From: a virus
Taxonomy: Duplodnaviria > Caudoviricetes
Virus record (IMG/VR): IMGVR_UViG_3300025372_000001
Reading direction: 5' to 3' (one strand)
Length of the DNA stretch: 64,000 bases
Shown here: positions 1 through 64,000 of the stretch, piece by piece
Layout: each line of letters begins with the position of its first letter
Numbering within the stretch: position 1 is the first letter of the stretch
Program-made: the position numbers and the translations under genes
Notes under the pieces: model-generated
What the model was told of the DNA's origin: nothing
Seen by the model: only the letters and a program-made list of their open reading frames with translations
The model's database searches: none

Positions 1-212
1 TATCCTTCACACTTCTTAATAGTTATTTTACAATGTTCGCACCATGAACACCCACATTTCATACACTCTGGCCCATTATGGGGTTCTACATATAGGCGGA
101 ACATATCGATACCTTCCCCATATTCCGGGTCTTTTTTATAAAGAACATGCCCCACTTTTTCTAGTTCAGAAATAAAATCAAGACGTGATTGGTCAAATGT
201 ACTCCAACTCAT
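1..212 (-). CDS. hypothetical protein, runs off window edge (C-terminal CxxC..CxxC)
   Basis: Manual translation from ATG at 212: MSWSTFDQSRLDFISELEKVG...ECMKCGCSWCEHC; not in ORF track. Confidence 0.55.
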   Translation of the reverse strand, partial: MSWSTFDQSRLDFISELEKVGHVLYKKDPEYGEGIDMFRLYVEPHNGPECMKCGCSWCEHCKITIKKCEG

Positions 213-216
213 AATA

Positions 217-384
217 TTATCCTCTTACGTATCTCCCTTTACCATTCTCTTGCATCTGATAGATAGCAATTCCACCATAATAAGGAACTTCATGAAACTC
301 GCTATTATCATCTGCATCAATATGGATTTCTGCACCACATAATGGACCACCAACTAGTTCTACAGGTATTAACGTTGCATTCAT
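217..384 (-). CDS. small hypothetical protein (55 aa)
   Basis: Manual translation MNATLIPVELVGGPLCGAEIHID...GRYVRG*, packed between neighbours. Confidence 0.55.
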   Translation of the reverse strand: MNATLIPVELVGGPLCGAEIHIDADDNSEFHEVPYYGGIAIYQMQENGKGRYVRG

Positions 385-399
385 TATTTTTTTTATTAA

Positions 400-675
400 T
401 TATTCGTAGTCTGATTCATCGTCGCCGTTTTCTTCTTTTTCGTCAAAAACGAACAAGGCACATTCGTCTATAAAGTTATTCCAGTCAACTTCTTTTTGAA
501 ATCTAACAGGAATAGTTTCTAGTAATTCTTCTTTAATATCATCTAAAGTGAAATCACTTTCTTTTTCTAATTCTTTAGCACGTCTAGCAATCTTACTAAG
601 CGCACTATCAGTAATAGCTAAATCCGCATCTTCTGCAAAAGTTTCAAATTGTGTTTTATATTCTTCTAAAGTCAT
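400..675 (-). CDS. acidic hypothetical protein
   Basis: ORF track 91 aa, D/E-rich, same-strand packing. Confidence 0.7.
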   Translation of the reverse strand: MTLEEYKTQFETFAEDADLAITDSALSKIARRAKELEKESDFTLDDIKEELLETIPVRFQKEVDWNNFIDECALFVFDEKEENGDDESDYE

Positions 676-704
676 AATTAATTTTTATTTAGTAGAAACG
701 AAAG

Positions 705-742
705 AAAAGGGAAAATGAAATAACCTTTTCATTTTCCCTTTT
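705..742 (-). terminator. intrinsic terminator-like hairpin
   Basis: AAAAGGGAAAATGAAA / TTTCATTTTCCCTTTT inverted repeat with A/T tails, just downstream of 749..1165. Confidence 0.7.
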
Positions 743-748
743 TTAGAA

Positions 749-1165
749 TTAAGCAACAATTACTAATTCTTCTTCATCTTCCATAACTGATCCAGTTTGA
801 ACCTGTTCTGTTTCCTCATTAGAATTAGTTTCTACGGGCGCAATAGCATTTTCTGCTACGTTGATACTCATATCAGTTTCAACAGGCTTAGAAACGGCTT
901 TAATTGGCTTAGAACGCAATGCTCGTAATGCATTAGCAATATTGGGATGAAGGTTATATTTCTCCATTGCAGAAGCAACTGTTTCTTTATCAAAGACAAG
1001 TTTGTTACGGCCTCCTTGACCGACATAACTGGCTTTTAGTTCTTCTGCTGTTACGTTGTAACGGGTTTGAAGTTCGCGAAATTGTTTAGGATTGGTATGA
1101 AGGGGTTCGCCTGTTACAGCATCCTTTAGTTCATAATTATTTTCTGGATTTTTTGGACGACTCAT
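749..1165 (-). CDS. hypothetical protein with its own promoter and terminator
   Basis: 138 aa ORF; upstream minus-strand TTGACA-16-TAAGAT promoter near 1245. Confidence 0.75.
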   Translation of the reverse strand: MSRPKNPENNYELKDAVTGEPLHTNPKQFRELQTRYNVTAEELKASYVGQGGRNKLVFDKETVASAMEKYNLHPNIANALRALRSKPIKAVSKPVETDMSINVAENAIAPVETNSNEETEQVQTGSVMEDEEELVIVA

Positions 1166-1257
1166 ATATTTTTGTTTTCTATTATTTTATTGTTATTAAA
1201 CTTCCGTTTTGGAATTACTGCATCTTAATGCATTATTTTTCATTGTCAAACGATATT

Positions 1258-2070
1258 TTAAATATATTTGGTTACGTCTGCTGCATCTTCAATATTAAAT
1301 TCGCCATAATACTCTCTTGCATCTCTTAATACGAAATTAACAAAATCTAAATGATATTTTCTATATTCTGTTTGTGGTAATTCTTTTAAGAATTTCAATT
1401 TTTCAAATATCTGCTGTTCTTCACTATATTCTTTTAAAGAACTTTCATAGTTTTCCCAAGATGCTTTTCCGTCTTTTTGAAATTCCACGGGAAGGGAAGA
1501 CCATTCATAAGCAGGTTTTACTGGCGGATTTTCCTTATAATTTCTACGTATTGACATATCATTAACAAAATGAATACACCAATTAACTAATTCTGTATAA
1601 GATTTTATGGAAAAATACTCAATTCCGTAATGATGTTTATAAAGAATAATTTTATTTAATGTTTTATAATTTAATTCTTCTGACCATCCACCTGTTATAT
1701 GTTCTATTAAGAGTGTTAATGCCTGCGCTTTATTTACCGTAGAATATGAAGCAACACAATCGTTTAAAATTTCTTGGGCATCTGCTTTATCTCTTACCAA
1801 ATAAAGCATTTTATAGCTAGATGATCCTTCGATTCGGACAAAAATGCCCCATCCAAAACCACTATAAGGTGTTCCTATTTTAAATTTATAGCCTTTTTCT
1901 GCTATTTCATCTTTTTCTTTCTGCCAGTCATGGGCAGACCAACTATAGATAAATTTCTGTCCACTTGGACTTTCCCATTTATATTGTCCTTCGTTGATTT
2001 GTTTATAGTTCCTGGAAAGAAGAAAGTTTTCTTCTTGCTTTGTTTTTTCAAGTTCAGCTTGTTCAGTCAT
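1258..2070 (-). CDS. hypothetical protein
   Basis: 270 aa ORF; minus-strand TTGACA (2104-2099)-16-GATAAT, 6 nt before ATG. Confidence 0.75.
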   Translation of the reverse strand: MTEQAELEKTKQEENFLLSRNYKQINEGQYKWESPSGQKFIYSWSAHDWQKEKDEIAEKGYKFKIGTPYSGFGWGIFVRIEGSSSYKMLYLVRDKADAQEILNDCVASYSTVNKAQALTLLIEHITGGWSEELNYKTLNKIILYKHHYGIEYFSIKSYTELVNWCIHFVNDMSIRRNYKENPPVKPAYEWSSLPVEFQKDGKASWENYESSLKEYSEEQQIFEKLKFLKELPQTEYRKYHLDFVNFVLRDAREYYGEFNIEDAADVTKYI

Positions 2071-2216
2071 ATTGGTATTATCGCAAAAACTTTTCTTTTG
2101 TCAACTGAAAAATTTCTCTTGCAATGGGAAGTTTTTACCGTTATCCTGTCGGTCTTCCGGCGCTTCCAAAACAATTCAAACCAAAAATTAAATGAATATA
2201 ACAATATATAAATTAT

Positions 2217-2947
2217 ATGAAAACTAATAATATATTTAATAAAGGTGATAGTGTTCAATCTTTATATAGAGCACATTGGCACGGAATTGTATTAGGTGTA
2301 AATCATTGGTCAACCTACGAAAATAAATATTATCCTTGTTATGACGTTCTGGCATTAGAATCTGTGGATGGAAGGAAACATAGAAAACCACAAATTCATG
2401 TCTTATCAGAAAAATGGTTAATCACCTCTCCTAGAAAATGCAATATTCCTGAAAATTATAAAAATTATAAGATAATATATCCTACAGAAATATACGAAAC
2501 TTTATTCCAATGAATATACAAATACATAAATTTAAAACTATTACAGAATTATTATTGTATACTTTTGATTATAATGAATATAGTAACACTTTTACATATT
2601 CGGGATTTCAAATTTCACGAAGAAATGACATTTATGATGTTTGGGGCCATAAATGGTTAAAACATTTTGCTAAACAAAAACTTAAAGAAGAACAAGAATA
2701 TGAAGCAAAATTTGACTATTATCCTGATGGATATGATTATAATCCGTTAGATGAAGGATATAATGTCATTGCGAAAAAATATAATCCATTTTTGAATAAA
2801 ACAAATACTGGAAAACCTTATTTGGAAGGCATAGCTTCATATAATACTAAGCATCTCCCTGTTCCAGAATTTACCAAAGAAGAATTATTGGAACAATTGA
2901 AGAAAGCAGTTGCAATGAAATTAAAAACTGCTACTTTACGGCTATGA
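2217..2947 (+). CDS. two hypothetical proteins (2217..2513, 2510..2947)
   Basis: ORF track; overlapping ATGA stop/start coupling. Confidence 0.65.
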
Positions 2948-3396
2948 CACTACAATTAGAAATTAACAAACAAATTAAACAAGCAATGATTGCCAAAGAT
3001 CAATCCCGTGTTGATGTTCTTCGACAAGTCAAAACAGCAATCACCAATGCTGCGCTTGCTTCCGGTAATGCAAGTAACACTCTTACTGATAATGAAGTAA
3101 TTGGAATTATTCGTAAGCAAATTAAACAAAGAGAAGATTCTTCCGAACAATTTTTTAAAGGCAATCGTCTTGAACTTGTTGAAAAAGAACAATTAGAAAT
3201 TAACATTCTGAAACAATATCTTCCCAGTGAATTATCTCAAGAAGAATTTGATAATTTGATTCAACTTGCTATTGCTGAAACCAATGCAATTACTAAGAAA
3301 GATATGGGAAAGGCTATTAAGCGGGCCGTTGAATTGGCAGAAGGACGAATTGACAATAAGAGTATTTCTCAAGAAATCGCAAAATATTTAAAATAA
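2944..3396 (+). CDS. yqeY: GatB/YqeY domain protein
   Basis: AMIAKD..RVDVLR.VKTAI; KQIKQREDS.EQF.KGNR.EL..KE..EI.IL..YLP; KKDMGK. Confidence 0.92.
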   Translation: MTLQLEINKQIKQAMIAKDQSRVDVLRQVKTAITNAALASGNASNTLTDNEVIGIIRKQIKQREDSSEQFFKGNRLELVEKEQLEINILKQYLPSELSQEEFDNLIQLAIAETNAITKKDMGKAIKRAVELAEGRIDNKSISQEIAKYLK

Positions 3397-3401
3397 TACA
3401 G

Positions 3402-3836
3402 ATGACACTTAAATCTCTCATTGAACAATATCTAGCAACTGATTCTATTCGATTATCCGAATCTTTGGAAAATCAAATTATTTCTCTTATTGATGAACAT
3501 GTTAAGCAACAATTTGAGATTTATAAGAAATGGGACATGCTCGTTGGAGATACTGATTATGATGGTTACGATTCCGAAAAAGGAACGTGGATATTTAAAA
3601 CTTGTTTACCAGATGAAGTTTATCTAGAACATATTGTCTATTATGGAGCATGTGGTTGTGAAGGATTTTCTAAATATTTCAAATATAATGAAATTGATAA
3701 TTTTGATTGGAAAGCATTTGAAGAAAAAGTCAAAGCTAATTGCATTAAACAATTGACCGCCCAACATAAAAGCCTTATAGATAAAGCGGATAAAATCTCT
3801 AAACAAATAGAAGAATTACAAAAGAATGAAACCTGA
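3402..3836 (+). CDS. hypothetical protein
   Basis: 144 aa ORF in operon-like packing. Confidence 0.65.
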   Translation: MTLKSLIEQYLATDSIRLSESLENQIISLIDEHVKQQFEIYKKWDMLVGDTDYDGYDSEKGTWIFKTCLPDEVYLEHIVYYGACGCEGFSKYFKYNEIDNFDWKAFEEKVKANCIKQLTAQHKSLIDKADKISKQIEELQKNET

Positions 3837-4503
3837 AAATATCTTCCTAGTACGTCATGGTCAAAGCGAAGGCAATGTTGATAAAGAAATTTATAAAACA
3901 AAGCCAGATTACACTTTACAATTAACTGACCTGGGAAAAGAACAAGCCAGAGATGTTGGAAGTAAGTTGAAAGAAATTATTGGAGAGAAGAATGTTTGTT
4001 TTTATATTTCTCCTTATTGGAGAACTAGGCAAACAGCAGAACAGATTAAGAAAGCATTCACTTATTCTAATCAAATTTGGCATTCTTTTGAGGATGTTAG
4101 GTTACGGGAACAAGAGTGGGGGAACCACATCTCTTCTGGATTTAATGAGAAGTATGAAGAGATGCGAGAAGCATACGGATCATTTTATTGGAGTTTTCCT
4201 AATGGGGAAAGTTGTGCAGCAGTATTTGATCGTACTTCGGATTTCCTTTCGACAATGTATCGGGATTTTGACAAATTTAATTTCCCTAGAAATGCTATTA
4301 TTGTAACGCATGGAATGACGATGCGGGTGTTTCTGATGCGTTGGTTTCATATGACAGTGGAAGATTTTGAATTATTGGCTAATCCTGATAATTGTGATTA
4401 TTATCATTTACAACTACAAAGTGATGGCAAATATAAGTTGTTGACAGAACCAAAAAAGTATGATAAACATACGCACAATTATCAATATCGAGCCGAGGAA
4501 TAA
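3826..4503 (+). CDS. histidine phosphatase superfamily protein (phosphoglycerate mutase-like / Det1-like)
   Basis: LVRHGQSEGN, LT..G..QA, SPYWRTRQT, REQEWGN, IVTHG. Confidence 0.92.
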   Translation: MKPENIFLVRHGQSEGNVDKEIYKTKPDYTLQLTDLGKEQARDVGSKLKEIIGEKNVCFYISPYWRTRQTAEQIKKAFTYSNQIWHSFEDVRLREQEWGNHISSGFNEKYEEMREAYGSFYWSFPNGESCAAVFDRTSDFLSTMYRDFDKFNFPRNAIIVTHGMTMRVFLMRWFHMTVEDFELLANPDNCDYYHLQLQSDGKYKLLTEPKKYDKHTHNYQYRAEE

Positions 4504-4679
4504 TCATGAAAAAGAAATATACTCAAGATGAATTATGGGAAGCATATCAAGCAGGTAAACAGATAGAAGTTAGTTGTCCTTGGTGGCCTAAAGATCATTG
4601 GGAAATTAAAGACAATGTTAAAACAAAATATTCTTTCTTCGTTGAAGAGTGTGAGTATAGAATTACAGAATAAACTATT

Positions 4680-6237
4680 ATGAATAAGAATATACATCAA
4701 AAATTTCTTGATAGCCTGAAAGGCATGACAAAGAGGGATGCTATCGATGAAGTTAGTAAAGCATTAAACATGACATGTGATTGTTTTTTGTATGGAACGG
4801 TTATTTCTCGTGTTGCAAGAGATAGTATCATATTATGGCTATTAGATGGTATTGTGCAACAAGCCAATGCGGGGGACCCTAGTCGTTTACATAAAGAAAG
4901 TTAAACAATAAAATAAAAAAAAATATGAATTGGAAAGACACTGTAAACGAATCAATTTTGGCATATCCAACGCTTTATTTGAAAAATAGCTGGGAAGCAA
5001 GTGAATTTGCTGTTGCGCATCATTTCTTTATTGTTCTAGGAAATGGATTGGAATGGGCAGAAACTAAAGACCCTTTGAAAGGTGGTTATTTAACTTCCCC
5101 TAAATCATATAAACGCAATGGGGAATGGAAGAGAAAGATGGATCGTCCTTATCGAAAGAAAAGTGTAATTTCTTTAAATCCTGAGATTTTTAATCCCAAA
5201 GTTAAAAAGTATCAAGTGGGACAAGTTGATCATGAATACTCTCTAGTAACTGGACGAATTGAAATGAAAAGAAATTTTCGTTCTCGTTGCGGAAGGTCTA
5301 AACTTCTTACAGAAGAAGAATTAACTATTTTAAATGGTTTCAAGGTATTGGTTTTAAATGGAGACAAGGTTTATCTTACGAGTTATAAGAAAGATAAACA
5401 TAAGGATTACGAATATGTAGCAGAAGAAATTACTAAGTGGGATTCTCTTAATGGAGGAGATGTTGCACCATATCCTAATTTCCAGAAAACTTATTCATGT
5501 TTTTGGGAGATTGAACCGGAACTGATTAAACCAGATTGGAAAGAAGCAGGATTAAGACATTTGAAATATTGGCAAGAATGGTTTAACAATAAAGATAATC
5601 ATAAGAAATATAGTTATTGTCCTGAGAATCCCATTAATCAAAGAGAGGATAAATTGGTAGATACTCTTAAGAAATGGCATTCCGAATGGTTTAAACTTCC
5701 ATCTGATGAGTTCGTGAAGAAAATACAAAAGGAATATAATTGTCCTATTTTTACTGGTGATAATTGGGACGAAATGGAAGAATATAATTGGCAAAAACAT
5801 TTAGACGGTATAAAGTCTTTCTTGACAGAAACAATTGATAGGTTATCATAAGAAATGATAGATGAATATCTAGTTAAAGTTAATGACAAATATCAATGTT
5901 ATTGCGGCCTTGGTTATGTAAACCATGTATATGCTGATAAAACATGGTTCAGTAGTGGTTGTCGAAAACGTGCAAAGGTTTTCACTAAAGCAGAAGCATT
6001 GGAATTATTCGGTAATAAGCAGAAACATTTTAAGATTGTGAAGAAATGAATCATAATTCAACAGATTGTAGAACAAAAGAAGGAATTGCAGTCGGTCTAA
6101 TTGACGGAATTATTGCAATGTCAAGAGCACTTCGACGAATGGATGTAGATTTAACTGTTCCTATTAATGAAGCATTTATTGATTTACATTCTGATGAAGA
6201 TGTGAAATGGTTGATGAACGTTAGTACCTTATCATGA
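4680..6237 (+). CDS. hypothetical proteins (4680..4904, 4925..5851, 5855..6049, 6046..6237)
   Basis: ORF track, same-strand packing; no recognisable motifs. Confidence 0.6.
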
Positions 6238-6875
6238 AACTTATCGGAATAACCGGAAATATTGCAAGTGGTAAATCTACCATTTCTAAAATGATTGCCG
6301 AACATTATAATCTACCATTAATTAATGTTGATGATTTTTCTAGGAATTGGATAAATTTATATCCTCTAAAGGTTGCAACTGCTCTTGAATGCTTTGGTTT
6401 CCGAGATTCCAGTATGAATGTACTTGATAATCTTATGAAAGTGGTTTTTACAAAGGAAGCCAACTACGTTGATCCTGAATTTAAAAATAGTTCAAGGAGT
6501 TTTAAACAATTTTTTGAAGATTTAGTCGCAGATGATTTCTGGAATTATGTTAATCATTTTATGATTCCTGAATTTTATGATGCAATGATTATTGAACATC
6601 CAATTCTATTTGAAAAAGCAGATCAAGATAAATTCGATTTCATTATCGGTGTTGATGCAACAGATGATATTCGTGTTGACAGAATGAAGAAAAGAGGTTA
6701 TAGTCCTGCAACAACAAGGCAACGCTTAAATAATCAAATTCCTCTTTATCAAAATAAAGATAATATTGATCTTATTTTAGATAATAATATTCCCCTTACC
6801 AAAGAAGAAATCATAAATGAACTATCAAATTCCAGAGAGTTTAAAGCCCTTATATCCCAAGGTTCCTTATCATAA
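6234..6875 (+). CDS. coaE: dephospho-CoA kinase
   Basis: IGITGNIASGKST P-loop, VDD, EHPILFE, RVDRMKKRG, RLNNQIP, D.ILDNN. Confidence 0.85.
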   Translation: MKLIGITGNIASGKSTISKMIAEHYNLPLINVDDFSRNWINLYPLKVATALECFGFRDSSMNVLDNLMKVVFTKEANYVDPEFKNSSRSFKQFFEDLVADDFWNYVNHFMIPEFYDAMIIEHPILFEKADQDKFDFIIGVDATDDIRVDRMKKRGYSPATTRQRLNNQIPLYQNKDNIDLILDNNIPLTKEEIINELSNSREFKALISQGSLS

Positions 6876-7773
6876 TCTTGCTCATACAGAATCATTTGAT
6901 TGGGAATCCTGCCCTTCCGGTAATGCATATTGGGCAGCAGTATTCCATGACTTTGTTTATAATCCTAAAGTAAAAGGATTGGAAGGTAATGAGTTAGCTT
7001 CTTATAAAGCTTTTGAATCATATATGCGTAATAAAGGGGATTATTATCTCGCTTTTCCTAATTACGATCAAGTTAAGAAACTAATTATGTCAACAATGGA
7101 TCATGTGAAATATTTTGATCCAGATGATGAGGATATGGTTTGGCTTCACACCAATGATTTATTTTGTTTTCGAGATGGGGCAAATGTATATGAAAATGAA
7201 TTGAAAATCTTCAAAGAATATCAATTCACTAAATTTGATTTCTATAAGGAACGTAGATTAGAATTGTTGAAATATTATCGAAAACACCCTCTTGTTCACT
7301 CAGAAAAGATAGATGAAATTGAAAATTATTTTAGTAATTTTATTCCTCATATTGGGTTATTCGTGGGAAGCTTCAATCCGTTCACCCGTGGGCATTTTGA
7401 CATTCTTCAACAAGCAGAAAAGGTATTTGATAAGGTTATTATTGCTCAAGGACAAAATGAAGAAAAGGAAACCAATAATTATTCTCTTCATAATGTAAAG
7501 GCATTGGAATATCATGAATTGGATAGTTATGAAGGAAGTTTATTTTCTTATGTGGATAGAAAGAAAAAAGAACTCGGTAATATCACATTGGTTAGAGGAT
7601 TGAGGAATTATCATGACTTACATGATGAAAGCAATCTATTTAATTTTGCCAAAGATTATACTGATGTTCCTTTTGCCTACTTTATTTCTAAATCAGAAAA
7701 TCTACATATTAGTAGTGGAGCCGTGAGGAAATTAATATCATTAGGAAAAGACGTAAAGGAATATCTACCATGA
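6817..7773 (+). CDS. coaD: HD-superfamily hydrolase domain fused to phosphopantetheine adenylyltransferase
   Basis: N-terminal YHNLAH...AAVFHDFVYNP (HD-type); C-terminal GSFNPFTRGHFDI, LVRGLRN, ISSGAVRKL. Confidence 0.85.
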   Translation: MNYQIPESLKPLYPKVPYHNLAHTESFDWESCPSGNAYWAAVFHDFVYNPKVKGLEGNELASYKAFESYMRNKGDYYLAFPNYDQVKKLIMSTMDHVKYFDPDDEDMVWLHTNDLFCFRDGANVYENELKIFKEYQFTKFDFYKERRLELLKYYRKHPLVHSEKIDEIENYFSNFIPHIGLFVGSFNPFTRGHFDILQQAEKVFDKVIIAQGQNEEKETNNYSLHNVKALEYHELDSYEGSLFSYVDRKKKELGNITLVRGLRNYHDLHDESNLFNFAKDYTDVPFAYFISKSENLHISSGAVRKLISLGKDVKEYLP

Positions 7774-8655
7774 TCGATTTTTTAACAAAACATAATACTA
7801 GAGTTAATTTTCTAGGATCAGGGAAATCTCCCGAAGAAATTTTCGAAAATATTAAAGTATATGCACGGGAATTTACTTCTATTTCTAAACAGGAACGCAT
7901 TCAAGAAGCATTAGATCAAATGGTTCGTTATAGAAATGCTTATCATTTACAAGCAATTGATTCAGTTGATATTGAAAGTTCAACAGAGCAAACCTTAAAA
8001 AGATATGATGATTATGTGAAAATGATTTCTTATTCAATTGAAGAATGGTATGATTTACGTAATAGTATCACATGTGATATTACAGGTAAGAATATCCCTT
8101 ATGACACTAATTATTTTATTTTGAATATTGATGATGGACATGATGATTGTCGTGATTTGGTTTTATCTGTTGACGGATTGAAACAGTTGTGCGAATCTGC
8201 CTCAGAACTATTAACTAATTAATTTTATGAAACCGATTTTTAAAAAGCAGAATAGTAAGTTTACTCCTTATTGGAATTATTCAATAGAGGAAGAATATAA
8301 AAATAGCATGAATCGAATTGAGAAACATTTATCTATTTCTCTAGAAGAACATATTCAGCGTGCTATAGACTTCGCGAAGTTATACTTCGTAACACCTAAT
8401 ATTGATCAAATTCGGGAAAATCAATCGAATCATTATCTAAGACAGCAACAACTATCGACTGCTTCTTTAGTGGAATATTATAATGCATTTTTATGCAACG
8501 TATGTAGTGTCACTGGTGAGAAAATTCCTTATGACACTGATTATTATATTCAAGTAATTCAAGAAGATGAAAATGATCCTGAATATCTGCTTTATTCTTT
8601 GGAAGGAATGAAAGTGATGCAAAATGAAATCGACGAAATTATTAATGCCTTATAA
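7770..8655 (+). CDS. two paralogous hypothetical proteins (7770..8222, 8227..8655)
   Basis: Shared C-terminal motif C.[IV]TG..IPYDT.Y[FY]I....D......L..S..G[LM]K. Confidence 0.75.
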
Positions 8656-8796
8656 AGAACTTATTAAAAGTTTTAAAGAAGGAAGAGAATTGCTGTATAA
8701 GTTACAAGGCCCGATTACTGATAAAATGATTGAGGATTTAGAGAATAGTCGAAAATATACATCAATTCCCTCTCGAAAGAAAACATAAAACCTCTT

Positions 8797-8825
8797 GACT
8801 TAACTCTACTTTTGAAGTAAACTCC
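8797..8825 (+). promoter_or_regulatory. sigma70-like promoter for the Ro60-like gene
   Basis: TTGACT-17-TAAACT shortly upstream of ATG 8834. Confidence 0.55.
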
Positions 8826-8833
8826 TGACTACT

Positions 8834-10552
8834 ATGTTCAATACAAAGAAAACCCAACTATTCGTTCCTCCTGCAAAGACTCCAAAATTTAAGTCTGTTG
8901 CAGAAATTACCTCATCTCCTTCAGCAAAAACTCCTTTGCCTATTTTTGTACAATCTGCTCAAAAGAAATCATTTGAAATTCTATCTGGCAACGGAGCCTT
9001 GAAGTACTCTTCAACTGGTAATGAAGGAGTAAATCAATTCGCTAAAGTAGGATCATATAAAAAGCCTCGGCCTTTTAACGAAATTGAAAAAGATTGTGAA
9101 CTTCTTTGGGCAGAAGACCCTCTTAATTCTGTTAAATTTATTCATTATCTTCGCACTATCACTCGAAAAGTTCAACTCATTGATGGTTCTGTAACTGCTG
9201 AACCTCAAAAGGGAGGAGAACTTAAACACGAAGCAATCATGCGTATGATTTGGCTTTTCACTAAAAGCCCCGACACCTTTTGGAAGAATATTGGCTGGTT
9301 TATTGCTCTTGGTTCTTGGCACGACATCTTTACCATGTTGCAATATGATCTGGTTTATAATGGATGGGAAAGTCGTGTTTTAGATTGGAACAAGATGGGA
9401 AACGTTATTCTGGTTGGTCTTGCTGATTCTCATACCTCTGAACTGGTTAAGAAGTACCTTCCACAAATTAAAGCTAGGTCTGATTGTAAGACGGTCGAAA
9501 GTCAAGCTAATACTACAATTGGAAAGTGGATTTGTTCTCTTCTGTTTGGTCCAAAGGAAACATCTTATAATTATAAGACTTATCGTAAACTTAAATCAGG
9601 CGGTACTGCCCATCAGTGGCAACAATTGATTTCTCAAAAGAAGTTTGATCAAATTGATTTTGGTGCAATTCATGGACGAGCATTACATCTACTTGTTCGT
9701 AGTAAGTTCCTTAAGAATCAGAATTTATCAGATAAGTTTGCTACATGGGTCAAGAAACCGGATACAGTAGTAAGATATACTGGTTTCGTTCATGAATTAT
9801 TCACTAATATTCCTACTGCATTATCTGGAATGGCAGCACATGTTCGGGATACCGTGAATAAACAATTTGATACTCTTGTTGCTAAGGGGAAAAGTGAAAC
9901 AAAAGAAGATTCTTGTACTTGGCTACCTGTGCTAGACACATCTGGCTCAATGGGAGCACAATGTACAGGAACTAATGCTTCTTGTTTAACTGTTGCTAAG
10001 TCACTGGCATTATATTTCTCAGAATTCTTGACTGGAAAGTTTATGAATTCATTTGTTGAATTTAATACAAAGGCAAAGATGCATACGTGGCAAGGTGCTA
10101 CTCCAATTGAAAAATGGTATAATAATCGTTGTTCTCATGTAGGAAGTACTAATTTCCAAAGTGTAATTGATTTGTACGTTGATTTAAAGAATCAAGGAAT
10201 TGAAGAAGCAGAGTTTCCTACAGGAATTTTAGCAATTTCCGATTCTGAATTTAATCCTACATCTTTAGGTAAAACTAATGTGGAAGTGGCAAGGGCCAAA
10301 CTTCGTCAAGCCGGTTTTTCTGATACTTTTGTAGATAAGTTCCAGATTGTTCTTTGGAATTTACAAAGTGGATATTATGGTGCAAGTACTGGGAAGAAGT
10401 TTGAAACTGGGGCAACCGAGAAAGGTACTTATTATTTTGGGGGTTTCAATGGTTCAGTTATTTCGTTCTTAACTAATCATGAAGTTAAGACACCTGCTCA
10501 ATTGTTCTTACAAGCATTAGATCAGCAAGTTTTAAATTATATTGAATTGTAA
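8834..10552 (+). CDS. Ro60/TROVE-like protein with C-terminal vWA domain (DUF2828-like)
   Basis: N-terminal SGNGALKYSSTGN, helical body, MIDAS motif VLDTSGSM...AKSLALYF...GSTNFQSV...ISDSEFN...VLWNL. Confidence 0.82.
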   Translation: MFNTKKTQLFVPPAKTPKFKSVAEITSSPSAKTPLPIFVQSAQKKSFEILSGNGALKYSSTGNEGVNQFAKVGSYKKPRPFNEIEKDCELLWAEDPLNSVKFIHYLRTITRKVQLIDGSVTAEPQKGGELKHEAIMRMIWLFTKSPDTFWKNIGWFIALGSWHDIFTMLQYDLVYNGWESRVLDWNKMGNVILVGLADSHTSELVKKYLPQIKARSDCKTVESQANTTIGKWICSLLFGPKETSYNYKTYRKLKSGGTAHQWQQLISQKKFDQIDFGAIHGRALHLLVRSKFLKNQNLSDKFATWVKKPDTVVRYTGFVHELFTNIPTALSGMAAHVRDTVNKQFDTLVAKGKSETKEDSCTWLPVLDTSGSMGAQCTGTNASCLTVAKSLALYFSEFLTGKFMNSFVEFNTKAKMHTWQGATPIEKWYNNRCSHVGSTNFQSVIDLYVDLKNQGIEEAEFPTGILAISDSEFNPTSLGKTNVEVARAKLRQAGFSDTFVDKFQIVLWNLQSGYYGASTGKKFETGATEKGTYYFGGFNGSVISFLTNHEVKTPAQLFLQALDQQVLNYIEL

Positions 10553-10567
10553 TAAGTTAAAGTTTAA

Positions 10568-10594
10568 ACTTTCCTACGAGGTACGTAGGAAAGT
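10568..10594 (+). terminator. hairpin after the Ro60-like gene (terminator or processing site)
   Basis: ACTTTCCTACG-AGGTA-CGTAGGAAAGT perfect 11-bp stem, no long U tail. Confidence 0.55.
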
Positions 10595-10605
10595 GAAGAA
10601 AAGAG

Positions 10606-10635
10606 TTGACAATGATAGTATGATGGGTTAAGTTA
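10606..10635 (+). promoter_or_regulatory. sigma70-like promoter driving the ncRNA array
   Basis: TTGACA-17-TAAGTT about 12 nt upstream of unit 1. Confidence 0.7.
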
Positions 10636-10646
10636 GTATCAAGACA

Positions 10647-11055
10647 AGAGTTCTTACAGCAAATTATAAATTCTGCTTTATAGAAAACAAAAGAACTCTG
10701 AAAAAGAGACGCACAGCAAACCAATTTACCTTTGTATTCGGCACAAACAAGTAAACGTCTCTTGAACAAGAAATCAAACTGCAAAACAAAAATTTATTGG
10801 CAAAATAAAACAAACGATTTCTGATAAGAAGACAGTCCCGCAAATATAACAAAAAATCTATGTTCAAACAGAACCGAGAGCGTTCGATTCGCTCAACTTT
10901 ATAACTTGGTGTTTGGTAAAGGTCAAAAAGTTAGTCTTCTGAAAAGGTTTTATACTGCAAATTAAAAAGCATTTCAAGCCGTTGGTCGAAGGTTCAAGTC
11001 CTTCCTCTCTATTTTAGAGAGTAGCTCAGTTGGTAGAGCAACGTAAACAAAACCT
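10647..11055 (+). ncRNA. array of five Y-RNA-like stem-closed units
   Basis: Units 10647-10699, 10704-10763, 10769-10822, 10827-10940, 10945-11055; each closed by a different 7-9 bp stem and followed within the loop by ACAGCAAA/ACTGCAAA/CCCGCAAA; T-arm in unit 4; T-acceptor-D module in unit 5. Confidence 0.8.
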
Positions 11056-11064
11056 GTTAAAACG

Positions 11065-11094
11065 AAAACCGACAAGTAAAGTTGTCGGTTTTTT
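11065..11094 (+). terminator. intrinsic terminator of the ncRNA array
   Basis: AAAACCGACAA-GTAAAG-TTGTCGGTTTTTT. Confidence 0.85.
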
Positions 11095-11167
11095 GTTGTC
11101 GAAAAAGTGGAAACAGGATGACGAAAGTGTTACAGTATCAGTCACCTGTGACTAAATAAACAAACAG

Positions 11168-13417
11168 ATGACGAATAACTCTAATATGGAAATACTTGTT
11201 AAAAAAAGGGACGGAAGAACAGAAAAATTTGATGCGGAGAAAGCTAATAGGATTATTAAATGGGCATGTGAAGGAGTGCGAGATGTCGAAGAAGATACCA
11301 TTGGTTTAGCATTTCATACTAATATCAAAAATGGTATTTCTACTAAACAAATTCATAGAGGCTTAATCGAAGCAACTGTTTCTTTAATTACAGAGAATAC
11401 TCCTAATTATGAAATTGTTGCTGCAAATCTTCTTAATTATGAATTGAGAAAACATGTATGGGGAGGAACAGAACCCCCTAACTTTCTGACATTTATTAAA
11501 AATAATGTTAAACATAAAAGATATACTGATGAAATTTTAGAATGGTTTTCTGAAAAAGAAATCAACGATTTTGGAGAATATATTGATCATGATAGAGATT
11601 TTCTATTCAAATATTCAGGATTATCACAAGTTATTGACAAATATCTCGTTAAGAATGTAATTGATAAAACTGTATTCGAGACTCCTAATTTTGCTTATAT
11701 GCTTATTGCAATGACTCTCTTTCATAAAGAGAAAGAGATGATTAAAGAAGCATATGATGCATTTTCGACACATAAAATTTCTCTGCCTACACCTGTTTTT
11801 GCAGGTGTTAGAACTAATTTAAAATCATTTGCAAGTTGTTGTCTGTTAGATGTAGGAGATAGTATTCCTGAGATTACAACTGCATTTGAAGTGATTGCGA
11901 AAGCCACGGCTAAAAGATATGGGATTGGCGTTAACATGACTAAAATGCGGCCCATTGGTGCTCCAATTAAAGGAGGAGAGAATGCTCATACTGGTAAAGT
12001 AGGATTTCTTAGAATTATTCAAGATACTATCAAAGCATGGCTTCAAAGTTCAACCCGCTCAGGCGCAGCAACAGTGAATCTACCTATTTGGGATTATGAA
12101 ATCGAAGAAATCGTTCAATTAAAAGACCCCATGCGTCCCCCTGAAAATCGGGTAGGAGACATTGATTATTGTGTTGCATTCAGTAAAATATTCTATGATC
12201 GATATAAAAATAATGGAGTAATTACCTTATTTAACCCTCATGAGGTTCCCGAATTAGAACAAACGTATGGTTTACCTGAATTCGATGAACTTTATATCCG
12301 AGCAGAGAATAATCCTAAAATTAAAATGAAAAAAACGGTAAAGGCTCGCGAGTTTTTCACTTTATTTAATAAGTTTCGTGTTGAAACTGGTAGATTATAC
12401 ATTCTTAATATTGATCATGCCAATACTCATAGCTCTTTCTTGGAAAGAGTAGGAATGGGAAATCTTTGCCTTGAGGTTACTCACCCGACAGTTCCCATGC
12501 AACACCTGAACGATCCAGAAGGATTGATGGGTATTTGTATTCTCTGTGCAGTCAATCCTATTAATATTAAGACAGACGAAGAATTATATAATATTTGTAA
12601 GATTTCAGTTAAAATGTTAGATCATTTAATTGATTATCAAGATTATTTTTGTGAACCGGCTGAACGATTTGCTACAAAATATCGCTCATTAGGAATAGGT
12701 ATTACTAACTTTGCTGCATGGCTAGCTAAAAAAGGTTTGAAATATTCTTCGGAAGAAGCAAGAGAAGAATCCCATACCTTCTTTGAAAAGTTTCAATTCT
12801 TTTTATTGAAGGCATCTAACGAATTAGCAAAAGAAAAAGGTAAATGTGAATATTTTGATAAAACCAAATATTCCAAGGGTATTTTACCGATTGACACTTA
12901 TGTAAAAGAAATCGATAATTTTATTCCTAATAATTTACAAATGGATTGGGAATGGTTGAGAAGAGGAATTAAAGAACACGGTTTACGACATTCCACCTTA
13001 ACGGCATATATGCCGTGTGAGGCCAGTAGTTTATGTACTAATTCAACCAATGGTATTGAGCGTCCTCGTTCTAAATTTTTGGTCAAGAGTAACAAAAGCA
13101 AAGATTTCCCTATTATTATTCCTAATCATAAACGTTGGAATTATGAATATGCTTTTGAAAAATCTGATAATACGGATCATCTTAAAATGATGGCGATTAT
13201 TCAGAAATTCTGTGATATGTCCATTTCAACTAATCTTTATTATAATTATTCTTTATATCCAGATGGTAAAATACCTGCTATTACTATTTTGAAGGATATG
13301 GCAAATGCTCATAAATGGGGTATTAAGACGATTTATTATACTAATTCAGACGATGGCAACCAACATAATCTTTCTGATGTGTCTAGTAGTTGCAGTAGTG
13401 GTGCTTGCGCAATTTAA
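11168..13417 (+). CDS. nrdA: class Ia ribonucleotide reductase alpha subunit with ATP cone
   Basis: VKKRDGRTEKFD ATP cone, PTPVFAG, ASCCLL, GNLCLE, PCEASS...NSTNGIE, GIKTIYY, C-terminal CSSGACAI. Confidence 0.97.
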   Translation: MTNNSNMEILVKKRDGRTEKFDAEKANRIIKWACEGVRDVEEDTIGLAFHTNIKNGISTKQIHRGLIEATVSLITENTPNYEIVAANLLNYELRKHVWGGTEPPNFLTFIKNNVKHKRYTDEILEWFSEKEINDFGEYIDHDRDFLFKYSGLSQVIDKYLVKNVIDKTVFETPNFAYMLIAMTLFHKEKEMIKEAYDAFSTHKISLPTPVFAGVRTNLKSFASCCLLDVGDSIPEITTAFEVIAKATAKRYGIGVNMTKMRPIGAPIKGGENAHTGKVGFLRIIQDTIKAWLQSSTRSGAATVNLPIWDYEIEEIVQLKDPMRPPENRVGDIDYCVAFSKIFYDRYKNNGVITLFNPHEVPELEQTYGLPEFDELYIRAENNPKIKMKKTVKAREFFTLFNKFRVETGRLYILNIDHANTHSSFLERVGMGNLCLEVTHPTVPMQHLNDPEGLMGICILCAVNPINIKTDEELYNICKISVKMLDHLIDYQDYFCEPAERFATKYRSLGIGITNFAAWLAKKGLKYSSEEAREESHTFFEKFQFFLLKASNELAKEKGKCEYFDKTKYSKGILPIDTYVKEIDNFIPNNLQMDWEWLRRGIKEHGLRHSTLTAYMPCEASSLCTNSTNGIERPRSKFLVKSNKSKDFPIIIPNHKRWNYEYAFEKSDNTDHLKMMAIIQKFCDMSISTNLYYNYSLYPDGKIPAITILKDMANAHKWGIKTIYYTNSDDGNQHNLSDVSSSCSSGACAI

Positions 13418-13422
13418 TTCAT

Positions 13423-14505
13423 ATGACAACCATATTTAATTTTAAACCTCGTAAAAACAATATTCTTTTCTTAGGTGATCCTCTAGGAATTCAAAGATAC
13501 GATAATCCAAAATATCCTATTTTTGCTGATCTTGCTCGCAAACAATTACAGTTCTTATGGATGCCAGAGCGAATTTCTTTAATTGAAGATAAAGCCAAGT
13601 ATAGAGCATTATCTGAAACCGAAAGATTTATTTTTGATACTAACTTAAGAGTTCAAACTCTCATTGATTCATTACTAATGAGAGGGTTAGATGTATTGAA
13701 GCAAAATGTAACTAATGAAGAATTAGAGAATTCATTATCAGTGCATTCAATGGTTGAAACATCTATCCATAGTTTCTCTTATACTCATATCCTTAAATCT
13801 CTTATGGAAAAGAATATGACTCAATTCTTCGATTCTATTTTAGAAGATGAAAATATTACTAAACGTGCTCAAACTATTGTTGAGGCATATGATAAATTAT
13901 TCGATCCCAATGCTGATGATATTAAAGAGATTATTTTGAATACTATTATTCAGAATTATATTACGGAAGGGGTACTATTCTATACCAGTTTTGTAACTAG
14001 TTTCTATTTCGGTTCAAAGTTTGGATTTAAGGCGGCAGATGTAGTTAAGGAAATTGCTCGTGATGAAAACTTACACGTAGCTAATTTTCAAAACATGTTC
14101 ACTATTCTTAAGAAGAATGAGGATGAAGGTTTTTCGCATTTGATTAATTGTCCTGAATTTGAGAAAAAGGTATATGCGGCATTTACTCATGCAGTTCAAT
14201 CCGAAAAAGAATGGTCGTCGTATATTTTTTCTAAGGGAGATATGATTGGATTGAATGCAGAAATTCTAGATGCATATATTGAATGGATTGCAAACAATCG
14301 ACTTCAATCTATAGGATATAGAAAGATTTTTGAAACTAAGCGTAACCCTTTAGGATCATGGATCAATCCTTATTTCGGAATTGATGGAGATGGTAACGAA
14401 GTTAAAACACAAGTTGCCCCCCAAGAATCAAATACCATTACTAGTTATAAACTTAACTCCATTAATCATGAAATAAGTGATGCCGACTTGTCTGATATTT
14501 TTTAG
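13423..14505 (+). CDS. nrdB: class Ia ribonucleotide reductase beta subunit
   Basis: LWMPE, QTLID, ETSIHSFSYTHI (radical Tyr present), EGVLFYTSF, IARDENLH, APQE; ATG at 13423 preferred over the track start at 13405. Confidence 0.96.
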   Translation: MTTIFNFKPRKNNILFLGDPLGIQRYDNPKYPIFADLARKQLQFLWMPERISLIEDKAKYRALSETERFIFDTNLRVQTLIDSLLMRGLDVLKQNVTNEELENSLSVHSMVETSIHSFSYTHILKSLMEKNMTQFFDSILEDENITKRAQTIVEAYDKLFDPNADDIKEIILNTIIQNYITEGVLFYTSFVTSFYFGSKFGFKAADVVKEIARDENLHVANFQNMFTILKKNEDEGFSHLINCPEFEKKVYAAFTHAVQSEKEWSSYIFSKGDMIGLNAEILDAYIEWIANNRLQSIGYRKIFETKRNPLGSWINPYFGIDGDGNEVKTQVAPQESNTITSYKLNSINHEISDADLSDIF

Positions 14506-14517
14506 TAAGTAATTATT

Positions 14518-14999
14518 ATGGCTATCTTCGATTCTCTTCTTGCTCTTATCCAATTAGGAATTCAATATCTTAAATTGAAGAATCAAACCGTTTTCTTTGA
14601 TCTTTGTGATAGTTTTGAATCTCAATTAGATAAATTGTCAGCAAGAAGAGAATCCTTAAGAAAAGAAACTTCTTCGGAAGCACAACAAAAAGCAGATGAT
14701 ATTATGGACCAAATTTTAGAAATTCAAAAAAGAAAGAAACTCTTTCTAGCCGATTGGAAAAATAATAAATTATGAATAAAACTATTTTAACTCTTTTATT
14801 AATCTGGAATGTTTGTGTGTTTTCCTCTTGTGAAAACCATAAAGCAGTTCAAAATATTTATCAACCCAAAGTTCTAATTCTGAAACCTAATTCTATTATT
14901 GAAACCAAAGAAGGTGTTTATTCTTCTTCGGATAAAGAAGAAATTTGGTATAGCCGAGAATCAATTTCTAAGCTGGAAAAACAACTTTCTCAGTTTTAG
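14518..14999 (+). CDS. membrane coiled-coil protein plus lipoprotein (spanin-like pair; 14518..14775, 14772..14999)
   Basis: First has a hydrophobic N-terminus and coiled coil; second has a signal peptide ending FSS-C. Confidence 0.45.
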
Positions 15000-15035
15000 G
15001 TTTGACAAAGGAGGGAAGATGGGTTAAGGTGACGC

Positions 15036-15392
15036 ATGCACCCCATCTTAATTATTCCCCTGATTCTTTTAATTGTTTGTATTTTTGCTGCCTATTATTA
15101 TAATATGGTAGATCGTAACGAATCGGTAGGTGGTATATTTTTAATCATAGTGCTAAGTATGATAGCAGTAACAAATAACTATATTATTAAACAGTGGCCT
15201 GTTGAATATACTACGGAATCAATTACTTCTAAAATTTTTGTTCATACAAAATATGGTGAATTTGAGTCGGATAAGAAAATTGATTATGATAATTGGTCGA
15301 AGAATCTCCCTGGTTACATTATTCAAAATTGTAATGCATTTGGTAAGGTAAACAACTCTTATTTCACCACTGAACCTGTTGTTGAAAAATGA
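15036..15392 (+). CDS. membrane protein with two N-terminal TM segments
   Basis: Hydrophobic segments; TTGACA(15002)-17-TAAGGT upstream. Confidence 0.65.
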   Translation: MHPILIIPLILLIVCIFAAYYYNMVDRNESVGGIFLIIVLSMIAVTNNYIIKQWPVEYTTESITSKIFVHTKYGEFESDKKIDYDNWSKNLPGYIIQNCNAFGKVNNSYFTTEPVVEK

Positions 15393-15739
15393 TTCGATCA
15401 TATCACTCTCCTGAACGTATTAAAAAGATTTGTCGCCAATTAATACTTCAAAAAGTTTATTCTGAATACGGAACAATGATTTCGTGGTATAACCATCCTG
15501 ATAGAATCAAAAATATTTTTGTTCATTTTAATGATGATGGCACTATTTCCGGTGCATTTGTGATTCTTCATAAAAGAGATATTTTCGAAGGTTATAATTG
15601 TGGAACATTTGTTAAACCTGATTTTCGAAGAGCCGGAATTGGACGGAAATTAATCGAAAGAGCCAAGCAATTAAACCTTGACATTTATCCTTGGAAGGGC
15701 AATTATACTGCCAGAAGTTTTTATCAAAAAGTAATTTAA
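15389..15739 (+). CDS. GNAT family N-acetyltransferase
   Basis: GTFVKPDFRRAGIGRKLI acetyl-CoA motif A; N..ARSFY. Confidence 0.85.
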   Translation: MIRSYHSPERIKKICRQLILQKVYSEYGTMISWYNHPDRIKNIFVHFNDDGTISGAFVILHKRDIFEGYNCGTFVKPDFRRAGIGRKLIERAKQLNLDIYPWKGNYTARSFYQKVI

Positions 15740-15742
15740 TTT

Positions 15743-17198
15743 ATGAATAAATTTATCATTTCCTTGGATTATAACCAAGATCGTCCCTATTATATTCAAT
15801 TCAATTTTGAATCAAAAACGTGGAACGAAATTTACAATCCTTTCGCTGCCACTCTCTTTAAAACTGAACAAGAAGCCTTAGAAACTATTAAGAAATATGC
15901 TGATGTTTCGGATTATGTGAAAATTGTTGTATCACAAGATGCATTTGATGATTGGCAAGAATGGGTTCTTACTGGCGGAGTTCGCCGGACTTTTACTTTT
16001 ACAGAAGATAATATCTATAATTCGACTAAACACTCTAAGCAAGACGTTCTTGATTTTTGGCTCACCCGACATTTGACCAATGTTAAGTATGATCATTATA
16101 AAACTTGGCCGCAATTATGGCAAACCTTTAAACACTTACATGGTGTTGGAAGGTATCAAGGAAACGGAAATGATAAATCTTTTTATATTTCTATGGAAAT
16201 GAAGGTTCGTAGCAATTCTAATATTAATGCATTTAAAACCGAATTAGATTTGGTTAAAGACCGTTGTGATTGGGAAGAGGATGGCTACAAGAAGTTTTAT
16301 ATATTTGATCATGAATTAAGTGAATTTACTAATTATTATTTTCTGTATAAGAATGATGATGATTGTAAAATTATTACTACTTTTTCTACTAAATGTGAAG
16401 GAAATCTAGAAAAAGTCTTTGACTATTGGAAGAAAGAGCGTTATTATGAAGTGTAATTTAACCATAGAATAATCAATAAAATGTACTCCAAAGGCGATAA
16501 GCTCTGTTGTTTGGATGATAAATTTCATCCAGAAATTTCTTACTTGTATAAGAATCTTCCTGTTAAAAATCAAGTATACGTTTGTAGGGATTGTACTCTA
16601 GGTACAACTAATGTAGGAGCGGCAGATCAAAATCCCACCTTCCTTGTTTTATTGGAAGAATTGATTAACGACATTGATCCTCATACAGTAATGTCTTCTT
16701 GTCCGCAAGAACTAGGTTTTCGTTCAGATAGATTTGCTCCTGTTGAAGAAATTTCCGAAGAAGAGGAAGATGCTGTTTTAATTGGAGTAGGAACAGAAAA
16801 TAAACCTCATTGGTTATAATATGAACGATTACAATACTATTCCTTATGATCCTGATATTTTACATCGTTTAAGACATCATGATAAAGTTCCGGCTGCTAT
16901 CAGAGAATTAGATAATATCTCTAATATTATTCGGCAAAACATGAGTCAAGCAGCAGACGAAATCGAAAATTTGCGAAAAGAAAACGCAGATTTAGCAAAA
17001 GAACATAACTATTATGTTGCTGCATTGGGACGAGGCGCAAAAACAAATGATATTTGGCCTTTCTACCAAAAAGAACAAATTCGTAATAACGAGATCAAGG
17101 AATCTCTACGAAAAGCTATTCTAGCACAAGTTAAAGCAGAATTTCCCGATAATAAAGAGCTTATTGCTTTTTGGGATGTTGACAACGATCAAAAATAA
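15743..17198 (+). CDS. hypothetical proteins (15743..16456, 16481..16819, 16821..17198)
   Basis: ORF track, packing. Confidence 0.65.
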
Positions 17199-17217
17199 CG
17201 TATAATAAGACCACCAT

Positions 17218-18129
17218 ATGCTAAAAGAACTAAATAAAACTGAGTCGGGAGCCGTGATTTGCAGATTTCAATGTCATGTGCTTCATGCTGCACATATCGA
17301 CCTAATCAACACTGTCTTGGCTAAACATAGTCGAGTATTTGTTTTTCTAGGTTGTTCTCCTCTTCGTAATACTCCTAGAGCACCTTTAGATTTCAAACAT
17401 AGAAAGGCTATGTTGGAAGAACAATTTGGTGATAAGCTAGAAATTCATCCTATCCATGATAATCGTAGTGATGAAGTTTGGAGTAAAAATCTAGATCGAG
17501 AAATTATTCGTCTTCTTCCTCCTGGGCAAAGTACTACTCTTTATGGTTCCCGTGATTCATTCATTGGACATTATAAAGGTAAATTTCCCACTTGTGAACT
17601 TGAATCCGAATCCTTTATTTCTGCTTCACAAGTAAGAAAAGAAATTATTACTAATTATCCTTCTTCTAAAGATTTTCGAGCAGGAATGATTGCAGCAACG
17701 GGGCAACATTATCCAACAGCATATCAAACCGTAGATGTTGCCGTAGTTAATGAAACAAATGATAAAGTTCTATTGGTTAAGAAACCGGGAGAAGATAAAT
17801 GGCGTTTCATTGGAGGTTTCAGTGATCCATCGTCTAATTCTCTTGAAGATGATGCAAAACGTGAAGTAATGGAAGAAACAGGAGTGGAAATTTCTGAACC
17901 GGTTTATCTAGGTAGTTCCTTAATTAAAGATTGGAGGTACCGTAGTTGTACAAATAAGATAAAAACCGCATTATTCATGGCAACATATAAATCAGGAACA
18001 CCAGAAGGAGCAGATGATGTAGAAGCTGCAAAATGGTTTAATTTAAATGATTTAAACGAAAGTAATGTTGTGGAAGAACATCATGTTCTCCTTAACTTAT
18101 TCTTTAAAAAGGTTAAGGTGAAGGCGTAA
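17218..18129 (+). CDS. nadM: bifunctional NMN adenylyltransferase / ADP-ribose pyrophosphatase (NadM-Nudix, NatV-like)
   Basis: RFQ...LHAAH (HxxH), LG.S, L.GSRDSF, SAS.VR; Nudix box GGFSDP...SLEDDAKREVMEETG. Confidence 0.92.
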   Translation: MLKELNKTESGAVICRFQCHVLHAAHIDLINTVLAKHSRVFVFLGCSPLRNTPRAPLDFKHRKAMLEEQFGDKLEIHPIHDNRSDEVWSKNLDREIIRLLPPGQSTTLYGSRDSFIGHYKGKFPTCELESESFISASQVRKEIITNYPSSKDFRAGMIAATGQHYPTAYQTVDVAVVNETNDKVLLVKKPGEDKWRFIGGFSDPSSNSLEDDAKREVMEETGVEISEPVYLGSSLIKDWRYRSCTNKIKTALFMATYKSGTPEGADDVEAAKWFNLNDLNESNVVEEHHVLLNLFFKKVKVKA

Positions 18130-18160
18130 CCAATCAATAACATATATAGAAAATAATATA

Positions 18161-19552
18161 ATGAAAAAAGGTAATTTAATTCTGGCATGTGATTTATATA
18201 AAGTAGTTCATTGGCGACAAGTTCCAAAAAAAATTTCTTATATGCACTCTTATATTGAGGCAAGAGGAACAGAACTACCTAATGTAAATTATGTTCGTCC
18301 TTTTGGCATTCAGGGATTTATTAAAGATTATTTAGAAGGTGTTGTTATTGAACAATGGATGATTGACGAAGCAAAGGAAATTCTAGGGGAAGTATTTCAA
18401 ACTCATGAATACTTCAATGAAAAAGGATTTAGCGAAATTATTCGTCAATATAATGGGCGTTTACCTATTACCATTAAAGCCGTAGAAGAAGGTAAGAAAG
18501 TAGGATTGAAAAATGTACTGGTTACGGTAGAAGCATGGGGCGAGTTTGCATGGTTAGCCACATGGATTGAAACTATGCTGCTTAGGGCAGTTTGGTACGG
18601 CACTGCGGTATGTACTTTTAGTAGTGCATTGAAAGATATTGAACGTAAATATGCAAATCTCTGTGGATGTCCCATGAATCCATTCTTTATTTGTGACTTC
18701 GGTGGTCGCTCAGTTTCTAGCCACGAATCGGCAGGTATTGGTGGAGCAGCACATTTAGTTAATTATCTAGGCTCTGATACTGTTGAAGGTATTGTTTGGG
18801 CAAAACGTAATTACGGTCCTACTGCGACAGGTTATAGTGTGTACGCTTCGGAACACTCAACTAGTACTATTTACGGTAGGGAACATGAAATTGATGCATA
18901 TCGTCATTTCTTAAATGACGCACCAATGGATAAGATTGTCTCTATTGTAACTGATTCTTATAGCCATGAAAATGCTGTTCGTAATATTCTTGGAAAAGAA
19001 TTGAAAGAAGTTATTTTAGCAGGACATGCTAAAACTGTTATTCGTGGAGATTCTGGTGATCCACTTGATGTATCGCTTAAAACTTTGCAATGGTTGTGGG
19101 AAGATTTTTCGGGCGAAATCAATCCTCGTGGATTTAAAGTTCTTAATCCTAAAGTGCAATTACTTTGGGGTGACGGAGTAGATATAAACTCTTACGATGC
19201 TATTTTAAATTACATTACTTCTAATGGTTTTAGTTCTGAAAATATGTTTTTTGGAATGGGTGGTGAGCTTTTACAGAAAGCAAATCGTGATCGTTTTAAA
19301 TTCGCTTGCAAACTATCTCATGCTATTGTAGATGGTGTTCCAACGGACATCTTTAAAGACCCTGAAGGCGATCATTCTAAACGTTCTAAAGCAGGTATCC
19401 TTAAACTTATTTATGAAAATGGACAATATCAAACAGTTCAAGCTCATGAACGACCTGACCTTAAAGATGAATTAGAAGTAGTCTTTAAAGATGGTTATCT
19501 AATGAAAGAACTTACCTTTGAACAAATTCGCCAAAATGCAGCCAATACTTAA
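18161..19552 (+). CDS. nadV: nicotinamide phosphoribosyltransferase
   Basis: DLYK..H, DFG.R, ASEHS, SIV.DSY, IR.DSGDP, GDG, FGMGG.LLQ..NRD..KFA.K, KDP. Confidence 0.93.
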   Translation: MKKGNLILACDLYKVVHWRQVPKKISYMHSYIEARGTELPNVNYVRPFGIQGFIKDYLEGVVIEQWMIDEAKEILGEVFQTHEYFNEKGFSEIIRQYNGRLPITIKAVEEGKKVGLKNVLVTVEAWGEFAWLATWIETMLLRAVWYGTAVCTFSSALKDIERKYANLCGCPMNPFFICDFGGRSVSSHESAGIGGAAHLVNYLGSDTVEGIVWAKRNYGPTATGYSVYASEHSTSTIYGREHEIDAYRHFLNDAPMDKIVSIVTDSYSHENAVRNILGKELKEVILAGHAKTVIRGDSGDPLDVSLKTLQWLWEDFSGEINPRGFKVLNPKVQLLWGDGVDINSYDAILNYITSNGFSSENMFFGMGGELLQKANRDRFKFACKLSHAIVDGVPTDIFKDPEGDHSKRSKAGILKLIYENGQYQTVQAHERPDLKDELEVVFKDGYLMKELTFEQIRQNAANT

Positions 19553-19563
19553 TTAATAAAATT

Positions 19564-19932
19564 ATGAAAGACTTATCTTATCGGGAACGCTTTTTCCTGG
19601 TGCTTTCTTTCGTTGCATTAATCGGAGGATTCTACCAACTTGCTTCTCCTGAAAAGGACTCAACTAGTTATAATATTCCTGTTAATTCAGAAGTATGGAA
19701 ATTACAAGTCGGTAATGAGTTACCGGATTTGTCGAAGTTCAATGATAAAAATCCGATTACTTTGGAACAATTCTTAGCTATTGTTAAGAGTTTACCAGAA
19801 GGAGCATTTAAGAGTAATTTGCTTTTTATTGTTGCAGCAGATTATAATGGTGATAGTATCAAGTTGAACGAAATTCTTCAAGCCTATGGTAAGTTGTTAC
19901 AGGCCCAATTGAAATCTAAAAATACTTTATAA
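19564..19932 (+). CDS. membrane-anchored hypothetical protein
   Basis: N-terminal TM helix. Confidence 0.65.
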   Translation: MKDLSYRERFFLVLSFVALIGGFYQLASPEKDSTSYNIPVNSEVWKLQVGNELPDLSKFNDKNPITLEQFLAIVKSLPEGAFKSNLLFIVAADYNGDSIKLNEILQAYGKLLQAQLKSKNTL

Positions 19933-19933
19933 T

Positions 19934-20417
19934 ATGAAACTAACTGAACAAGAAGCAACCGAGTTTTGGATGGATATTATCGGATATGGTGATATATGTT
20001 CAGAATTAGGAGGAGAAGGAAATTCTGGCGAGTTTCACAGTCCAAGAGAATATAATAGACTAGTTAAAGAACTTAAACAGAAACAAGAACAATTAAGTAA
20101 AACGTTTGCCGTTCAAACGGGATGGCTACCAGTTTTTGTAGAAGGAACTAGGAAAAATAACTATACCGATATTTGGAAATTTACCCCTTATGAAACTAAC
20201 TGAACAAGAAGCAACAGAGTTTTCTCAAGCATTTCGGAAATATATTAGTCAGCGAGATAAAGCCATTGATTTAATGGATTGTCTTACCCATAATAAACAG
20301 ATTAGGTCAAAAGCTGAAATAGATTATTGGCGAAACGAAAAAGAATTTTACGATACCTTTGAATGTTTTACAGGACACAAACCTTCATTTATTGACCCTT
20401 ATGAACCGTCAAATTGA
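19934..20417 (+). CDS. two small proteins with an identical N-terminus MKLTEQEATEF (19934..20203, 20190..20417)
   Basis: 26-nt identical start ATGAAACTAACTGAACAAGAAGCAAC. Confidence 0.7.
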
Positions 20418-20739
20418 ATTCCGTGTTTGGGATAAACTCCTAAACAAAATGATGAAGGATCAACCTTATATTTCTTTTGATAATCCTGAATATATTTTCT
20501 CTCAATTTACAGGGTTATTTGATTCTCAAGGAAATAAGATTTTTGAAGGAGACATTTTGGAAATGCGAGGCACTAAAAGTCAATATACTGTTTACTTTGA
20601 TAAATTTTCAGCAGGATTTAAACTTACCGGAACTTATGGTAAACATGTTGCCCGATTCACTCTAAACGACCATGTTCATGCAAAAGATTTAACTGTAGTA
20701 GGAAATATTTTTGAAAATCCTGAAGTATTAATAAAATGA
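20401..20739 (+). CDS. YopX family protein
   Basis: IEFRVWDK, QFTGLFDSQGNKIFEGDIL, VVGNIFENPE. Confidence 0.9.
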   Translation: MNRQIEFRVWDKLLNKMMKDQPYISFDNPEYIFSQFTGLFDSQGNKIFEGDILEMRGTKSQYTVYFDKFSAGFKLTGTYGKHVARFTLNDHVHAKDLTVVGNIFENPEVLIK

Positions 20740-21215
20740 AACAATTGAAATTTCGTGTTTGGCTTCCTGATTATCAACAAATGATTTATCCTCATTTGGA
20801 TGATTTTATTCGAGATAAAGAAGGAATGGTTATTGGTAAATTAAACATTGGACTAAAATATAATTTTGGTTTGGAATTTGATATGATTAAAGCAATTCCT
20901 CCTTTTTATAAAGATCAAATGGGAGAAATTGATGAAGAATCATATGAGGTTAATCATGTAATTCAACAATTTACCGGACTAAAAGATGTAAGTTTCCAAG
21001 AAATATATGAAGGAGATTTAATTGATGGTAAATTTTGGATTAATGATTTAAACGAAAAAATTAAAAGTGGATTTACTGAAATCACCTCTAGAGAAGTATT
21101 TTTAACAAGTGGTGAATTTCGGTGTAAGCCCACAGAAAGACTATCACAAATTTATAAACCAAAAATTGTCGGAAATATCTTTGCAAATCTTCAATTAATT
21201 TCCCCCAAAACTTGA
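20736..21215 (+). CDS. YopX family protein
   Basis: LKFRVW, QQFTGLKD...IYEGDLI, IVGNIF. Confidence 0.88.
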   Translation: MKQLKFRVWLPDYQQMIYPHLDDFIRDKEGMVIGKLNIGLKYNFGLEFDMIKAIPPFYKDQMGEIDEESYEVNHVIQQFTGLKDVSFQEIYEGDLIDGKFWINDLNEKIKSGFTEITSREVFLTSGEFRCKPTERLSQIYKPKIVGNIFANLQLISPKT

Positions 21216-21249
21216 TTCGCTCTGACCAACATGTTATCTTACTATCCTT

Positions 21250-21567
21250 ATGGCAAAAACACAAACAAAACAAAAAACAAACAGTAATCGTCTAACCGTT
21301 AATCAAAATGTAGCAGGTGCTGCTCGTCGCCGTCTTCCTGAAATTCAGGATGCAGTAGAAGGTATTAGCCGTCTTCGTGCAAACCGTTGGCCGGGACAAA
21401 CCAGTCTATATGACACTAATCGTCTCCAAAGTCTAGTTGAAGACCTTGCATTCTCTGAATCCATTTCAAAGAGTCGCATTCTCTCACTTCAATCAGAAGT
21501 CAAGTCTTTTAGTGCTGTACTTGGTCCTCAACTGACCCGTTCAATGCAAGCAGCAAAGATTATCTAA
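21250..21567 (+). CDS. basic hypothetical protein in a single-gene transcription unit
   Basis: TTGATT-17-TATCTT upstream, terminator downstream, CGT/CTT-rich codon usage. Confidence 0.75.
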   Translation: MAKTQTKQKTNSNRLTVNQNVAGAARRRLPEIQDAVEGISRLRANRWPGQTSLYDTNRLQSLVEDLAFSESISKSRILSLQSEVKSFSAVLGPQLTRSMQAAKII

Positions 21568-21590
21568 TAGAGATAATAAAATAAAAATAG

Positions 21591-21630
21591 AAGAAACGCA
21601 AGTTAGTTAATAACTTGCGTTTCTTTGTTT
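21591..21630 (+). terminator. intrinsic terminator
   Basis: AAGAAACGCAAGTTA-GTTAA-TAACTTGCGTTTCTT followed by TGTTT. Confidence 0.85.
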
Positions 21631-21649
21631 ATTGATCTATAGTAAAAGA

Positions 21650-22492
21650 ATGAAAATCGCAATTATTGGAGATGGTTATATTGGTCAAGCATTTAAAGAC
21701 GTTGGAACAATCATTCCTGCTAAACTGCTTGATATTTCTTTTGATCAATTACATTCATATGATGTAATAATTAATACACATGAAATACAAGATACTTCTA
21801 CCTATACATATGATTATATCTGGTGGCAAAATGCTGATCTAGTAAAGCAACTTTCTGTTGAATGTGAATATTCCGGTAAGAAATTTGTCCAAATTAGCAC
21901 TGCCGATCTTTATGGTAATTATACGAAATGGGCTAATGATATTGAAACCTCGACTCATTTAGATGTTGGAACGGATTATCGTTTCACCAAATTAGCCGCA
22001 GAAAAGTTTTGTAATCCAAATGATTTGATTCTTCGTATTAGGAATCCATTTGATAATCGGGTACACCCCGATAATGCGATTATAAAGGGGTATAAAGCTC
22101 CTAGAATGTATGCATGGGCCGATACATGGTCTTATCTTCCCGACGTGGTAAATGCCACTCTAAAGCTCTTAGAAAGGCAAGAGAGCGGAATTTGGAATAT
22201 TGTTAATTTTGAATGTTCTAGTTTATTTTATTGTTTGAAAACTGCTATTGGTGTTCCGTTCTTTAAGAGCATTGATCCTATTAAAGAAGATATGCCTAAT
22301 TTCCTATTAAAGGAGATGGATAATGAAAGGATTCATAATGATGTAAATGGATCAAAAATTAAACAGATTTATGAAATGACACCATTAGATGCTGCCATGA
22401 TCATTTCTTGGCAAAAAGGTGTTAAAGAAGATTTTGAACAGTATTTTAATGAGAGAAAGTTCTTGCAAAAGTTAGAAGGGGTGGTAGAATGA
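21650..22492 (+). CDS. NAD(P)-dependent epimerase/reductase, RmlD-like extended SDR
   Basis: IIGDGYIG, ISTADLYG, YRFTK (YxxxK), LRIR. Confidence 0.82.
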   Translation: MKIAIIGDGYIGQAFKDVGTIIPAKLLDISFDQLHSYDVIINTHEIQDTSTYTYDYIWWQNADLVKQLSVECEYSGKKFVQISTADLYGNYTKWANDIETSTHLDVGTDYRFTKLAAEKFCNPNDLILRIRNPFDNRVHPDNAIIKGYKAPRMYAWADTWSYLPDVVNATLKLLERQESGIWNIVNFECSSLFYCLKTAIGVPFFKSIDPIKEDMPNFLLKEMDNERIHNDVNGSKIKQIYEMTPLDAAMIISWQKGVKEDFEQYFNERKFLQKLEGVVE

Positions 22493-22495
22493 GCC

Positions 22496-23426
22496 ATGAA
22501 CATTCTACAACGAATTATCAATACGAAACCAAAATCTACAATCAACGATACTGATCCGGTTTTTTCAGAAGATCAATATCTAGGAAATCCAGTTTATATG
22601 TCTTATTTCAATCCTTCCACTGAAAAATTCCTAACAGGAGTTCCCCAAGAACCTATCAATGTTTCTTTTTCCGATTATTGTAATAAACTATATGAAAAAT
22701 GGTTGAAATTTGAATATGTAGTTTCAAATGTTTGGGATGCATTAAAATATATGTTTGTTTATCGAAAGGATATTAAGTGTGCCAAGGAACTTGCAAAGAT
22801 GCATGAAGAAAAAAAGAAATTGTTTATTTCTCATCAAGTGAAAGCAATGGTTGGACATATTATTGATTTTAATACAGAGAATACTTGTTGGAAAGCGGAG
22901 GGGAAAGATAAGATTCTTTGTTTCCGAACTTTCCATAATCATCATCATAAACATGATATGATTGTTAATAGAAATATTTCTCGTCATTGGAATAAAAACG
23001 TTGAACAATCAGTAATTTCTTAATTTTATGAGTATTATATGCGCAGTTATAGTTACTACAATATTATTGGTATTGTTTTTCCTAGCAGTTTGTTTCGATG
23101 ATACGTGTGACGAGGCTTTAATAGGAATATCATTGTCAATTTTATTTCTTTGGGTAATACTAGGAGGAATCGTAGCTAGTGTAGGAGATTGTCCCGATTA
23201 CCCTCATACTTTTCAACAAGTAAAAGTACAACATGTAGTGGATATTCCTAATAAAGAATTTGTACTTTGTTTGGAAAATGGTCAAGTTGTTTCATTTAAA
23301 CAGTTTTCTGATATGCCATTTCATGATGTGAAATTTGTTATCTATGAAACATGGTATAATACATGGCACTTTCCAGTTAATACCTTTATCAATATTTCTA
23401 AAACTTTAGAAGAAAATAAGAAATGA
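22496..23426 (+). CDS. hypothetical protein (22496..23023) and membrane protein (23028..23426)
   Basis: ORF track; second has two TM segments. Confidence 0.65.
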
Positions 23427-24034
23427 ATATCTTAGACTTCAAACATAGTTTCATTTATTTGTCAGGCGCAATGTCCGGTTTGCCTGAATATAATTATCCT
23501 GCCTTTCAGGCCATGGAGGAAAGATTAATCCAACAAGGATTAACCTTTATCCTTAATCCTGCTAAAATTGCTAATGGTGATACTACTAAATCTTATGGTT
23601 TTTATATTCGGGAATCATTGAAAATGGTGGCAGAAGCAGAAGCAATGATTATGTTAAATGGCTGGGAAAAAAGTAAAGGTGCTAATCTTGAATATCAAGC
23701 AGCAAGAGCAATGGGTATTCCTATCTTTAATTCAGATTTTGAATTGATTCCTGAAACCTTAACAACTCAAGATGAAGACATATTAGTTAAGGCTAATGAA
23801 TTGATTCACGGAGAAAGACAAAAATCTTATGGTTCTCCCAAGAGTAATTTTACAAAGATTGGAAGGATTTGGGGAGCAATCAATGATATTCCTGATATTG
23901 AACCGGAAAAAGTAGCATTAATGATGGCAGGATTAAAGATTGCCAGAGAATCACATGCTCATACCCAAGATAATTTAGTTGACGGCGCAGCATACTTTGC
24001 TACTATTCCAATGATTAAAAAAGATTTACCTTAA
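23423..24034 (+). CDS. DUF4406 (nucleoside deoxyribosyltransferase-like) fused to a DUF6378-like domain
   Basis: IYLSGAMSG.PEYNYPAF...NPA...L.GWEKSKGANLE; then LIHGERQKSYGSP..NF..I...W...V.LMM..LKIAR...DN.VD.A.Y. Confidence 0.8.
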   Translation: MNILDFKHSFIYLSGAMSGLPEYNYPAFQAMEERLIQQGLTFILNPAKIANGDTTKSYGFYIRESLKMVAEAEAMIMLNGWEKSKGANLEYQAARAMGIPIFNSDFELIPETLTTQDEDILVKANELIHGERQKSYGSPKSNFTKIGRIWGAINDIPDIEPEKVALMMAGLKIARESHAHTQDNLVDGAAYFATIPMIKKDLP

Positions 24035-24046
24035 CCTGTTATAAAA

Positions 24047-25246
24047 ATGAGACTTACTGAACGACAAAAGAATGATATTATTCATAGTATCAATACTAAA
24101 TTTCTTAAACGAGAAATTAATAGTTCTGATGCATTAAATCAATTAAAAGATAATTTTCCTCGGACAAAATTCGTTCTTTGCACTGATACAGGAAAGTTTC
24201 ATCGACAATTAGATGCAACATTATCCCTTCCTTCTGGAAATTGGTATGCCTCAAGAAGAAACTTTCATTATGTTCGTTTTAAAACAACAATATCTAGTTT
24301 TTGTCATGCAGATGATGTCAAGACAATAGGCTTTCTTTGTGATTATACTTTTCAATATTTTAATAATCAGGAATATACCCAAGTAAAATGTGAAGGAGAT
24401 TTGGTATGTAAAGATTATTGTGTAGATAATGATATTATTGAATTAGTTGACGGCGAATGGTTTTATAAAATAGAAGATAGTGGTATTGATGATACGGGCA
24501 GGGCAGATTATCATTCTACTCGTCGTTTAAATAAAAACCAAAAAGGAATGGGAGTCGAATTGGAAATCTTCTGCGAAGGAGAAATGTATGATTTCTGTGC
24601 TATTGCTCGAAAGAACAATATTCTTACAGAATATGATGGTTCTCTTGACGATATTTATGGTGTTGAACTAATTGGTAAAGTTCTTACTTTTGATGATTAT
24701 CAGAAGATGAAAGATTGGGGAAAGGTGTTCGAAGTATTTCCTGAATATAAATGTATCGGGCATGATGCCGGAACAAAATACGGAATGCATGTTTCTCTAT
24801 CCTTATCTTTATTCTCTGAATTAGAACTATCCAAGTTTGTGTTGTTCATGAACTCTTGTTCTAAACTATGTAAAGTAGTGGCACAAAGACAAACCTTTTA
24901 TAAGGGCAAATATGGTGTTCATGACAAACATAAAAAGTTTAAGAAAACACAAACGGGAAAATATGAAGCAGTACGAGTAGATGATGTAAGAGCAGAAGTT
25001 CGTATCTTTCGTTCTACTGTTCGGAAAGACAGGTTCCTTAAGAATATCGAGTTTTGTGAAGCAGTTCGCCAAGCAACAAAAGAAATGACTGCTCAAGAAG
25101 TCCTTAAAGAAACTTCTGCAACAGATTTGTTCCTTCTATTTGTTAATAAACATCGTAAAACTTATCCTAATCTTTATACTTTCTTAGTAGAAGAAAAATT
25201 ACTAATGAAACGGATTATTCCTAAAGAATATATTACTAACGAATAA
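24047..25246 (+). CDS. putative amidoligase (COOH-NH2 ligase, glutamine synthetase-like fold) 1
   Basis: GMGVELE, DGSL...GVELI, GMHVS, KYEAV, EVRIFRS. Confidence 0.85.
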   Translation: MRLTERQKNDIIHSINTKFLKREINSSDALNQLKDNFPRTKFVLCTDTGKFHRQLDATLSLPSGNWYASRRNFHYVRFKTTISSFCHADDVKTIGFLCDYTFQYFNNQEYTQVKCEGDLVCKDYCVDNDIIELVDGEWFYKIEDSGIDDTGRADYHSTRRLNKNQKGMGVELEIFCEGEMYDFCAIARKNNILTEYDGSLDDIYGVELIGKVLTFDDYQKMKDWGKVFEVFPEYKCIGHDAGTKYGMHVSLSLSLFSELELSKFVLFMNSCSKLCKVVAQRQTFYKGKYGVHDKHKKFKKTQTGKYEAVRVDDVRAEVRIFRSTVRKDRFLKNIEFCEAVRQATKEMTAQEVLKETSATDLFLLFVNKHRKTYPNLYTFLVEEKLLMKRIIPKEYITNE

Positions 25247-25250
25247 AAAT

Positions 25251-26170
25251 ATGAATATCGAAACAATGTTTCCTATTAAATGCCCGAGAAACGGTATTGA
25301 TTTTTATAATTGGCTTAAATCCCATCCAGAAAATAATATAGCATATACTGATTGTGATGACGGTGGTTGTGCATTCATTGAAAGTATGTTATCTGCTCAT
25401 ATTTGGAGCTATCGTTCATATTTTCATAATTGGTGCTTGAATCTTCGTAAACGTTTTAATGACAAAAAAATTAAAGACGAATGGTATGGCGATATGGATT
25501 TGGTTATTAAATTGATCCATCAAACCGATGATAAAACAGTTTTTCATTTAAAAGATAATTCTTCTTATGCAGATATTAATAATTGGATCATCATTCATGA
25601 TTTTTCGGATACTTATTATTCAGTACATATTCGACAATTACATGAAAAAGGGGATTACCCAAAAAGTGCATATCCCAAAAAATTAAATAAGAAATTTTGG
25701 AAAGATAGAAATTATATTTGTGATTATGTTGAGAAATATCACATGACAAAGTTGGGAAGTGTATATGGTGATATTCGTGATATAGGTTATGTAGTTTCTT
25801 ATAAAGATGTATGGCTTGCTGAATCACGTTTTCCATCATTTGATGGTGATTATTGGCAGCGATATTATTTCTATAGCCAATTTAAAGAAATTTGCTTTAA
25901 GTTACATATTATTGAATCTCAAATAAACGAAGAATCAGAAGATAAGAAGGAATAAAAAATATGTGGATAAATGGTAAACAATGGTTTCCGGCAAAATACC
26001 TAAATGATAGATATTTTGTTCAAGGACAAGAAGGAAGATTACATAAATTAGTTCATAGTTCTAATTTTGGTTTATTCGTTCCTTATGATAATAAAGTGAA
26101 AAGTTCGGGATTTATTGGATATTTGTTTCCCTTGAATTGGTTTGAAGTAGTAATTGACAATAACGAATAA
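25251..26170 (+). CDS. hypothetical proteins (25251..25955, 25961..26170)
   Basis: ORF track. Confidence 0.6.
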
Positions 26171-26186
26171 AAGGTTACTATGAGGT

Positions 26187-27035
26187 ATGAGATTTAGAAC
26201 CGTTCCCGAATCAAATTATCGATCAATCTTTACCAAAGATGGTAAAACATTAAGGTATAAATTAGATAAAAGTAAACCTTTTGGCCATCTTAAGAATCCT
26301 GACCTAGAAGATATTTCTATAAATTCACGCTGCTATGGCCGTTGCCCGGAATGCTATACTTCTGCTCTGTCCACAGGTAGTAATTTTCCTAATATTGTTG
26401 AACGATTCCGAAATTTCTTTGAACCATTGGAGGAGCATAGACCTTATCAAGTAGCAATTGGAGGAGCAGGAGAACCAACATTACACCCTGATTTTTGTGA
26501 AGTATTAAAGACTTCTAGAGAATTAGATATTATGCCTAACTATACTACTAATGGCATGCATTTAAGTGATAAGATTTTATATGCAACTAAAGAGTATTGT
26601 GGTGGAGTTGCCGTATCTACTCATAAACATCTTAAATGGGGAAAAGCAGTAGAGAAATTATTGAATAAGAAAATTAGAACTAATCTTCATGTTATTGTCG
26701 GAGAAGAAGGTAGTTTTGATTATATGAAAGCATGTTGGGAAACTTTTCCTGAAGTTGAAACGGTTGTTATTCTACCTTATCAAGCACAAGGACGAGGAAA
26801 AGCTATTGATGAGAAAATAAAGGTTGAAGAATGGCAAAAGTGTGCTAAATTGGTTCAAGAGCATAAAGGCTTTAAATTTGCATTTGGTGCATTATTTTAT
26901 CCGTTTATGTTAGAACATCCAGAATTGTTTCCTGATGTTAAAGTTTATGAACCGGAAGTTTTTTCTGGTTATGTTATGTTTGATGAAGAGAAACCGTTTG
27001 TAAGAAAATCTAGTTATAATTTAGAACCGAAATGA
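26187..27035 (+). CDS. radical SAM protein
   Basis: CYGRCPECY (CxxxCxxC), GGAGEPTLHPDF, YTTNG. Confidence 0.93.
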   Translation: MRFRTVPESNYRSIFTKDGKTLRYKLDKSKPFGHLKNPDLEDISINSRCYGRCPECYTSALSTGSNFPNIVERFRNFFEPLEEHRPYQVAIGGAGEPTLHPDFCEVLKTSRELDIMPNYTTNGMHLSDKILYATKEYCGGVAVSTHKHLKWGKAVEKLLNKKIRTNLHVIVGEEGSFDYMKACWETFPEVETVVILPYQAQGRGKAIDEKIKVEEWQKCAKLVQEHKGFKFAFGALFYPFMLEHPELFPDVKVYEPEVFSGYVMFDEEKPFVRKSSYNLEPK

Positions 27036-27439
27036 AAAAAGGTGATCCATCTAATCCAAAAGTAGGCGATAGTTTTTACTATATCCCCGTTGGAGCATTA
27101 TTTATTATTCCGATTACTATTGAAGAAGTTTATACTCAAGATGGGTGGGATATTGAATGTTATTGGATTGATGAGCCTGTTGGGCATGCATTGTATGAAG
27201 CATGGGAATGGTATAAAACCTTAGCAGGAGCAAAAAGCGGCTTAAGAGCCAAGAAACGCGAAATCAAAAAACTATTACCTGATAATATTATCAACGATAA
27301 GGTTCATGGCTATTCGTTAACATTGGATATTTGGAGAAATCCCAAAATTGAATTTTTCAGAAAACAACACGAAATATATAAACAAGAAGGAGAGGAAGAA
27401 TTCTCTCTACAATACAAAGAAAAGCCTTTTTACACCTAA
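27032..27439 (+). CDS. hypothetical protein
   Basis: ORF track 135 aa. Confidence 0.6.
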   Translation: MKKGDPSNPKVGDSFYYIPVGALFIIPITIEEVYTQDGWDIECYWIDEPVGHALYEAWEWYKTLAGAKSGLRAKKREIKKLLPDNIINDKVHGYSLTLDIWRNPKIEFFRKQHEIYKQEGEEEFSLQYKEKPFYT

Positions 27440-27440
27440 T

Positions 27441-28046
27441 ATGAAAACTATTTTTATTCCCCAAATCCCTGAAAGCATTACTGATATTACTACTAATAGT
27501 AGTTCTGAAATCTTTGTCATTGGTAAAGATAAAGAAATTGAATTAGTTGATGGTTTGATTGATGAAAAGAAATGGCGTTGGTGGTTTGGTGAAAAGAAAC
27601 GATTTAACAACGTAGATGATGTTAAACATTTGATGAAGCAATATCCACATGCAATTGAAAGTTTATTTGGATTAACTGGTATTCCTGATGATAATCCACA
27701 TTCAAGGTGTTATATCAGCGATAGCGGAGAACTGGTTGAAGAACCTTCTAGGATGTCCCCGGCATTGCGCGCATTAAAGAATGCAAACGAAAAGATTGCT
27801 CAAGACTTCTTTAGAAATAGAGGTAAACGCGGTGATCCTTCTTGGGATGAAGCACATAAGAAATATATGGATTCTTATGACGCAGAACGAGATTTTCTTA
27901 ATCAAGAAATTGATGAATGGATGAATACCCAAAATCTAGAACAATTTGTTGGTGCATTTTATTATGAATGCGGAGAAGACAATGAATTATCTGATTGGGA
28001 AGAAGTACATAACACTATTCCTGGAAATTTTTGTCGATTGAGTTAA
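27441..28046 (+). CDS. hypothetical protein with an N-terminal DITTNSSSE motif
   Basis: MKTIFIPQIPESITDITTNSSSEIFV; ATG 27441 follows the previous stop directly. Confidence 0.75.
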   Translation: MKTIFIPQIPESITDITTNSSSEIFVIGKDKEIELVDGLIDEKKWRWWFGEKKRFNNVDDVKHLMKQYPHAIESLFGLTGIPDDNPHSRCYISDSGELVEEPSRMSPALRALKNANEKIAQDFFRNRGKRGDPSWDEAHKKYMDSYDAERDFLNQEIDEWMNTQNLEQFVGAFYYECGEDNELSDWEEVHNTIPGNFCRLS

Positions 28047-28062
28047 TTCATAAATAGGTAAA

Positions 28063-29046
28063 ATGGATGATCAATATCTTTTACCTAAATTCAAATTCCA
28101 TGCAGAAGGAGATATTCAAACTCTTTCCGAAATTTATCCATCCCAAATAAGAAGATATAATATTCCTAAAATTTGGGCGACAACACAAGGTAAAGGTGTA
28201 ACTATTGCTGTTCTTGATTCGGGTATTCAATTACATGATGATCTAATTAAGAATATTGATGTTGGTAAATGTAGATCATTCATTGATGGAGAAGACATTT
28301 TTGATAGAGATATTTTCCATGGTACTCATGTAAGTGGAATATTAGCCGCTTGTCTAAACAACTATGGCGTTGTAGGCGTTGCTCCTCAATCTACTATTGT
28401 TTCTATCAAAGTTCTAAATAAGAATGGATTTTCACAGAATAACAGTGTTTTGAAGGGATTAGAATATTGTTTAAGTTTAAAGCCTGATATTATTAATATT
28501 TCATTAGGTGGTTCTGCTCCCATGCCGGAAATTCAACCTATTCTTAAACAATTAATTAAACAGAATATTGTGGTTGTTTGTAGTGCCGGAAATAATGGTG
28601 AGACAGATAAGCCTGATGTAGTCTATCCTGCTCAATATGACGAGTGTATAGCGGTTGGTTCTTGTTCAGATAGTCTGATGCAAGATAGATCATTGTTTTC
28701 GTCTTGGGGCGAGACTATTGATTTCCTTGCTCCTGGGGAGAATATTTTATCGACTTATAGAGATAATGGTTATGGTGTCTTAAGTGGTAGCTCGCAGTCT
28801 GCTCCTTTCCTTTCCGGTTTAATTGCATTAATTATTTCTTATTATAAGAAACAAAATAGAATTATATCAGTTCAAGATATTAGACAATTATTAGTTCAAA
28901 CTGCTGATGATATTGGAGAGAAAGGGTTTGACAAACAGAGTGGTAATGGTATAGTGAATCCTATCAAAGTTTTCTCTAAAATTGATACGAAAGATTTTTC
29001 AATCAAAGAGAGCTTTTGGCAAAAAATTAAAAACATATTTAAATGA
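28063..29046 (+). CDS. subtilisin-like S8 serine protease
   Basis: VLDSG (Asp), HGTHVSG (His), AGNNG (oxyanion Asn), SGSSQSAP (Ser). Confidence 0.93.
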   Translation: MDDQYLLPKFKFHAEGDIQTLSEIYPSQIRRYNIPKIWATTQGKGVTIAVLDSGIQLHDDLIKNIDVGKCRSFIDGEDIFDRDIFHGTHVSGILAACLNNYGVVGVAPQSTIVSIKVLNKNGFSQNNSVLKGLEYCLSLKPDIINISLGGSAPMPEIQPILKQLIKQNIVVVCSAGNNGETDKPDVVYPAQYDECIAVGSCSDSLMQDRSLFSSWGETIDFLAPGENILSTYRDNGYGVLSGSSQSAPFLSGLIALIISYYKKQNRIISVQDIRQLLVQTADDIGEKGFDKQSGNGIVNPIKVFSKIDTKDFSIKESFWQKIKNIFK

Positions 29047-32000
29047 AAAAGTCAAAACCGAGAAAACCTTTTGATTCCAAGGGTATTGATATTTTAGCAA
29101 TCGGAACCTTTGTCCAAACCAAACAAGGGCAAAGAGGAATCATTACTGATTCGCCTGATCAATATGGACAATATGAAGTGTATTATCGTTATGGACGCGG
29201 TAGTCACACTCTTCGTATCAGAGAAGATATGCGTCCTATTACCAGAGAAGAATTTTTCACTTATCATAAAAACACGGTAATACTGGATTATTAATGTCAA
29301 TATCATAATATTATGAATAATTTAAAAGAAATTGAAGAAAAGAAAGAGGATTATTATACTCTAGGGGATTCTTGTTTTTATATTGTCCTTAGTTTTGCTA
29401 TAATCGGAATGGTTTTTATTATTTTAGATTTAGCTCTTTTAGGATATAGTTTTCTATTATTGGAACTATTAGTAGTTGGCATTCAAGCCTTTGCTTTTTA
29501 TCAGACTCAAGTTTGTCGAAACAAATATTGGGATTTGTATAATAAAATTGAAGATGAGAAGCGTTCATTGAAATATTGTGAAGGAAAATGAAAATTCTTA
29601 AATTAAAAGAAGAAGTTTACAATTCTGGATCATTTAAGCAGTATTGTACGGTTGAATGGGATGAATCATGTAAATCTATTTTAGAACCTTCTGAGGTAAA
29701 AGGAAGATATAAAAAAGCAATATGTGGGTGTTGTGAATGTAATTATGCTCAACAACCTTCTCAAAACGTTGCTATCCGAGATAACGGTTATTGTGATTTT
29801 TGTGCATTGTATCATTTGGGTAAAATACGATATATCGTTAAATTACGAGAAGCAACGGTTGAAGAAATTGAACAAGAATATAACAAACACCCAAACTCTT
29901 CTTCTAAAGAAGTTGGGATTTTGTTAAGAAAAATTAAAGAATTGACTAAATGAAAAAATACGTTAAATTTACAGGTAATTTCCGAGACTTAAAACCTAAT
30001 GGATGGAGGTTTTGGAAAGCATCTGCACGAAACCATCGTGTTTATACAAAAGAATGTGACGGCGAATATTCACAGAGTTGTTCTATTTGGCAGCATCTAG
30101 GTGGATATATGGAAATTGAAGATTATTATTCTAATTCTTATATTCTTGTAGAAAAAATTGCTAAAGGCGAAATTGATGAGTGGATTACCGATCAATCATG
30201 TATCTTTACTAAAAAACCGGAGAAAATTTGTTGGGTATATTATGATTTACAAGAAAAAACGTTTCATCCATATCACTCAGAAGAATATCGTAATATTAGG
30301 AATTCTAAATGGGATAAGTGGAAAGAATTAGAAGAGAAGAAAATATCAGATGAAGATTATGATAAATGGAATCGTGCTTTCCATGAACGCTATCGGGATC
30401 GTGATTTCGATTTAGAGCTATTTGATATGATCAAAGATTTGGTTGATAAAGGATGGATTGAAGTAGCAGAGGACAATCGTAAACGTAGATAATTAATATT
30501 ATGGATTATTTATTCTTATTCAGGAAAGAGATAATAAATTTATGAAAGTATCAGAAGTTTTAGAACTATTTAAAAGCGGGGAGATTTCTCTTGATCTTTG
30601 TGGACATGTATATCGCGATGATCTTAAAGATGAAATTATTAAAAAAACTGACCATCAAATAGCATATGCTAATGGTGCAAATGATAATAAATGGAATAGC
30701 ATTGAAAGAGGCGAAGACCCCGAAAAAGTCAATGCTGATATGCGAAAATTCTATCAATGTAGGCTTGATGATGAAGTAGTTGAAAATGAACATTGTTTTG
30801 GATTATCCGAAATTATCAAAATTCATTGTTTTTGTTGTGGAGAAGATGTTCATCCCACTTTATCGGGAAACATCTTGAAATTTAATTGTTGTTTTACAAG
30901 AAGCGATGATAAAAGTTCTAAATGGCGTTATTACTATGATGCTGATTATAACTGTCCCTTAGAATATGGATTACCTTTAAAAGGAGTAATTAATATTTCG
31001 GAAAAGATGGTTCTTGCCAATTTTATTCCGACAAAGAAAGCAGATTGTCCCGAAGATGAAAACCGATACGATAGCTATTCTTTGAATAATTATTTAGGAA
31101 GAAAGAATATTACTGAATGGAAAGCAAAAGCTCAAAATGTTGCATACGGACAAACAGGTAGTTGTGGAAGTACTACAGTTTGGCTTAATAAAGCCAAAGA
31201 TCATGTAATTATTTCAGAACATTGGTGGGACGAAGAAGATAAGCCTAAAGAATTAGAAGGGTTTAAAGATATTGGAAGTACTGAAGTAGCAGTTTGGAGG
31301 TTTGAAGCCACTGATACTGCTACAACAGATATGGTTGAATGTAAGAAGGTTTGGAAAGAAATGAATCAGGATTATGTGATTGCCAAAGTGAAACCGGGTA
31401 AATGGGAATTTACAACTTATTATGATCAAGAAGGGAAAATCCTTGCGGAATTAAAATTGATGAAAGATAATTAATAATATGGATTATTTTTTCTTGTACC
31501 TCATTTCTACATCTATCACATTTATTTTATGCCATTCAGAAATCTTAGACATTTTGAAAATTCGACCATTTTTATTCAAATGGGAATTTTTCCGAAAGTT
31601 ACTTAAATGTGCCTTTTGTACTTCGTTTTACGTAGGAATATTTCTTACATTATTGTTTATTCCATTTGGGAAAATGTGGATTTTATTTCCTTTAACGGTT
31701 TGTCCTATTGTTTTTCTTTGGGATAGAATTGTAATCTATCTTGATGAAAGAATTATTGAATTGGAAAATAAAAGGAACGGAAAATAATGGTTGACAATAA
31801 CTGGATAAGGGCTAATATACTGGCATGAAACTACCTGGAATTTGGACTGAATGGTCACATGATGAAGCACTTGCAGAAATTCAACAACCTCAATGGATGT
31901 TGATTGATGATAGCGGATTCAATTATTGGAATATCAATAATGGTGAATTACTCAAGATTGGTTACAATCAATTTGGGAAATATGTTCATGGTAAAGCATA

Positions 32001-32347
32001 TAAATTTAGTCCAGATAATTCCTTAAACGGATATATTTAATATGAAACAAGCAAAATATACATTACCGAACGGTTTTGAAATTTACCATATTCGCGGTAA
32101 ATTATATAGTTTAGAATATACAGAAGGATGGTGGGAACCATCTATAGCAGAATTATCTAGTAAATTAGAGGAATTATATAGAACCTTTATACAAACTAAC
32201 TTATGTGAATTATTTCATCGAAAAGATGTTAAAATTGAAGCCTATGCTATTGTAAGAGGGGGCGGAGTAGCACTTAGTATGCAGTTGATGGCAGTATTTC
32301 CTAGAAATACTTTAGAGAAATTTATTGAAATTTACGACAGAGATTAA
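29043..32347 (+). CDS. run of hypothetical proteins (29043, 29313, 29588, 29950, 30542, 31479, 31825, 32042 starts)
   Basis: ORF track; 29313 and 31479 have TM segments, the latter with CxFC. Confidence 0.6.
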
Positions 32348-32374
32348 ATTAATTATGAGAACTTTTAAATTGAT

Positions 32375-32857
32375 ATGAAAACTTTATTAACTATTCTTTC
32401 ACTTTTAACTGTATCTTGCACTTGCTTTAAACAAGTAAAAACTGTTCCTGTTAAAACTTTTCAAATTCGTACAACGGCTTATTGCGGAGCGGGAGAGAAG
32501 GATCATATCAAATACGGGAATAAAACTGCAATCGGAACACCTTTAAAGAAAGATAAATCTATTGCGGCTGACATTAGTATTTTTCCAATTGGAACAAAGA
32601 TGAAAATTGGAGAAATTGTTTATGAAGTTGATGATTATGGTTCGGCGCTTATTCATGAGAAGGAAAAACCTATTCCGACTATTGACATTTATAAAACCTC
32701 TCGGAAACAAATGAACAAGTGGGGAGTTAAGTATTTTTCTGATGTAGAAATTATTGAATGGGGATCATTTGAAGAAAGTGCCAAACTTCTAAAAGATCGC
32801 TTGCATTATTCCCATTGCAGACTAATGTATATGAGAATCATCCAACAAAAACTATAA
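32375..32857 (+). CDS. 3D (Asp-Asp-Asp) domain protein, lytic transglycosylase-like, probably exported or lipoprotein
   Basis: Signal-like N-terminus; TTAY, IAADISIFPIGT, VDDYGSA, IDIY. Confidence 0.85.
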   Translation: MKTLLTILSLLTVSCTCFKQVKTVPVKTFQIRTTAYCGAGEKDHIKYGNKTAIGTPLKKDKSIAADISIFPIGTKMKIGEIVYEVDDYGSALIHEKEKPIPTIDIYKTSRKQMNKWGVKYFSDVEIIEWGSFEESAKLLKDRLHYSHCRLMYMRIIQQKL

Positions 32858-32860
32858 ATT

Positions 32861-35793
32861 ATGACTTTAAAACAGTTTAATAAAAAATATTTCCCAAATA
32901 TTGATAAACGGGGGAAAGCATTCAATGTTAATTTTAAACCTTTCTTTTCAAAAAATAAAGAAGAGATTTTTAAAGATGCAGAATATATGGCTAGATTGAA
33001 GGGGCGCTATGCGCTTATCTGTGTCAACGATAATGGCTATACCTTTCTTCCTTGCGACTGTAATGGTTATGTATATGATATTTCTTTGTTGGAAGGAATT
33101 AAGTTGAATAAGGTTTTACGTATGAATGCCAATCTTATTGGTTAATATTAGAAAATTATGCAAAAAGAACCAGAAATCGAAGTCTCCAAAGATTATAAAA
33201 TCAAAATGGAAAAAGAAGGAATGCTCGATGCATATCAAGGCGCAAAACCTGAATTTCCTGATTGCCCTTATTATATGATGGGTTACAATTCTGTAAAATA
33301 ATATGAGTAAAATTCTATTCAAAACTGCTCAAGAACATTGGGATTGGGCATATGATAATTATCTTCGTTTCAAAACGGAAGACGATAATAATTTATGGGG
33401 AGAACATGAAAAAGCTCTTGAACCTTTTTTTAAATGGGATAATAAACGTTCTAAGCAAGGGATTGATAACTACCCTAAAATGACTAAAGAGGAAAAAGAA
33501 TCTTTTAATCTTTATAAGAAAATTGCTATACTTCCGCAATATTCTCCTGCAAATGAAACCGTTGCTTCTAGGTTTGATACACCGGAATTAGTTGATACGT
33601 TAGGATTCATTTATGATGAATCCGAAGAAATCGATGATTATTATGTTCCTGTTAAGAAAGATAAGCCATTTAAAACCAGAGAAGATATTAGCTACCCTTG
33701 TATCTTATTAACATGGATGGAAATATCGTATGATAGATGTAGTGGCGACAATGTAATTGCCATTAATAGATTTGTAAGTTTAGCCGAATTTAACTAATAT
33801 GAATTGGCCTCAATTTTTCCTAGATGGTTATAGCTTAACCATGAAAGAACTAGTCGAAAGATACTTAAGTCTTTCCGATTCTAATAAAATTGAATATAAG
33901 AAATATTTAGGATTTTTATTAACTTTAAAATAACATAATGCATACTTGTGGTGTTAAAAAATGTAAATCCTTTTTTGGAGATAGTAAACGTTTCAGTGTT
34001 TTCACTTATAAAGTTCCTGAAAAAGATAAACGAGAGATGTGTAAGTACTGTTTCAATGAGAGTCCTGATAGAATTATAGACCCTATTGATCTAGCTAAGT
34101 ATCAAGAATATTATAAAGGGGATAATTTTAAAGCATTTCGATGTAACCTATGTTCATCAACTTTTCATTTCAGAGAACCAAAAAAAGAAATGGTTCACAT
34201 GAATATATTGTTCTTATTGACGGTGATGATGGTTGTCAACGCGATAACGATTCTACCCAAACAACTATTAATACCATTCTAGGAAAGGCTAAACAGATAG
34301 CAAATGAATTGCTTGCTTCTCATAATAAAACACTTGCAGAAGAACAGGAACGTGATAGAATAGCCAAAGAAGAGCAAGAGCATCAACGTAAACTAGCTCA
34401 ATATCATCAATTACAAAAAGAATTAGGATTGAATTAATATGAAAGCAAAAGATTTAAAAGCATTAATTGCAACTATTCCCGATGAAGATGAAGTAGGATG
34501 GGCAGAATATACCGATTATGCGAAATGTTTTGGATTAGATACGAATTTTTACACTCCTACTCAATATCAAAATTCTTTTAATAAAGAACAGAAAGTTTGG
34601 GTATTTAATGCCGATATGCGAACGGACGTGTTGGCAGGTTATGAAAAAGTTTCAGAAGTAGATGAAGAACTTGAAAAGATTCTAACCTCTTTCCCTCCTA
34701 ATCCTCTTTGGAAAATTGAAAAAATCGATGAAAAAACTTTAGCCGTCCTTTTCAACAATAGATTCTTTAATCTTTGTTTCTATGTTGAAAAAACAGAAAC
34801 TTCTCCTAAACAGTATTTCTACACTATTCCAAATGGAAATCCTCATAATTTTACCAATTGGGTTGAATTCTTCCAAACAGTTGATCCAATTATCAAAAAA
34901 CGAATTGATAGTTTATGCGTCGAAGTGATTTCTCTTAAGAAGCAAGTAACACCAGAATAATTTCTTTCCTACGATTTTAAATATGAAACATTCTTCCTTA
35001 TCCTGGCGTGATGGTGAACTTCTCCTTAAAGATGGACAGGCAATGTCCTTTCGAGAATACACACTTCCCCAAATCACAAAGATTGTTAGCCCTTCCCTAA
35101 CTCTTACCCAAAATATTAATAAACTTTACAAGTATATTCGTATTCCTTGGACTAATGGGAAAATCTCTAGTCTTGCCATCTCCTACTATCATCCCATTTA
35201 CATCATTGCCGATCAAGGTAACTTTGTTCTAAAAATGGAAAAAGGCATTGTAGAAAAGGTGAAGCATCCCGGCGCTCTTGAATTCCGTCATTTTAATTAT
35301 CTAGAAAGAATTTCTAAACCTGTTGACGAAAGTTATATTTCCGTCTATACTTCTCCTTATAATCCTGAATCTGTTCAAGGACGTATCAATTTCATGAAAC
35401 GTAAAAATAACGAGAAATATCTACAATCTTTAAGCTCATAATTAATTTATGGAAATTGTAATCAATAGTTGTCCCGGCGAATTTTCTTTGTCAGAAGAAG
35501 CAGTTCAACATTATGCACAGGAAAGCGGATTAGTTCTTTATATTCGTCGAGAACCTTGTGAAAACTTATATTATACCAAGAAAAAAGAATTAAGAAAAGA
35601 TGAAGAAGATGGTCTTTGGATTCCCAAGAAACATATTCCCCGGTCTGAAAAGACTTTAGTTAATATTGTTAAAACTATGGGGAAAAAGGCAAATACCATT
35701 TACTCAAGTTTGAAGGTAGTTCCTGTTGACAATACCCGAAACTGGCTTATAGTGGAGAATGATGGCAAAGAAACAATTCAATATTTAAATTAA
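32861..35793 (+). CDS. run of hypothetical proteins (32861, 33303, 33938, 34150, 34439, 34983, 35449 starts)
   Basis: ORF track; 33938/34150 overlap unusually (see findings). Confidence 0.55.
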
Positions 35794-35799
35794 TAAAAT

Positions 35800-37233
35800 A
35801 TGACTGCGGGACAATTATTCACATATAATAAGTATTTTGGAGAAAATCAGGCTGATCTTACGATTGATAAGATTAAAGATATTTTTGTGCAAATTAGCGA
35901 AGAAAGATACGAGGGTTATCTAAGTTATTCGACTGTTCAAGAAATCATTTCTTATTTTAATTCTACTAAAGGAAGAGAATTAGGGGTTGTTGCCGGGCAT
36001 ATTGCCGATGCACAGGTGTATAGTAGGTACAGTTTGGTTGAAAAAGATAGACATTTTTATGATATTGCAGCAGATGTTTATTATCTAAGTACCAACGGTT
36101 TCGTGGAAGTTTGGCGAAAAGATGGTTCATATTTTGAAGCACATGGAAACAATATTAAATCCTCATTAGGTTTTTATTGTGTACATAATCGGAAATGGTA
36201 TTATGCTCCTGAATTCACCCGAATTTTCGATGCTATATCCGATGAATGTTATTGTTTGGAAGAATGTGAAGATATTTTATATCATTGGTCAAATGACAAA
36301 TATTCCATAACCCAAGAAAGCCTAAGCCATAAAGATATTTCTTCCTTTAGAAAAATTAAGGTATATCATTCTTCTAGTCGTCCTAAATGGTGGAAAGAAA
36401 AACAAGGTATTGGTATGGAATTGGAAATGTATTCAACCCATAGAGAAGGATTTATTAAAACTATTCCTGAAGATATTCTGGCAGAAACAGATGGTTCTCT
36501 TTGTTATAACTATGGAGTAGAACTTATTGGTGGTCCTTATACTCTTGAAGAATATCAATCAGGTAAAACTCCTTGGCAGACCGTTCTTTCTAACGAAAAT
36601 AAAAAGAAATTTGATTTACAAGGATTTGATAATGAGGATACTTCCTCTAATCAATACGGAATCCATTTAAGTATTTCCCGTGAATTATTTACATCTTTAC
36701 ATGCTGCCAAATTTATTATTTGGTTTAACCAACAATCTAATTTGGTTAAGCTTGTTGCACAAAGAACAAAAATTTATGAAGGAAAATATGGCACTTACCC
36801 TGATATTAAATCAATTGTAACTGATACTGTTGATATTGATTCTTATGATGTCAAAGAACGAGCCTTTCTAAAAAGAAAAAAGAACATTAAAACGAAGAAA
36901 TACGAACCTGTTTCAATTGATGCAAAACGTCTAGAAGTACGTGTTTTTGCCAGTAATATTAAATGGACACGCATTCTTAAGAACATTGAATTTGTTCAAG
37001 CCGCATTTGACTTCACTCGAAATTGTAGTATAAGTGTAATCGCACCACCAGAAGGAACTACACAGTTTCTTACTTGGCTTAATCAACAAGCTAATTTCTA
37101 TCATCTTAAAGCCTTTCTATCTGAAATGAAAAGTTATAAACTAATCGAAACTTTCGGAGACGAATCAATTGAAACAGAAAAGTTGTTGGAAAATCATCTA
37201 TTCACGCTTAAATCATCCTCAAAAAAGCAATAA
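35800..37233 (+). CDS. putative amidoligase 2
   Basis: GIGMELE, TDGSL...GVELIGGP, GIHLS, KYEPV, LEVRVFAS. Confidence 0.87.
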   Translation: MTAGQLFTYNKYFGENQADLTIDKIKDIFVQISEERYEGYLSYSTVQEIISYFNSTKGRELGVVAGHIADAQVYSRYSLVEKDRHFYDIAADVYYLSTNGFVEVWRKDGSYFEAHGNNIKSSLGFYCVHNRKWYYAPEFTRIFDAISDECYCLEECEDILYHWSNDKYSITQESLSHKDISSFRKIKVYHSSSRPKWWKEKQGIGMELEMYSTHREGFIKTIPEDILAETDGSLCYNYGVELIGGPYTLEEYQSGKTPWQTVLSNENKKKFDLQGFDNEDTSSNQYGIHLSISRELFTSLHAAKFIIWFNQQSNLVKLVAQRTKIYEGKYGTYPDIKSIVTDTVDIDSYDVKERAFLKRKKNIKTKKYEPVSIDAKRLEVRVFASNIKWTRILKNIEFVQAAFDFTRNCSISVIAPPEGTTQFLTWLNQQANFYHLKAFLSEMKSYKLIETFGDESIETEKLLENHLFTLKSSSKKQ

Positions 37234-37239
37234 ACTAAA

Positions 37240-38091
37240 ATGTGTCTATTAATTTTTAAACCAGCAGGAAAGTTAGTTCCTAATATTTTCCTTGAGAATG
37301 CAGCAGATCGTAATCCCCATGGATGTGGAATTGCATTTGCTCAAAATAATAAAATTGTAGTAGAGAAATCGGCCAAATGGGGAGCAACAGAAATCGCCAA
37401 AGTATTAGAAGATAATCATGAATATCCTGCAATTATTCATTTCCGCTATGCTACTCATGGTTCACAAACTAAAGATAACACTCATCCTTTTATTCTAAAT
37501 GAAAGTTGGGTTGCTGCTCATAATGGCATTATTCCTTCTGTCCAAACTAAAGGTGATGAAAGTGATACCAGAGCATTCCTTCGACAACGTGTTATTCCTT
37601 TGCTCAAAAATAATGTAAGATTAGATGATAATGCTATTCTTGCACAGTTGGGGAAAGCCATGGGACAAACTAATAAAATGGCATTCCTTGCTGCCGATGG
37701 AAGTTTTGGAATTGCTAACGAGAAAAGTGGTCATTGGAAAGATGGCGTTTGGTATAGTAATCATTCTTACGAAGAATATGTTTATCAAGTTCCTCGTTCC
37801 CCTGGATTTGGTTATAGCAACAAATATAAACACCAGACAGGATTTTATTCAGGTCGGGATGATTATTTTTCTGGTTCAAGTCGGTCTAGTATGTATGAAG
37901 ATCAATATTATCCAGAAGAAGAATTAGAAAACATTTACACGAAGAAAAAACCTGATGATGATGAAGTGTGGCATCATATTGATTTGCATGCATTATCTTG
38001 TGATAGTTGTGGGCAGAATATCAAGGATGAATTTCGTCTAGAAGGACATTCAGGATTAATGTATTGCTTTGATTGTTATAATAAGATTTAA
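37240..38091 (+). CDS. class II glutamine amidotransferase (Ntn) 1 with C-terminal Zn-finger-like motif
   Basis: MCLLI (Cys2), NPHGCG, HFRYATHG, HPF, HNG, ESDT; C-terminal CxxC..CxxC. Confidence 0.92.
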   Translation: MCLLIFKPAGKLVPNIFLENAADRNPHGCGIAFAQNNKIVVEKSAKWGATEIAKVLEDNHEYPAIIHFRYATHGSQTKDNTHPFILNESWVAAHNGIIPSVQTKGDESDTRAFLRQRVIPLLKNNVRLDDNAILAQLGKAMGQTNKMAFLAADGSFGIANEKSGHWKDGVWYSNHSYEEYVYQVPRSPGFGYSNKYKHQTGFYSGRDDYFSGSSRSSMYEDQYYPEEELENIYTKKKPDDDEVWHHIDLHALSCDSCGQNIKDEFRLEGHSGLMYCFDCYNKI

Positions 38092-38104
38092 TTAATTTTC
38101 AATA

Positions 38105-39550
38105 ATGAATACTCTTGAGATATTACAAAATAGATTGCTTGCTCAAAAGCAAAGGGTTAAAGTTAAAAAGACTTTAACAGTTAAACGAGCAGAAGAGATT
38201 GCTAATAATAGGTTAGGCGGTTCATGGGCAGTTGCAAGAGATACCCGCCGACTTGGACAAACTTGTACTCTAATCAAAGATATTTATGGGAAATATTATG
38301 AAACCTATTCCTTGCTTAAACTGGTAAGAAGGTCAGTTAGAGGAAATGCTGATGCATATTTCCCTCTTAAACAATTTCAATTAGGAAAATGTCCTGAAAT
38401 TTACCGTTGTGAATTGACACAAGAATATATTCATTCTGCTTATATTTCTCCTAAAGATGTATTTGATAATCGCAATATTTGTATCACTGTTGCATATGAT
38501 TATTGTTTTTATAAGAATTATATTTTTGTATGGCCTGATGGTACTACCAGAACGTATGCTCCGCCACAAGCCCGACAAGTTCAACGTTATCATGGTTCTT
38601 ATCGTCCTATTTGGTGGAACAAAAAGAAAGGTATGGGAATGGAACTAGAAATTGATATTAATGATAAATCACGGTTTGCTCAGAATTTATCTGATGATAT
38701 TCTTATTGAAAATGATGGATCATTAGGAGTAAAAGGGGTAGAACTTATTGGTGGTCCTTATACTCTTGACGAGTACCAAGATAGTAAAACTCCTTGGAAT
38801 GAAGTATTAGAACAGATTAAAGAGATTGGAGGAGCAGGACATATTGCTGGAGAATTTTACGGAATTCATATTTCCGTTTCCCGTTCCTTATTCACATCTT
38901 TTCATGGAGCAAAATTTGTTTGTTTCTTTAATCAACAAGCAGAATTGTGCCAACTAATCGGACAACGTAAGCAGTTGTATGGTTGTGGCGATAAAAGCGG
39001 TTATCATAATCGAACAAAAATTAAAGAAGTAGTTTATTATAATCCACAAGATGCCAGCAAACATATTCATTATCGCGATAATGAAGGACGTATTATACAG
39101 AGTGATCCTGTTCTTTGTTATGGTGGAACATATATTAATTCCGAAACCAAACAAGAAAGACACGTTCAAGGTATTTATACTAATATTGAAACAGGAAAAT
39201 ATGAACCTGTTAAAGTAGATGAAAATCGTTATGAAGTGCGTATTTTCCGTTCTAATCTTCGATGGGAACGTATTCTAAAAAATATTCAATTTGTTGATGC
39301 CGTTCGGGTTTACACTCTTCATGCTTCTGCATCTTCAGTATGTGCTCCTTATCAAGGAACCGCAGATTTCTTATTCTGGTTAGGTAAACAACAAGGTTAT
39401 ACGGCATTAAAGAAGTTCCTGGTTGACAATGCCAAGAATTTCCCCGATAATAATGCTAACTTCCGTGTCAGTGACAAATGCAAAGACTTTGCTCAATTAG
39501 TATCTTTTAAACTCAATAAATCCCAACAAGTAACCATTTCCGATCTATAA
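38105..39550 (+). CDS. putative amidoligase 3
   Basis: GMGMELE, NDGSL...GVELIGGP, GIHIS, KYEPV, YEVRIFRS. Confidence 0.87.
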   Translation: MNTLEILQNRLLAQKQRVKVKKTLTVKRAEEIANNRLGGSWAVARDTRRLGQTCTLIKDIYGKYYETYSLLKLVRRSVRGNADAYFPLKQFQLGKCPEIYRCELTQEYIHSAYISPKDVFDNRNICITVAYDYCFYKNYIFVWPDGTTRTYAPPQARQVQRYHGSYRPIWWNKKKGMGMELEIDINDKSRFAQNLSDDILIENDGSLGVKGVELIGGPYTLDEYQDSKTPWNEVLEQIKEIGGAGHIAGEFYGIHISVSRSLFTSFHGAKFVCFFNQQAELCQLIGQRKQLYGCGDKSGYHNRTKIKEVVYYNPQDASKHIHYRDNEGRIIQSDPVLCYGGTYINSETKQERHVQGIYTNIETGKYEPVKVDENRYEVRIFRSNLRWERILKNIQFVDAVRVYTLHASASSVCAPYQGTADFLFWLGKQQGYTALKKFLVDNAKNFPDNNANFRVSDKCKDFAQLVSFKLNKSQQVTISDL

Positions 39551-39555
39551 TTTTT

Positions 39556-40524
39556 ATGTGCCTTCTTATTTTTAAACCAGCAGGATTAAGTGTTCCTGAA
39601 AATCATTTAATTGCAGCAGCAAACGGTAATCCGCATGGAAGTGGAATTGCAATTGCTACGGGAAATGAAATTATTATTCATAAAGACCCTGCATGGCGAG
39701 CCAAGGAAATCACTGAAATTCTTAAACAGAATGAACAATATCCGGCAATTATTCATTTTCGTTTTGCTACTCATGGAAGTAAAACCGTTGCCAATACTCA
39801 TCCTTTTATTCTTAATAATGATTGGGTAGCTGCTCATAATGGGGTAATTAGTATTTCTACTGAACCAGATGAAAGTGATACAAGGGCATTTCTTCGTAAG
39901 AATGTTATCCCCATTATTGAAAATGGTTATACATTAACAGATAAAGAAATTCTGGCTATTCTTTCCGAAGAAATGGGAAAATCTAATAAGATGACTTTCC
40001 TTCATAAGAATGGTGAATATGGGATTGCTAATGAAGCCAGCGGACATTGGAAAGACGGTGTATGGTATAGTAATCATGGTTACATGCATACTTGCCATTA
40101 TGGTGATTGGGAAGATGATGATATGGATTGGTCATATCATGGAGCATATCAGAATCATAACACTCAATACTTTGATTATCGGACTAAAGCGCCCAAAGCG
40201 CCTGTTCCTCCTCGTTTTAGCGCATTTGGAAAGGTGATTGAAGATGACGATAGCGGAAGTCGTTATGATGCGGAATATGACAACAGGAATGCATTAATGG
40301 TGCTTCCTGATAAAGTTAACCAATATAATGAAAAATGGCATATCATGGATACATTGAATACGGTTTGTGATTCTTGCCATCAGGAGATTTGGGGAAAATA
40401 TGCATATGAATCTACGGAAGAATTATATGTTTGTGAAGAATGTTGTAAATTTCTTCCCGCATCATTAGGTATTCCTCGAAGCATGCGAATGGTTGATACC
40501 GTAGAAGTAGAAGTAGAACAATAA
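39556..40524 (+). CDS. class II glutamine amidotransferase (Ntn) 2
   Basis: MCLLI, NPHGSG, HFRFATHG, HPF, HNG, ESDT; C-terminal CxxC..CxxC. Confidence 0.92.
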   Translation: MCLLIFKPAGLSVPENHLIAAANGNPHGSGIAIATGNEIIIHKDPAWRAKEITEILKQNEQYPAIIHFRFATHGSKTVANTHPFILNNDWVAAHNGVISISTEPDESDTRAFLRKNVIPIIENGYTLTDKEILAILSEEMGKSNKMTFLHKNGEYGIANEASGHWKDGVWYSNHGYMHTCHYGDWEDDDMDWSYHGAYQNHNTQYFDYRTKAPKAPVPPRFSAFGKVIEDDDSGSRYDAEYDNRNALMVLPDKVNQYNEKWHIMDTLNTVCDSCHQEIWGKYAYESTEELYVCEECCKFLPASLGIPRSMRMVDTVEVEVEQ

Positions 40525-40564
40525 AGAATTGACAAAGTAACCAACGTAAAGTATCATAAAACAT

Positions 40565-42093
40565 ATGAATAGACAGACAAAGCTAGGTAAGAATACAAAG
40601 CCACAATTTTGCGTCCGTAATGGTGGAGCAAATCCGATTCTTTCCCCTGTTCAACATGGGAAATTTGCCTTTCAAGACCCTGTAAAGGCGATTCAACGCA
40701 AGAAAGCAGAAGGAAATAATTCTTGGCGAGTGACGGGCAGGCATCCTAATGCAAACACGAATAAGAACACTAATCGTAACAAGTAATTATTTTTCTTTAT
40801 GAAAAAAGAATTTGATAATTGTATAGCTATTTTACAAGAACCTAACTCTTGTAAGAGTGTTGCAACTCCTTGGAAAAATATTCCGGTTTTGCGAGAAATG
40901 CGGCGAACGGAAAATCGTTTTAAAAAGGCGAAAATTATTCGTAAAGATAAATCTGTTATTTTTGGTCCAGATTTAATTGATTATCATTTGGGAGCAACTG
41001 AAACTTTTCCATTTGATTATTTTTCCGATATGCGGTTTTATAAGTTTTATGAAAATCAAAAGAGAATTATCACTAAATGGTTTAATAGTATTGATTTAGA
41101 AGTTTATAGTTTATGTACTACTGCTTCGGGAATTACTATTCATGATGTGGTTCCTTGTATTATTCCTTCTTGGTTTTTGGAGTTCGTTGGAAAGGAATTT
41201 CCTGTGGTGGATATGACTTATTATGGTTCTGAATATAGTTTTATTCGTAAAATTCAGCGGGATTATTATGATTATTTCAGTGAAATGAAAGTTGTGCAAG
41301 ATTTCTTTTATACCAGATTTGAAGCAAGTTTAAAGGGAACACTTGAGCCTGATATTATTCAAGACCTAAAAGCGTTACATAAACGTTTCGCAGAAAATAA
41401 CACTAAGAAAAAGAATTCCATTAAAACATATGATATTGATTGGTCTAACTTTTCAGATACATTAAAATCTTATAATGGAAACGGTTATTATACCGTATCT
41501 GGGGGGATGAACATGTGGAACAATGTTACAGATGGAAGATTTTAATTCTTTTTTATGGAATCTTTAAAAGCATTTCTTTGGACTTCTGGAACATCCAGAA
41601 TTAAAGATAGTCGAATTTCTAAAACGATTCGCGGTAAGCGTTGTTTGGTGTGGATTACTCATAAGAATACTCCTAGTTCAAGGTGTGATTTTTGGGATAA
41701 TATGGGAAAGATTCATAAGGATTTGACTTTTGGAAATCTTCAAAGATTGGGCCGAATTGTGTTAGAAAATGGTGATGCCCGTGAAACCTATTCCGTTATT
41801 TTTGAACTTAAAAAGAAATAAAAAAATATATGAGTCATTATCATGCAGATGCCATAGAAGAGAAAACCGATAATCGTCTTAGTAATTTTTATCATCAATT
41901 ATTTTTGGACGCAACTAAAAGATATGGTCATATCAAAGCTATAATAGATAACAAAGGTGAAAAAGAAGTTTATCCTCGATTTGCTATTATTGCAGAAGTT
42001 ATTGATTCACAAAGGATTTTTCAAAAATCTGTTGACAGATCACGATATTACTATTATTATGTATTAAATGCTATCGAACAACTCCTAAATTGA
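40565..42093 (+). CDS. hypothetical proteins (40565 basic, 40799, 41555, 41830 starts)
   Basis: ORF track; TTGACA(40529)-17-TATCAT promoter before 40565. Confidence 0.6.
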
Positions 42094-42094
42094 T

Positions 42095-42268
42095 ATGAAA
42101 TTTCCTGATAATAAACCTTATGAAAAAGGTTGGAATTCTTTTTTCCAATTATTTGACGTGGATCAAAATCCATATACTTTTATTCAAGATGAAGTATCGG
42201 CATTTGATTGGCAAAAAGGATGGCAAGATGCAGCAGAAGAATCAGATACTTGGAATTACGACTTATGA
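42095..42268 (+). CDS. small protein with an Rmf-like motif
   Basis: Manual translation 57 aa: KPYEKGW...QNPY...AFDWQKGWQDA; not in ORF track. Confidence 0.5.
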   Translation: MKFPDNKPYEKGWNSFFQLFDVDQNPYTFIQDEVSAFDWQKGWQDAAEESDTWNYDL

Positions 42269-42593
42269 ATTATAGTGCATCCGAAGCATATTCGGCAAAA
42301 ACCTCCGAATTTCGTTTAAAGCTAATTCATTTCAAAGATATTAAAAAACGTTGGTTCCGTAATCATTATGTTTTGTATCAAACATCAGGATGGTTTGGGC
42401 ATAATTGTTTCACTTTTGAATGCGAACAAGCATTGAAACTTGACAAATATCCTGGTACATGGTATGGACCATTTTGGACAAAAGATTTAGCTGACGATTT
42501 TGCTCGATTGGTTGAACGTACTCACACTAGTTTTATTCTAGGCGGATAAAAAATATTATATTGACAATACCTTAATAGGTGATAATGTCTTGT

Positions 42594-42986
42594 ATGAATG
42601 AATACCGAAAGGAACGATTGATTACTATTGCCAGGAGTTTGTCTCATTTGCGAACAGGGAAATCTTTGCATTTCTCTTTCATTCTTAATAAGAATCAATT
42701 ATTGGTAACGAGTGTGAATTCTTATAAGAAATCTCATTTGGAAAAGAGTTTTGGTAGGTATTTTCCTACTAAGAGTACAGAGAATAGTAATTATTTTCCT
42801 GCATTGCATTCAGAGATTGCAGCAATTAGGGAATACATTAATAAATTTGGTAATAGTAACTTTACTGGCTTGACATTGTTTAATGTCAGAGTAGGAGTGA
42901 ATGGCAGTACTATGTTGGCAAAACCATGTGATAATTGTCAAAGAGTTTTGAATAGTTTTTCATTTAAAGAAATAGTTTATACATAA
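42594..42986 (+). CDS. cytidine/deoxycytidylate deaminase-like Zn protein
   Basis: LHSEIAAI...LAKPCDNC (HxE...PCxxC). Confidence 0.88.
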   Translation: MNEYRKERLITIARSLSHLRTGKSLHFSFILNKNQLLVTSVNSYKKSHLEKSFGRYFPTKSTENSNYFPALHSEIAAIREYINKFGNSNFTGLTLFNVRVGVNGSTMLAKPCDNCQRVLNSFSFKEIVYT

Positions 42987-42991
42987 AAAAT

Positions 42992-43558
42992 ATGAATGTT
43001 ATTATTCCTGATGGTTGGTATCAAGTTCCTTTAAATGAACCTGTTTATTATTATGATTTAGAATGGGAACATAATGATACCGGATGGGTGCCTGTTAAGA
43101 AATACGGTGATTTCTGTAAAAGAAACCGAAAGAAATATGTCATTCGTCAAGAGAATGTTCAAGAAGATTTGATGATGGCATTAAGGCATTTCCCTAATGC
43201 TAGTTATTCAATGGAAACTAGATATAATGACAAAGCATTTTTCATGGCATATATTCTTTTTCTTGCAGGTGTTCAAGAAATGAACATTGATATTGGTTTT
43301 ATTGGAGGACGTAGAGAAATAGCAAGTATTCTTTTTAGAGATAATTCTTTAACAATGAAACCGTATATTGAATTACCTTCTACTAATGGAACTAATATTT
43401 TTTATTTTCTTTTACAGAAATTACATATTCCTTATAGTGGTGGAGCAAGTACTGATAAAGATTTTATGCAAGCCTCTTGGCATAACAGCGAAAGCTTTAT
43501 TAGTAAACTTATCGTATATTTTAATGCTATTAAGAAAGAATTTCGTGATGGAAAATGA
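42992..43558 (+). CDS. hypothetical protein
   Basis: ORF track 188 aa. Confidence 0.6.
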   Translation: MNVIIPDGWYQVPLNEPVYYYDLEWEHNDTGWVPVKKYGDFCKRNRKKYVIRQENVQEDLMMALRHFPNASYSMETRYNDKAFFMAYILFLAGVQEMNIDIGFIGGRREIASILFRDNSLTMKPYIELPSTNGTNIFYFLLQKLHIPYSGGASTDKDFMQASWHNSESFISKLIVYFNAIKKEFRDGK

Positions 43559-43596
43559 TGCATTGACAATGAATAATAAATAAGGTATCATTCCTT

Positions 43597-43725
43597 ATGA
43601 AATTATTCACCATCAAAATTAAGCCACGAAAGAAGCGAGAAAGATTTGCTCCTGTTACTAAACAAGAAACGAATCGAAAAGCCTATAATCGAAAACAGAA
43701 ACATCATAAAAAAGATGAAAGCTAA
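43597..43725 (+). CDS. small basic ArfA-like protein
   Basis: Manual translation MKLFTIKIKPRKKRERFAPVTKQETNRKAYNRKQKHHKKDES*; own promoter TTGACA(43563)-17-TATCAT. Confidence 0.5.
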   Translation: MKLFTIKIKPRKKRERFAPVTKQETNRKAYNRKQKHHKKDES

Positions 43726-44559
43726 AATTCTCCAATACGGTTTCACAGAAGTTAAAGAAACTGAAAACAGTTTAAAGATTTCTCATAATGGAAATATGGG
43801 AAATAGTATTAAAGATTCCGTTGATCCTAATTTGAAGCAATTGGGATATGGTTCTATCAAGTATCTTAAGAAACTGTATCGGAAATTCAAAGAAGAAGGA
43901 AGTCCTGATTATGCTTATTCGATTGTTTTTGATAAAAATATTAGACAAAAATTTGATTAAGTTATGAAAATTCTAGGAAAATATGTCACTGCTCAAGTTT
44001 TTGGACAAAATTATCCTCTTCAAGGTTGGGTGATTCAAGAAAATCCCTTAATTATTAAACATTCGGATGGAACACAAACCAGATGTACGGGAAAACCGAC
44101 AATAGTTATTAATCCTCCTAGATTACCTAATAATTTATTGAAATGAATAATGATTCCTCTTCTTTTTGCAATCGAATACAAAGAAGCAGGAGTTTGGACA
44201 GAATATCAATATACCGAAAATCTACTTGACGCATGCCATATTGCGAGTAGATTGACTTGGGAAGTTCGTGAAGAATGGATACGAATCTTAACACCTGATA
44301 ATAAAATTTTATGATATTGAAAAATAATTATTATGACAATAAAAATGCTGCAATTGATGAAATTTATGCAGCATTACCGGAAAATATGCATTCTACTTCC
44401 ATTATAAGCTTAATTGCTTCGGTTATAGAAGAATCCATTAATCTTGGATATAATGGCGGTTATTCTGATATGGCAGACAGAACATCTAATAATATTAGAT
44501 GCATTGTTTCTCAAGGTAATATGTGTTCTATTACTAAATCTGAAAAAATTCTATGAAAG

Positions 44560-45051
44560 ATGAATAATTCTTGCTCAAATTGTGAAGATTGTCTGGATTG
44601 CAACAATTGCAACGATTTAGACACTTGTTCAAAGTGTAATCTTTGTGATTTATGCACAAATTGTGATGTTTGTTATCTTTGTGATTATTGTAATGATTCA
44701 CAATATCTTTATTCTTGTTATTATTGTCGAGAATGTTCTTATTGTTATGGATGCAAGAATTGTTTCAACTGTGAAAATCTTATTTTTTCCAAACATTGTG
44801 AAAATAGTAAATGGCTTATTTTTTGTTTAAAATTAATTGATGAAACGTATCATGCCTTCAATAAGCCGTTGACAAAAGAAAGGTATCAAGCTATTGTCGA
44901 AGAAGTGATTAGAATCCTTCCTAACTGGCAACAAGCAGCAGTAGCAGGATTCTGGCAAACAGTAACAAGGAATCAATGGCAAGCATTACAGTTAATTCCT
45001 GAATTTGATAAAGAAATCGTCGAAACTATTACAAAAATTACATTAACATGA
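44560..45051 (+). CDS. Cys-rich repeat protein
   Basis: About 85 N-terminal residues of near-continuous CxxC repeats. Confidence 0.8.
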   Translation: MNNSCSNCEDCLDCNNCNDLDTCSKCNLCDLCTNCDVCYLCDYCNDSQYLYSCYYCRECSYCYGCKNCFNCENLIFSKHCENSKWLIFCLKLIDETYHAFNKPLTKERYQAIVEEVIRILPNWQQAAVAGFWQTVTRNQWQALQLIPEFDKEIVETITKITLT

Positions 45052-45892
45052 TCTTTCTATATTGTGTATTATTCTATATTATATATTCATATTTCCATGA
45101 TTATATCATTGATCCTGCAATTCAGTATTATTTTAATATTAAAGGATGTAAGTTTTGTAAAATAACCTTTCAATATAGAAGATGGAAAGATTCGGGGCAT
45201 CTTGACGCTTATCCATTATCTACCTATCATGAATTAGCTCATTCAAAACTTTCTGAACCACATGAAATGACGGTTTTAGTGTCTGATTTAGGTTCTGATC
45301 AACCTAATGAAATCTGTGTTGCACCGGTTGACCTTAAAGGTAATTGGATTACTAATACTTTTGATAAAAATAATATGGTAGAGGTTATACATATTCCGCT
45401 TGCACAAGTTAGTAATCGAAGGGATATTCCTTCTGTATCCTTTTGGCAATATCTATATAATGGACAAAAAATTACCTTAACATGATTATTTTCTTTCTCA
45501 TTCTTTATTTGGTATGTTTATTATTTGATCATACTAATTTTATTCCTTGGGTTATAAATCAACGTAAGAAATATGCATTAGTAACTGTGCGTTTCCATCG
45601 ATGGAAAGATGATGATTGGCATTCTATGGAATTTAAGCCGGAATGTTTTTCAGAAGATGCACGAAAAGAACTTGGGCCTGAACAAGAAGAATCTTTTTAT
45701 GTGGAAGTTCTTGATTCTTATTGGAATGGAAATATGTGTTGTGCTGCGGTTGATAAATTAACGGGCGAATGGGTCGGAGATATTTTTCATATCGGTGAAC
45801 AAATGAGAGTAAGAACAATACCAGAGAAAAATATTATTTCAACTATTCCCATGAAACTTACATTTTGGGCAGGACTTCAACCAAAGAAATAA
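45048..45892 (+). CDS. two paralogous N-anchored membrane proteins (45048..45485, 45482..45892)
   Basis: Both have an N-terminal TM, then F.RWKD...C.A.VD..G.W. Confidence 0.7.
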
Positions 45893-45894
45893 AT

Positions 45895-47302
45895 TTGACA
45901 ATAAGTGAATAACTGATAGAATACCTTCTCATTATGAACCTAAAACATCCGACTGATATTCCTAGCCATTGGCCTAAACTTAAAGCGCGTAAACGTTCAT
46001 TTGTTTCTATTCGAGAAGCAAAAGTACCTGAATCTTTTAAAGTCGCTTGGCAAGATTCCGAATTGGTTTCTGATCCTTCGCTTGATTTGATTATTGTTCA
46101 ATCAAATGGAACACAATATCCTTGTAAGAAAGATATTTTCTATTCCACTTATCAAGAAGTAGAGAATTTTAATATTTGGCAAAAGAAAGAACTTTCTACT
46201 CTTGTTCAAGTTCCTCAACATTATGAAGTTTCCATTGAAACCCTGGAAGGAACATTGAATAAAGTTGTTTATCCTGATTATGTTGTTATTGGTAAGAAGG
46301 ATGAATTGTATGCAAATAAGAAAGAATGGGCTGATGAAAATCTTGAATTTATCGTTGACTAATTCCAGATAACTGATAGAATAACTAATAATATTATGGA
46401 ACCGATGACATCTTTTTATGTAGTTGACACTACTTATGTACCTAAACCTGGATATGGTAACATTCATCTAGGATTTGAAGTAAAAACCGGTTCAGGAAAA
46501 AACCATTTAAAAATTCTTAAAGAAGCATTAGAATTGAAATATCCTGCACCACGTTATACCGTAGAATACCAAACTCCTGAAAAGTCAGGTTGGGGCAATC
46601 CTTCAAACGGATGGTAAACAATTTGACAACTGCTCAATAACTGATAGAAGTACAATATTATGACTCTTAAAGAATTTCAAAAACAAAATAAAAATAAACT
46701 AGACGAAGAGTTTATTCAGAAATATCCTGATGGACGTATTACATTGGAAAGACGCAAAGACAATTCCCACACTATTTCTTTGGGATTTAAACGTAATACG
46801 TCGAACACATCCTCTTATCGTTTTGGTTTTGGTTGTAAAAATTCCAAACTATATGTATTTGAAGGATTAGGATTTAGTAAGCAAAATCATTACGATAACA
46901 TCAATGATGCAGTTAATGCTGCTTACAAATTTAATTTTCCCGATAAACTAATCAAAGCTTTCAAACTTCGATATAAAGGGAAAGATAGTAAGAAATTCTC
47001 CAGAAACAATCCTCAAGAAATCGAAGTAGGAAGTAAAGTTAAAATTAAATATGAGGAAAGAAATTGGCACAAGGATATTGATCCCGATACCATTTATGAA
47101 GTAGAAAAAGTGGAAGACCATACTGATAAAGATGGATACGTTTATACTATTTTATCCTTTAAAGGATTAGCCAAGAATTATTCCACTAAAGAAGAAACTT
47201 GTATAGGAAGGGTTCGCTCTTACTTTGCTACCACATTTGATAATGTTGATTTTGAAGCAAATGTTCTTAATCCCTTGACAAATGCCTGATAACTGATAGA
47301 AT
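45895..47302 (+). promoter_or_regulatory. four promoters sharing ATAACTGATAGAA
   Basis: TTGAC[A/T] at 45895, 46355, 46623, 47275, each with a 16-bp spacer ending in ATAACTGA, then TAGAA. Confidence 0.8.
45934..46362 (+). CDS. PGDYG-like domain protein (two repeats)
   Basis: NGTQYPCKKDIFYSTY and TLEG....PDYVVIG..DELY. Confidence 0.55.
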   Translation: MNLKHPTDIPSHWPKLKARKRSFVSIREAKVPESFKVAWQDSELVSDPSLDLIIVQSNGTQYPCKKDIFYSTYQEVENFNIWQKKELSTLVQVPQHYEVSIETLEGTLNKVVYPDYVVIGKKDELYANKKEWADENLEFIVD

Positions 47303-48678
47303 ACACTCTCAACCCAAACAATACTATGAACTCTAATCTACTTGTTAAATATATTCGCCAAACTAAGAAAGAAATTTCTCCTCGTAAGAAAGCAGTAATG
47401 GAACGCACTCGTAAAGTTGGCACACTTATTGCATTCCTTGATTCTGATGAATATATCCGTATTGGATGGTCTGCCCTTAATACTTGGAGCGATGACAAAT
47501 TTGATCGTAATGAAGGAATTCGCCTTGCAAAACTTAATACAACGTGTATTCTTTCTCCTGATGTAATCAAAAGCATGCCTCTAAAGGTTCGCAATGATAT
47601 TGAACACTTTATTGGACGTGCCGAAAACTATTTCAAGCGTTCAGTAGTTCGTTAATTTCCCGTTAAGATAAACAACAAAAAACTAAAATACTATGAAGGT
47701 AAAAGAACTAATCGCAGAACTTGCTAAACATAATCCCGAAGCAAAGGTTCTTAATTATATCGAAGAAGCAGAAGAATATGGTAAAACCACTTCTGTTGTC
47801 ACTATCACAGATCAAGACGAAATGCCTTATGCAAAAGGGGATGTTCCTGAAATTGACGGAGAAGTGGTATTGATTCAAGGATGGCTCGCATCTTAATTTC
47901 CCTTTAACATAAACACAATATTATGAATAAATCGCTTTGTATTACTGCGCCTCGTCTAGATAATCACGATAATGGGTTTTCTTTAACTCTAAATGGAGAA
48001 TGGTTTGATCTTGCTAATACGCATGATTTACGAAAACTGAACGAACATAATCTCCGATTACTATTAAAGATGGATCGTGCTTATGAAAAGGCATTAGCTG
48101 AATTTAACCAACAATTCGTTGACAAATATGCTTCTCAAGTGGATACTGTAAATGCCTTACCCGTTGAAACATATGATGCATATTGTAAAATCTCAGACGA
48201 GATTGACGAAGAATAAACTATTTAAAATTCCCTCAAACAGCAAATAAACAACAAAACACACATGACTACTGCTACCATCTTCCAACAAAAACTACATTCT
48301 TTCTTTACTCGCAATTGTAAGGACAATTTTGCCTCATTTGAAGATTTTCTTAATGATGTTGGTAATCCGCCTCGTCGCAATATGAAACTTACTCGTAAGT
48401 GTATCAAGAAAGGTTATACTCCTGGTAATCTTGTTTGGGCAAAAACCCAAAACCGTTCTAGTGGTTATCTAGTTAAGACCTCTTCCGGTAATGTTGCCTC
48501 CCTTCGTTCTGCATGTGAACAAGATGGTGTAACTTATCAAAGTGTTCATAATTACATGAATCATTATCCAATTCGTTCCAATCCACAAGCAGTCTTTGAA
48601 CTGGTGAAGATGGATAAAAATAGCCGTCGAATGTTCAAACGTAATGCTTTCGTCCATGCAATTAATAATCTTGCATAA
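46396..48678 (+). CDS. run of small hypothetical proteins (46396, 46660, 47326, 47693, 47923, 48262 starts)
   Basis: ORF track; several have their own promoters. Confidence 0.65.
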
Positions 48679-48699
48679 ATTTTCTTAGTTATAAGAAAA

Positions 48700-48775
48700 G
48701 TCCCTATAGTGTAACGGATTAGCACCTACGGATTCTACCCGTATAGAAAAAGTTCAAATCTTTTTAGGGATACCA
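48700..48775 (+). tRNA. tRNA-Arg(TCT)
   Basis: GTCCCTA/TAGGGAT acceptor, GTG.AACGGATT.GCAC D-arm, TACGG-ATTCTAC-CCGTA anticodon arm, AAAAG-TTCAAAT-CTTTT T-arm, encoded ACCA. Confidence 0.85.
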
Positions 48776-48783
48776 ATTTAACT

Positions 48784-48815
48784 AAAAAGTCATAAGAATT
48801 CTTATGACTTTTTTT
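48784..48815 (+). terminator. intrinsic terminator after tRNA-Arg
   Basis: AAAAAGTCATAAG-AATT-CTTATGACTTTTTTT. Confidence 0.85.
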
Positions 48816-48836
48816 ATCGAATAATAATTTAATAAT

Positions 48837-50172
48837 ATGTTCCGAATTGTAAAAACTGATAATCATGCCTTTGCTGCTTCCGTTAATCGTGGAGTCAATA
48901 TTGTTAAAGGGACAGGAAAGGTATGGACTACTCGTAGAGGGGTAGTGAATGCCATTAGCGACACAATTCTAGGATATTGTGGATATTTTGGTAATGATGC
49001 ATGTTTCGATAATCTTTCTATTCATGGGGTAGCGGCTAATTATTATATTCCTGTAAAAGATTTTGTAAATGAGCAAGAAAGATCGAAGATTAAAGCGGAT
49101 ATTATCGGAAATTCAAAAGGATACAATAAAAGGTTTGCTGATTGGTTGGATAATATTAAAAATATTCAAATTGATCTTTGGAAAATAGAAACAACTCTTA
49201 GACAAGAGTTATATTCTGAATATTTGCTTGCCATTGAAGATAAATGGACTAAGGTAGGAGCGAAATCATTCACCTTTAACTAATATGAAAACAATCACTT
49301 GGGAAGAATTTATTTCAGTCATTAATGATAAAACCACTATCGTTTGTATTGATTCGGCAGAAATCGATTGGTGCATAGCTGCGGACGAATCTTACATCGA
49401 AATTGAAGAATTTAATTCTTATATTTATAAAGAAGATAATGAAACCATTAAAGTCGATGGAAACACCATTTATGTAAAAGATATGAATCAAGAAGATTTC
49501 GTGGATGATATTGAACTTCAAATTTTTAAAAAAGTGCCGTGGAATCGAAATAGCCTTGACAAATACTAATTAACTGTTATACTCTTAATCTATGAAAACA
49601 ATTACATGGCAACAATTTATTGATATTATCAAATCACCTGAATCTCTAATCAGTTGGGATAATTTTCTTTGTAATGTCTCAATTAATGAGGATGGATCAG
49701 AAGTGTCATTCTTTTTTGAAGAAGATGGTAATGAATCGCAATGCGAAATTACTAAATGGAACAATCCTAATATTCCAGTAAACGATAATGTATTGTCGGT
49801 ATTTGATAATCTTTCTGATGATGTATTTTCGATTGAAATCTTTCGTAAAATGCCTTGGGTAATTAGATAAATCCATTTCGTATGAAACATCATCCAGAAC
49901 AGCAAGAAGATGAAATTTATATGGGAATTATTGACTCTCATACTTTCTTTAGCTCTTCTTTTCAAATTTGGAACACTTGGACAAATAAACGATTAGGTTA
50001 TGGATTTACAGAAAATCGTATGAGACTAGTGAATGATTGGCGTCCTTGGTTCATTAAAAGGAAAGATGTAGAACAAGAAATTATCCGAATTCAACAATAC
50101 GAAACTCATAACAAAGAAGAAAGAATTTCCTTGTTTCAAAAAATGTTGGATAACGGAACAGCATTGTTTTAA
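48837..50172 (+). CDS. hypothetical proteins; 49285..49569 and 49592..49870 are paralogs (MKTITW[EQ].FI..I)
   Basis: ORF track; shared N-terminus and C-terminal I.IF.K.PW. Confidence 0.65.
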
Positions 50173-50247
50173 CGAATAAAATTTGACAAAGTTTCATTAT
50201 ACGTTAACATATAAATCTCAACGTAATAACCCCTAACTACTCATTAA

Positions 50248-51240
50248 ATGCCTACTGTAATCCATCCTACCTTTGCTCCTGTTATCGGCCAAAATCTTGC
50301 CAAAGAACGCCTTTCGGCAGGTATTAACTCTGTCACTCAAGGTCGGGCAGCAACTCAACCTCTTATTACTGCTCCTTTTGGTTGTGGCAAAACAGAAGTA
50401 GCAAAACGCTATCTAGAAGCCCTAGAAGCTCAAGGATTCCGTTCAATGAGTCTCAATTCTCCCAAAGAAATGCGCCTTGCTGGGCCTAAATGGGACGAAT
50501 TTGTTCAAATGGTAATGGACTATACTACTCCTTATGTTATTCATATCGATGAAGCACATGATATGGTGCTTGATTCAGTTAAGAATATGGTAACTCTTAA
50601 AGCCTTTCTTCTTAAGGCAATGGACAAACAAAATACGGGAAGAGATATTCCTATTTCCGATGATCTAGTGACTCGGTTTGAACGTAATCGAAATGTATTC
50701 ATTCTTACTACAAATTTTCCCCATCTTCTAGATAAATCCGGTGCATTGCAATCCAGGTTTGATCATATTCAATTGGATACTTATGATGAAGAGGAATTGA
50801 AAGGTATCCTTGTTCGTATGATGATGTCAAATGAAATGCAATGGGATTCCGAAGAGGTTCTTAATATCATTGCGCGGTGTGGGAGAGGTTCTGCCCGTCC
50901 TATTAAGAATGTTATTGACGAAGCATTGATTATTCATGGTAATGAAAATCCTTTAACGAAAGCACAAGCCTTGCGCACTATTCGCCTTTTGCGTATGTTT
51001 CCGAAGGGTTTGACGCATGATGAAGTTAAATTGCTTCAAATTTGTCAAAATAAGGAATTGAAAGATAGTCAGGCAAATGCAATGATTCCTAGTATGTCTC
51101 CTGCTGATCTGCGTAATGCAAAAGGTTACTTGACATCTCCTCAAGTTGGGTTTATGACTATTACCTCGCGAGGTATGGAAACAACAAGGATTGGTTCTGC
51201 ATATTTGAATATGTTGTTTACACAGGGTTTCCTTGAATAA
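50248..51240 (+). CDS. ruvB: RuvB-like AAA+ Holliday junction branch migration ATPase
   Basis: VIGQ, APFGCGKT (Walker A), IHIDEAH (Walker B), TTN, LQSRF, RGSAR, PKGL...E, ITSRG C-terminal wHTH. Confidence 0.8.
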   Translation: MPTVIHPTFAPVIGQNLAKERLSAGINSVTQGRAATQPLITAPFGCGKTEVAKRYLEALEAQGFRSMSLNSPKEMRLAGPKWDEFVQMVMDYTTPYVIHIDEAHDMVLDSVKNMVTLKAFLLKAMDKQNTGRDIPISDDLVTRFERNRNVFILTTNFPHLLDKSGALQSRFDHIQLDTYDEEELKGILVRMMMSNEMQWDSEEVLNIIARCGRGSARPIKNVIDEALIIHGNENPLTKAQALRTIRLLRMFPKGLTHDEVKLLQICQNKELKDSQANAMIPSMSPADLRNAKGYLTSPQVGFMTITSRGMETTRIGSAYLNMLFTQGFLE

Positions 51241-52928
51241 TATGAATAAGGCAAATTTAGCAGAAGAACATAAAATTCATTCTCCTTGGAGTTGGATCGA
51301 GTGTATTTCTGCTTATAAATTTCCTAAAGATCAAGATGAATGGGAGAAATGTCCTTCTTGCGGTTTTCGTCCTAAAATCTGGGAATTTGATAATGGTAGA
51401 AGTACCGCTTGCGCTTGTCGTAAAGAAATAGCGAATATATACAATCATTGGAGCATTTATGCTGAATCGATTGCATCATATTATAAAAGAAATAAAACAT
51501 TGGAAGGTTATGATTCGGATGAATTAAAAAAGAATTGGAATCATTACTGCTTGACAGGTGAAGTTCGCTTTGAACGTCCTTTAGGCGGTAGAGTAGATAA
51601 AAGATGGTAAACCGTTTGACAAATCATTAACATAGTCTAATATAGAAACATGAACACTATTTTCCTTGTCATTCTCCAATATGATATTAGCTTCAATGAT
51701 GCAGATGAAGGAGATTGTTATGCCGGTGAAGGTCAGCGAGTCCTCAAAGCATTTTCAAATAAAAACATTGCTGATGAGTTGGCGCAAAAAATGAATCCAA
51801 TTATTTCATTGGCAGAACAAGAAACAACCATTTATCCTATTCAAAAGAATAATCGGAAATTGCTAAATGAATTAGGATTAATTCACCATAATATAGATAA
51901 TGGTTACAATTTTAAATTAGTCGTTGAAGAAATAGAAGTAACCGTTTGACAAAACATTAACATAGTCTAATATAGAAACATGAATCAACCTAAATTCATT
52001 CCCGTAAATCAACTTAAAAAAGGAACACTCTTCACTGTTCACGCTAAACCTGATGCCTATCAACAAGGTATTGTTGCACAAGGTCGAATCTTTCGCATTC
52101 GAGAAGTAGCCTTTCCTTTCATCTTTGCAGATCATTATGTCGGGCCTAATCGTTGGATTGATAGTCCTTGGATATTGAACCTTGAACAAGGTATCAATCT
52201 AATTGAACTAACTTCTGCTGCATTGTTTCAAGGTAAAATTAAACAAATTAAACGTAAACATAATAAGAAATAAAATATATGAGTGCCATTCTTTTACTCC
52301 TTGCTTTAATCTTTTATAGCAATGTCGGATTTTTTATTGCTGTATTTAACTTTATTCCAAACGGCCCTTCACAATTTTTTAAATTATCTATTGGACAAAA
52401 GATATTTACGGTGATAGTAGGTGGTCCAGCTATCATCTTCGTTCTTATCATATATGCAGTTGTATTTAAACTAGGTGATTACCTAACTGAAATCTTTAAC
52501 TCTCTCAAATAATAAAACAAAATATGAAACAACTACTCTATACTCCTATAGTCCAATTCTCAGGTGCTCTTACTACTGAGGATGTAGTAGATCAAATGGA
52601 AGCAGTCAATAATGAATTGATTCGTCGCGGCTATAGCGTTCCTTCTGTTTCTGCTGCGTCCAATCCCTCTTCTAATGCTCCGACACCTAAAGGCGAACAA
52701 GGCCCGCTAGAACGCAAATGGTGCGAATTAAAGAAGGTTCGCGGTGTTCGTCGCACAGAAGGACGAACAAATGAACAACAAGCCGAATACAATCTTCGTC
52801 ATTATCTCGGATATACTGATGAAAAAATTCAGAAAATCCTAGATGAATATGTTCCTGAACACCATAATGAACATCTTCCATCTATTATCGAAGATGATGA
52901 AGAGGTTCCTGAACATAAGCTAATGTAA
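51233..52928 (+). CDS. hypothetical proteins (51233 with CxxC, 51650, 51980, 52279 TM, 52524)
   Basis: ORF track. Confidence 0.62.
51611..51984 (+). repeat. 44-bp near-identical direct repeat (promoter + start codon) at 51611-51654 and 51941-51984
   Basis: ACCGTTTGACAAA[T/A]CATTAACATAGTCTAATATAGAAACATGAA, 1 mismatch. Confidence 0.92.
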
Positions 52929-53129
52929 TTTAAAAGATTTAGTTGATAAAAGTCCTTTACAAAGGGCAGATAGGTGGTAAGATTGATTCGTTAAAAGAAA
53001 CAATTCAACCAACTCTACTATGAAACTATCCTTCTTTGATTATCTATCTTTGCTGCTCTTTACAAGCATCGTTGTCTATGCAACAGGTAAAGAATTGGGC
53101 TTTTTTATCAATCTCTAATATTCTTAAAT

Positions 53130-53966
53130 ATGTCAACTCTACTTAAGATTATTCTACCTGTTGCAACGGTTGTTGGGACTTTTGCTATCTATCCAGTTTA
53201 TAAACAACACTGGATTAATGCTAATCCTAATAAACCTGTTTCAAAAAATCTTCTGCTAGATGCAGTTGAACAACTCAAATACAAAAGCGAGATTAAGATT
53301 TTCTCCTTGTTGACAGGAAAAGATGTAACTAAGAAGATGTGGAAAGAAACAAAGGTAAATTCTGATGAGTTTACTTTGCCGCCTGATCTTCCACCTATGT
53401 TGGATATTCCTAGTTATCCTGTTGCAAAGATTACTAAAATTCCCGATGTGGCTTCTCCTGTTAAAACAGTTGAACTTTCTCCTGAATATAAGGTAAATGT
53501 TCGTTCTGTTGTTAATGCAACAGTATTGGATAAGAAGTTAGAAGGTGTTCTTAGGGGGAAAGGACAAGTGATTATTCAAGCAGCACAAGAATATAACATT
53601 TGTCCTATTTTCTTGACAGCGATTCTGATGCATGAATCTGCTAATGGTAAATCTAATTTCGCAGAAGATAAGAATAATGTGGCGGGAATTATGACAGTTG
53701 CTAAAGTTAAACAAAAAGGTAAATGGATTAATAAATCTGTTGCAAAAGAGTTTGACAATGTGGAAGAATGTATTAGATTCACGGCGAAACTGTTAGGTAG
53801 TAAGACATATGCAGGAGGTAAACGAGATACTATCGGAGAGATTCAGCAAGTGTATTGTCCTGTTGGGGCAAAGAATGATCCAAAGAAACTTAATGGGCAT
53901 TGGCTCGGAGGAGTAATGGGATATATGGAAAAACTTTGGGGAAAAACTATTCACGTCCGTTCTTAA
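53130..53966 (+). CDS. endolysin, glucosaminidase (lysozyme-like) with N-terminal TM/SAR segment
   Basis: AAQEYNI.P.FL.AI.MHES.NG.S......NN.AGI; I...Y.P.GA.NDP..LN..W. Confidence 0.85.
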   Translation: MSTLLKIILPVATVVGTFAIYPVYKQHWINANPNKPVSKNLLLDAVEQLKYKSEIKIFSLLTGKDVTKKMWKETKVNSDEFTLPPDLPPMLDIPSYPVAKITKIPDVASPVKTVELSPEYKVNVRSVVNATVLDKKLEGVLRGKGQVIIQAAQEYNICPIFLTAILMHESANGKSNFAEDKNNVAGIMTVAKVKQKGKWINKSVAKEFDNVEECIRFTAKLLGSKTYAGGKRDTIGEIQQVYCPVGAKNDPKKLNGHWLGGVMGYMEKLWGKTIHVRS

Positions 53967-53995
53967 TAAATGCTAACTTAAAAAATAACAAAAAC

Positions 53996-55996
53996 ATGAA
54001 AATCGAAACAAAATATAATGTAGGTGATATTGTGCATCTGATGCACGATCAAGGGGTTCTAGCAAAAGCAACTACTGCAAAAATCTTGACAGTTCATTTC
54101 ACTCAAGACGATTCTAATTTCCAGAAGGGCAATATTACCTACAAATATGCTCTTAAACAGAAAGGTACTGCCTATTATGATGAAGCCAATACTTCCACTT
54201 GTAACGAGGTTTATCTTTTCCCCACCAAAGAAGAACTCCTTGCCAGTCTTTAATTAATAAAATTATGAATACAGAATTTTATCATGTTACATGGAATGGG
54301 TGGAATGGGGCGAATCCTTGTTACTATGTGGAAGGAACAAAGGAAAATGGTCGAATTTTAGCTACTCGTTTCCAAGTTACGTCCATTATTCGTAATGGTA
54401 AACGTGTTAAGGCGAAACTTGAACCGGTGTATCATGGAGGCGCATTCCCTCTTACTTGTAAGATTCGCAAACTGAAGAAAAATCCTTTTAAAGACTGATG
54501 ATATGGAAATTCGAGATTATTCCAGGTATCGAGATATTGTACAATGGGAATTGGAAACACTTGCAAAGGTTCCTTTCATTAAAATTGTTAAGAATGAACC
54601 TGTTCTTACAGTTGGATATGATGTATGGCTTAGTCTTGAACATATTGAAAAGACTGCTAATAGTATGCATTCCGAATTCAAAAATCTCTGGAAATGGGTG
54701 AAAAATGTTTCTCCTCATTTGACAGAATTTAAGACTGCATATCATACTTTGGTTAATCTCTTGTTTCTTTTGAAATATGATATTCAAGAGGAATTGAATA
54801 GATGGAAAACAGAATTAAAGAACAATAATCAAACTTATTTTTATAATTTGCCAAAGGTTTCTGCTAATTGGTACTCGACAAACAATTAAACCGTGATATA
54901 CTCTGTTATGAAACCAGATATTGAAGAAGTACTGAGTCAGTATAATCTTGCCAAGAAATTCCTAAATAAACGACTTAGGGGTGTTGATATGGAAGTATGT
55001 GATGTTGTCGTCACTTTTGAGAATTACCAAGTTAAGACTGAATTGTTTAATAAACAGAAGTTTTTGATTATTCTTCTGCTAGTTGGAGGCGAACAATATA
55101 TTTTTGATCCTGAGAATCCTCCGAAACTACAACAACCAGTTATTCGTGTAGAACAACAGCACACTCAATACATTTTTACTGCTAGGCTTAATGGGGATTA
55201 TTGGAATTTCGATGATGGAGATGATGTTTTAAGTGTCACTACTTATGCTATCAAAACGGCTTATGAATTTATGAAATCAATTTATTCTGATTCACATGCT
55301 CCTTCTCCTGAAATTCAATCCGTTATCATTAACTCCTTGATCTTTCCTTATTCTGTGTTAGAATCCATGTTCAACATTCAAAACGAAAACCAATAAAAAT
55401 GAAACAAACTATCCTCATTAGCACAATTTGAGCCATTCTCGTTCATCTTCTTTTCCTCTTTCCTCTATTTGGATTTGTTCTGCTTTATCTGGCAATGGGA
55501 TATTTTATGGATAAAGTTGACCTAAAATCCGGCACTAATGATACTACCACTGCATTTGTTTGCTTTGCTCTTCCCCCTGTTGCATTCGCTGCAAGTATCT
55601 TATCTGGTGAACAAGAACATATGAAAACAGTCCTTAAAGAATGGTTTCCTAATTTCAAATTCCCTAAATTCCGTAGTCCAATCCATTTTAATTAATAAAT
55701 TTATAACTCTTAAACAAACTATCATCGTTTCAGTTATCGTTCATTTCCTTCTACTTCATCTTTCGTCAATCCTGCTTATTGGATGGCTAGGAATGATTGC
55801 CTATGCACTATATCTAGTTTACCTAATTGAATGCAATTTCGATGATCATAAGATTGAGATTGTTATGCAAATTTTACTTGCCATAACATGTCCGCCCCTT
55901 TCGATTCTTCTTTGCTATATCTTTGATAAAAAACTTATTCCTGAAAATAATTGGATCGTTAAACAAGTCGATTCTTTGATCTTTTTCTGGAAGTAA
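53996..55996 (+). CDS. run of small hypothetical proteins, several with TM segments
   Basis: ORF track (53900 ORF likely starts at ATG near 53996; 54265, 54503, 54893, 55495, 55793). Confidence 0.55.
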
Positions 55997-56049
55997 TTTG
56001 ACAAACTGATAGTATAAGGTAAAGTAACAATCTCATTAGAAAATAAACA

Positions 56050-56790
56050 ATGAATACAAAAAACATCCTTCTTACCATGGCATTGCTTCTGGCATTGCCT
56101 TTCTCCAACATTCTCAATGCAAAAGGGAGTTCTAGCTTTAGCTCAAGTCGAAGCAGTTCGTCTAGTAGCGGATTTAGTAGCAGTCGAAGCTCTGGAAGTA
56201 GCGGATTTAGTTCTTCTCGTTCAAGTGGTTCATCCTCTTCTGCTGGATTCAGTAGCAGTCGAAGTTCAACCCCTTCTGCCCCCAAAAGCAGTGGATTCAG
56301 TAGCAGTTCGGGATCAAGTACAGGCAAAGGTTGGTTCGGGGGAAGCAGTTCAACCCCTAAGAATAGTTTTGATCATTCTTCTCAACGCTCTTCTCTAACT
56401 CCGTTTAAACCAAAGGAACAATATGTTTCAGAATTTAAAGCACAAAATGCGAATAAGTATCCAACTACCTTTAGTTCTCCTCCTGCTCAACGTCCTTCTT
56501 ACATTCCACAAACCACTGTAATCAATAATACACATTATCCAATTACATATAATCAATCGGCAGGCGGTTATGGTTTTGTTAATGCCCTTGGTGCATTCGT
56601 TCTCTATGATGCTATTAGTGATATGGCAGTCCATAATTATCAACGAGATGCTGCTGCTCATGTTCATGCTCAACAAGTAACTTACAATGATTATGATAAT
56701 GGTTGGTCACTTGGTTCCATTCTCCTTAGTATCTTTGTGATAGGATTTATCGGAATCGTTCTTGTGCTCTATTCAATCACTAATATATAA
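56050..56790 (+). CDS. Ser/Gly-rich exported membrane protein
   Basis: Signal peptide, repeated FSSSRS/GFSSS units, C-terminal TM. Confidence 0.8.
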   Translation: MNTKNILLTMALLLALPFSNILNAKGSSSFSSSRSSSSSSGFSSSRSSGSSGFSSSRSSGSSSSAGFSSSRSSTPSAPKSSGFSSSSGSSTGKGWFGGSSSTPKNSFDHSSQRSSLTPFKPKEQYVSEFKAQNANKYPTTFSSPPAQRPSYIPQTTVINNTHYPITYNQSAGGYGFVNALGAFVLYDAISDMAVHNYQRDAAAHVHAQQVTYNDYDNGWSLGSILLSIFVIGFIGIVLVLYSITNI

Positions 56791-56794
56791 AAAT

Positions 56795-57361
56795 ATGAAA
56801 ATGTTAGAACTATCTGATGCAATCAGCACATTCCAAAATGGAATGCAAACCTTTACTCCTACTATTGTTCGAGAAGGATTTATCAACAACACGGGAATCA
56901 AACTAGAATATCTTGATCCCTTGGGAGAAGCAGTATTTGTTACTTGCACAGTCGATGGCCTAAAGACCTTTATTCTAATGACTGCTGATAAGCGGTTACC
57001 TTTTGGTGACACAAGGCAAACCATTAAAGATAATGGATTGGAATTTCTTTATCAGAATTGTGATAGTGAATATACTGGTAAATGGGAATATTCATTTGAT
57101 CTAAATGATGATGAAAATTCTACAAAATATCAAATCAAGAATACTTTCTTTGAAGAATATAAAGAAAATCCTTTGAGGAATGGACTTAAGTTCAATGAGC
57201 TTCATGCTAAATTCATTCTATATTTTCCTGTTGAAGGAAAGACAGAGAATGTTGATGGATTAGCAATGTTGGAAGTTGGAAATGATCTATTTGACAATAG
57301 TGGACTTGTTCATTATTACAATTTTCGACTAATTTTGGAAACCGACGTTAGTTATCTTTAA
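56795..57361 (+). CDS. hypothetical protein
   Basis: ORF track 56762..57361; probable ATG a little downstream. Confidence 0.55.
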   Translation: MKMLELSDAISTFQNGMQTFTPTIVREGFINNTGIKLEYLDPLGEAVFVTCTVDGLKTFILMTADKRLPFGDTRQTIKDNGLEFLYQNCDSEYTGKWEYSFDLNDDENSTKYQIKNTFFEEYKENPLRNGLKFNELHAKFILYFPVEGKTENVDGLAMLEVGNDLFDNSGLVHYYNFRLILETDVSYL

Positions 57362-57427
57362 TCGGTTGACAAACTCTTAAACTGATGCTAAGATAATACT
57401 GTTAGATAAACCAAAAACAAAAATAAT

Positions 57428-58150
57428 ATGATCCTACTCACTACAACTATTGAATTCACAACGCTGTTGATCCTCCTTTTCCTTCTGGTGGATTTATTTA
57501 CAGGCTTTAAGATGATTAAATCCCTGTTTAATCGACTGCGATTGAAGGCAGATAATGCTGCCGAAGCTATTCGTGATCCTGAAGCAGATGCACATGCCGC
57601 TCTTGCTGATATTCGCCAGCAAAAAGCTCGTATGATTGAACTTCGTAAACAAATCCTTGTTTCAATAGGACTTGCAAAAAGTAAAGTCTCTAAAGCATTC
57701 GATGATGTTAATAAGTACGAACAACTTGCAATGCTTGCAGGAAAAGCTCAAAAAGCTGATGATGTTAAACTTGCTCTAATGAAGAAAGCAGCAGCAAATC
57801 AAAAACTTGCAGATGCAAATGAACAACTCAGTAAGCTTACTAAGCAAGAAGATAGTTTGGAAAATAAGATTGCAGAATTTGATGCCTTGATTGATAAGGC
57901 GGAAAGTGATAAGGAATATCTATCTTCTGATCTTAAGATTAATCAGTTTAATATACAAGTTAATGAAGTGTTGAAGAGTAACGGCAGTGCTCTTGGTGCA
58001 ATTGATAAACTTCGTGCTGATGTCGATAAGAGTCGTATTGAAGCAGAAGTATCTGGTGAACTCAGTGACGATTCTAAGAGTTTGGAAGCAAGGTATGCAC
58101 CTGCTAATGGTGTCACGGCGGAAGATGTCAGTAAGTATCTGACTGCATAA
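57428..58150 (+). CDS. pspA: PspA/IM30 family protein
   Basis: ..AEAIRDPE, long coiled coil, Y..LA..A....DD..LAL..K, acidic C-terminus LEARY; alternative start ATG 57512. Confidence 0.75.
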   Translation: MILLTTTIEFTTLLILLFLLVDLFTGFKMIKSLFNRLRLKADNAAEAIRDPEADAHAALADIRQQKARMIELRKQILVSIGLAKSKVSKAFDDVNKYEQLAMLAGKAQKADDVKLALMKKAAANQKLADANEQLSKLTKQEDSLENKIAEFDALIDKAESDKEYLSSDLKINQFNIQVNEVLKSNGSALGAIDKLRADVDKSRIEAEVSGELSDDSKSLEARYAPANGVTAEDVSKYLTA

Positions 58151-58173
58151 ATAAGAACAATAAATAATAAACC

Positions 58174-58207
58174 AAAAACCCGAAGGATTCATTTCTTTCG
58201 GGTTTTT
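58174..58207 (+). terminator. intrinsic terminator after pspA
   Basis: AAAAACCCGAAGGA-TTCAT-TTCTTTCGGGTTTTT. Confidence 0.8.
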
Positions 58208-58759
58208 GTGGTACTAACTAAAATTAAAATATATATGTTTATTCTATTTCATATTTTCCTTGCATTGATTGCTCTTGCCTTGTTTGTGGTCTATTGGGCG
58301 ATTGATAAGGAGCTTGATTTGACCGAGGATGAGCGAGCAGCAGGCTATATCCTGGCAGTAGTCTGTCCCTATCTGTTAATCCCGTTCATTTGTGCAGTTG
58401 ACCATGCTGCTATTTGGGCCGATATTAAATGGTTATGGAATCTTGTTGACACTGATATTACTTAAGTTATAATGATCTATGACAACACCGATCTTTCTAA
58501 TCATTCTTGGATTATTTTTAATCCATAGATTGTATCACATTTTCACCGATTAAGTCCTATGATTACTCTTTTGCTAGCTCTTTTGATTTTAAATTATGTA
58601 GCATTGTTATTGTCGTTTCTTGTGGCATCAGCATTCAATGAAAAGCTGATTACCACAAAAAAAGAATTTCTATTAGTGATTATACCATATGTGGTATTAA
58701 TCGGTGCAATCATAGGAGTTGGTATATCAATTAAAGATTATTATGAATCCCTCAAATAG
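58208..58759 (+). CDS. small membrane proteins (58208..58465, 58559..58759)
   Basis: Two TM segments each. Confidence 0.6.
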
Positions 58760-59024
58760 AAAATAATATGCTGAATCCTACTCAACAAGAAATATTTGAT
58801 TTTCTAAAACAAAATTTAGAAATCGGAATTGAAATTCTTCAATATCCCGGCTCTCCGCGTGTTAAAGTTGATTTATATTTGTGCGGTGAACAAATATCTT
58901 CCGACATCGACGAATTGTAACAAAAAATTATCAATTATAAAAACTAGAATATCTAGATAAAACTACTAAAAATTTAAGTAATAAAACTTAACTAATAAAA
59001 ATCGTTGAATACTGGCACCCCGCT

Positions 59025-59198
59025 ATGAAATATCTTCTAATTCTCTTTTCAATTTTCTGTTTGAGTTCATGTGTTGAACCTTATGGATACTATAACAGTT
59101 ATCCGACATATTATCCAATTTATCGCTATAATCGGACATATTATGGGGGTTATGGATATTCAACCATGCCGTATTTCGGTCATCATTTCCGGTATTAA
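59025..59198 (+). CDS. small Tyr-rich lipoprotein
   Basis: Manual translation MKYLLILFSIFCLSSC VEPYGYYNSYPTYY...FRY*; lipobox LSSC; not in ORF track. Confidence 0.6.
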   Translation: MKYLLILFSIFCLSSCVEPYGYYNSYPTYYPIYRYNRTYYGGYGYSTMPYFGHHFRY

Positions 59199-59227
59199 TC
59201 GGTTGACAAAGAATCATTTATCAGCTA

Positions 59228-61994
59228 ATGTTCGTTCTTATGAAAATCAAATCACTCCTTCCTCTCATTGTTGCTCTTGCAGTCTCTACTGTTGTTGTCT
59301 TTGCCGTCATTGATGCGGATAAAGAACAAGAACTACATAAAATTACAAATCCCGTTAAAGTGGAGATTCATCCTAAGTATGGCACCGTTCATGTTTATGG
59401 AGAGAATGACGAAGTTCCAATTTTTAAATAATTTTATTCCTTAAACGTTACGAGGAATAGAAGTGAGAAAAAGAAAAGCAATACATATTTGTGAAAGTTA
59501 GGTGATTTTCCTTGTGTATTGCTTTTTCTTTTAAAATAAAAACCTTTATGACCGTATTTCCCCTTGTTATCATCTTCATAATCATCTATCTCATTGCAGG
59601 TATTATTGCATATACACAACGTTAAAATATATGATTCCTGATCCTTTATCTTACTGTTTGTTAGTTCTCAAGAAGTTAAAAGATTGTTCTATTAAGGATT
59701 ATGCATGCATTTGGGTAAATTCTCGAATGGAATTTTGTCGAACATATTGTAAGGGATTTATATTTTCTAATCGGTTTGGTCTTGACTTTTTTGAAAAAGT
59801 TGCATATTGGCTGTCACAAGATGATTATCTATACTTTGATGAAATGAGCGAATATGATAAAAACTTTAATCGTTGGTTGAAGCAATGGCGTTTGACATAA
59901 CCCTTTTATAAGTTATAATCCTGTTGTCAGACGAAACAATACAAAATCTAACTCTACTAACACTATGTCAATCTTCAATAACACCACTGCTCGTCCTCTT
60001 CGCACTTGTAAACATTGGTCTTACCGTGCTCCTGATAAGCGCAATCCTGCCATGCATAGTTTTCTCTCTGTGAAGCCTATTGCAACGGTTAAACCACCTT
60101 CTAAAGGCATCTATCACTTCAATGGGGAAACGCTTCCTAACTTTGATGCAGTGAAGGATGCTGCTCGAAAACAGAACTTTGGTATCCTTCGCATGGGTGC
60201 CGTGAACATTAATCTTTAATCTTTAAAAATATGCGTATCATATCTAAGTGGAAGGACTACTATGATCATGAAGTAGCCTATTATGGTTATGACGAAACAC
60301 GAATTTATGATCGAAGGGCACTTCAGACTAGTAGATTTGTGTCCTTTTCAGGTTCTACCCATTTACATGAATTTATCATTTGTGGAAAAAAGTTTCCGAT
60401 GGTTACTAAAAATGGATTGTATTATACTGAACCTTCTGATAAACTGGATGGTTGGTCAAATATAAACTTGGAGCGATATAAGGGAGTTTCTTCTGATATA
60501 AATCAGAAATTGCAACAACCTGTGTTGTTAGCTGCTTATGGAGTATATACTATTCCAATTCTAAGTACATATGGATTTGCATCTATCATTGACAGTCGTA
60601 CAATGTATGGTATGATATATGACTATCTGGGATGGTTGAAAGATAATCCTCCTCCGCCAGATAACCAAACAAACAAAGGAAAAATCATTAGTCATGGATT
60701 TGATCTGAAAAGCTCATTCCGTCCTAAAATGAAGAAAGCAGCATAATATATGACCTTTGCACAAAAACGTTTAAATGTAATTATTGCTGAATTTATTGGT
60801 TGGAAATTTTGTCCTCCTTCTCAATACGAAGCACCCCATTCTTTAAATTATAAAATAGAGGCATCTTCTTGTTGGTCAAGACCAGGAAATGAAGTATGGC
60901 AACTAGAACAAATCCCTAATTATATTGATGGTGAAGAATCATTATATAATTGTCGAGAAATGGAAAAGGTGTTTGTAGATGATACGAATGCCCTTCAATT
61001 GAACTATTATGAGAATTGGTTAGCACATTTTTGTAATTTACAAAACGTTATTAAACAACGAAAACCTATACTGCATGCATTTAGTTGGCATGCTTCCGCA
61101 CTAGTTCGGGCTATATCATTCGCCTTAGCATTCGATCTTATTACTCAAGATGATATAAAAGAATTGTTGACAAACCCTTAAACTAAGAAATTCCAGAAGA
61201 AGAAGCAAGAGAAATGATTGAATCAGGTGATTGGGAATTTGTAGGAGAAAATACTTGTGGCAGTGTTTTCTATGATGGTAAAACCGGACAATTAATTGAA
61301 ATGGGAGGGGAAACGGCAACTCTTCATACTCCTGACTTGACAAACCCTTAAACTAAACGATACTACATTATGTTCAAAACAAAACTCACTCTTGATATTG
61401 AAATTGAAACCCAATTTGGTCCCGAAGATGCGGTTAATATGATTCGATATATGACAAATAATGTCAATGTTCCTGCTATTCGTTCTGTTACTCTTCATAA
61501 TCTACAAACCGATTATTCCCCATTGACAGAACAAGATGCGAATCGTAAGGTTATGTCAGGCTATCCAATTACTTTGAAATAAAAAATATGAAACTTGCTC
61601 CCGTATCCTCCGTGTTTAATACAGGTAAAACCTCTCCTAAAGGAGTTCCTATTTGGCAAGCAACTATCCGAAAAGATGGTAAAGATAGCACTTGCACAGG
61701 TGCTAAATCCGAAGTAGAATCTTGGGTAAACAAAAGTCTGAAATAAACAACTAAAATATGATTACTCTTTATTTCCTTGCAGTTTCTCTTGTCAGTCTTT
61801 TAGGTATGTATCTGTTGTATCTTCCTTACAAAATGAAGGTGGAATGGAAATGGCTAGAAAATCTTGATTCAGTTGGTTTGTTTATCGTTGTAGTAGTCTG
61901 GTTCACTCTTCAAGCGGCATTGCTCAGTGTTGCAGTGTATTCATTGGTTGCTGCATTGATTTCCCCTCTCATTTATCTAATCCCTAGCTTTTAA
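59228..61994 (+). CDS. run of hypothetical proteins (59228, 59631, 59965, 60231, 60750, 61370, 61758 starts)
   Basis: ORF track; promoters at 59892 (TTGACA-16-TATAAT) and 61337. Confidence 0.6.
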
Positions 61995-62033
61995 TAGTTG
62001 ACAAAGTAAATTAAATATAGTAAAATGAAAAAT

Positions 62034-62120
62034 GGCGATGTGCTGAAACTGGTAAACAGGAAAGTTTTAAAAACTTTTGCAAGAAATTGCTTGTCGATTC
62101 GATTTCGACCATCGCCACCA
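62034..62120 (+). tRNA. tRNA-Leu(TAA)
   Basis: GGCGATG/CATCGCC acceptor, D-loop TGGTAAA, AAAGT-TTTAAAA-ACTTT, long variable arm, GTCGA-TTCGATT-TCGAC, ACCA; promoter TTGACA at 61998. Confidence 0.88.
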
Positions 62121-62133
62121 TTTAAAAAAAAAT

Positions 62134-62538
62134 ATGAATAACTCCTCAATTAAAACCCTCTTTAAAGATTCACTCTATTTGGTGATTCCTGCCACCTTAA
62201 TCAGTCTTACTCTCTTTGTTTCGCCTCTTTGGGGCAATGTGCTGCTGGCATGGCTAATGTTTGGAACATTGCTAACCATCGTAGCATTTGGGCTTATCCT
62301 TTTTTGTGAAACTATACAATCCTTTCTTCCTGAATTAAAGGAAATCTTGAAAGAAGAACATGTTGAATATAACAATGCATTGTTGAAACTCCAAACATTT
62401 ACATTTAAAAATGTAATTTCTATTGGTTTCATTATCTTATATGCATATTATGGTTGGTGGATTTGTTTCGCTCTTGCCTCTTTCAATTTCCTTATTCCTA
62501 AAGTATTTGCAACATTCGCAGAAAAGAAAGAAGAATAA
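62134..62538 (+). CDS. multi-pass membrane protein
   Basis: ATG 62134 after the tRNA; four hydrophobic segments. Confidence 0.65.
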   Translation: MNNSSIKTLFKDSLYLVIPATLISLTLFVSPLWGNVLLAWLMFGTLLTIVAFGLILFCETIQSFLPELKEILKEEHVEYNNALLKLQTFTFKNVISIGFIILYAYYGWWICFALASFNFLIPKVFATFAEKKEE

Positions 62539-62540
62539 TT

Positions 62541-62951
62541 ATGGAAATACCAAGAATACTTTTAGTAGATGATGATTTCAATTCAAAGAATTATGTGGAA
62601 TCATTAGAAGAACATGGATTTTTTGTTGAACATGCTACAACCCCAGACATTGCATTGCAGTTGTCGACTAACAATGGGCGATATACATTAGTTATTATGG
62701 AATGTATTATGTTGCCAGGGGAAACATTAGCTAACGAATCAGTAGATGATGGAATGGAAACGGGTATAGTTTTATTTGATAAAATAAAAGAAATTGCTCC
62801 TATGACTCCTTGTTGGTTTTTGACTAATGCACGTTCTGTTGATCTTATTATGAAAATGGTGGATTTAGTTGGAATAGAAAGAGTTTATCGCAAATATAGT
62901 ACTCTTCCACGAAGAATCATTCGAGAAATTCAAGAGACTTTTTCCAGATAA
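62541..62951 (+). CDS. single-domain response regulator receiver-like protein, atypical
   Basis: ILLVDDD, VE.ATT...AL, LVIMECIMLPG, G..L...I, FLTN, K; phospho-acceptor Asp absent. Confidence 0.8.
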   Translation: MEIPRILLVDDDFNSKNYVESLEEHGFFVEHATTPDIALQLSTNNGRYTLVIMECIMLPGETLANESVDDGMETGIVLFDKIKEIAPMTPCWFLTNARSVDLIMKMVDLVGIERVYRKYSTLPRRIIREIQETFSR

Positions 62952-63093
62952 CTCTTGACGTAAAAGAGAAAAGATGGTAAAGTCTAATATAGAATTGAAC
63001 GTAGCCTTCTAATGACAAAATCGATTGTAGTCTAAAAATCTCCTGACTAATAGTTAGTTGGTTACTTTCAGTTCTAAACCAAAATAAACAATT

Positions 63094-63312
63094 ATGACAA
63101 ATATCTATACAGTTCAAACAAGAAGCGAAGAAACTGGATTGAATTTTTATTCATCTTCAAATCTTGAATCCGCTCTGGTAGAAGCAAAACTTGCAGCCGA
63201 AAAAGATTCTTCTATTTGGAAAATTTCTTACATTGATGAAACGGGTAACAGTGTACGATTGGTGAAGAATGAAGAAAACGAATGGGAAAATCAACCCTTG
63301 ACTCTTTCGTAA
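63094..63312 (+). CDS. hypothetical protein
   Basis: ORF track 72 aa; promoter TTGACG(62955)-17-TAAAGT. Confidence 0.65.
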   Translation: MTNIYTVQTRSEETGLNFYSSSNLESALVEAKLAAEKDSSIWKISYIDETGNSVRLVKNEENEWENQPLTLS

Positions 63313-63369
63313 AAGATGGTAAAGTAAGGACGTTATAGAGAACTTGATTCTCAAAATTTATTAATTAAT

Positions 63370-63459
63370 GGTTGGTGGGGGCTGCCCGGCGGTAGCGGCG
63401 GACTCATAATCCGTGTTGTGTTTAAACACCTTCAGGATCGACACCTGCACCAACTACCA
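63370..63459 (+). tRNA. non-canonical tRNA(CAT) with 8/4 acceptor-T branch, Sec-like D-arm and long variable arm
   Basis: GGTTGGTG/CACCAACT (8 bp), GCTGCC-CGGC-GGTAGC, GCGGA-CTCATAA-TCCGT, V-arm GTGTT/AACAC, CAGG-ATCGACA-CCTG, A-CCA. Confidence 0.85.
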
Positions 63460-63659
63460 TTTTCACTTCTTGAATAAACCGCTTATACTACTTCACAATG
63501 AAAACCGTTAAACAACTTATCGAATGTGGAGATTGGGAAGAATTTTATCTAACTGATAAAAAAGAAAAATTACCCAAAACACCTGAAAACGAGAAAACCT
63601 TTTTAGAATGTAAAGTTAAATGGAGTAGTGTTGCACAAAAAATTGAGAAATAATCTCTT

Positions 63660-63872
63660 ATGTCTAAACCATCTAAAACGAAAGTAATTGAAATTACCAA
63701 AGAAGAGATTGAAGAATTGATTTTTCAGCATCTTGCTCAGAAGGGTTATGCTCTTCAAGGTAAAATCAAATTTGAAACAGAATTGGATGATGATAGGATA
63801 GATAATGAAATTTTTTGGTCCCGTGATCCCGTAATCGCATTCAATGGAGCAAAAGCAACAGTGTTAGATTAA
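63660..63872 (+). CDS. hypothetical protein
   Basis: ORF track 70 aa. Confidence 0.65.
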   Translation: MSKPSKTKVIEITKEEIEELIFQHLAQKGYALQGKIKFETELDDDRIDNEIFWSRDPVIAFNGAKATVLD

Positions 63873-64000
63873 TTATGAACAATCTTGAAGAAATTAAAAA
63901 ACGTGCATTCAGTTGGGCATTAACCCCTTATGATTCTTGTGAAGAATGTATTGATCTAGGATATTCTAATACACTTAGGAATTGTGGGCAAGAGGTTTTA

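What the first reader, a model, noticed from the sequence alone, without database searches (positions are those of the whole stretch)
10945..11055. Unit 5 contains a complete circularly permuted tRNA module (T-arm, acceptor, D-arm)
Seen: CGTT-GGTC-[GAAGG TTCAAGT CCTTC]-[CTCTCT ATTTT AGAGAG]-TA-[GCTC AGTTGGTA GAGC]-AACG. That is the 3' half of a tRNA followed by its 5' half, with the acceptor stem closed by a loop (no CCA end) and AACG pairing back to CGTT. Unit 4 keeps a clear T-arm (GAGCG TTCGATT CGCTC, 10878-10894) with a degenerate remainder. Established: bacterial YrlA Y RNAs have this T-acceptor-D arrangement attached to the Ro-binding stem (Wolin laboratory work); permuted tRNA genes also occur in Cyanidioschyzon. 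Inference: a tRNA-elbow mimic tethered to the Ro-like protein, probably derived from adjacent halves of tandem tRNA genes.
Basis: partly seen in the sequence, partly recalled or inferred. Interest (0 to 1): 0.8.

Follow-up and report, generated by a model that had tools for sequence, protein, structure and literature searches.

The report
Permuted tRNA mimic in phage RNA
The last of five small RNA genes beside a Ro60-shaped protein gene in a freshwater jumbo phage carries a conserved "inside-out" tRNA body; the design is known from bacterial YrlA Y RNAs, but here it sits on a different handle next to a different protein family, which points to a second Ro/Y-RNA-like particle, common in phages, for which I found no published description.

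Summary
Window 10980-11043 reads joining stem, UGGUC, T-arm, closed 7-bp acceptor hairpin, UA, D-arm, joining stem. It lies inside unit 5 (10946-11056) of a five-unit RNA array.

It is not chance. Rfam YrlA matches at E 4.7e-9, though at 46.4 bits it is below the gathering score of 69. A model built from 25 related units finds 72 copies in 88 loci, all on the strand of the neighbouring gene. 93% of base-pair cells pair (58-64% in shuffles, about 44% with partners slid), and the universal tRNA elbow nucleotides are near-invariant.

The neighbouring 572-aa protein has the Ro60 fold (Z 20.5 to 1yvp). By sequence it is DUF2828/DUF7788, not TROVE. The RNA handle is G-stem + ACAGCAA … C-UG, not YrlA's GNCGAA.

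So it works like YrlA but is not a member in the strict sense; I class it as a new variant of a known kind. Binding, expression and function are inferred, not shown. Origin from tandem tRNA halves is untested.

This scan has met the same RNA-protein pairing before on other DNA (Felix O1-type phages, an Akkermansia-type bacterium). I found no published description.

The parts
8834..10552 (+). 572-aa Ro60-fold protein of the DUF2828/DUF7788 family (helical ring plus vWA domain with a DTSGS MIDAS motif); presumed protein partner
   Evidence: Pfam DUF7788 2e-9 and DUF2828 below cut-off, no TROVE hit. PHROG 850 'RNA-binding protein' 1e-33. AF2 model pLDDT 82. Foldseek top 13 PDB hits are all Ro60. 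VIA-align Z 20.5 to 1yvp_A over 433 residues. Best AFDB hits are DUF7788/DUF2828 proteins, with TROVE only at rank 27.
10568..10594 (+). Strong hairpin directly after the protein gene, with no U tract
   Evidence: -15.8 kcal/mol, z -4.67.
10606..10634 (+). Promoter-like TTGACA-17 nt-TAAGTT in front of the array (weak -10 box)
   Evidence: Read from the sequence. Not flagged by the consensus scan. Similar TTGACA-N17/18-TAAnnT sites precede the arrays in L002 and L006. Inferred, not shown.
10648..10700 (+). Unit 1: simple handle RNA (G-stem, CUUACAGCAA, A-rich interior, C-UG)
   Evidence: Parser. Rfam Dicty_Class_I_RNA 33.9 bits, gathering score 41.5.
10705..10765 (+). Unit 2: simple handle RNA (GCACAGCAA), ends C-UUG
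   Evidence: Parser.
10770..10823 (+). Unit 3: simple handle RNA (AAACUGCAA)
   Evidence: Parser.
10828..10941 (+). Unit 4: handle RNA with an intact T-arm (10878-10894) and a degenerate remainder
   Evidence: R1 16 bits, E 0.4. The T-arm appears in the MFE fold. A homologous unit occurs in L002 6174-6290.
10946..11056 (+). Unit 5: handle RNA carrying the complete permuted tRNA-like module (the finding)
10946..10951 (+). Unit 5 closing stem, 5' strand GGUUUU, pairs with 11049-11054
   Evidence: Present in the MFE fold. Across R1 hits the closing helix averages 7.4 bp, against 5.4 with permuted partners.
10954..10960 (+). Handle motif ACUGCAA (family consensus ACAGCAA), presumed protein-binding element
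   Evidence: ACAGCA is 87-97% conserved in 69 distinct R1 hits. Consensus over 277 units.
10980..10983 (+). Joining stem, 5' strand CGUU (anticodon-stem equivalent), pairs with 11040-11043
   Evidence: The two inner pairs covary (6 pair types each); the outer pairs are variable; helix 75% paired.
10984..10987 (+). GGUC, which with U10983 forms the variable-loop equivalent UGGUC (G46, C48)
   Evidence: G and U invariant and C nearly invariant in A2.
10988..11004 (+). T-arm GAAGG/UUCAAGU/CCUUC
   Evidence: 98-99% paired, 4 of 5 pairs with compensatory changes. G53, T54, T55, C56, A58 and C61 are 94-100% conserved.
11005..11021 (+). Closed acceptor-like hairpin, 7 bp (CUCUCUA/UAGAGAG) with a UUU loop; no CCA
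   Evidence: 97% paired, and all 6 modelled pairs have compensatory changes. Loop length ranges from 3 to about 25 nt among relatives.
11022..11023 (+). U8-A9 equivalent
   Evidence: U 97% conserved.
11024..11039 (+). D-arm GCUC/AGUUGGUA/GAGC
   Evidence: 98-100% paired. A14, G18, G19 and A21 are 86-97% conserved.
11040..11043 (+). Joining stem, 3' strand AACG
11049..11054 (+). Unit 5 closing stem, 3' strand AAAACC, followed by UG
11061..11097 (+). Intrinsic-terminator-like hairpin with a U run that ends the array
   Evidence: -16.5 kcal/mol, z -5.06.

Best explanation
Unit 5 is a roughly 110-nt non-coding RNA made of two modules. The first is a handle: a 6-bp terminal stem closed by G-C, the single-stranded motif ACUGCAA just inside the 5' strand, an A-rich 3' side and a C-UG end. 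All five units of the array share this handle, as do hundreds of units next to homologous genes. I infer that the handle is bound by the Ro60-fold DUF2828/DUF7788 protein encoded immediately upstream, as the Y RNA stem is bound by Ro60. The second module is a circularly permuted tRNA body: T-arm, closed acceptor hairpin and D-arm, joined to the handle through the anticodon-stem equivalent. It keeps every nucleotide that builds the tRNA L-shape and elbow, but it has no anticodon loop and no free CCA end, so it cannot decode or be charged as made. The most likely function is that of YrlA: an elbow-shaped docking surface, held on the ring protein, that recruits or occupies a tRNA-binding factor (an exoribonuclease, or a tRNA processing, repair or modification enzyme) during infection. 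Shown here: the sequence, the conserved and covarying structure, the Ro60 fold, and linkage and co-orientation with the gene. Inferred: transcription, protein binding and the docking function.
For: Sequence as described. Rfam YrlA hit E 4.7e-9, with the T, acceptor and D core aligned at high posterior. RNAalifold recovers the T, acceptor and D stems, 12 of 15 pairs with compensatory changes. With the joining stem added, 93.4% of cells pair against 63.8% shuffled and about 44% slid, with 152 double-change cells in 25 sequences. In 69 distinct hits the figures are 93.0% and 475. Model R1 finds 72 hits in 88 loci, all on the gene strand, in 46 of 80 IMG/VR loci; 63 lie downstream (median 448 nt) and 9 upstream. 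U8, G10, A14, G18, G19, A21, G53, T54, T55, C56, A58 and C61 are 86-100% conserved. The closing stem averages 7.4 bp against 5.4 with permuted partners. Handle units number 277 on the gene strand and 8 on the opposite strand of 576 kb; in the 64-kb window four units pass the strict rule and none lies elsewhere on the + strand. The protein has the Ro60 fold. The same module plus handle occurs next to DUF2828 genes in cultured phages: Klebsiella KP2025 and Salmonella Felix O1. A true TROVE Ro60 in Vibrio phage BONAISHI has a canonical YrlA-like RNA whose module is 82% identical to unit 5. YrlA's known properties come from Chen 2014 and Wang 2018.
Against: There is no expression or processing data: the phage comes from a freshwater metagenome and no RNA run holds it. 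No experiment or complex prediction tests binding. The whole unit folds only modestly better than shuffles (z -1.85), and the D-arm is absent from the MFE of the isolated module. The Rfam YrlA gathering score is not reached, nor is it in 20 related loci. The outer pairs of the joining stem pair in only about half of the sequences. In Felix O1 the unit lies about 1 kb from the gene inside the tRNA cluster, so linkage could partly reflect a general clustering of RNA genes. The promoter is weak and was not flagged by the consensus scan.
Confidence: 0.72

Rival explanations
1. Decoy or sponge. The tRNA-like body, together with the anticodon-arm-like inserts of sister units, soaks up host tRNA-targeting defence enzymes (anticodon nucleases, tRNA-modifying toxins). 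The protein mainly stabilises or presents the decoys. This overlaps with the best explanation but reverses the logic: the RNA is the effector rather than an adaptor.
For: 52 of 160 simple units in related arrays contain a hairpin with a stem of at least 4 bp, a 7-nt loop, U33 and R37, against 5.3 +/- 2.4 in shuffles. The commonest loop, CUUUUAA (12 times), equals the tRNA-Lys(UUU) anticodon loop of every tRNA-Lys in these loci. Non-permuted D-anticodon-T bodies sit on the same handle. DUF2828 genes lie in phage tRNA clusters and next to an RNA ligase in GAP32.
Against: Unit 5 itself has no anticodon loop, so it cannot decoy an anticodon nuclease. In this window the interiors of units 1-3 fit anticodon arms poorly. 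The sequences are A/T-rich and only mononucleotide shuffles were used as control. No defence system is known to be blocked.
Confidence: 0.2
2. Split tRNA-like product. RNase P and RNase Z cut at the 7-bp acceptor hairpin and CCA is added, as shown for M. smegmatis YrlA. This yields a two-piece molecule with a free acceptor end that could be charged or bound by translation factors.
For: Unit 5 can form a 7-bp acceptor stem. Relatives have 7-8-bp stems with long loops of up to about 25 nt. [quoted passage not shown]
Against: The loop here is only 3 nt. No discriminator or CCA is encoded in the sequences inspected. There is no anticodon arm, so a decoding role is impossible. Most YrlA RNAs are not cleaved.
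Confidence: 0.05
3. Canonical YrlA: a true member of the Rsr/Ro60 Y RNA family serving a TROVE protein.
For: Same module topology and a significant Rfam YrlA hit. The protein has the Ro60 fold.
Against: There is no TROVE hit in the neighbour and no Ro60 homolog elsewhere in the window by tblastn. BLASTP of the window protein against a real phage Ro60 gives no significant match (best E 0.12). The GNCGAA motif is absent. The score is below the gathering cut-off and the outer stems do not align.
Confidence: 0.03
4. Decayed remnant of tandem tRNA genes, or a chance juxtaposition, with no function.
For: Unit 4 beside it is degenerate. DUF2828 genes often sit in tRNA clusters, which would supply raw material.
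Against: Compensatory changes occur in every helix across 69 distinct sequences. Elbow nucleotides are invariant, the strand bias is 72:0, and the module always sits inside the same handle. No flanking tRNA halves are present.
Confidence: 0.01

Closest known systems
YrlA Y RNAs of Salmonella, M. smegmatis and mycobacteriophages (Rfam RF02553; Chen 2014 PMC4201824; structure 6CU1, Wang 2018 bioRxiv 10.1101/312249)
   Same: Both have a circularly permuted tRNA body in the order T-arm, closed acceptor hairpin, D-arm, joined through the anticodon-stem equivalent to a protein-binding stem. The tRNA tertiary nucleotides are conserved. Both are encoded next to a ring-plus-vWA protein of the Ro60 fold, and several sister RNAs sit in a row.
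   Different: The partner protein is DUF2828/DUF7788, not TROVE, and shows no pairwise sequence similarity to a phage Ro60. The handle is a 6-8-bp G...C stem plus ACAGCAA, not GNCGAAN0-1G. The T stem covaries freely here, whereas Wang 2018 stress conserved T and D stem sequences. The Rfam gathering score is not reached.
Deinococcus radiodurans Yrn1
   Same: In Yrn1 the tRNA-like part is in the other orientation relative to the RNA ends (Chen 2014). Sister units L028 5990-6104, L030 2788-2903 and L086 5279-5403 carry D-arm, anticodon arm and T-arm on the handle.
   Different: Unit 5 itself has the YrlA orientation. In this family both orientations occur on one and the same handle.
M. smegmatis YrlB
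   Same: A sister Y RNA that retains only a T-arm (Chen 2014), like unit 4 here and the third unit of Leptolyngbya phage Lbo-JY46.
   Different: The handle and the protein family differ.
Thermus phage phiLo Ro60 with Yrl1/Yrl2 (PMC12135203; PDB 9KOP, 9L5Y)
   Same: A phage-encoded Ro60-fold protein with adjacent small RNAs. It is the best Foldseek match of the window protein and forms a complex with host PNPase.
   Different: phiLo Ro60 is a TROVE protein. Its Yrl RNAs were picked by a CGAA motif, and no tRNA-like domain is reported for them.
Dictyostelium Class I RNAs (Rfam RF01414; Kjellin 2021 PMC7919456)
   Same: This resemblance concerns the handle only: a short terminal stem that begins with an invariant G, a conserved motif CUUACAGCAA directly after the 5' strand, a variable interior, start AAG and end CUG(U). 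Phage simple units score 34-39 bits against a gathering score of 41.5.
   Different: Class I RNAs are eukaryotic, dispersed, 42-65 nt long, carry no tRNA module, and are known to bind an RRM protein (Rnp1A). No phage unit reaches the gathering score. Homology is untested.

Membership tests
YrlA (Rfam RF02553; Chen 2014) | tRNA-like domain in the order T stem-loop, closed acceptor stem-loop, D stem-loop, with conserved tRNA tertiary nucleotides | tested here: met
YrlA (Rfam RF02553; Chen 2014) | Score at or above Rfam's curated gathering threshold (69 bits) | tested here: not met
   46.4 bits. None of 20 related loci reaches it.
YrlA (Rfam RF02553; Chen 2014) | Encoded within 4 kb of a TROVE-domain Ro60 ortholog | tested here: not met
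   The neighbour is DUF2828/DUF7788 with no TROVE hit. No Ro60 homolog is found in the window by tblastn. The fold, however, is Ro60-like.
YrlA (Rfam RF02553; Chen 2014) | GNCGAAN0-1G motif on the 5' strand of the Ro60-binding stem | tested here: not met
   10946-10979 contains ACUGCAA and no G-N-CGAA. The outer stems are marked non-canonical in the Rfam alignment.
YrlA (Rfam RF02553; Chen 2014) | Bound by Rsr/Ro60 and modified by TruB and DusA | not testable with these tools
   Needs RIP and modification mapping.
Ro60/TROVE protein family (for the neighbour) | Pfam TROVE domain plus Ro60-type vWA domain | tested here: not met
   The window protein hits only DUF7788 and DUF2828. BONAISHI ORF49c does hit TROVE and vWA_Ro60.
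Ro60/TROVE protein family (for the neighbour) | Ring of helical repeats closed by a vWA domain with a MIDAS motif (Ro60 fold) | tested here: met
   Foldseek top 13 hits are all Ro60. Z 13.4-20.5 over more than 400 residues. DTSGS is conserved in A1.
Canonical tRNA gene | Cloverleaf with anticodon arm and open acceptor end, called by ARAGORN or Rfam tRNA | tested here: not met
   No call at this site.
Permuted tRNA gene (Cyanidioschyzon type) | 3' half followed by 5' half, with an intact anticodon arm, maturing to a functional tRNA | tested here: not met
   There is no anticodon loop. The joining stem opens into the handle that is shared with units lacking any tRNA part.
Dictyostelium Class I RNA (RF01414), for the handle | Short terminal stem starting with G, 11-nt motif after the 5' strand, CUG(U) end, score at or above 41.5 bits | tested here: inconclusive
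   The architecture is met. Unit 5 gives no RF01414 hit. Unit 1 scores 33.9 and relatives up to 39.3 bits, all below the cut-off.

The most novel reading that the evidence does not exclude
The DUF2828/DUF7788 protein plus ACAGCAA-handle RNAs form a distinct, widespread Ro-like ribonucleoprotein class. Its handle is homologous to that of the Dictyostelium Class I RNAs. Its interchangeable inserts (anticodon arms such as tRNA-Lys, T-arms, whole permuted or non-permuted tRNA bodies) let phages present pieces of tRNA to host tRNA-targeting defence or repair enzymes.
Probability: 0.15. Interest if true: 0.85.

Novelty: new variant of a known kind. Interest (0 to 1): 0.6.

Why it matters
Ro60/Y RNA particles are a conserved RNA-surveillance machine, and the purpose of their tRNA-like domain is still unknown. 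Here the same tRNA mimic rides on a different handle beside a different protein with the same fold. This occurs in many phages, including cultured ones such as Felix O1 and Klebsiella phage KP2025. That suggests selection acts on the mimic itself, and it offers tractable phage-host systems for finding what binds the elbow. It also shows that short 'hypothetical protein' genes and unannotated gaps next to DUF2828 genes in phage records are probably RNA genes.

Tried and rejected
- The single-sequence AF2 model was unusable (pLDDT 41). It was replaced by a model built on a 24-sequence alignment.
- Sequence searches of the PDB with the protein and with its profile gave nothing relevant. Only fold comparison found Ro60.
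- No whole genome is held for the window.
- No RNA run holds the stretch. Contigs cannot show ends or expression.
- The consensus promoter/terminator scan flagged neither the array's promoter nor its terminator, and it mis-called the T-arm as a terminator. I used folding instead.
- My first strict unit parser wrongly required CTG after the stem. I corrected it to a G...C closing pair followed by TG.
- Assigning an isotype to the module failed: the best matches (Ile, Asn, Met, Pro) reach at most 34 of 41.
- The Rfam gathering scan of 20 loci gave no YrlA or Class I hit at threshold.
- The Avesson 2011 pull-down paper is not in the library, and organisms are hidden in the AFDB and Atlas outputs. 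I therefore could not check whether Dictyostelium has a DUF2828 protein that binds Class I RNAs.
- Complex prediction was not used because it does not take RNA.
- Rejected readings: tandem-tRNA false positive, permuted tRNA gene, tmRNA, and a terminator at the T-arm.
- The October 2026 preprint on three bacterial tRNA-mimic families concerns other RNAs.

Full report
**Observation.**
- CGTT 10980-10983 and GGTC 10984-10987.
- T-arm GAAGG/TTCAAGT/CCTTC, 10988-11004.
- A hairpin CTCTCT(A)-TTT-(T)AGAGAG, 11005-11021.
- TA 11022-11023.
- D-arm GCTC/AGTTGGTA/GAGC, 11024-11039.
- AACG 11040-11043.

GGTTTT 10946-10951 pairs with AAAACC 11049-11054 to close the unit. In tRNA numbering the module has U8, A9, G10, A14, G15, G18, G19, A21, G46, C48, G53, T54, T55, C56, A58 and C61. 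It has no anticodon loop and no CCA. The unit 4 T-arm is at 10878-10894, as stated. ARAGORN and Rfam tRNA call nothing here, and no other tRNA halves flank it. It is therefore not the tandem-tRNA false positive that Chen et al. warn about.

**Is it more than chance?**
- Rfam's YrlA model matches 10960-11066 at 46.4 bits, E 4.7e-9 for the 900 nt searched. The T, acceptor and D core aligns at high posterior probability. The outer stems are marked non-canonical, and the score is below the gathering value of 69.
- ViennaRNA recovers the closing stem, the T-arm, the 7-bp acceptor hairpin and the D-arm in the MFE of the whole unit, with a modest z-score of -1.85. The module alone gives z -2.9.

**Context in the window.**
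- Unit 5 is the last of five tandem units: 10648-10700, 10705-10765, 10770-10823, 10828-10941 and 10946-11056.
- The array lies between a strong hairpin after the upstream gene (10568-10594, z -4.7) and a terminator-like hairpin with a U run (11061-11097, z -5.1).
- A TTGACA-17-TAAGTT site at 10606-10634 may be the promoter. The consensus scan did not flag it.
- Downstream are the class I ribonucleotide reductase genes.
- The DNA comes from a freshwater metagenome. The contig is about 262 kb, and no RNA runs hold it.

**The neighbouring protein (8834-10552, 572 aa).**
- Pfam gives DUF7788 and a sub-threshold DUF2828 hit, with no TROVE hit. PHROGs gives family 850, 'RNA-binding protein'.
- An AlphaFold2 model on a 24-sequence alignment has pLDDT 82 and pTM 0.83.
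- Its 13 best Foldseek matches in the PDB are all Ro60 structures aligned over the full length. These include phage phiLo Ro60 9KOP at E 1.4e-7, Xenopus and human Ro60, and Deinococcus Rsr.
- VIA-align gives Z 20.5 to 1yvp_A (433 residues, rmsd 4.4). Ten Ro60 entries score Z 13.4-20.5, and vWA-only matches follow at Z about 11.
- In AlphaFold DB the nearest cellular folds are DUF7788/DUF2828 proteins (E to 1e-19). A TROVE protein appears only at rank 27.
- BLASTP against a real phage Ro60 finds nothing significant, and the window has no other Ro60 homolog.

'Ro-like' is therefore right for the fold and wrong for the family.

**Conservation and covariation.**
- The protein has 1728 relatives at E up to 1e-5 in metagenomes and matches 411 phage records.
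- I fetched 80 IMG/VR loci and parsed handle units in them. Twenty-eight distinct units carried both T-loop and D-arm signatures.
- On an alignment of the 25 permuted ones, RNAalifold found the T, acceptor and D stems, with compensatory changes in 12 of 15 pairs.
- With the joining stem added, 93.4% of cells pair, against 63.8% in shuffles and 34-47% with partners slid. There are 152 double-change cells.
- The covariance model R1 finds 72 matches in 88 loci, every one on the strand of the protein gene, in 46 of the 80 IMG/VR loci. Sixty-three lie downstream (median 448 nt from the stop) and 9 upstream.
- On the 69 distinct hits, 93.0% of cells pair (58% shuffled, about 43% slid), with 475 double-change cells. 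The T stem is 99% paired, the acceptor 97%, the D stem 98% and the joining stem 75%. Only the two inner pairs of the joining stem are solid.
- The positions conserved at 86-100% are the tRNA core and elbow nucleotides plus ACAGCA.
- My parser demanded the closing stem, so I tested that stem separately on the R1 hits. The longest helix averages 7.4 bp (6.8 bp in non-seed hits), against 5.4 +/- 0.15 with permuted partners.
- With a strict rule (G...C closing pair, motif within 4 nt, then TG), the loci hold 277 units on the gene strand and 8 on the other strand. The window holds four on the + strand, all in this array.

**Relation to YrlA.**
- Vibrio phage BONAISHI was the only DNA-level hit in the phage collection: 82% identity over the 70-nt module.
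- There the module sits upstream of a genuine TROVE + vWA_Ro60 protein and scores 59.3 bits with Rfam YrlA.
- In Klebsiella phage KP2025 two modules follow a DUF2828 gene.
- In Salmonella phage Felix O1 one unit with handle and module lies in the tRNA cluster about 1 kb downstream of its DUF2828 gene (R1 36.5 bits).

The same tRNA mimic therefore serves two protein families of one fold, on two different handles: GNCGAA for Ro60 and ACAGCAA here.
- Unit 4, with its lone T-arm, parallels M. smegmatis YrlB.
- Three sister units elsewhere carry the opposite topology (D-arm, anticodon arm, T-arm). Rfam calls one of them tRNA positions 6-65. This parallels the Yrn1/YrlA difference noted by Chen et al..

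**Mechanism.**
- Shown: structure, conservation, fold and linkage.
- Inferred: the handle binds the ring protein, and the elbow-shaped module projects from it as a docking site for a tRNA-binding factor. Wang et al. proposed this for YrlA.
- A decoy role is a serious rival. 52 of 160 simple units in related arrays contain anticodon-arm-like hairpins, against 5.3 +/- 2.4 in shuffles. The commonest loop equals the tRNA-Lys(UUU) anticodon loop. DUF2828 genes sit in tRNA clusters or next to an RNA ligase. Unit 5 itself, however, has no anticodon loop.
- A 7-bp acceptor stem makes RNase P cleavage conceivable, as in M. smegmatis YrlA. The loop here is only 3 nt and no CCA is encoded.
- The origin from tandem tRNA halves cannot be judged. 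No isotype stands out.

**Novelty.**
- The full-text search finds no paper that links DUF2828 to an RNA.
- The jumbo-phage survey mentions only TROVE proteins with a tRNA-like partner.
- The phiLo study concerns a TROVE protein.
- A 2026 preprint on tRNA mimics treats other RNAs.
- No Rfam family other than YrlA and the Dictyostelium Class I model touches the array.

Earlier notes of this scan describe the same pairing on other DNA. I read them only after my own analysis, and they are not independent evidence.

**Verdict.** The feature is real and conserved, works like YrlA, and is not a YrlA family member. I class it as a new variant of a known kind.

Noticed in passing
window 10648-10700; L003 4234-4291; L002 5308-5364; consensus over 277 units: The handle of the simple units matches the defining features of Dictyostelium Class I RNAs: a terminal stem starting with G, CUUACAGCAA after the 5' strand, start AAG and end CUG(U). 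Rfam RF01414 scores 33.9-39.3 bits against a gathering score of 41.5. Kjellin 2021 report that class as unique to Dictyostelia. Homology is untested.
   Followed up: partly
L093 1609-1672 (Aeromonas phage 4_4572); 52 of 160 simple units in IMG/VR loci: Interiors of simple units are strongly enriched for anticodon-arm-like hairpins (52 observed against 5.3 +/- 2.4 in shuffles). The commonest loop, CUUUUAA, is identical to the tRNA-Lys(UUU) anticodon loop. Others read as Thr or Arg anticodons.
   Followed up: partly
L028 5990-6104; L030 2788-2903; L086 5279-5403: These units carry a non-permuted tRNA body (D-arm, anticodon arm, T-arm) whose acceptor stem is replaced by the handle stem. Rfam calls L028 6028-6088 tRNA positions 6-65 at 52.6 bits.
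   Followed up: partly
L089 4565-4690 (Salmonella phage Felix O1): An unannotated handle unit with a permuted tRNA module lies between tRNA-Asp and tRNA-Lys in the classic Felix O1 tRNA cluster, about 1 kb downstream of its DUF2828 gene (R1 36.5 bits).
   Followed up: partly
L004 3510-3763 (Staphylococcus phage S-CoN_Ph10): Two tiny annotated 'hypothetical protein' CDSs (3510-3599, 3662-3763) directly after the DUF2828 gene overlie parsed handle units (3524-3732). They are probably RNA genes mis-annotated as ORFs.
   Followed up: partly
L002 5530-6090: In the closest IMG/VR relative, the array is split in two by two small forward ORFs and a reverse-strand ORF. Each half has its own TTGACA-type promoter. 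The identity of the ORFs was not checked.
   Followed up: no
L015 435-585: A Hatchet ribozyme (RF02678) match at 75.1 bits, above its gathering score of 51, lies about 2.4 kb upstream of the DUF2828 gene in an IMG/VR contig.
   Followed up: no
L092 1004-2269 (Cronobacter phage GAP32): An annotated RNA ligase gene lies immediately upstream of the DUF2828 gene. My parser found no handle units in this locus.
   Followed up: no
L006 1857-2288 (Klebsiella phage KP2025): The record annotates a 432-nt 'tRNA-Arg' that overlaps the start of the DUF2828 gene. Rfam places the tRNA at 1857-1928 only, so this is an annotation artefact.
   Followed up: partly
window 6234-7773: Overlapping genes encode a CoaE-type dephospho-CoA kinase and a cytidylyltransferase-like protein just upstream of the Ro-like gene (Pfam). 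This is unusual phage cargo.
   Followed up: no

What the first reader, a model, noticed from the sequence alone, without database searches (positions are those of the whole stretch)
63370..63459. tRNA with a CAU anticodon on a tRNA-Sec-like 8/4 scaffold with an A54/A60 T-loop
Seen: 8-bp acceptor stem (G1·U72), 4-bp T-stem, 6-bp D-stem with 4-nt CGGC loop (E. coli selC has a 6-bp stem with a CGGT loop), GGA-CTCATAA-TCC anticodon arm (selC: GGA-CTTCAAA-TCC), long variable arm, T-loop ATCGACA, discriminator A, encoded CCA. Established: 8/4 and 9/3 'allo-tRNAs' were described by Mukai and colleagues (2017), some acting as missense suppressors; A54/A60 is a hallmark of eukaryotic initiator tRNA; bacterial Met/Ile2 tRNAs lack long variable arms. 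Inference: it may be mischarged (e.g. Leu/Ser at AUG or AUA codons), be a specialised initiator, resist host tRNA nucleases, or act as a regulatory mimic.
Basis: partly seen in the sequence, partly recalled or inferred. Interest (0 to 1): 0.8.

Follow-up and report, generated by a model that had tools for sequence, protein, structure and literature searches.

The report
Phage tRNA on a selenocysteine-like scaffold
An uncultured freshwater T4-like phage carries a real but oddly built tRNA gene: the anticodon arm of the bacterial tRNA that reads the rare isoleucine codon AUA sits on a body shaped like selenocysteine tRNA, and nobody can yet say which amino acid it carries.

Summary
Window 63370-63459 (+) is a 90-nt tRNA gene with a CAU anticodon. 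It has an 8-bp acceptor stem, a 4-bp T stem, a 6-bp D stem with a CGGC tetraloop, an 18-nt variable region, T loop ATCGACA, A73 and an encoded CCA. All 27 pairs are standard. It is a 58% GC island in 32% GC DNA. ARAGORN at a lowered threshold finds it, with 0 hits in 40 shuffles. Its best Rfam match is tRNA-Sec, at 34.5 bits, below the gathering score.

New here: the 17-nt anticodon arm is identical to the arm of ordinary tRNA-Ile2 in 115 bacterial genomes, all with short variable loops. A related phage has an ordinary Ile2-type tRNA(CAU) in the same gene slot. The phage also carries a separate initiator-like tRNA(CAU). A54/A60 T loops occur in many phage elongator tRNAs. This argues against a special initiator.

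My best reading (0.4) is an AUA-reading, Ile2-like elongator on an allo-tRNA-like body; plain Met is next. The acceptor stem lacks the known TilS determinants. I found no homologue, sequence variant or RNA data, so neither the 8/4 fold nor the charging is tested by covariation.

The scan noted this same stretch in an overlapping window, not on other DNA.

The parts
63370..63459 (+). whole 90-nt tRNA gene, anticodon CAU, 8/4 acceptor branch, encoded CCA
   Evidence: ARAGORN -ps; Rfam tRNA-Sec 34.5 bits; pair list
63370..63377 (+). acceptor stem 5' strand (8 nt); pairs with 63448-63455; G1.U72 on top and G63377-C63448 as eighth pair
   Evidence: (P=0.997 for the eighth pair)
63378..63380 (+). 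GGG connector between acceptor and D stems (3 nt, one more than usual)
   Evidence: read from sequence
63381..63396 (+). D arm: 6-bp stem (one G.U) and CGGC tetraloop, tRNA-Sec-like
   Evidence: Rfam alignment to tRNA-Sec
63398..63414 (+). anticodon arm GCGGA-CUCAUAA-UCCGU (anticodon 63405-63407) with G27.U43; identical to the common tRNA-Ile2 arm
   Evidence: the arm's central 15 nt matched at least 119 viral stretches; the full 17-nt arm is in 31 distinct phage tRNAs and in 115 well-folded bacterial tRNAs, all class I and A73, 100 with G3-C70
63415..63432 (+). 18-nt variable region with a 4-bp helix (63418-63421/63426-63429), TTAA loop and 3 unpaired nt on each side
63433..63447 (+). T arm: 4-bp stem CAGG/CCTG, loop ATCGACA (A54, C59, A60)
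   Evidence: the same loop occurs in phage tRNA-Pro, His, Gln and a long tRNA(UAU)
63456..63459 (+). discriminator A73 and encoded CCA
63298..63325 (+). promoter-like site TTGACT-16-TAAAGT with TG before the -10, about 40 nt upstream of the tRNA (consensus match only)

Best explanation
This is a functional elongator tRNA gene of a large freshwater T4-like phage, and it is a chimera in design. Its anticodon arm is the one that bacteria use for tRNA-Ile2. Its body is shaped like tRNA-Sec or allo-tRNA: 8-bp acceptor, 4-bp T stem, 6-bp D stem with tetraloop, and an extra arm. The acceptor branch totals 12 bp, the length EF-Tu accepts.

Most likely mechanism (all inferred): it is transcribed early from a sigma-70-like promoter and trimmed by RNase P. 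The host TilS converts C34 to lysidine. IleRS then charges it, and it reads AUA. That would add it to the phage's other tRNAs for A-ending codons (AGA, UUA, GAA).

Shown: the gene, its fold potential, the identity of the arm and the synteny. Inferred: expression, lysidine modification, charging and decoding.
For: 1. It is a real, selected RNA gene. All 27 pairs are standard and it is a GC island of 58% against 32%. ARAGORN -ps finds it and finds nothing in 40 shuffles. Identical copies lie in contigs from several metagenome samples.

2. The anticodon arm is Ile2-type.
- The 17 nt are identical to the arm of 115 bacterial tRNAs. All of these are class I with A73, and 100 have G3-C70. G3/C70 marks tRNA-Ile(CAT) against Met and fMet (Silva 2006, PMC1635315).
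- In E. coli, G27.U43 and G30-C40 are the tRNA-Ile2 states, whereas C27-G43 and C30-G40 mark tRNA-Met. G27.U43 also blocks the Met-specific ac4C enzyme (PMC2500205).

3. Synteny. In a related phage (flanking ORFs 65-79% identical) the same slot, between the 72/79-aa and 51/50-aa ORFs, holds an ordinary 75-nt tRNA(CAU). That tRNA has G3-C70 and C4-G69, which is Ile2-type.

4. The same phage genome has its own initiator-like tRNA(CAU) elsewhere. Its other tRNAs read AGA, UUA and GAA. AUA makes up 7.0 per 1000 codons in the window.

5. Long-armed AUA-box tRNAs recur in phages.
- Two 88-nt CAU tRNAs have this arm's CGGA/UCCG core and loop (their 27-43 pairs are G-C and C-G); one of them also has C4-G69 and C5-G68.
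- Eight of 12 UAU tRNAs in co-fetched phage loci are 90-94 nt long.

6. About 30% of TilS enzymes lack the domain that reads the acceptor stem (PMC12514573).

7. From my own knowledge: phage T4 also encodes an AUA-reading tRNA-Ile with a CAU gene anticodon.
Against: - The acceptor stem has U3-A70, U4-A69 and G5-C68. It lacks C4-G69/C5-G68, the dominant E. coli TilS determinants, and U4-A69 is a negative determinant there.
- Only 1 of 115 bacterial tRNAs with this arm has T3-A70, and nearly all have C5-G68.
- The long extra arm and the Sec-like D arm are absent from every cellular Ile2 examined, and they remove D-arm elements that IleRS uses.
- An unmodified CAU anticodon is by itself a sufficient MetRS determinant (PMC9976931).
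- There are no homologues, so no covariation: viral contigs, metagenome contigs, isolated phages, covariance-model scans.
- No RNA data are available, and the host is unknown.
Confidence: 0.4

Rival explanations
1. It is an elongator tRNA-Met. C34 stays unmodified (or is not lysidinylated), MetRS charges it through the CAU anticodon and A73, and it reads internal AUG codons.
For: - The CAU anticodon alone lets E. coli MetRS charge a foreign tRNA body as well as its own tRNA (PMC9976931).
- Unmodified tRNA-Ile2 behaves as tRNA-Met (PMC1635315).
- The acceptor stem lacks the TilS determinants, and U4-A69 is the tRNA-Met state in E. coli.
- A73 fits Met.
Against: - It lacks C3-G70, which Met and fMet tRNAs usually have.
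- It has G27.U43 and G30-C40 rather than the tRNA-Met states.
- The arm is identical to cellular Ile2 arms.
- MetRS orthologues discriminate 50- to 600-fold against tRNA-Ile2 through nucleotides outside the anticodon (PMC12514573).
- The syntenic tRNA in the relative is Ile2-type.
Confidence: 0.25
2. It is a recoding or mischarged tRNA. The extra arm or the 8-bp acceptor stem makes SerRS, LeuRS or a phage-encoded enzyme load another amino acid, which is then inserted at AUG or AUA, as shown for allo-tRNAs in E. coli.
For: - 8/4 and 9/3 allo-tRNAs with sense anticodons inserted Ser at Leu codons in E. coli (PMC5389517).
- Ser identity rests mainly on the variable arm and ignores the anticodon.
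- An earlier unchecked note reports a minimal class II synthetase-like core elsewhere in this genome.
- An anticodon-domain-less CysRS that reads an 8-bp acceptor stem is a precedent (PMC7609411).
Against: - A73 is not the Ser discriminator, and the only amber-suppressor allo-tRNA variant of that test that inserted Ser had G73.
- The variable helix has only 4 bp with floppy flanks.
- The 4-nt D loop lacks the LeuRS elements.
- Proteome-wide missense at AUG or AUA would hit the phage's own genes: 16.5 and 7.0 per 1000 codons.
- CAU is a strong MetRS determinant that would compete.
Confidence: 0.1
3. It is a non-decoding tRNA mimic. It might be a decoy or replacement that absorbs or escapes a host tRNA-cleaving defence, or a regulatory RNA, and it is not used in bulk translation.
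For: - Most natural allo-tRNA(UAU) species tested were inactive in E. coli translation and lie near toxin-antitoxin genes (PMC5389517).
- The phage also carries other tRNA-like RNAs beside a Ro60-like gene (earlier notes).
- The unusual body could change recognition by nucleases.
Against: - The cloverleaf is complete: U33, A37, G18-G19, U55-C56, A73 and an encoded CCA, with a 12-bp branch.
- The arm is an exact cellular decoding arm.
- It occupies the slot of a normal decoding tRNA in a relative.
- No defence or toxin gene was seen next to it.
Confidence: 0.15
4. It is a non-functional relic or a recent chance chimera with no role.
For: - It is a singleton, with no homologue in any collection searched.
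- It scores below the default ARAGORN threshold and below the Rfam gathering threshold.
- There is no expression evidence.
Against: - It has 27 of 27 standard pairs and 58% GC in a 32% GC genome, with no sign of decay.
- It has an intact CCA and conserved tertiary nucleotides.
- It lies in its own intergenic space between promoter-like sites.
Confidence: 0.1

Closest known systems
(8/4) allo-tRNAs and the (8/4) tRNA-Ser / tRNA-His of phages (Mukai et al. 2017, PMC5389517)
   Same: [quoted passage not shown] 8/4 tRNAs are also reported in phage tRNA clusters.
   Different: The discriminator is A73, whereas most allo-tRNAs have G73 or U73. The anticodon stem has 5 bp, not the longer stem. The anticodon is CAU on a tRNA-Ile2-type arm; the paper's main text does not mention CAU, and I could not see its Figure 2 or supplement. 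The T loop is A54/A60 and there is a 3-nt connector. The host element is a T4-like freshwater phage.
Bacterial tRNA-Sec (selC; Rfam RF01852)
   Same: It has an 8-bp acceptor stem, a 6-bp D stem with a 4-nt loop holding C16, G18 and G19, C59 in the T loop, an extra arm, and T stem CAGG/CCTG. tRNA-Sec is the best Rfam family.
   Different: The branch is 12 bp, not 13 (T stem of 4, not 5). The anticodon is CAU, not UCA. The discriminator is A73, not G73. The anticodon stem is 5 bp and the variable helix is short. The score is 34.5 bits against a gathering score of 47.
tRNA-Ile2 (gene anticodon CAT, lysidine at position 34; E. coli ileX, phage T4 tRNA-Ile)
   Same: The 17-nt anticodon arm is identical, including G27.U43 and G30-C40, and the discriminator is A73. 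A phage-encoded helper for a rare A-ending codon is a familiar role. Its position matches that of an Ile2-type tRNA in a relative.
   Different: It lacks G3-C70, C4-G69 and C5-G68. The body is class II-like and 8/4 instead of class I and 7/5. The D arm is unrelated.
Long-armed CAU and UAU tRNAs in other phage contigs (L055, L084; L025, L041, L109, L111, L118, L140, L191, L192)
   Same: They combine AUA-box anticodons with an extra arm, A73 and CCA. The two CAU tRNAs share this arm's CGGA/UCCG core and loop. Five of the UAU tRNAs have G27.U43, and L192 shares the ATCGACA T loop and G1.U72.
   Different: All of these are 7/5 with ordinary or different D arms. None aligns with this gene beyond generic tRNA similarity: 26-33 bits to its model against 120 for itself.

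Membership tests
tRNA gene (general cloverleaf) | Four-arm cloverleaf with a 7-nt anticodon loop (U33, purine 37), G18-G19, U55-C56-R57-A58, a discriminator and CCA | tested here: met
   ARAGORN -ps drawing and pair list of 27/27 standard pairs. T54 is replaced by A54.
tRNA gene (general cloverleaf) | Reaches the curated detection thresholds (Rfam gathering score, ARAGORN default) | tested here: not met
   ARAGORN default gives no hit. The Rfam gathering run gives no hit. The best clan member is tRNA-Sec at 34.5 bits against 47.
allo-tRNA (Mukai 2017) | 12-bp acceptor branch composed as 8/4 or 9/3 | tested here: met
   8 + 4 by sequence. The eighth pair G-C has P=0.997, and the 8/4 cloverleaf is 3.2 kcal/mol better than the 7-bp alternative. 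No covariation test was possible.
allo-tRNA (Mukai 2017) | Long variable arm | tested here: met
   18-nt region with a 4-bp helix
allo-tRNA (Mukai 2017) | tRNA-Sec-like D arm: long stem and tetraloop | tested here: met
   6 bp and CGGC, aligned to the tRNA-Sec model's D arm
allo-tRNA (Mukai 2017) | Anticodon stem longer than in canonical tRNAs | tested here: not met
   5 bp; the would-be sixth pair is G63397.G63415
allo-tRNA (Mukai 2017) | Discriminator G73 or U73 (in most members; basis of Ser identity) | tested here: not met
   A at 63456; family feature as quoted
bacterial tRNA-Sec | 13-bp acceptor branch (8/5), UCA anticodon, G73 | tested here: not met
   12-bp branch, CAU, A73
tRNA-Ile2 (lysidine tRNA) | CAU gene anticodon on the Ile2-type anticodon arm (G27.U43, G30-C40), A73 | tested here: met
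   The 17-nt arm is identical to 115 bacterial Ile2-type tRNAs. The E. coli states are from PMC2500205.
tRNA-Ile2 (lysidine tRNA) | Acceptor-stem marks: G3/A3 or C70/T70, and frequent C4-G69 and C5-G68 | tested here: not met
   U3-A70, U4-A69 and G5-C68, against the rules and the frequencies
tRNA-Ile2 (lysidine tRNA) | C34 converted to lysidine by TilS, then charged by IleRS | not testable with these tools
   Needs biochemistry or tRNA sequencing
elongator tRNA-Met | CAU with A73, plus the usual C3-G70 (and C27-G43 in E. coli) | tested here: inconclusive
   CAU and A73 are present. C3-G70 and C27-G43 are absent. Yet the anticodon alone can suffice for MetRS.
bacterial initiator tRNA-fMet | Unpaired 1:72, R29-G30-G31 / Y39-C40-Y41, A11-U24 | tested here: not met
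   G1.U72 wobble, A31-U39, and C-G at the second D-stem pair; the rules are. A separate initiator-like tRNA exists in the genome.

The most novel reading that the evidence does not exclude
The 8/4 body is not an accident but an orthogonality device. Under this reading the phage runs a private decoding channel for AUA or AUG. The Ile2-type arm sets the codon. The Sec-like body with its 8-bp acceptor stem and extra arm sets the partner, which could be a phage-encoded synthetase-like core reported (unchecked) elsewhere in this genome. Alternatively the body keeps the tRNA out of reach of a host tRNA-cleaving defence. The tRNA would then carry a different amino acid from the host's reading, or keep AUA or AUG decoding alive when host tRNAs are destroyed.
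Probability: 0.12. Interest if true: 0.85.

Novelty: new variant of a known kind. Interest (0 to 1): 0.55.

Why it matters
8/4 tRNAs are known, including in phages, but their natural roles are largely unknown. Most studied ones look like serine acceptors.

This gene joins that scaffold to an anticodon arm whose cellular meaning is well defined: lysidine, then Ile at AUA. It sits in a genome slot that a related phage fills with the ordinary version. That makes it a clean natural test case for three questions:
- Can TilS, IleRS or MetRS work on a Sec-like body?
- What decides the identity of CAU tRNAs?
- Why do phages build tRNAs that differ from host tRNAs?

It also offers an 8/4 scaffold with a sense-codon arm for genetic-code engineering.

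If it is simply charged with Met or Ile, it is an unusual but ordinary helper tRNA.

Tried and rejected
Homologue searches that found nothing:
- Exact and degenerate DNA patterns in viral contigs: anticodon arm with flanks, arm plus T loop, an architecture pattern and the D arm.
- T-arm pattern in viral contigs. It matched 16 stretches, but the tRNAs among them were unrelated ones sharing the T loop.
- Architecture pattern in metagenome contigs. It gave 46 hits, about the number I estimated for chance. The real tRNAs among them are initiator-like, not relatives.
- blastn against isolated phages and E. coli genomes.
- A covariance model of the gene run over 83 fetched loci. Apart from its identical copy in L121 (119.9 bits), the best match was 36 bits of generic tRNA similarity.
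- Neighbour-protein routes:
  - The 136-aa ORF has no relative in viral contigs.
  - The 72-aa ORF has only two relatives.
  - The 51-aa ORF matches only itself.
  - An exhaustive search with the 134-aa ORF gave 7 hits, and their contigs hold no such tRNA.

Population variation: five contigs and three sequencing runs carry the identical sequence, so there are no variants to test pairing.

Expression: no RNA run holds the stretch.

Readings rejected:
- tRNA-Sec proper, because of the 12-bp branch, CAU and A73.
- Initiator tRNA (see the membership rows).
- A54/A60 as an initiator signature, because it is a recurrent phage T-loop variant in elongators.
- Origin by duplication of the phage's own tRNA-Leu or of its initiator-like tRNA; I saw no similarity on comparing the sequences by eye.

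Not reached: the reported synthetase-like gene about 53 kb upstream. No whole genome is held for this window.

Full report
**What is there**

Window 63370-63459 (+) is a 90-nt stretch in the 185-nt gap between a 72-aa ORF (63094-63312) and a 51-aa ORF (63498-63653). It folds into a full cloverleaf:
- acceptor stem of 8 bp (G1.U72 on top, G63377-C63448 at the bottom);
- a GGG connector;
- D stem of 6 bp with loop CGGC;
- G26;
- anticodon stem of 5 bp with loop CUCAUAA;
- an 18-nt variable region with a 4-bp helix;
- T stem of 4 bp with loop AUCGACA;
- A73 and an encoded CCA.

All 27 pairs are standard: 16 G-C, 8 A-U and 3 G.U.

**Is it real?**

ARAGORN at default settings misses it. At a slightly lowered threshold it calls exactly three tRNAs in the 64 kb. 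This is one of them, drawn as 8/4. The same setting gave no hit in 40 dinucleotide shuffles of the window.

The gene is 57.8% GC in 32% GC surroundings.

Rfam's best family is tRNA-Sec, at 34.5 bits against a gathering score of 47. The phage's ordinary class II tRNA-Leu instead matches the general tRNA model at 54.9 bits. The resemblance to tRNA-Sec is therefore specific to this gene.

**Fold**

The 8/4 cloverleaf evaluates at -31.1 kcal/mol, close to the MFE of -32.0. The 7-bp alternative, which would need a U.C in the T stem, evaluates at -27.9. The eighth acceptor pair has ensemble probability 0.997.

**Context**

The window belongs to a large phage. PHROG hits include ribonucleotide reductase, NAMPT and a clamp loader. 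Earlier notes of this scan call it an uncultured freshwater T4-like phage. A near-identical 262-kb contig is public; the window corresponds to its positions 149441-213440.

I could read five tRNAs in the genome:
- Arg(UCU) at 48700;
- Leu(UAA) at 62034;
- this gene;
- Glu(UUC) at L181:9909-9982;
- a 92-nt initiator-like tRNA(CAU) with an unpaired 1:72 at L181:771-862.

A promoter-like site (TTGACT-16-TAAAGT, with TG before the -10) lies about 40 nt upstream of the gene. This is a consensus match only.

**The anticodon arm**

The 17 nt GCGGA-CUCAUAA-UCCGU are not selC-like. They are the ordinary tRNA-Ile2 arm.
- Its central 15 nt matched at least 119 viral stretches, mostly typical Ile2-looking tRNAs. 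In the co-fetched loci, 31 distinct phage tRNAs carry the exact 17-nt arm; 21 of them have C4-G69 and C5-G68.
- Of 115 well-folded carriers, all are class I (72-76 nt to the discriminator). All have A73 and 100 have G3-C70. Silva et al. give G3/C70 as marks of tRNA-Ile(CAT) against Met and fMet (PMC1635315).
- In E. coli, G27.U43 and G30-C40 are the tRNA-Ile2 states, C27-G43 and C30-G40 are the tRNA-Met states, and G27.U43 blocks the Met-specific acetylase (PMC2500205).

**The acceptor stem**

The acceptor stem is not Ile2-like. It has U3-A70, U4-A69 and G5-C68. E. coli TilS needs C4-G69 and C5-G68 and is repelled by U4-A69. About 30% of TilS enzymes lack the acceptor-reading domain, and the host is unknown. 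This weakens the Ile reading but does not exclude it.

**Synteny**

One related phage lineage was found through the 72-aa ORF. Eight flanking ORFs are 63-79% identical and in the same order. Between the homologues of the 72-aa and 51-aa ORFs it carries an ordinary 75-nt tRNA(CAU) with G3-C70 and C4-G69, within a 1-kb insert. The two tRNAs share nothing beyond the anticodon loop. The slot is conserved while the occupant is replaced by a non-homologous gene. That argues for a decoding role of the Ile2 kind.

**The T loop**

A54 and A60 are indeed present. In a sample of 600 distinct phage tRNAs from the fetched loci, 21 have A54, and 17 of those also have A60. They cover Asp, Glu, Val, Phe, Pro, Asn, Thr, Lys, Gln, His and Ile anticodons. 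Three of the 21 come from loci that I had selected by this very T arm. The exact loop ATCGACA occurs in a phage tRNA-Pro, tRNA-His, tRNA-Gln and a 94-nt tRNA(UAU).

So A54/A60 is a recurrent phage T-loop variant in elongators. Taken with A31-U39, a paired 1:72 and the separate initiator-like tRNA, this leaves the initiator idea unsupported.

**Which amino acid?**

This cannot be settled here.
- For Met: CAU is a sufficient MetRS determinant on a foreign body (PMC9976931).
- For Ile: the arm, the synteny, the lack of C3-G70, and the phage's set of tRNAs for A-ending codons. AUA is 7.0 per 1000 codons in the window.
- For Ser: only the extra arm. A73 argues against it, and the only amber-suppressor allo-tRNA variant of that test that inserted Ser had G73 (PMC5389517).
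- For Leu: only A73. LeuRS needs the 15-48 pair and D-loop features that a tetraloop D arm lacks.

My estimates are Ile2-like 0.40, Met 0.25, other charging 0.10, non-decoding mimic 0.15 and relic 0.10.

**Relatives**

None was found. Patterns of several designs in viral, metagenome and genome collections, blastn against isolated phages and E. coli, a covariance model over 83 loci, and three neighbour-protein routes all failed (see Tried and rejected). Five contigs and three runs carry the identical sequence. The 8/4 fold therefore rests on this one sequence and on thermodynamics. No RNA run holds the stretch.

**Comparison with the known**

It has the defining 8/4 branch, extra arm and Sec-like D arm of allo-tRNAs (PMC5389517). 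It lacks their longer anticodon stem and their usual G73/U73. It is not tRNA-Sec (12-bp branch, CAU, A73). It carries the tRNA-Ile2 arm but not its acceptor marks or body.

8/4 tRNA-Ser and tRNA-His are already reported in phages. I found no mention of an 8/4 CAU tRNA in the main text of that paper. Its Figure 2 and supplement were not available to me.

I file it as a new variant of a known kind. Interest is moderate: a specialist would be surprised by the chimera, but it is a singleton without expression or charging data.

The scan noted this same stretch once before, in an overlapping window (e1-5320515), and not on other DNA.

Noticed in passing
L181:771-862 (same phage genome, about 27 kb before the window start): Second odd tRNA(CAU): 92 nt, A1xA72 unpaired, UCGGG anticodon stem with a G.U, about 20-nt variable region, T loop UGCAACA. 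ARAGORN -ps finds it; Rfam tRNA scores 25.4 bits (below 29). An IF-1-like gene (PF01176) lies about 10 kb away.
   Followed up: partly
L125:3807-3882 versus window 62034-62120: The related phage carries a 76-nt class I tRNA with anticodon UAA. This phage has a normal 87-nt class II tRNA-Leu(UAA). The two lie at slightly different places in otherwise syntenic DNA, so tRNA bodies are swapped between close relatives for both anticodons.
   Followed up: no
L125:4241-5276: In the relative, the tRNA(CAU) slot is 1 kb long. It holds about 350 nt without an ORF or Rfam match, then the tRNA, then a 194-aa ORF on the opposite strand that overlaps the tRNA 3' end. That ORF has no Pfam hit. It may be a mobile insert.
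   Followed up: partly
L025, L041, L109, L111, L118, L140, L191, L192 (viral and metagenome contigs): Eight of 12 tRNAs with anticodon UAU in co-fetched phage loci are 90-94 nt with a long extra arm, often containing CAGATAA. Five have G27.U43, all have A73-CCA, and several have C4-G69/C5-G68. I found no paper describing them apart from the allo-tRNA(UAU) group of Mukai 2017.
   Followed up: partly
L055:3886-3973 and L084:4200-4287 (IMG/VR): Two 88-nt 7/5 tRNAs with a CAU anticodon, the CGGA/UCCG core and loop of the Ile2-type arm (27-43 pairs G-C and C-G), GGGCC-type acceptor stems and a 14-nt extra arm. These look like class II versions of tRNA-Ile2.
   Followed up: no
L131, L133, L140, L149, L155, L166, L171 (metagenome tRNA arrays): Initiator-like tRNA(CAU) genes of 84-88 nt (CGCGGGG- or UGCGGGG-type acceptor stems, most with an unpaired 1:72) carrying an extra arm and a CGGT D loop. 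They sit inside large arrays of irregular tRNAs.
   Followed up: no
fetched phage loci, 600 distinct tRNAs: A54 occurs in 3.5% of phage tRNAs and goes with A60 in 17 of 21 cases. The commonest such loop is ATCGTTA, where A54/U58 looks like a swap of the usual T54/A58 pair.
   Followed up: partly
window 61998-62034: A near-consensus promoter (TTGACA-17-TAAAAT, 11 of 12) ends 7 nt before the first base of tRNA-Leu. Transcription may therefore start at or next to the mature 5' end.
   Followed up: no
window 48700-48775: The phage tRNA-Arg(UCU) also has G1.U72 and A73, so the G.U on top of the acceptor stem is not peculiar to the CAU tRNA.
   Followed up: no
window 62541-62951: The 136-aa ORF shows weak, sub-threshold similarity to response-regulator receiver domains (24.4 bits against a cut-off of 30.2). 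It has no counterpart at this place in the related phage.
   Followed up: no
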